This document shows, in pieces, positions 1 through 20,000 of a stretch of DNA of 20,000 bases. Position 1 is the stretch's first letter, and each line of letters starts with the position of its first letter. The DNA lies in the sequence record DRR378314_468; one strand, 5' to 3'. Both the position numbers and the translations under genes were made by a program. Under the pieces are notes generated by a model. That model made no database searches and had not been told where the DNA came from. It was given only the letters and a program-made list of their open reading frames with translations.

Positions 1-1
1 T

Positions 2-988
2 GAATTATCGGCTAACCACAATGGGGATATTGATATTGCCAAGAGAACAATAATTGAAGCAAAAAAGGCAGGTGCCAATGCGGTAAAACTCCAAACCTAT
101 ACTCCTGACACCCTAACTATTGATTGTAACAACGAATACTTTCAGATTCATGGAGGGACCTTATGGGACGGAAAGACTCTTTATGAGCTATATGGGGAGG
201 CCTATACGCCTTGGGAATGGCATGAAGAGCTTTTTGAATTGGCAAAGAGCGAGGGTTTGATTTGCTTTTCATCTCCTTTTGATAAATCCGCAGTGGATTT
301 TTTAGAAGAGTTAAATGTTCCTGCATACAAAATTGCCTCTTTTGAGATTCAAGACATCCCCCTAATAGAGTATGCCGCATCAAAGCGCAAACCTATGATT
401 ATATCAACAGGAATTGCTAATGAAGAAGACATAAGTTTGGCTATTGAGGCATGCCACAAAATGAATAATCAAGAGATTATCTTGTTAAAGTGTACGTCTT
501 CATATCCTGCTCCATTGGAGCTTGCCAACCTAAACACTATACCCGATTTAAAACAAAAGTTTAATGTCCAGGTTGGATTTAGTGACCATACTTATGGTAG
601 TTTGGCCCCTACAGTAGCGGTTACTTTAGGAGCAAGGGTTATTGAAAAACATTTCATTCTGGAGAAATCCATTGGAGGTCCAGATGCAGACTTTTCTTTG
701 GACGTGGATGAGTTCAAAGCGATGGTTGATAAAGTGCGGGATACGGAAAGATTATTAGGTAGGGTTTCTTATGAAATTTCTGAAAAGGTAAAAAAGAACA
801 GGAAATTTGCTCGCTCTCTATTTTTGGTCTCGGATGTCAAGGCGGGGGAACGAGTCACAGAAGACAATGTTAGGTCAATTAGACCAGGTTATGGGATGCA
901 CCCCAAATTTTTGAATAAAGTATTGGGAAAAACATTTACAGGAGATTTTATGAAAGGAACTCCTTTAAATAAGAAGATGATAAAATGA
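2..988 (+). CDS. pseI: Pseudaminic acid synthase (NeuB family with C-terminal SAF/AFP-like domain), 5'-truncated by the window edge
   Basis: The frame is open from base 2 (ELSANHNGDIDIAKRTIIEAKKAGANAVKLQTYTPDTLT) and in frame with ORF 239..988. ELSANHNG, KLQTYTPDT, KIASFEI, LLKCTSSYPAP, GFSDHT and IEKHF are PseI-type rather than NeuB/LegI-type motifs. The C-terminal VRSIRPGYG fits a SAF domain. Confidence 0.9.
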   Translation, partial: ELSANHNGDIDIAKRTIIEAKKAGANAVKLQTYTPDTLTIDCNNEYFQIHGGTLWDGKTLYELYGEAYTPWEWHEELFELAKSEGLICFSSPFDKSAVDFLEELNVPAYKIASFEIQDIPLIEYAASKRKPMIISTGIANEEDISLAIEACHKMNNQEIILLKCTSSYPAPLELANLNTIPDLKQKFNVQVGFSDHTYGSLAPTVAVTLGARVIEKHFILEKSIGGPDADFSLDVDEFKAMVDKVRDTERLLGRVSYEISEKVKKNRKFARSLFLVSDVKAGERVTEDNVRSIRPGYGMHPKFLNKVLGKTFTGDFMKGTPLNKKMIK

Positions 989-1004
989 AAATCTTGATAT
1001 CAAT

Positions 1005-2216
1005 TTGAGAACTGGGATTTATAATGTTTTTTTCAGAAGTCTGACTTTATTTGCCAAGTTCCTGTTTATCCTGTTCTTAGGAAGGTATTCCCCAAACGAG
1101 CTAAACTTGGGGGTATATGGACTATTTGTGACCTCGGTAACTTTATTGATTTATTTTATAGGGTTTGATTTTTATGTGTTCAACACACGAGAAATTATAA
1201 GTGATCGAACTCACCTGTCAGAAAAACTCTCAAATCAACTTATACTTCACTTAATAGTATATGTGGCGATTATTCCTGTTGCGGTATTCATATTAGGGCG
1301 AACGGGAATTATTGGTAGTAGTTATCTATGGGTTTTTGTTTTCTTAGTGGTGGCGGAACACCTAGGTCAAGAGTTTTATCGACTTTTTACAACTCTTGAG
1401 AAATCAGTATTTGCAAATATTATTTTATTCATTAGATCAGGGTTTTGGGTCCTTATAGTATTTTTTGATTTTTTTGTTCTCAAAAACCCTGTTGATTTAA
1501 AAAAGTACCTGATTTTTTGGCTTTGCTGCTCTAGTTCTGCCGTAGCGTTCTCTACAATCTTTGTGGGTAAGAACTATAATATTTTGTTTAGCCCTCCTGA
1601 TTTTGGTTGGATAGTAAAAGGGCTAAAGACAGCCTCAGTCTTTTTTTTAAGTTCAATTTCCTTTCAAGTGATTCAATTCTCCGACAGATTTATTATAGAT
1701 TTTTTTTATGGAAAAAAAATGGTGGGGATTTATACTATGTATTCTCAATTTACAAATGCCATTGAAATATTTACTTTTTCGGCAATTACAATGGTGGCTT
1801 ATCCAAAAATGATTAAAGTTTTTGAAAAAAAGGATATATACGAGAAAACAAAAAACACTTTTTTCAAAAGACTCATTTCAATGACCATTCTTTTAGTTGT
1901 ATTTTGCGCTTTATTATCCCCTCTAATTTTTAGTTTTTTGAATAAAGATTCTATAATGGATGAATTAGATACTTTTTATATACTCCTTGGGGGAGGGATT
2001 TTTCTAATAATGTCCAATGTATATCATTATGATTTATTTGTGAAGAAAAAGGACCCCATCATTTTAAAAACGGCAATAGGTGGAATGGTTTTAAACATTA
2101 TTCTTAATTTGATAATGATTCCAAAATGGTCAATTGAAGGAGCTGCTTGGTCGACAGGCATAACCTTCCTTTTGATTTTCACAACAAAATATTATTATAG
2201 TAAAAAGCAAGCATGA
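1005..2216 (+). CDS. wzx: O-unit flippase (Wzx / polysaccharide biosynthesis protein)
   Basis: 403 aa with many hydrophobic segments. LGVYGL near the N-terminus, the SDRFIIDFFYG..VGIY motif and C-terminal LNIILNLIMIPKWSIEGAAWST are typical of Wzx. TTG start; an in-frame stop lies at 981-983. Confidence 0.85.
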   Translation: MRTGIYNVFFRSLTLFAKFLFILFLGRYSPNELNLGVYGLFVTSVTLLIYFIGFDFYVFNTREIISDRTHLSEKLSNQLILHLIVYVAIIPVAVFILGRTGIIGSSYLWVFVFLVVAEHLGQEFYRLFTTLEKSVFANIILFIRSGFWVLIVFFDFFVLKNPVDLKKYLIFWLCCSSSAVAFSTIFVGKNYNILFSPPDFGWIVKGLKTASVFFLSSISFQVIQFSDRFIIDFFYGKKMVGIYTMYSQFTNAIEIFTFSAITMVAYPKMIKVFEKKDIYEKTKNTFFKRLISMTILLVVFCALLSPLIFSFLNKDSIMDELDTFYILLGGGIFLIMSNVYHYDLFVKKKDPIILKTAIGGMVLNIILNLIMIPKWSIEGAAWSTGITFLLIFTTKYYYSKKQA

Positions 2217-3643
2217 TAATAGTTGACTTGATAAACGACGAAGCACTTTTATTTATTGAAGCCTTTAAAAAACTTATAGACACATCTGCTTTGGAGTCTA
2301 AAAACATTGATTGGGTGACTGAAGGGAATAGATGGGCTAAAGAAACTACAGGTTTACAGCTCTTGAATCGTCTAAAGTTTTTCGATGAACTCGATGAAAA
2401 ACAAATTGACCTTGAAAGCGAATTATCGAGACTTTCTAGAGAGTATGATAATTTTAATATATATGCCTGTGACAGATATTTGACACAGTTAGATAGGCAA
2501 ATGCAGGTGAAATTGCTGGTCTACACTTTTCTGTTTTATGAAAAAATATTTGAGTCAGGTAAAACAACCCACTATTTTACTACTGGCATAGCATATACTT
2601 ACAATTTGGTTTCTTTCCAAGTGGCAAGAAAAAGAAATATCAAACACATTTCATTTTACGGGACCCGTTATGACAATCGGACGGCTATTTCTTTGGATAT
2701 AAAAAACACGTTTAATGAAGTGGATAAACATTATCAAAACTATAGTTTTGACAAGGTTTCTCCGAAAATGTATGGTAGGGTTAAAGGCTTTATAAATAGA
2801 CCCATTCAACCTGCATACATGAAAAATGCTATCAATGCCTCATCTATAAAAGGAGTGTTTATCAAAGAGTTTTTTATTAGGGCCAATCAGTACTATTTCT
2901 CAAATAAGCATAAGTATGATTTTTTTACCAGGAGCCCATTAGAATTGAGCAGATTTAAACTCAATAAAATTTTACAAGCAAAGAAAATTAATGCTTTTCA
3001 TAATAACGTTTTTGATAAGCCAAATTATAAAGACAGGTATTTTATTTTTCCATTGCACATGCAACCAGAGGCGAGCACACTTATCTTATCTCCATTTTAC
3101 GTGGATCAAAAGACAACAATAATTAATATTAGCAAATGTCTGCCTTTAGATACAATAATTTATGTAAAGGAGCATAAAAGTGCATTGGGACAGCACAGTC
3201 TGGGTTTTTATAAGGACCTTAAGAAATATGCCAACATTAAATTGATTTCATATAGAGAAAACATGTTTGATTTAATAAAACATAGTTTGGGGACCATCAA
3301 TCTTTCAAGTACAGTTGGTTTTGAATCATTGTTCTTGAAAAAACCAGCTGTTGTTTTGGGAGATGTTTTTTATAATTCAACAGGGCTTGTATTTAAAGTA
3401 GATTCTTTTAAAGAGTTAAACGAGGTTTTGGAAAAAGTTTCCAAAGAGGGTTTTGATGTTGACAATGAGTTTGATGAATACGATGCAAGGTTCGCCTTTT
3501 ATTTGGATTCGTTGATTAATGCCTCCTATCCTTTCGAGTTCAATGTTGCCAAATTAGATACTAAGAAAAGGGTTCTTAAAGGTGAGAATATAGATGAATT
3601 TAAAAAATGCCTTTTCAGACTAATTAATAAGCAGAAAAAATAG
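2213..3643 (+). CDS. KpsS-like (capsule polysaccharide biosynthesis family) glycosyltransferase, probable nonulosonic-acid/ulosonic-acid transferase
   Basis: 476 aa soluble protein. FPLHMQPEAST, YVKEH and NLSSTVGFESLFLKKPAVVLGDVFY match the KpsS/KpsC-like C-terminal GT-B domain. ATGA overlap with wzx. Confidence 0.75.
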   Translation: MIIVDLINDEALLFIEAFKKLIDTSALESKNIDWVTEGNRWAKETTGLQLLNRLKFFDELDEKQIDLESELSRLSREYDNFNIYACDRYLTQLDRQMQVKLLVYTFLFYEKIFESGKTTHYFTTGIAYTYNLVSFQVARKRNIKHISFYGTRYDNRTAISLDIKNTFNEVDKHYQNYSFDKVSPKMYGRVKGFINRPIQPAYMKNAINASSIKGVFIKEFFIRANQYYFSNKHKYDFFTRSPLELSRFKLNKILQAKKINAFHNNVFDKPNYKDRYFIFPLHMQPEASTLILSPFYVDQKTTIINISKCLPLDTIIYVKEHKSALGQHSLGFYKDLKKYANIKLISYRENMFDLIKHSLGTINLSSTVGFESLFLKKPAVVLGDVFYNSTGLVFKVDSFKELNEVLEKVSKEGFDVDNEFDEYDARFAFYLDSLINASYPFEFNVAKLDTKKRVLKGENIDEFKKCLFRLINKQKK

Positions 3644-4834
3644 ATGCTAAAAAAACAACAATTTCTATTTTTTGTTTTTGCCACTAATGCACTTTTGTAT
3701 TCTTTGGTTTATTTTTTCCCTGTTAATAATTACGGAGAACCCCAAATCCCAATTATTTTAAAATTGATTTTTGATTTTTTTTCTTTGGGTCTTTTAGTTG
3801 TTTTTGGTCTAAAAAGAAAAATGGACGATGTCCGACTTACTGGACTGTTTTTTTTGATAATAATTGTTTTAGTTGGGATTTTACATATTCCGCACACATC
3901 TATTGCTGACTATCTACATTTTACAATTAGAAACATCTGTTTTTATGCATTATTACTATTTGTTGATTATTATCCCAAAATCAACAAGGAAAGCTTTAGA
4001 CGCTTTCATGAAGGCCTTTTTAAATTTATTTTGATTTTTGGATTAATCCTCTTCACTCTTCAAAAAGCTGGAGTCCCAAATCCATTTCCTTTTAAAACAT
4101 GGTTATGGGAAGGGAATAGACTGATTACTTCTTGGCTCAACCCAAATTCATTGGGATTCTACTTGATTTTTTATCTTTTCTATTTTTATAGTAAGTACGG
4201 TAGATTAATTCCTTTAGTTGGACTAATAATCATAAGTATTTTCTTAACTGGTTCTATTACTGCAATTATTGGTACTATTCTTTTTTTAATTTTTTTGCTC
4301 TTAAAATTCTTTTCTTCAAAAAAGCTGAAGGCAAGTTATATATTGGCTATTTTGATTTTATTGCCGGCAGGAGCATATTTTGCAGTTTCCTTAGGAGCAT
4401 TGGATTATATTTTATTTAAAATCGATGTCCTTTTTATAAAAAAGGAAAAAATTTACACATCTGTTTCAACCAGGATTGAAAACATAAATGATTTGATAGT
4501 ATATCTTAGGCCTGAAAACATTTTGTCTATTCTTTTGGGTGATTTTAACACTGATACCTATAGAAGACTAGATAGTCAATATCTAAATGTTTTTTATAAC
4601 TATGGATTAATAGGATTAATGAGCTACCTTGTTTTTTTAATATCGGTTTTTCTTAAGCTAAAAAACCATTTGAATAACGAATATTCAAGAGCATTTTTTT
4701 TGCTTAGTATCTGGCTTTATTTAGTAGCCTTTAATCTGACTGCTTATTTGTACAGACCCAATGTTGCAGTGTTTTACTATCTTATGTTAGTATATACGTT
4801 ATCCAACCAAAAAAAGCAAACAGTATTTGATTAA
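3644..4834 (+). CDS. wzy: Putative O-antigen polymerase (Wzy-like multi-pass membrane protein)
   Basis: 396 aa with about 10 TM segments. RLITSWLNPNSLG loop motif and late periplasmic loop (SVSTR...DSQYLNVFYNYGLIG). Very AT-rich; starts immediately after the preceding stop (TAGATG). Confidence 0.65.
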   Translation: MLKKQQFLFFVFATNALLYSLVYFFPVNNYGEPQIPIILKLIFDFFSLGLLVVFGLKRKMDDVRLTGLFFLIIIVLVGILHIPHTSIADYLHFTIRNICFYALLLFVDYYPKINKESFRRFHEGLFKFILIFGLILFTLQKAGVPNPFPFKTWLWEGNRLITSWLNPNSLGFYLIFYLFYFYSKYGRLIPLVGLIIISIFLTGSITAIIGTILFLIFLLLKFFSSKKLKASYILAILILLPAGAYFAVSLGALDYILFKIDVLFIKKEKIYTSVSTRIENINDLIVYLRPENILSILLGDFNTDTYRRLDSQYLNVFYNYGLIGLMSYLVFLISVFLKLKNHLNNEYSRAFFLLSIWLYLVAFNLTAYLYRPNVAVFYYLMLVYTLSNQKKQTVFD

Positions 4835-6110
4835 GATCTTTCAAAACATCAAACCTATAAAAGTTGAGGCATTTGTGACACATTCGAGAATAAACATAAA
4901 CGAGATTTTGTTGGGACTTGTACTCTTCTCGCTACCTATATCCCTAAAAATCAACTCTCTTTGCCTAATAATTTTGGCCATTTATAATTTTACTCTCAGA
5001 GTAAGACTACGATCAACCGCTGGCTTAAATATTTTTGGAGTTTTGTTAGTTTTTTTTTTAATTCAATTGTTGAGTTTTTTTTTAAGTTCAAACGGTGAAG
5101 AAGCAACAAAAAAACTCATATTATTCCTATGTTTTCCGACATTTTTCCTGATATATCCCACAAATAAAATTAGAGTTGAAAAAATATTTCTCTATTTGAT
5201 TTATGGAACTTTGAGTATTGGCATATATGCATTTATAAGGGCTACTTATGAGGTTTTAATTTATAATGTAAGATATGATTACGGAAGAGGCCCTGAATTA
5301 CTTTTGAAATTTGTTCCACACCACGCCTATTTTTCGATGTTTATTATAATATCGATTCTTACTATTTTTTGTTTAGTTGGCAATAAAAAGGTAAAACCGG
5401 CATTTTTGTTACTTACCCCAGCACTTTTATTCTACCTATTTATCTTGCCGTCTAGAACGGCTCTTTTAGTTACTTTTCTTGTTTTGCCGTTTTTTTTGTT
5501 TTCGTTTTTAAGGAAACGATATGATATAAAAATAATTGTTGGTATCGGCATTTTGGCATTAACCATTGTAGCCTTTATTGGGTTTCATATTGACTTTACC
5601 AGAGATAAACTAATTTATGCCTTCTACGAGTTATTCAATATTGCCACCGAGGAAAAGCCCTTTATGGGAATATCTAAGAGGGAAAAAATATGGCATTCAA
5701 GTATTGGCCTTTTTCAAAACTTACCCATCTGGGGATATGGTATTGGAGATGTCCAAGAAGTTCTGGACAAAAAATATATGGAATTGGGATATGATGAGGT
5801 TAAAGGTTATAATGCCCATAACCAATTTCTGCAGTTTGTGTTACAGTATGGATTTCTCCTTTCAATTCTAATTTTAATTCTTATAGCGAGAATATTGACT
5901 TTGCTGGTAAAAAAGAAAGAAGAGCTTTTATTGTCTTTTTGGATTGTATTGTTGATGTTCTGTCTTTCAGAATCTATATTGAACAGACAATGGGGAGTGG
6001 TTTTTTTTTCCATACTTTTATGCTTTTCTTGTTATAAAATTTATTTTGAAAAATTACATAATTATAATTCTTTTCATACCCTAGAAACGGGAAAGACAAA
6101 AGACCCTTGA
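4827..6110 (+). CDS. O-antigen ligase (WaaL / Wzy_C family) membrane protein
   Basis: 427 aa multi-pass protein with SRTALL, KREKIW, WGYGIGD and NAHNQFLQ..LQYG (the conserved His of the Wzy_C/WaaL loop). TTG start is uncertain. Confidence 0.75.
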   Translation: MIKIFQNIKPIKVEAFVTHSRININEILLGLVLFSLPISLKINSLCLIILAIYNFTLRVRLRSTAGLNIFGVLLVFFLIQLLSFFLSSNGEEATKKLILFLCFPTFFLIYPTNKIRVEKIFLYLIYGTLSIGIYAFIRATYEVLIYNVRYDYGRGPELLLKFVPHHAYFSMFIIISILTIFCLVGNKKVKPAFLLLTPALLFYLFILPSRTALLVTFLVLPFFLFSFLRKRYDIKIIVGIGILALTIVAFIGFHIDFTRDKLIYAFYELFNIATEEKPFMGISKREKIWHSSIGLFQNLPIWGYGIGDVQEVLDKKYMELGYDEVKGYNAHNQFLQFVLQYGFLLSILILILIARILTLLVKKKEELLLSFWIVLLMFCLSESILNRQWGVVFFSILLCFSCYKIYFEKLHNYNSFHTLETGKTKDP

Positions 6111-6128
6111 AAAAAGGAGACTATTGAA

Positions 6129-6269
6129 ATGAAGTCAGGGATGAATTTACGAATCTTTCAAACATTCGATGCCGTTAGTGGTTTAGCGGAAATAGTTGTG
6201 TTATTAGTACGTTTCAATAGTCTTCTATTTTTAAGATTATTGTTTAATGGCCCTGTTAATAATAATTAG
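6129..6269 (+). CDS. Possible 46-aa small protein (below the ORF-track length cutoff)
   Basis: Reads MKSGMNLRIFQTFDAVSGLAEIVVLLVRFNSLLFLRLLFNGPVNNN*. AGGAG at 6115-6119 lies 9 nt upstream, and the ORF fills most of the intergenic gap. No homology recognised. Confidence 0.25.
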   Translation: MKSGMNLRIFQTFDAVSGLAEIVVLLVRFNSLLFLRLLFNGPVNNN

Positions 6270-6281
6270 TAGATAGTTTTA

Positions 6282-7277
6282 ATGAAAGTTGCTATTATTT
6301 TTGGTGGTTCAGGTTATATAGGATCACATTTGGTAGAAATATTGTCCAATGGGGACGTGTTTGATCGATTGTTTGTTTGTGACATTCATGAACCAAAATT
6401 TTGTATAGAATCGCATTCTAAGGATAACGTTTCTTTTTTCTTATGCGATGTTAGGGTTCCAATAAATATTCCGTTGCACAAGATTGATATGGATAATAGC
6501 TGGGTTTTCAATTTCGCGGCGGTACATAGAGAACCTGGGCATGAATTTCAAGAGTATTTTGATACAAATATACCAGGGGCGGAGAACATTATTAAATTCG
6601 CCAATAAAACAGGTGTAAAGAATATTTTGTTCACAAGCAGCATTGCCCCGTATGGTAAATCTATAGAAGAACGAACTGAAAAATCACCACTCTATCCGGA
6701 AACAGGCTATGGTATATCCAAGGCGCTTGCAGAGCAAATACATCAAAAATGGTTGGCAGAAGACCAATCTAAAAGACTTATTATTGTAAGACCCAGTGTT
6801 ATTTTTGGCCCCAAAGACCCAGGTAATGTTTATAGAATGATAAAGGGCATTAAAAAAGGAACATTTGTATTGCCCAATGGAGGAAATATCATCAAAGCCT
6901 ACGGGTATATTTATGGATTGATTGATAGCATGCTGTTTACTATGTCTAAAAATGAACAATCACTTATAGTTTATAATTATGTGGAAAACCCTACAGTGCC
7001 GCTTTGTGAAATGGTCAAAATAGCTAAGAATGAACTGGGTTATACCAAACCAGTTCTCAAAGTATCTGTTAGGTTTTTGGCCGCAGCCGCATTTATTTTG
7101 CAAATTGTATTCAAACTGGCAGGAAAAAAATCTGACATTCATCCAGTGAGAGTGCGAAAAGCGGGTTTTCCTACCAATATTAAACCCAAATACTTGATTG
7201 ATCACGGGTTTGATTTTAAATACGATTTTCAAAATGCATTAAAACACTGGAAAAATGTTTCACCAGAAGATTTCTAA
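6282..7277 (+). CDS. NAD-dependent extended-SDR epimerase, Gnu-like (possible undecaprenyl-PP-sugar 4-epimerase)
   Basis: GGSGYIG, FTSS and YGISK are SDR motifs. FAAVHRE, GVKNILFTSS, IVRPSVIFG..GNVY, VYNYVENP and GKK...VRVRK resemble E. coli Gnu as recalled. Confidence 0.8.
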   Translation: MKVAIIFGGSGYIGSHLVEILSNGDVFDRLFVCDIHEPKFCIESHSKDNVSFFLCDVRVPINIPLHKIDMDNSWVFNFAAVHREPGHEFQEYFDTNIPGAENIIKFANKTGVKNILFTSSIAPYGKSIEERTEKSPLYPETGYGISKALAEQIHQKWLAEDQSKRLIIVRPSVIFGPKDPGNVYRMIKGIKKGTFVLPNGGNIIKAYGYIYGLIDSMLFTMSKNEQSLIVYNYVENPTVPLCEMVKIAKNELGYTKPVLKVSVRFLAAAAFILQIVFKLAGKKSDIHPVRVRKAGFPTNIKPKYLIDHGFDFKYDFQNALKHWKNVSPEDF

Positions 7278-7282
7278 ATAAA

Positions 7283-8425
7283 ATGAAGGTAGCGATAGTA
7301 CACGAATGGCTAACAGTAGTCGCCGGTTCTGAAAGTTGTTTAAAAGAGTTTGCGAAGATATATCCTGAGGCCGACATTTTTGTTTTGGTCTCTGATGAAA
7401 ATAGTTTGGAGAAACTTGAAATTGAAAAAGATAGAGTATCCAACTCCTTTATACAAAAACTTCCTAAGGCAAAGACAAAATGGAAGAATTACCTGCCCCT
7501 ATTCCCATTTGCCATAGAGCAATTTGATTTATCTGAATATGACCTGATTATCTCATCCTCCCATGCTGTTGCTAAGGGTGTAATTACAAACGCAAATCAA
7601 GTTCACATATGCTATATCTATTCACCAATTAGATACGCTTGGGACTTGTATCACCAATATATATATGAATCAGGACTTCAAAAAGGCTTAAAGGGTTTGT
7701 TCGCTAAGCGAATACTTCATTATATACGTAGGTGGGATAGGCAAACAGCAAATAACGTGGATGAATTTATTCCAATATCTCACTATATAGAGAAAAGAGT
7801 TTGGAGAACTTACAGAAGAGAGTCCTATAAAGTCATTTACCCACCAGTACAGGTTGATGAGTTTACTTTGTTTGAAGACAAGGAAGATTTCTATTTAACT
7901 GCTTCGAGATTGGTTCCCTATAAAAAAATAGGCCTTATTGTTGAGGCTTTTTCCAGTATGCCAGATAAGAAACTTGTGGTAATTGGAGATGGCCCAGAAA
8001 TGAAGAAAATACAAGAAAAGGCCAAGGAAAATGTATGTTTGATGGGGTACCAGCCGTTTGAAGTGCTGAAGAATCATATGCAACGGGCAAGAGCCTTTAT
8101 TTTTGCTGCTGAAGAAGATTTTGGGATAATACCCATAGAGGCGCAAGCATGTGGGACGCCAGTTATAGCATATGGAAAGGGAGGCTCATTGGAAACTGTA
8201 AATGGCAGGTTCGTTGGGGAAACCTTGGAAGAGGGATTGACAGGCCTTTATTTCAAAGAGCAAACGGTGTCTTCCCTTAAGGAAACAATTAACTATTTCG
8301 AATTAAACAAGGAAGCCTTTAAACCATCTGAAATTAGGGCATTTTCCTTGAAGTTTGATAGAAATATCTTTGTTGACCAGATAAAAAAAACATTTAATGA
8401 AATTTTTGAAAAACACCATAGATGA
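7283..8425 (+). CDS. GT4 glycosyltransferase, WbaZ-like (GDP-mannose-type donor)
   Basis: [50 protein letters not shown] and [25 protein letters not shown] are hallmarks of the WbaZ-like GT4 subfamily. Confidence 0.88.
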
Positions 8426-9456
8426 GAAAAGCTATTATAACAGGGATTACAGGTCAAGATGCGGCCTATTTAGCCGAATTGCTATTGGACAAAGGTTATC
8501 AAGTATATGGCACATATCGAAGAACAAGTTCTACCAATTTTTGGCGGATAGAAGATTTAGGTTTAGAGACGCACCCAAACCTCCATTTGTTGGAGTATGA
8601 CCTAGTCGATTTATCCAGTGCTTTTAGAATTATATCAGAAATTCAACCCGATGAGGTTTACAATCTAGCGGCTCAAAGCTTTGTTGGGGTTTCATTTTCC
8701 CAGCCAATTGCCACCGCCCAAATTACAGGTGTTGGAGCAATGAACTTATTGGAGGCAATTAGGACCATAAATCCAAAAATCAAGTTTTATCAAGCTTCTA
8801 CTTCAGAAATGTTCGGCAAGGTAAGGGCCATTCCCCAATCGGAAGAAACACCTTTTCATCCAAGAAGCCCCTATGGGGTTGCCAAGGTTTTCGCACATTG
8901 GGCAACATTGAACTATCAAGAATCCTACGATTTATTTGCCTCAAGTGGTATCTTGTTCAATCACGAATCACCGTTGAGGGGCAAAGAATTTGTTACAAGA
9001 AAGATTACAGACTCAGTTGCCAAAATTTCCTTAGGAATGTTGGATGTTATCGAGTTGGGCAACCTGGACGCAAAAAGAGATTGGGGATACGCCAAAGACT
9101 ATGTTGAAGGAATGTACAGAATACTGCAGGCCGAACAGCCTGATGTGTTTGTTTTGGCCACGGGTAGAACAGAAACTGTCCGGGATTTTGTTGAGATGGC
9201 ATTCAAAGCCATAGGTGTTGATATGAAATGGCAAGGAAAGGATGAAAATGAGATAGGATTAGATAAGAAGACAGGTAAAACACTAGTTAAAGTCAACCCA
9301 AAATTTTACCGTCCTGCCGAGGTAGATTTACTGATAGGAGACCCCACAAAGGCTAAAAATATTCTAGGATGGGAAGCAAAGACCTCCCTTGAGGAATTGT
9401 GTGAAATGATGGTAAAGTCTGACATTGAAAAAAATAAAAATGGAAAGTCCTATTAG
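8422..9456 (+). CDS. gmd: GDP-mannose 4,6-dehydratase
   Basis: [67 protein letters not shown] and RPAEVDLL are all present. Confidence 0.97.
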
Positions 9457-10339
9457 TAAAACAGTTTTAATAACCGGCATTACTGGTTTTACTGGAAGAC
9501 ATTTAGAATCTGAACTCTCAAGTAGTGGTTTTAAAGTATATGGGACAACCTATTCCAAGCCAAAGCAAGAAAATCATTTCCAATGCAACATTTTGGATCT
9601 CGATCAATTGACAAAAGCGGTTTTAAGAACTGACCCTGATTATGTTATTCATCTTGCTGCAATTTCATTTGTGGCCACCAAAGATGTTACTAATATTTAC
9701 GCTACCAATGTGCAGGGAACACTCAACCTAATAGAGGTGTTACTTGGTGCGGGAAAACCAATAAAAAAAATCATTTTGGCCAGTAGTGCGGCCGTTTATG
9801 GTAACATTGGCAGTGTTCTTTCCGAAGACATGTGCCCCAAACCGGTAAATCACTATGGGAACAGTAAGTTGGCAATGGAGAATATGGTTGCCAATTATTT
9901 TGATAAACTCAATATTATAATTGCAAGGCCATTTAATTATACAGGGACAGGTCAAGAAGACCATTTCTTAATACCTAAAATCGTTAAGCATTTTAAGGAA
10001 AAGAAAGAAGTAATTAAACTAGGCAACCTTGACACCTATAGAGAGTATAATGATGTGAAGTTTTTAGTAAACTGTTATAGAAAATTACTTTTTAGCGATT
10101 ACAAATCCGGAGTTGTGAACATTGCTAGTGGCACAACATTTTCTATAAATGATATTTTATCCATTATGGCAGAGCTGTCGTCTTACAAGATTAATGTTGA
10201 AGTAGATAAGCAATTTGTCCGAAAAAATGAGATAAAAGAACTCAAAGGATCACCGGAAAAATTAATACAACTTATAGGAAACAAGTCGGAATCTAAAAGT
10301 TCCTTAAAAAATACGTTGGAAGAAATGTATATTAGTTAA
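9440..10339 (+). CDS. GDP-4-keto-6-deoxy-D-mannose reductase (Rmd/Tld type; GDP-D-rhamnose or GDP-6-deoxy-D-talose synthase)
   Basis: SDR motifs [43 protein letters not shown] and LGNLD. It directly follows and overlaps gmd. ATG at 9440 is preferred over the track's TTG at 9425. Confidence 0.8.
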
Positions 10340-10394
10340 AAATGATGATACCCTTTGACAAGGTATTGTCCGAATTTAATGCGCTGGACAAAGA

Positions 10395-11747
10395 ATGTTT
10401 TTCAAACAACATAGATATTCAAACCTAATAACCCCAACCTCATATATTTTTGATTTGGTGGTTTTGAATATATTCCTATATATCTTGCCTATAAACTTCC
10501 AAACCCCCGTTCTAATTCATGTGTATATATCGCTTGCATGGATAATTATTTCAACAAAAAACGAATTTTATACCGTTTACAGGTTTTCTAAGGTTACCTA
10601 TATCATCAGGCTGCTATTTGTACAGTTTGTGTTCTTCTTTTTAATGCTATACGCGTTTATTGGGTTTTTCAAACAACCAATCATAAGTAGACTGGCCCTG
10701 GGCGAATATTTTATCATAGTTTTTCTGATTATCTCAACCTTAAAGCTCTTGAGTTATTTCCTGTTGATGGAGTATAGGGAGAAAGTAAAAGGAAACTTAA
10801 GAAACGTCGCTATAATTGGAAAAAACAAAAAAACAGATCAACTTAGGCAGGTTTTTAATGAGAGGGCAGAGTTTGGATACAACTTCCAAAAACAATTTTC
10901 ACCTAAATCCAAAGATTTTGTGCTGGAAGAGTGTTTCGATTATATTTTGGGAAACAATATCGATGAGGTCTACTGCTCTGTCTCGGAGCTTAAAAATGAA
11001 GAGATTGCCAAGTTCATCAGCTTTGCGGACAATAACTTAAAAACACTCAAATTTATACCCGACAATAAAAACATCTTTTCCAAAAAGTTAAAGTTCGAGT
11101 ATTACGATTACATACCTGTTCTTTCTCTTAGGGATATCCCGTTGGACAGCCCCATAAATGCATTTATTAAAAGAAGTTTTGATATTGTTTTTTCTCTCGT
11201 AGTTATTATTGGTCTACTTTCTTGGCTAACACCCATATTAGCATTGTTGATAGCCCTTGAGTCTAAGGGCCCTGTGTTTTTTAGACAAACCAGAAATGGA
11301 ATAGACAACAGGGAGTTCTATTGCTATAAGTTTCGGTCGATGGCGCCCAATAAAAACGCGGATGACATTCAAGCGACCAAAAATGATATGCGAATCACCA
11401 AAATTGGAAAGTTCATTAGAAAAACCAGTATAGATGAACTCCCGCAATTTTATAACGTTTTGTTTGGAACCATGTCCGTAGTGGGTCCACGCCCTCATAT
11501 GGTAAAGCACACCAACGAATATGCCAGCAGTGTCGATAAATATATGGTGCGTCATTTCGTAAAACCGGGCATTACCGGTTTGGCCCAAGTGAGAGGCTAC
11601 AGAGGAGAAATAGAAACTGAAACCGATATCCAAAATCGGACTAAGTTCGATATTTTTTATATTGAGAACTGGTCATTGTTCTTGGATTTAAAAATCATTG
11701 TACAAACTGTACTTAATGCATTAAAAGGAGAGGCAAAAGCCTATTAA
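10395..11747 (+). CDS. wcaJ: Undecaprenyl-phosphate hexose-1-phosphate transferase (WcaJ-type initiating transferase)
   Basis: Four N-terminal TMs, a central Rossmann-like region, then the Bac_transf domain: KRSFDI, KFRSM, RKTSIDELPQF.NV..G.MSVVGPRP, VKPGITGLAQV and YIENWSLFLDLKII. Confidence 0.9.
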   Translation: MFFKQHRYSNLITPTSYIFDLVVLNIFLYILPINFQTPVLIHVYISLAWIIISTKNEFYTVYRFSKVTYIIRLLFVQFVFFFLMLYAFIGFFKQPIISRLALGEYFIIVFLIISTLKLLSYFLLMEYREKVKGNLRNVAIIGKNKKTDQLRQVFNERAEFGYNFQKQFSPKSKDFVLEECFDYILGNNIDEVYCSVSELKNEEIAKFISFADNNLKTLKFIPDNKNIFSKKLKFEYYDYIPVLSLRDIPLDSPINAFIKRSFDIVFSLVVIIGLLSWLTPILALLIALESKGPVFFRQTRNGIDNREFYCYKFRSMAPNKNADDIQATKNDMRITKIGKFIRKTSIDELPQFYNVLFGTMSVVGPRPHMVKHTNEYASSVDKYMVRHFVKPGITGLAQVRGYRGEIETETDIQNRTKFDIFYIENWSLFLDLKIIVQTVLNALKGEAKAY

Positions 11748-11753
11748 AATCAA

Positions 11754-12725
11754 ATGAAAAAAACACTTATCACCGGAGCAGCTGGGTTTTTAGGGTCTCA
11801 CCTTTGTGACAGGTTTATAGCCGAGGGCCACCATGTTATTGGGATGGACAACCTTATCACCGGGGACATCAAAAACATTGAACATCTATTTCACCTAAAA
11901 CGGTTCGAGTTTTTTCACCACGATGTTACCAAATTTGTTCATGTTCCTGGCAATATGGATTATATCCTGCACTTTGCCTCGCCAGCAAGTCCAATTGATT
12001 ATTTAAAAATTCCGATAGAAACGCTAAAGGTGGGTTCTTTGGGAACACTCAACTTGTTGGGATTGGCCAGGGATCACGGGGCCCGAATTCTAGTCGCATC
12101 AACTTCGGAGGTTTATGGAGACCCCTTGGTACATCCCCAAAGCGAAGAATATTTTGGCAATGTTAGCCCAATTGGCCCACGAGGGGTGTACGATGAAGCC
12201 AAACGTTTTATGGAGTCCATTACCATGGCCTATCACCGGCATCACGGTTTGGATACACGCATCGTTCGGATTTTCAACACTTACGGTTCCCGTATGCGGT
12301 TAAACGATGGTCGTGTCGTCCCGGCTTTTATGGGACAGGCACTTCGTGGCGAGGATTTGACCGTTTTTGGAGACGGTTCGCAATCACGCTCGTTTACCTA
12401 TATCGACGACCAGATTGAGGGAATTTATCGCCTATTGATGAGCGATTATGTGGAACCCATCAATATTGGAAATCCGGATGAGACCACTATTTTGGAATTT
12501 GCCGAAGAAATCATCAAGCTCACAGGAACCGACCAAAAAATTATATTCAAGCCATTGCCACAAGATGATCCCATGCAACGACAGCCAGATATTTCCCGAG
12601 CCAAAGAAATCTTGGATTGGGAACCAAAGGTACACCGCTCCGAAGGCCTTAAAAAAGTATTCGAATACTTTAAGTCACTTTCACACGACCAGTTGTGGGA
12701 ATCTCATAGGGAATTTTTGCCGTAA
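11754..12725 (+). CDS. uxs: UDP-glucuronate decarboxylase (UDP-xylose synthase) family SDR
   Basis: [56 protein letters not shown] and [10 protein letters not shown]. Confidence 0.92.
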
Positions 12726-12730
12726 TTTTT

Positions 12731-12832
12731 TGTCACTTTAAAGTGTGGAGTGTAACGACGACGGAGAAATCTGTTTGTTCTTGAGATTTCTCACACTCTC
12801 CCGATAGTTATTGGGATTCGGTTCGAAATGAC
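12731..12832. repeat. Degenerate REP-like inverted-repeat element (TGTCA...GAGAAATCT / AGATTTCTC...CGAAATGAC)
   Basis: Perfect 9-bp inverted repeat GAGAAATCT (12764-12772) / AGATTTCTC (12784-12792). Outer pairs are GAGTGT (12748-12753) / ACACTC (12793-12798) and GTCA (12732-12735) / TGAC (12829-12832). A 12-bp palindrome CACTTTAAAGTG lies at 12734-12745. It resembles common flavobacterial intergenic repeats. Confidence 0.75.
12799..12816. repeat. Short palindromic repeat TCCCGATAGTTATTGGGA nested in the larger element
   Basis: It differs by two C>T changes from the perfect palindrome TCCCGATAGCTATCGGGA, which I recall as a frequent Flavobacteriaceae repeat. Confidence 0.7.
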
Positions 12833-12863
12833 GAAGAGTATTCGTGGTGATTTGTGGCATTCG

Positions 12864-12879
12864 TGTCTGCAAGCAGGCA
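12864..12879. repeat. Short imperfect palindrome TGTCTGC-AA-GCAGGCA
   Basis: 7-bp arms with one G-T pair. A half copy GCAGGCAGG recurs at 13071-13079. Confidence 0.55.
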
Positions 12880-12909
12880 AACTCCATAACAGAACACCAC
12901 TTCCAACAT

Positions 12910-12938
12910 CAAGCACAAGTTCAAGCGTCAAGCGCAAG
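12910..12938 (+). repeat. Five tandem CAAG-core 6-7-mers
   Basis: CAAG occurs at 12910, 12916, 12922, 12929 and 12935. Confidence 0.5.
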
Positions 12939-13046
12939 AGAAATTGTCCCTAGAGGTGACCATAGGGGGTGTGGGACACAAATTTCACGAATTTGCACGA
13001 ACGGATGCTTTCTGACCCTTAACAAGTTCAAACTTCCGACTTTTAT

Positions 13047-13070
13047 CAACAACCCAATAACCTAATAACA
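13047..13070 (+). repeat. Three degenerate 8-mer tandem repeats
   Basis: CAACAACC-CAATAACC-TAATAACA. Confidence 0.5.
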
Positions 13071-13125
13071 GCAGGCAGGCGTACCAAGCAGAGAGTTTTA
13101 GATCATTTTAAAATAACAGTCAAAT

Positions 13126-13149
13126 TAAATTTGAATTGCGTTATTTTTG
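13126..13149 (+). promoter_or_regulatory. Bacteroidota -7 promoter element(s) for purD
   Basis: TAnnTTTG matches TAAATTTG (13126-13133) and TATTTTTG (13142-13149), the latter 15 nt upstream of the purD ATG. No clear -33 TTTG at canonical spacing. Confidence 0.55.
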
Positions 13150-13164
13150 CCAAAACGTTGAATC

Positions 13165-14436
13165 ATGAATATCCTGGTTTTGGGTTCTGGTGGTCGCGAA
13201 CATGCCATTTCCCTTAAAATTTCACAAAGTCCGAAAACATCCAAACTATTTGTAGCGCCCGGTAATGCCGGCACTTCACAAATCGCCACAAATGTTGAGG
13301 TGGGTGTCAACGATTTTAAAGCCATTAAAGAATTGGTGTTGAAAGAAAACATTGATTTAGTAGTGGTAGGACCAGAGGACCCCTTGGTAAATGGAGTACA
13401 CGACTTTTTCCTGAATGATGAAGAACTAAAAACCGTTCCTGTAATCGGGCCAGAGAAAGCAGCAGCGGAACTCGAAGGCAGCAAGGAGTTCGCCAAAGAG
13501 TTTATGATGCGACACAACATTCCAACGGCAGCCTATCAAAGTTTTACCAGTGAAACATTGGAAGAAGGTAATAGCTTTTTGGAAACCTTAAAACCACCCT
13601 ATGTGCTCAAAGCCGATGGTTTGGCGGCAGGTAAAGGCGTTTTGATTCTTCAGGATTTACAAGAAGCCAAAGGTGAGCTCAAATCCATGTTGCTAGACTC
13701 CAAATTCGGCAACGCAAGTGCCACGGTGGTCATCGAGGAATTCTTGGACGGCATTGAACTGAGCTGTTTTGTGCTTACTGATGGCACCAACTACAAAATT
13801 CTTCCGACCGCCAAAGATTACAAAAGAATAGGCGAGGGAGACACCGGACTCAATACGGGAGGCATGGGAGCTATTTCCCCTGTGCCCTTTGCCGATTCGG
13901 CCTTCATGGATAAGATTGAGCGTCAAATCGTAAAACCTACCGTAGACGGCCTTAAAAAGGACAATCTGCCCTATGTTGGTTTTATCTTTATTGGTTTGAT
14001 AAAAGTCGGAGACGAACCCAAGGTAATCGAGTACAACGTTCGTATGGGCGACCCGGAGACCGAAGTGGTCATTCCACGGCTTAAAACGGATCTGGTCGAA
14101 GTACTTCTCGCAATGGCCAATGGAACTTTGGACCAAATAAATCTTCAAATTGACGAAAGGGCAGCGACAACCGTGATGGCGGTGTCCGGAGGCTATCCTG
14201 AAGCGTATAAAAAGGGCAAGGAAATATCAGGAACCGAAAACATCAAAGATTCCATAGTGTTCCACGCGGGAACAAAATTATCCAATGGAAAAGTAGTTAC
14301 CAATGGAGGGCGGGTAATAGCCATCACTTCCTTTGGAAAAGATTTTAGGGAAGCGTTAAAAACATCTTATCAAAATATGGAAAAGCTCCATTTTGATGGA
14401 ATGTATTACCGAAAGGATCTAGGATTCGATTTATAG
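13165..14436 (+). CDS. purD: Phosphoribosylamine--glycine ligase
   Basis: MNILVLGSGGREHA, APGNAG, VVGPEDPLV, LEGSKEFAK, KADGLAAGKGV, GLNTGGMGA, EYNVRMGDPETE and VFHAGT. Confidence 0.98.
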   Translation: MNILVLGSGGREHAISLKISQSPKTSKLFVAPGNAGTSQIATNVEVGVNDFKAIKELVLKENIDLVVVGPEDPLVNGVHDFFLNDEELKTVPVIGPEKAAAELEGSKEFAKEFMMRHNIPTAAYQSFTSETLEEGNSFLETLKPPYVLKADGLAAGKGVLILQDLQEAKGELKSMLLDSKFGNASATVVIEEFLDGIELSCFVLTDGTNYKILPTAKDYKRIGEGDTGLNTGGMGAISPVPFADSAFMDKIERQIVKPTVDGLKKDNLPYVGFIFIGLIKVGDEPKVIEYNVRMGDPETEVVIPRLKTDLVEVLLAMANGTLDQINLQIDERAATTVMAVSGGYPEAYKKGKEISGTENIKDSIVFHAGTKLSNGKVVTNGGRVIAITSFGKDFREALKTSYQNMEKLHFDGMYYRKDLGFDL

Positions 14437-14652
14437 GTAAGAGTGAGAACTGATACTCTTATCTTCTTCACCACTTTCATTGAAAATTTTCAATTGGCCC
14501 ATCCAATAAACCATGGCTACAAATCCAATGATCATAAAAATCCAGTTAATGGAGTTGGCACCCCACCAGCTGTCCATAAAACGGAAAAAATCCAGTGGTG
14601 CGAAAAGGTAGTTTACAAATAAGTCCTCTATACCGTAAAAAAACTTGCTCAT
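14431..14652 (-). CDS. Small single-TM membrane protein (DUF6341-like, conserved in Flavobacteriaceae)
   Basis: 73 aa: FFYGIEDLFVNYLFAPLDFFR...WWGANSINWIFMIIGFVAMVYWMGQLK...EEDKSISSHSYL. Convergent with purD with a 6-nt overlap, and has its own TAnnTTTG upstream. Family name is from recall. Confidence 0.75.
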   Translation of the reverse strand: MSKFFYGIEDLFVNYLFAPLDFFRFMDSWWGANSINWIFMIIGFVAMVYWMGQLKIFNESGEEDKSISSHSYL

Positions 14653-14671
14653 GTTGGCTATATTTACTTTA

Positions 14672-14679
14672 CAAAAGTA
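14672..14679 (-). promoter_or_regulatory. Bacteroidota -7 promoter element for the 73-aa gene
   Basis: CAAAAGTA on + reads TACTTTTG on - (TAnnTTTG), 19 nt upstream of the ATG at 14652. Confidence 0.6.
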
Positions 14680-14691
14680 GCAAAAGATAGG

Positions 14692-15621
14692 ATGATTTCA
14701 AGCTTTTTCGGAAAAACTAAACCCATAAATTACATTGTTCTTGCCATTCTCTTGTTCCTTTTTTACTTCACCGATGTTTTTTTTCAAATAGGGGAACAAA
14801 GAATCAATCAGGTTATTGCATTGGAACTTTTGCTGTTCACGGTATTATTGTTCTCCGTATTTACCATCAACCAAATTGTAAGGGCCGAGAAGGCTACGGA
14901 ATCCAACTCCTACGCCATGCTCTTTTTTTTGCTTTTGATCGTGACATTCTCCGATGAACTGGTGCTTCAATATGTGATTTTTGCCAACTTTTTTCTGCTA
15001 CTGGCTTTTTGGAGGATATTATCCGTCAAATCTATTAGAAACGTAAAGCACAAAATTTTTGATGCATCACTTTTGATCACCATTGCAAGTTTATTTTACG
15101 ATTGGGCCTTGGCCTTTATGTTCCTTGTTTTTTTTGTAATCGGTGTTTACGATCGTAGGACATTTAAAAACTGGCTAGTGCCATTTTTGGGTATGGCCAC
15201 GATATTCTTTCTTACGTTCACTTTCTTGCAATTAAAAGGCTCTTTGAATTTTTTTGAGGAGCATTATCAGTTCTCTTTGGGACTTTTCACCACCAAATCA
15301 TTTTTTCAGGTCTTGAACATTAAGACCTTGATCTACCTTATCTTGACCATTGTCGTTTCTGTTCTGGTGTTTGTTCGACTGCGAAATACCAGCGGGGGCA
15401 AACTACTGTTGCTAAGAATAGTGTTCTTGATCTTTGTTTTGGGGACAGGCATCATCCTGTTCACCCCTGCGGATGCTTCTCCAGTAATCATAACATTTTT
15501 TCCAGCAGCCGTTTTTTTTACCAATTATTTCGAAGCCATTGCAAAGCGTAAACTCCAAGAGGTAGTACTGATCGGTTGCATGGCTTTGGCCTGTTCGCTT
15601 TTTGCCATTCATCTTAACTAA
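14692..15621 (+). CDS. Conserved multi-pass membrane protein (DUF6427-like)
   Basis: 309 aa with about 9 TMs. MISSFFGKTKPINY, KIFDASLLITIASLFY.W and FKNWLVPFLG. Position between purD and DUF4254 is as recalled for Flavobacteriaceae. Confidence 0.7.
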   Translation: MISSFFGKTKPINYIVLAILLFLFYFTDVFFQIGEQRINQVIALELLLFTVLLFSVFTINQIVRAEKATESNSYAMLFFLLLIVTFSDELVLQYVIFANFFLLLAFWRILSVKSIRNVKHKIFDASLLITIASLFYDWALAFMFLVFFVIGVYDRRTFKNWLVPFLGMATIFFLTFTFLQLKGSLNFFEEHYQFSLGLFTTKSFFQVLNIKTLIYLILTIVVSVLVFVRLRNTSGGKLLLLRIVFLIFVLGTGIILFTPADASPVIITFFPAAVFFTNYFEAIAKRKLQEVVLIGCMALACSLFAIHLN

Positions 15622-15637
15622 GTATGGCATAAAGCAA

Positions 15638-15645
15638 TATCTTTG
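15638..15645 (+). promoter_or_regulatory. Bacteroidota -7 promoter element for the DUF4254-GT9 pair
   Basis: TATCTTTG (TAnnTTTG), 16 nt upstream of the ATG at 15662. Confidence 0.55.
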
Positions 15646-15661
15646 AACAAATTTTATAGTT

Positions 15662-16267
15662 ATGTTCAGCGATTTTGCCTTCAAAATATTCCAAAAAAGT
15701 ATAGATACCTATCACATCAAGGATGATGTACAACAAGAATTTTCCAATCCTTATCCAAAGGATAAAATAGAGCATTTACTTTACAGAAAAAACTGGATAG
15801 ATACCGTACAATGGCATTACGAGGATATTATCCGCGACCCGGGAATTGAACCTGTAGCAGCCTTGGAGCTCAAAAGAAAAATAGATGCCAGCAATCAAGA
15901 CCGTACGGATTTGGTGGAGTATATCGATAGCTATTTTTTGAATAAATACCAATCGGTTCAGGTAAAGGGTGGTGCTACTATCAATACCGAAAGTCCTGCG
16001 TGGGCCATCGATCGGCTTTCCATTTTGGCACTGAAGATCTATCACATGCAAGAGGAAGTGAACCGTACTGATGCGTCTCAAGAACACGTCGATAAATGTA
16101 GGGCGAAGTTGGATGTTCTTTTGGAGCAGAAGAAAGATCTTTCCACCGCCATTGATCAATTGTTGGCAGATATAGAATCCGGAGATAAGTACATGAAGGT
16201 TTACAAGCAGATGAAAATGTATAACGACGATGAACTAAACCCTGTGCTTCGTGGACAAAAAGGGTAA
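15662..16267 (+). CDS. DUF4254 domain protein
   Basis: KNWIDTVQWHYEDIIRDP, KRKIDASNQDRTDLVEYID, NTESPAWAIDRLSILALKIYHM and MKVYKQMKMYND. Confidence 0.85.
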   Translation: MFSDFAFKIFQKSIDTYHIKDDVQQEFSNPYPKDKIEHLLYRKNWIDTVQWHYEDIIRDPGIEPVAALELKRKIDASNQDRTDLVEYIDSYFLNKYQSVQVKGGATINTESPAWAIDRLSILALKIYHMQEEVNRTDASQEHVDKCRAKLDVLLEQKKDLSTAIDQLLADIESGDKYMKVYKQMKMYNDDELNPVLRGQKG

Positions 16268-17312
16268 ACATACCCATATCTTGGTCATTCGTTTGTCGGC
16301 CATGGGCGATGTGGCGATGACCGTCCCCGTTATCTGTGCACTCACTGATCAATATCCGGAAATACAACTTACCGTTCTTACCAAAAAACCGTTTAGGCCC
16401 ATTTTTGATGGATTGGAGAACGTGGAAGTAAAAGAAGCGGATGTAAAGAATCGGCATAAGGGCTTAATGGGGCTTTGGCGCCTGTACAAAGAACTTAAAC
16501 CTTTACGGTTCGATGCTGTTGCAGACCTACACAATGTGCTGCGCAGCCGCATTCTAAAAAAGTATTTTGCGTTGGAGAGCATACCATTTGCCCAAATTGA
16601 TAAAGGGAGAAAGGACAAAAAAGCACTTACCCGCACCAAGAACAAAGTCTTTGAACAATTAAAGAGCACACACGAAAGGTATGCCGATGTTTTTACTACA
16701 CTGGGTTTTCCGATTGACTTGTCCAATACCAAACCCTTGGAACGAGTTCAGCTTTCCGAAAAAGTGCTTGGTTTGGTGCAGCAGGACACCAAAAAATGGG
16801 TCGGAATTGCACCTTTTGCAGCACACGAAGGAAAAATGTATCCATTGGAATCGACCAAAGAGGTCATTAAAGCGCTTAATAATACCGAAAAGTATAAAAT
16901 TTTGTTGTTCGGTGGAGGGGCCAAAGAAGTGGAAGTATTGGAAGGACTTGCCAAAGATTACCAAAATGCAGAGTGCATGGCAGGTAAACTTAGCCTATCC
17001 GAAGAACTACAGCTCATTTCCAATTTGGATGTGATGCTGTCCATGGACAGCGGCAATGCGCACATGGCCGCCAATTATGGTATTCCCGTATTGACACTTT
17101 GGGGCGTTACGCATCCTTACGCTGGTTTTTATCCGTTTGGCCAGCCGATGGAAAATGCACTTTTGGCCGACCGTGAAGAATATCCTTTGATCCCAACATC
17201 GGTTTACGGCAATAAAGTGCCCCAAGGCTATGAGAATGCCATGAACACCATCAAACCAAAGGATATTTTGGAGAAGTTGATGGGGGTTTTGGAACCAACC
17301 ATAAAATCATAA
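16251..17312 (+). CDS. Glycosyltransferase family 9 (ADP-heptose:LPS heptosyltransferase-like)
   Basis: ILVIRLSAMGDVAM, VADLHNVLRS, GIAPFAAH.GK.YP and SMDSGNAHMAANYGIPVLTLWG.T.P. GTG start overlaps DUF4254 by 17 nt. Confidence 0.9.
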   Translation: MDKKGKHTHILVIRLSAMGDVAMTVPVICALTDQYPEIQLTVLTKKPFRPIFDGLENVEVKEADVKNRHKGLMGLWRLYKELKPLRFDAVADLHNVLRSRILKKYFALESIPFAQIDKGRKDKKALTRTKNKVFEQLKSTHERYADVFTTLGFPIDLSNTKPLERVQLSEKVLGLVQQDTKKWVGIAPFAAHEGKMYPLESTKEVIKALNNTEKYKILLFGGGAKEVEVLEGLAKDYQNAECMAGKLSLSEELQLISNLDVMLSMDSGNAHMAANYGIPVLTLWGVTHPYAGFYPFGQPMENALLADREEYPLIPTSVYGNKVPQGYENAMNTIKPKDILEKLMGVLEPTIKS

Positions 17313-17419
17313 AAGCGATTCATCAACTACTCACCATAAATTTTATAGTTAAATCAATTATCTTAACTTTCCATGTCCAATTTTACCGCTCAACCTATAT
17401 CATAAAACAAAAATTAACT

Positions 17420-18355
17420 ATGAAAAAAACAAGCTTGATTTTCTCCGCATTGATAGGAATTACTATGCTTTCCTGTTCCACCGATGAACCCATCGAAAAC
17501 CCCAATGCTGGCCCAAGACTGAATATTACTTTTATAATGGATGCTGATGCCGAACGACTGGATAATTTGGGAAACCCAGTTTCGGTGCCGGAAGGCAATG
17601 CTGCGCAAGATCCCGATTTTGATGTTTTGGGATTGCATTTTATTGGTTTGTACCCCGATAAATTTACCCCGTACGATGAGGGGGTTACCGTTGTATCTAC
17701 AGCCACTACGGGAAGTGGAGGGGCAACTGCGATCGACTTTGACAGCGAAGTATTTTTTAATGATGAATTAAATACGCTTAGTGTGCCCTTAAGCTTTGTT
17801 AGTACTGGCACCTACGAATATTTTAGGGCCTCCATTGGCTATCAGAAATACAGAATCGTATATAATTTAGAGGGCGCTGAAACGGAAATTCCCGACTGGC
17901 CCGCCAACGTGGACGACAATATTGATGTGGATGGTGTTGTGGCTTCTTTTTTAGGTTACAACACTTATATCGGGAGCTATGTAATCGATAAGCAGACTGT
18001 TTCGGTCAATGGCAACAAGGCCCAGGGCTATTTTGGTTTGGAAACTACCGGAGAAATCGAAGGATTTGTTCTTACCCAGTTAACCCAAGGAGAGGCCCCT
18101 CAAACTACTGTGCCCAACCCCATTGACGATACGTCTCCAGTACCCGAAGGTTCTTGCGTGGTTACGGGGCAATTCCCATCAGCTTTGGTGATACCTCAAA
18201 ATCCAACGGAAGACATCAACGTGGAAATTGTCATTTCCATTAACCAAAGTTTTGAATGGGAAGACGGCAACGGCAACGGCAAATATGAACCTTTGTTCGG
18301 CGAAACTGTTGTGGACATGGGCACACGAGGGGTTTTTCCTTCGGTAGTGGATTAA
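17420..18355 (+). CDS. Uncharacterised lipoprotein (SPII signal), acidic and beta-rich
   Basis: MKK plus a hydrophobic stretch and lipobox LSC (Cys19), followed by STDEPIE. C-terminal WEDGNGNGKYEP. Confidence 0.8.
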   Translation: MKKTSLIFSALIGITMLSCSTDEPIENPNAGPRLNITFIMDADAERLDNLGNPVSVPEGNAAQDPDFDVLGLHFIGLYPDKFTPYDEGVTVVSTATTGSGGATAIDFDSEVFFNDELNTLSVPLSFVSTGTYEYFRASIGYQKYRIVYNLEGAETEIPDWPANVDDNIDVDGVVASFLGYNTYIGSYVIDKQTVSVNGNKAQGYFGLETTGEIEGFVLTQLTQGEAPQTTVPNPIDDTSPVPEGSCVVTGQFPSALVIPQNPTEDINVEIVISINQSFEWEDGNGNGKYEPLFGETVVDMGTRGVFPSVVD

Positions 18356-19440
18356 GCCACTGTCCCCTGGCAACTGCTTCCAGCTCCAGCGGTACAACCA
18401 TAGCAATGTTGTGAGATAATAATGTCCCGATTGTTCAGCACATCATCATTGAAATCCTTAATGTGTTTTATGGAACTCGCCACTTTCAGGTCCAGCATTT
18501 GATTAAAATCGCAATCGTACAGCCAACCGTCCCAACTTACGGAGATGGTATTGGTACACATCACATTTTCCACTGCGGCAGGGTTGTAGGCCTCTACCAA
18601 GGAGTACATATAATCTTCATAATTGTCCGAAGCAATCAGGTAGTCCAAGAAACGTGAAATCGGCAAATTGGTAATGGCAAAAAGGTTGTGAAAGTCAATA
18701 TCAAAATCTTCTTTCAATGCCTTTTTAAAATCATGCTCCATAGCGGCCTGGTCGGCAGGCAAAAAAGCCCCCGAAGGATTGTACACCAAATCCAAGCGCA
18801 AAGGGCTATCGGGCATACCGTAACCTACTTCGTTTAGCATTTGCAGCGCCTTTATGGATTTATCAAAAACACCATCACCACGTTGTTTGTCCGTTTTGCC
18901 ACGAGTGTAGTGGGGCATGGAAGATACCACGTGCACATTGTGCTTTTTGAAAAATTCGGGCAGGTCGTGGTATTTTTTATTGGCCAAAATAATGGTAAGG
19001 TTGGAACGCACGATAAAATCTTTGATACCTGCTTTGGAAGCTTCTTCCACAAACCATCTAAAATCCGGGTTCATTTCAGGCGCGCCACCGGTAAGGTCTA
19101 GGGTATGGGCACCCGTATTTCGAATGACCTCCAGGCACTGTTCCATGGTTTCCCGCGTCATAATTTCCTTTCGGTCCGGTCCGGCATCTACATGGCAGTG
19201 CCCACAGACTTGGTTGCACATGTACCCCACATTTATTTGGAGCACTTCCAATGTTTTGGGCTTTAACGGAAATTGGCCGGTTTCCGCAATTTTATTCTTA
19301 AAGTAGGGAAGTACACCATCCGAAAAAAGTTCCCCGTTGAGGATTTCTAACTGCGCTTGGGAGTTGGCAAGTGTGTCTTTCTGTGCCTTTAAGGATTTCT
19401 TAGCTGCTTTTTTTAAGTCTGTAAGTATGCTTTGCGTCAT
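18352..19440 (-). CDS. arsS: Arsenosugar-biosynthesis-type radical SAM protein (ArsS-like, Cys form, C-terminal DUF3641-like domain)
   Basis: LQINVGYMCNQVCGHCHVDAGP.R.E.M (CxxxCxxC), LDLTGGAPEMNP.FR, LVYNP.GAFLP, YDCDFNQML and terminal HCYGCTAGAGSSCQG. Confidence 0.9.
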   Translation of the reverse strand: MTQSILTDLKKAAKKSLKAQKDTLANSQAQLEILNGELFSDGVLPYFKNKIAETGQFPLKPKTLEVLQINVGYMCNQVCGHCHVDAGPDRKEIMTRETMEQCLEVIRNTGAHTLDLTGGAPEMNPDFRWFVEEASKAGIKDFIVRSNLTIILANKKYHDLPEFFKKHNVHVVSSMPHYTRGKTDKQRGDGVFDKSIKALQMLNEVGYGMPDSPLRLDLVYNPSGAFLPADQAAMEHDFKKALKEDFDIDFHNLFAITNLPISRFLDYLIASDNYEDYMYSLVEAYNPAAVENVMCTNTISVSWDGWLYDCDFNQMLDLKVASSIKHIKDFNDDVLNNRDIIISQHCYGCTAGAGSSCQGTVA

Positions 19441-19452
19441 TCATCAAAAGGT

Positions 19453-19788
19453 TTACATGGAAAGTTTGTCGTATTTGTTCATCATTTGTACACCATGTAC
19501 CAAGGTGGCTCCACTTTCTATGGCGGCTCCCGCGTGTACGGCTTCCATCATTTCTTCTTTGGTGATTCCTCGCTGAAGGCCATCTTTGGTGTAGGCATCA
19601 ATACAATACGGACATTTTACTACGTGCGAAACCGCCAGTGCGATCAAAGATTTTTCTCGTGCACTCAGCGCCCCCTCCTCAAAAACTTTACCGTAGTAGT
19701 CAAAAAATTTATTGCCCAGCTCTTCGCTCCATTCGGTGATTTTACCAAATTTTCTCAAGTCTGCTGGATCGTAATATGATTTGGCCAT
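19453..19788 (-). CDS. AhpD/carboxymuconolactone-decarboxylase-family peroxidase-like protein associated with ArsS
   Basis: 111 aa: YYDPADLRKFG, GALSAREKSLIALAVSH...CPYCIDAY and GATLVHGVQM. It lies 12 nt upstream of arsS on the same strand. Confidence 0.88.
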   Translation of the reverse strand: MAKSYYDPADLRKFGKITEWSEELGNKFFDYYGKVFEEGALSAREKSLIALAVSHVVKCPYCIDAYTKDGLQRGITKEEMMEAVHAGAAIESGATLVHGVQMMNKYDKLSM

Positions 19789-19977
19789 TTTTCTTTATTT
19801 AATGTTACACCTAAACATACAACAATTATCACTATTCATTTTGGTCGAAACCATTTGGGATAGATTACATGCTTTGATTGATAAATTGTTGGTTTTGTCA
19901 AAATAAACGAGCTTACATCTGATTATGAGACTTTTAAAACGAAAAAAGGTGTCTAAAAAGCAACAAAATCTTGAATT

Positions 19978-20000
19978 TGTCAGGTTGAGCGCAGTCGAAA
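19978..20000 (+). repeat. Start of a flavobacterial REP-like element (TGTCAGGTTGAGCGCAGTCGAAA..., truncated)
   Basis: Matches the recalled TGTCAnnnTGAGCGCAGTCGAAnnn repeat type. Cut by the window end, so the partner arm is not visible. Confidence 0.55.

Follow-up and report, generated by a model that had tools for sequence, protein, structure and literature searches.

A Gnu-superfamily SDR as a candidate epimerase of the carrier-linked first sugar in a polysaccharide locus assigned to marine Flavobacteriaceae

We describe an intact gene for an extended SDR (P0001) that is followed directly by a gene for a GT4 glycosyltransferase (P0002) and lies upstream of a large WcaJ-type polyprenyl-phosphate hexose-1-phosphate transferase (PHPT). 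We propose that this SDR, a member of the Gnu superfamily, would epimerise the carrier-linked sugar made by the PHPT before the GT4 extends it, and we put the chances of this proposal as a whole at about even. The SDR most likely tailors C4 of the initiator's lipid-linked sugar ahead of the GT4, and conversion of Glc-PP-Und to Gal-PP-Und is plausible as its reaction. Family membership, an intact catalytic apparatus, gene coupling and the genomic logic of the locus are shown by the analysis. The window, i.e. the whole 20,000 nucleotide stretch analysed (sequence record DRR378314_468), was assigned to a polysaccharide gene cluster of a marine member of the Flavobacteriaceae. The features discussed are listed in Table 1.

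Table 1. Features of the window, with the basis of each assignment or the role proposed
Feature	Position	Strand	Basis or proposed role
Gnu-superfamily extended SDR P0001, 331 aa	6282..7277	+	Candidate C4 epimerase for the first sugar on the lipid carrier
A7 homopolymer in the SDR gene, codons G281-K283	7124..7130	+	Window sequence
GT4 glycosyltransferase P0002, 380 aa, WbaZ-like	7283..8425	+	Proposed second-sugar transferase
GDP-mannose 4,6-dehydratase Gmd	8422..9456	+	TIGR01472, 481 bits against a cut-off of 415
Rmd-like GDP-4-keto-6-deoxy-mannose reductase (SDR2)	9425..10339	+	PDB sequence matches
Large WcaJ-type PHPT, initiating enzyme	10395..11747	+	TIGR03023, Pfam, E. coli WcaJ
UDP-glucuronate decarboxylase (UDP-xylose synthase, UXS)	11754..12725	+	Human UXS1 structures, E 1e-105

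The SDR and its kinship with Gnu

The SDR gene translates as a single uninterrupted frame, and all of the motifs quoted in the initial annotation were located in it, namely AAVHRE (residues 79-84), GVKNILFTSS (111-120), RPSVIFG (170-176), GNVY (181-184), VYNYVENP (230-237), GKK (281-283) and VRVRK (289-293). The GxxGxxG NAD motif is present as GGSGYIG (8-14), as is the triad Ser119/Tyr143/Lys147. In Pfam, P0001 matched Epimerase (PF01370, E 1.6e-24) and, more weakly, 3Beta_HSD and NAD_binding_4. Over 68 family sequences, G8, G11, D34, S119 and R170 are invariant, conservation is 90 % or more for Y143, K147, N182, K205, R290 and K293, and the extended-SDR catalytic set (G8/G11/G14, S119, Y143 and K147) is conserved. 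In SDRs, an Asp that follows strand 2, as Asp34 does, suits NAD better than NADP. The C-terminal stretch that had been described as amphipathic does include a predicted helix (residues 263-279), but the stretch is more hydrophobic than amphipathic (Eisenberg mean 0.55, moment 0.35).

The likeness to E. coli Gnu proposed in the initial annotation was confirmed by alignment. P0001 is 28 % identical to Gnu of E. coli O157 (Z3206 / ECs_2847, also 331 aa) over 322 aa (full length, E 4e-40); all five motif blocks align, and the C-terminal block GKK...VRV(R/K)K is common to both. On the E. coli O157 Sakai chromosome, the best match to P0001 was Gnu (121.9 bits), about 80 bits above GalE (40.8 bits), with YbjS (23.8 bits) and HldD (21.1 bits) following. 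The same preference was seen across the family: for 116/116 representatives tested, the score with Gnu exceeded those with GalE, YbjS, HldD, UXS, SDR2 and an O84 SDR. In a tree that did not include references for clade B (GnaB/WbpP) and clade C (WbpV/WreQ), Gnu and the P0001 family formed one clade (SH-aLRT 99) apart from GalE and eight other SDRs, rather than P0001 clustering with GalE/Gne. Within this clade, the P0001 subclade (support 98) is sister to, and outside, enterobacterial Gnu (97). Only enterobacterial proteins of at least 81 % identity were recovered with E. coli Gnu as query, and these contribute little diversity to the tree. The best-match scores, the representatives and the tree all agree with the earlier view that P0001 is Gnu-like rather than GalE/Gne-like, and on sequence comparison it falls in the Gnu superfamily as an extended, NAD-dependent SDR, in a subfamily that is sister to enterobacterial Gnu.

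Clade D (Gnu) of Cunneen et al. 2013, as defined in the available part of PMC3682973, reaches down only to about 50 % identity, and the 28 % between P0001 and Gnu compares with about 50 % or more inside that clade. Because of this low identity and the separate subclade, the function of Gnu is transferred to P0001 here only in the sense that we infer it. The overall idea of the initial annotation, a route from Glc-PP-Und to Gal-PP-Und made up of a Gnu-like epimerase, a WbaZ-like glycosyltransferase and a WcaJ-type initiator, is partly supported: the kinship with Gnu, the coupling to the GT4 and the type of initiator were upheld. The P0001 SDR family comprises 209 clusters at 50 % identity (E 1e-30 or better) and, to our knowledge, there is no biochemical study of it outside the enterobacterial Gnu subclade.

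The link to Gnu is itself not new, as a Croceitalea homologue (P0016, 67 % identical) carries an NCBI-sourced automatic name for the enzyme that converts GlcNAc-PP-Und to GalNAc-PP-Und (Gnu). That name states exactly the product expected if the SDR has the canonical Gnu function on GlcNAc-PP-undecaprenol. Gnu is also the closest characterised relative of P0001, and a WecA-like gene is present in 2/5 genomes that carry the SDR. However, in 3/5 carrier genomes no WecA was found and the sole PF00953 match was MraY, a WecA-like gene was seen in just 1/80 metagenome loci, the conserved initiator next to the SDR is a WcaJ-type hexose-1-phosphate transferase, and P0001 lies outside the enterobacterial Gnu subclade. 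We consider the canonical function to be very improbable here.

P0001 shares with GalE/Gne the extended SDR fold, the Ser-Tyr-Lys triad and NAD binding, and finds its best structural matches among them. The AF2 model of P0001 has a confident fold (pLDDT 94.6), and the six fold matches ranked highest in the PDB are all chains from four entries for UDP-hexose 4-epimerases, with TM values of 0.67-0.73 for the GalE/Gne-type matches. As these are the closest solved folds, they favour an alternative in which the SDR, as a soluble 4-epimerase or reductase of nucleotide sugars, would supply the adjacent GT4 with its donor and have no contact with the lipid carrier. It could, for example, turn the UXS product UDP-Xyl into UDP-L-Ara, or UDP-GlcA into UDP-GalA, or act on a GDP-6-deoxyhexose variant. 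The phosphate-contacting positions of GalE, which we take to correspond to N182 and K205, seem to be retained in P0001 (hhalign), and so do not discriminate between a UDP and an Und-PP substrate. Against a soluble enzyme, the family groups with Gnu and not with GalE. In addition, the C-terminal substrate domain cannot be aligned past residue 258, where the hhalign profile alignment of the P0001 family with GalE ends; the conserved C-terminal helix and the R290/K293 motif lie beyond this point. In the available part of PMC3682973, Gnu is reported to have no activity on UDP-GlcNAc.

Coupling to the GT4 gene and the initiating transferase

The GT4 gene starts 5 nt after the SDR stop codon, as had been noted. 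P0002 matched Glycos_transf_1 in Pfam (E 9e-23) and passed no NCBIfam model. Its best PDB sequence match, covering only residues 188-313, was 2f9f (E 1.2e-15), and the depositor's title of that entry, 'first mannosyl transferase (wbaZ-1)', is what likens P0002 to the WbaZ-type GT4 mannosyltransferases of Salmonella. The acceptor of Salmonella WbaZ is Gal-PP-Und.

SDR and GT4 genes are adjacent in 7/13 relatives' loci and in the window (8/14 close loci). Orthologs of P0002 with at least 75 % identity were found in 4/201 family genomes, in each case (4/4) touching the SDR gene. GT4 relatives with 50-53 % identity occur in eight genomes that lack the SDR, all no more than 6 kb from the PHPT gene. 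In a natural fusion protein, P0130, the SDR part is 45 % identical to P0001 and the GT4 part 34 % identical to P0002 (E 4e-67). There are two further SDR/GT4 fusions, one of which is full length in 5/7 members of its cluster. P0175 and P0207 have N-terminal extensions that resemble high-GC read-through and contain no Pfam domain; these were set aside. Taken together, the adjacency, the confinement of the orthologous GT4 to sites beside the SDR, and the natural fusion support a functional coupling of the SDR to the downstream GT4. A predicted SDR and GT4 complex scored 0.00 with no control runs, and is evidence neither way. In a metagenome set of 80 loci, obtained by a scan with a 7-sequence alignment, the gene immediately upstream of the SDR encodes a GT4 in 22/62 (a raw count, GT4 genes being common in such loci), and the gene immediately downstream encodes a Bac_transf PHPT in 9/60.

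An enzyme that supplies the GT with its nucleotide-sugar donor would explain the adjacency and fusion just as well, as consecutive donor synthesis and transfer, and UXS, Gmd and the Rmd-like gene share the operon-like run of the SDR. However, the SDR was found without UXS (locus L041) and without Gmd/Rmd (loci L005-L008, L041, L042 and L044). A true GalE (>400 bits) is already encoded elsewhere in 5/5 carrier genomes, and the neighbour found most constantly beside the SDR is the PHPT rather than an enzyme of sugar activation. With the evidence from the fold and from the family considered above, we regard a soluble donor-making role as rather unlikely. Membership of the SDR in the GDP-rhamnose, UDP-xylose or pseudaminic acid pathway was rejected, because the SDR occurs in loci lacking each one.

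The PHPT has the large-PGT architecture (Bac_transf and CoA_binding_3) and shares 39 % identity with E. coli WcaJ across 325 aa. It scored 418.3 bits with the TIGR03023 model (WcaJ_sugtrans), marginally (7.5 bits) over the cut-off of 410.75, and 226.4 bits with the WbaP model. We know of no reliable prediction of its donor specificity. The assignment of the initiator as WcaJ-type, not WecA, was sustained by the TIGR03023 result and by the carrier genomes with only MraY for PF00953. The reading of glucose to galactose rests on this marginal score together with the acceptor of Salmonella WbaZ.

The PHPT gene is present in 158/201 family genomes and an SDR ortholog in 7/201; PHPT orthologs of equal identity occur both with and without the SDR. 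In 11/13 relatives' loci the SDR gene lies upstream of the PHPT gene on the same strand, and in 4/13 relatives the two are directly adjacent with no GT4 between them. The SDR had been paired with both the GT4 and the initiator, and both neighbours do recur, but the constant partner is the initiator. No PHPT was found by tblastn in 61/80 metagenome loci, within the locus DNA examined. The SDR gene lies where the low-GC variable part of the locus meets its conserved part. An accessory SDR beside a conserved initiator mirrors gnu and WecA in E. coli, and by analogy this supports the proposal; the available part of PMC3682973 describes E. coli gnu as an accessory gene at the edge of a polysaccharide locus in which the initiating transferase is conserved. 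P0001 differs from E. coli Gnu in that its partner initiator is a WcaJ-type PHPT, while that of Gnu is WecA, and in that a GT4 is often coupled directly, or fused, to members of its family. Given a PHPT of this type instead of WecA, the substrate sugar is probably a hexose and not GlcNAc.

Proposed reaction and precedents

In the proposed sequence, the PHPT would put a hexose-1-phosphate, glucose by family assignment, on polyprenyl phosphate. The SDR would then invert C4 of the carrier-linked sugar via a transient 4-keto intermediate, giving Gal-PP-polyprenol if the sugar is glucose. The GT4 would add a second sugar, mannose or D-rhamnose, from a GDP-sugar, and the unit would be completed, flipped by Wzx and polymerised. 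We infer that the substrate is at the lipid level, that the chemistry is that of an epimerase rather than a reductase, and which sugar is involved. The D-rhamnose would be made by the adjacent Gmd and Rmd-like gene products. The Gmd ORF overlaps the GT4 stop by 4 nt, SDR2 matched 4lw8 (9e-63), Rmd 2pk3 (1.7e-32) and 6x3b (4e-30), and a supply of GDP-D-rhamnose by these two enzymes is probable. UXS is a conserved neighbour, adjoining the PHPT in 24/30 loci.

The precedent for a carrier-level epimerase is Gnu (Rush et al. 2010, as summarised in the available part of PMC3682973). The same source describes the gnu-GT-gne module of Yersinia pseudotuberculosis O6/O7, in which a carrier-level epimerase gene also stands beside the gene for a GT that extends the epimerised first sugar. 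However, that module begins with WecA-made GlcNAc-PP-Und and includes the soluble Gne, whereas the neighbours here are the GT4, Gmd/Rmd-like and PHPT genes. A growing number of sugar modifications at the Und-PP level have been described, according to the part of PMC11257628 that was available.

Among these, WreU/WreQ of Rhizobium etli is close in logic: once an initiator of the PHPT superfamily has placed the first sugar on the carrier, an SDR acts on C4 of that sugar. WreQ is a reductase of a 4-keto-6-deoxy-HexNAc (PMC11257628, available part). As reduction of a 4-keto sugar at the Und-PP level is documented there, P0001 might likewise be a lipid-level C4 ketoreductase, with the initiator transferring a 4-keto sugar-1-phosphate that the SDR then reduces on the carrier. 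Among more distant relatives, the initiator next to the SDR is a small PGT (about 240 aa), and this class includes users of 4-keto sugars. The pseudaminic acid pathway, the first enzyme of which yields a UDP-4-keto sugar, accompanies the SDR in 6/13 relatives' loci and in the window. We nevertheless find a ketoreductase improbable. The invariant Asp34 suggests NAD over NADPH, the initiator here is of the large WcaJ type and is conserved with and without the SDR, no PF02719-type 4,6-dehydratase was found in the window, and the nearest characterised relative, Gnu, is an epimerase. In the plasmid collection there was no R. etli match to P0001 at E 1e-8 or better, and bases 1-2000 of R. etli plasmid p42b contained a gene for a small sugar transferase and one resembling a 4,6-dehydratase, and no others.

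So far the Gnu paradigm is known from Enterobacteria and for a single HexNAc substrate, the product of WecA. In the open-access literature searched, we found no epimerase of Glc-PP-Und or of any other carrier-linked hexose. A broader claim, which we make tentatively, is that the members of the P0001 family would be sugar 4-epimerases that act at the carrier level after a monotopic phosphoglycosyl transferase instead of WecA, with fusion to a GT4 in some organisms, and that P0001, converting Glc-PP-Und to Gal-PP-Und, would be the first epimerase of a polyprenyl-PP-hexose. If the SDR does act on the carrier-linked sugar, the Gnu paradigm would reach another phylum as well as the other superfamily of initiators, and would explain how one conserved initiator serves polysaccharides with different first sugars. 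It would also be a general route, outside Enterobacteria, to diversify O-antigens after the committed step, and the data suggest that carrier-level epimerisation is used more widely than known. The reducing-end sugar would then be mispredicted from the initiating transferase alone, and with the number of SDR clusters given above this may reach many loci and affect the annotation of polysaccharide clusters. The SDR-GT4 fusions are compact enzymes for glycoengineering, each of which would be an 'epimerise then extend' unit if the fused SDR acts in this way.

A second version of the SDR gene

The SDR may be off in the source strain, as another public version of the same gene has A6 in place of the A7 tract and encodes a truncated protein. 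In a contig of run X1 (depth 295), one base is missing at 7124. With one base fewer in 7124-7130, the SDR is truncated at 288 aa, and the database protein P0003 matches P0001 up to residue 282 and then continues with NLTFIQ and a stop.

Organization of the locus

The window comes from a Flavobacteriaceae genome and consists of a locus for a polysaccharide (O-antigen or capsule) with housekeeping genes after it. The 5′ part, from pseI through the Wzy_C gene, is low in GC (about 30 %).

Genes of the polysaccharide locus, with positions in the window
Gene or product	Position	Remarks
Pseudaminic acid synthase PseI	2-988	
Wzx flippase	1005-2216	
KpsS/KpsC-like protein, 476 aa	2213-3643	Capsule_synth domain
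ORF of no assigned function	3644-4834	
Wzy_C-domain protein	4827-6110	
SDR (P0001)	6282-7277	First of a tightly packed same-strand run
GT4 (P0002)	7283-8425	Same strand as SDR
Gmd	8422-9456	Same strand as SDR
Rmd-like reductase	9425-10339	Same strand as SDR
Large WcaJ-type PHPT	10395-11747	Same strand as SDR
UDP-xylose synthase (UXS)	11754-12725	Same strand as SDR
purD, DUF6427, DUF4254, GT9		In that order past UXS

The GC content is about 0.30 at 1-6 kb and rises to 0.34-0.40 at the SDR gene and beyond, and the widest gap in the gene run (171 nt, 6111-6281) lies upstream of the SDR gene. These two features look like the boundary between a strain-variable and a conserved section of the locus. 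The KpsS/KpsC-like protein has a weak match to the BFO_1060 glycosyltransferase family (E 2.5e-4), and its gene adjoins pseI and wzx, a trio that is also kept in one relative (L003, 57 % identity); transfer of pseudaminic acid is a candidate function of this protein. The genes for PHPT, the initiating polyprenyl-phosphate hexose-1-phosphate transferase, and UXS (10395-12725) form a conserved pair by purD across Flavobacteriaceae. Further 3′, a DUF4254 gene (201 aa) runs into the beginning of a GT9 heptosyltransferase-like gene (15662-17312), and these two, with the upstream DUF6427 gene, are kept 3′ of purD in most relatives and may be an LPS-core module. The minus strand (18352-19788) encodes a radical SAM protein whose C-terminal domain is DUF3641, then a small carboxymuconolactone-decarboxylase-family protein; both are 82-97 % conserved in relatives.

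Relationship of the SDR to Gnu

All of the SDR motifs quoted in the initial annotation were found in the 331-aa translation. The reference for Gnu, the E. coli Und-PP-GlcNAc 4-epimerase, was ECs_2847 of E. coli O157 Sakai, which is annotated gne and located between wcaM and galF, the interval in which Cunneen et al. (PMC3682973) place the gene for the characterised O157 enzyme. P0001 is 28 % identical to this protein across 322 residues (E 4e-40), and the blocks AAxHR, GVKNIxFTSS, RPxVIFG..GNVY, VYNYV and GKK..VRV(R/K)K are common to both. When P0001 was compared with the whole Sakai chromosome, Gnu was the top match (121.9 bits), followed by GalE (40.8), YbjS (23.8) and HldD (21.1). The GalE NCBIfam model matched P0001 weakly, and the model for TviC (clade B) gave no match at E 0.001 or better.

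In a full HMMER scan of 1.84 billion representatives, 209 clusters reached E 1e-30 or better. The family set analysed (n=116) comprised the 114 full-length proteins among the 150 best representatives and two SDR domains from fusion proteins, and all 116 scored higher with Gnu than with any outside reference. As four of them are nearer to Gnu (40-45 % identity) than to P0001, the two proteins are joined by a continuum. In a maximum-likelihood tree (quick search, LG+G4, 131 rows, drawn without clade B and clade C references), Gnu and the SDR family form a single clade (SH-aLRT 99) apart from the outside SDRs, namely GalE, HldD, YbjS, Fcl, two Gmd, UXS, the Rmd-like SDR and an O84 SDR. Within this clade, the enterobacterial Gnu proteins fall in an 11-row subclade (97) and P0001 in a separate 16-row subclade (98). 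Together, the scores and the tree place P0001 in the Gnu superfamily but outside clade D as strictly defined.

Across 68 family members, G8, G11, D34, S119 and R170 do not vary, and conservation is at least 90 % at Y143, K147, N182, K205, R290 and K293. The AF2 model of P0001 is confident (pLDDT 94.6), and the closest solved folds are UDP-hexose 4-epimerases (TM 0.67-0.73), all from other families at ≤23 % identity, no P0001 family member having a solved structure. The profile alignment with E. coli GalE covers only residues 2-258, and ends ahead of residues 263-279, a conserved helix of hydrophobic character, and of the R290/K293 motif. P0001 also has weak matches to lipid-handling SDRs (3-beta-HSD, OleD and the sterol enzyme NSDHL, 6jkg), which are no more than suggestive.

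Association with the initiating enzyme and GT4

Thirteen loci of close relatives were collected (SDR 48-69 % identity). In 11, the SDR and the same PHPT are encoded on one strand, with the SDR gene upstream. The other two are L009, whose flank yielded no PHPT gene, and L040, which is cut off by the contig end. An SDR paralogue with 34 % identity occupies the position directly ahead of the PHPT gene in one more locus (L045). PHPT was detected in 158 of the 201 family genomes sampled (E 1e-60 or better), an SDR ortholog in only seven, and PHPT orthologs at 70-78 % identity occur in both the presence and the absence of the SDR. PHPT usually has UXS as its neighbour (24/30 loci, L059-L088), SDR present or not. 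The same pattern, a constant initiator and an occasional SDR, is seen in E. coli, where WecA is constant and gnu is restricted to serogroups having GalNAc as their first sugar (PMC3682973).

The SDR-GT4 spacing is 5 nt, as originally reported, and the GT4 gene adjoins the SDR gene in the window, as it does in 7/13 loci of relatives. In four loci (L007, L008, L041 and L044), PHPT directly follows the SDR, with no GT4. Orthologs of P0002 (75-78 % identity) were found in exactly 4/201 genomes, each directly beside the SDR gene. A second GT4 group, 50-53 % identical to P0002, is present in eight of the 201, all without the SDR and all <6 kb from PHPT. Such a pattern is compatible with two GT4 lineages that differ in acceptor, and also with a difference in donor. 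Three SDR/GT4 fusions were found among the 150 best representatives. In P0130 (SDR-GT4, observed once), the GT4 half is 34 % identical to P0002 along its full length (E 4e-67), while P0215 (SDR-GT4; five of seven cluster members full-length) and P0233 (GT4-SDR, observed once) have GT4 types that differ from that of P0002.

Among 80 metagenome loci of SDR relatives (35-71 % identity, many on short contigs), raw counts place GT4 immediately upstream of the SDR in 22/62 cases and immediately downstream in 5-6/60, and a Bac_transf initiator immediately downstream in 9/60. In five more distant relatives (L100, L147, L151, L161 and L164), a small PGT (~240 aa), rather than a large WcaJ-type enzyme, is directly downstream, two having the order GT4-SDR-small PGT; thus, the SDR family is not bound to one initiator size class.

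The initial annotation proposed conversion of Glc-PP-Und to Gal-PP-Und; the observation behind it is confirmed, but the interpretation is only partly supported. The best reading, to which we give about an even chance, is that the SDR tailors C4 of the PHPT-loaded carrier sugar, which GT4 then extends. PHPT would put the first sugar onto the carrier, the SDR would change its C4 and GT4 would lengthen the modified, carrier-linked sugar. That the SDR is instead a soluble, donor-making epimerase is unlikely; its closest folds are of that type, but a bona fide GalE is encoded elsewhere in each of five carrier genomes (genomes with the SDR), which would make another soluble enzyme for UDP-Glc epimerisation redundant. 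A WreQ-like carrier-level reductase would also act on C4, but is improbable, as the Gnu kinship, fold neighbours that resemble epimerases and an Asp34 of the NAD type favour epimerisation over reduction. The canonical Gnu function on GlcNAc, to which the kinship might point, seems slightly more improbable. MraY is the sole PF00953 protein in three of the five carrier genomes, where there is thus no WecA-type enzyme found, and a WecA-like gene is present in 1/80 metagenome loci.

Under the carrier-level epimerase reading, the change would be Glc to Gal only if PHPT transfers glucose, which its marginal pass of the WcaJ equivalog model TIGR03023 (418.3 vs 410.75 bits) would suggest. No description of a hexose-level carrier epimerase was found in the open-access literature searched, and a 2024 preprint (PMC11257628) notes that Und-PP-level modifications are growing in number. 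The picture predicted here is a variant on Gnu, a superfamily member that would work with the other initiator superfamily, outside Enterobacteria, and is sometimes GT-fused.

Sequence variants in the SDR and GT4 genes

The SDR frame passes through an A7 homopolymer (7124-7130). A single database protein, P0003 (288 aa), is 100 % identical; its match runs as far as residue 282, after which come six out-of-frame residues and a stop, the outcome expected of an A6 tract. One base is also missing at 7124 in a contig (depth 295) of X1, the one run containing the stretch, this evidence being contig-level, at which minority variants are invisible. The A6 form cuts the SDR to 288 aa, with loss of the R290/K293 motif. 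A7 gives homology with all orthologs over the full length and is therefore the ancestral frame. The A6 version could represent phase variation, an assembly difference, or a pseudogene or inactivated copy in the culture that was sequenced. At 8383, close to the GT4 gene's 3′ end, 2 bases are absent from a minority run X1 contig (depth 103 out of a summed 969), and the surplus depth around this position suggests related sequence from elsewhere in the run X1 data set.
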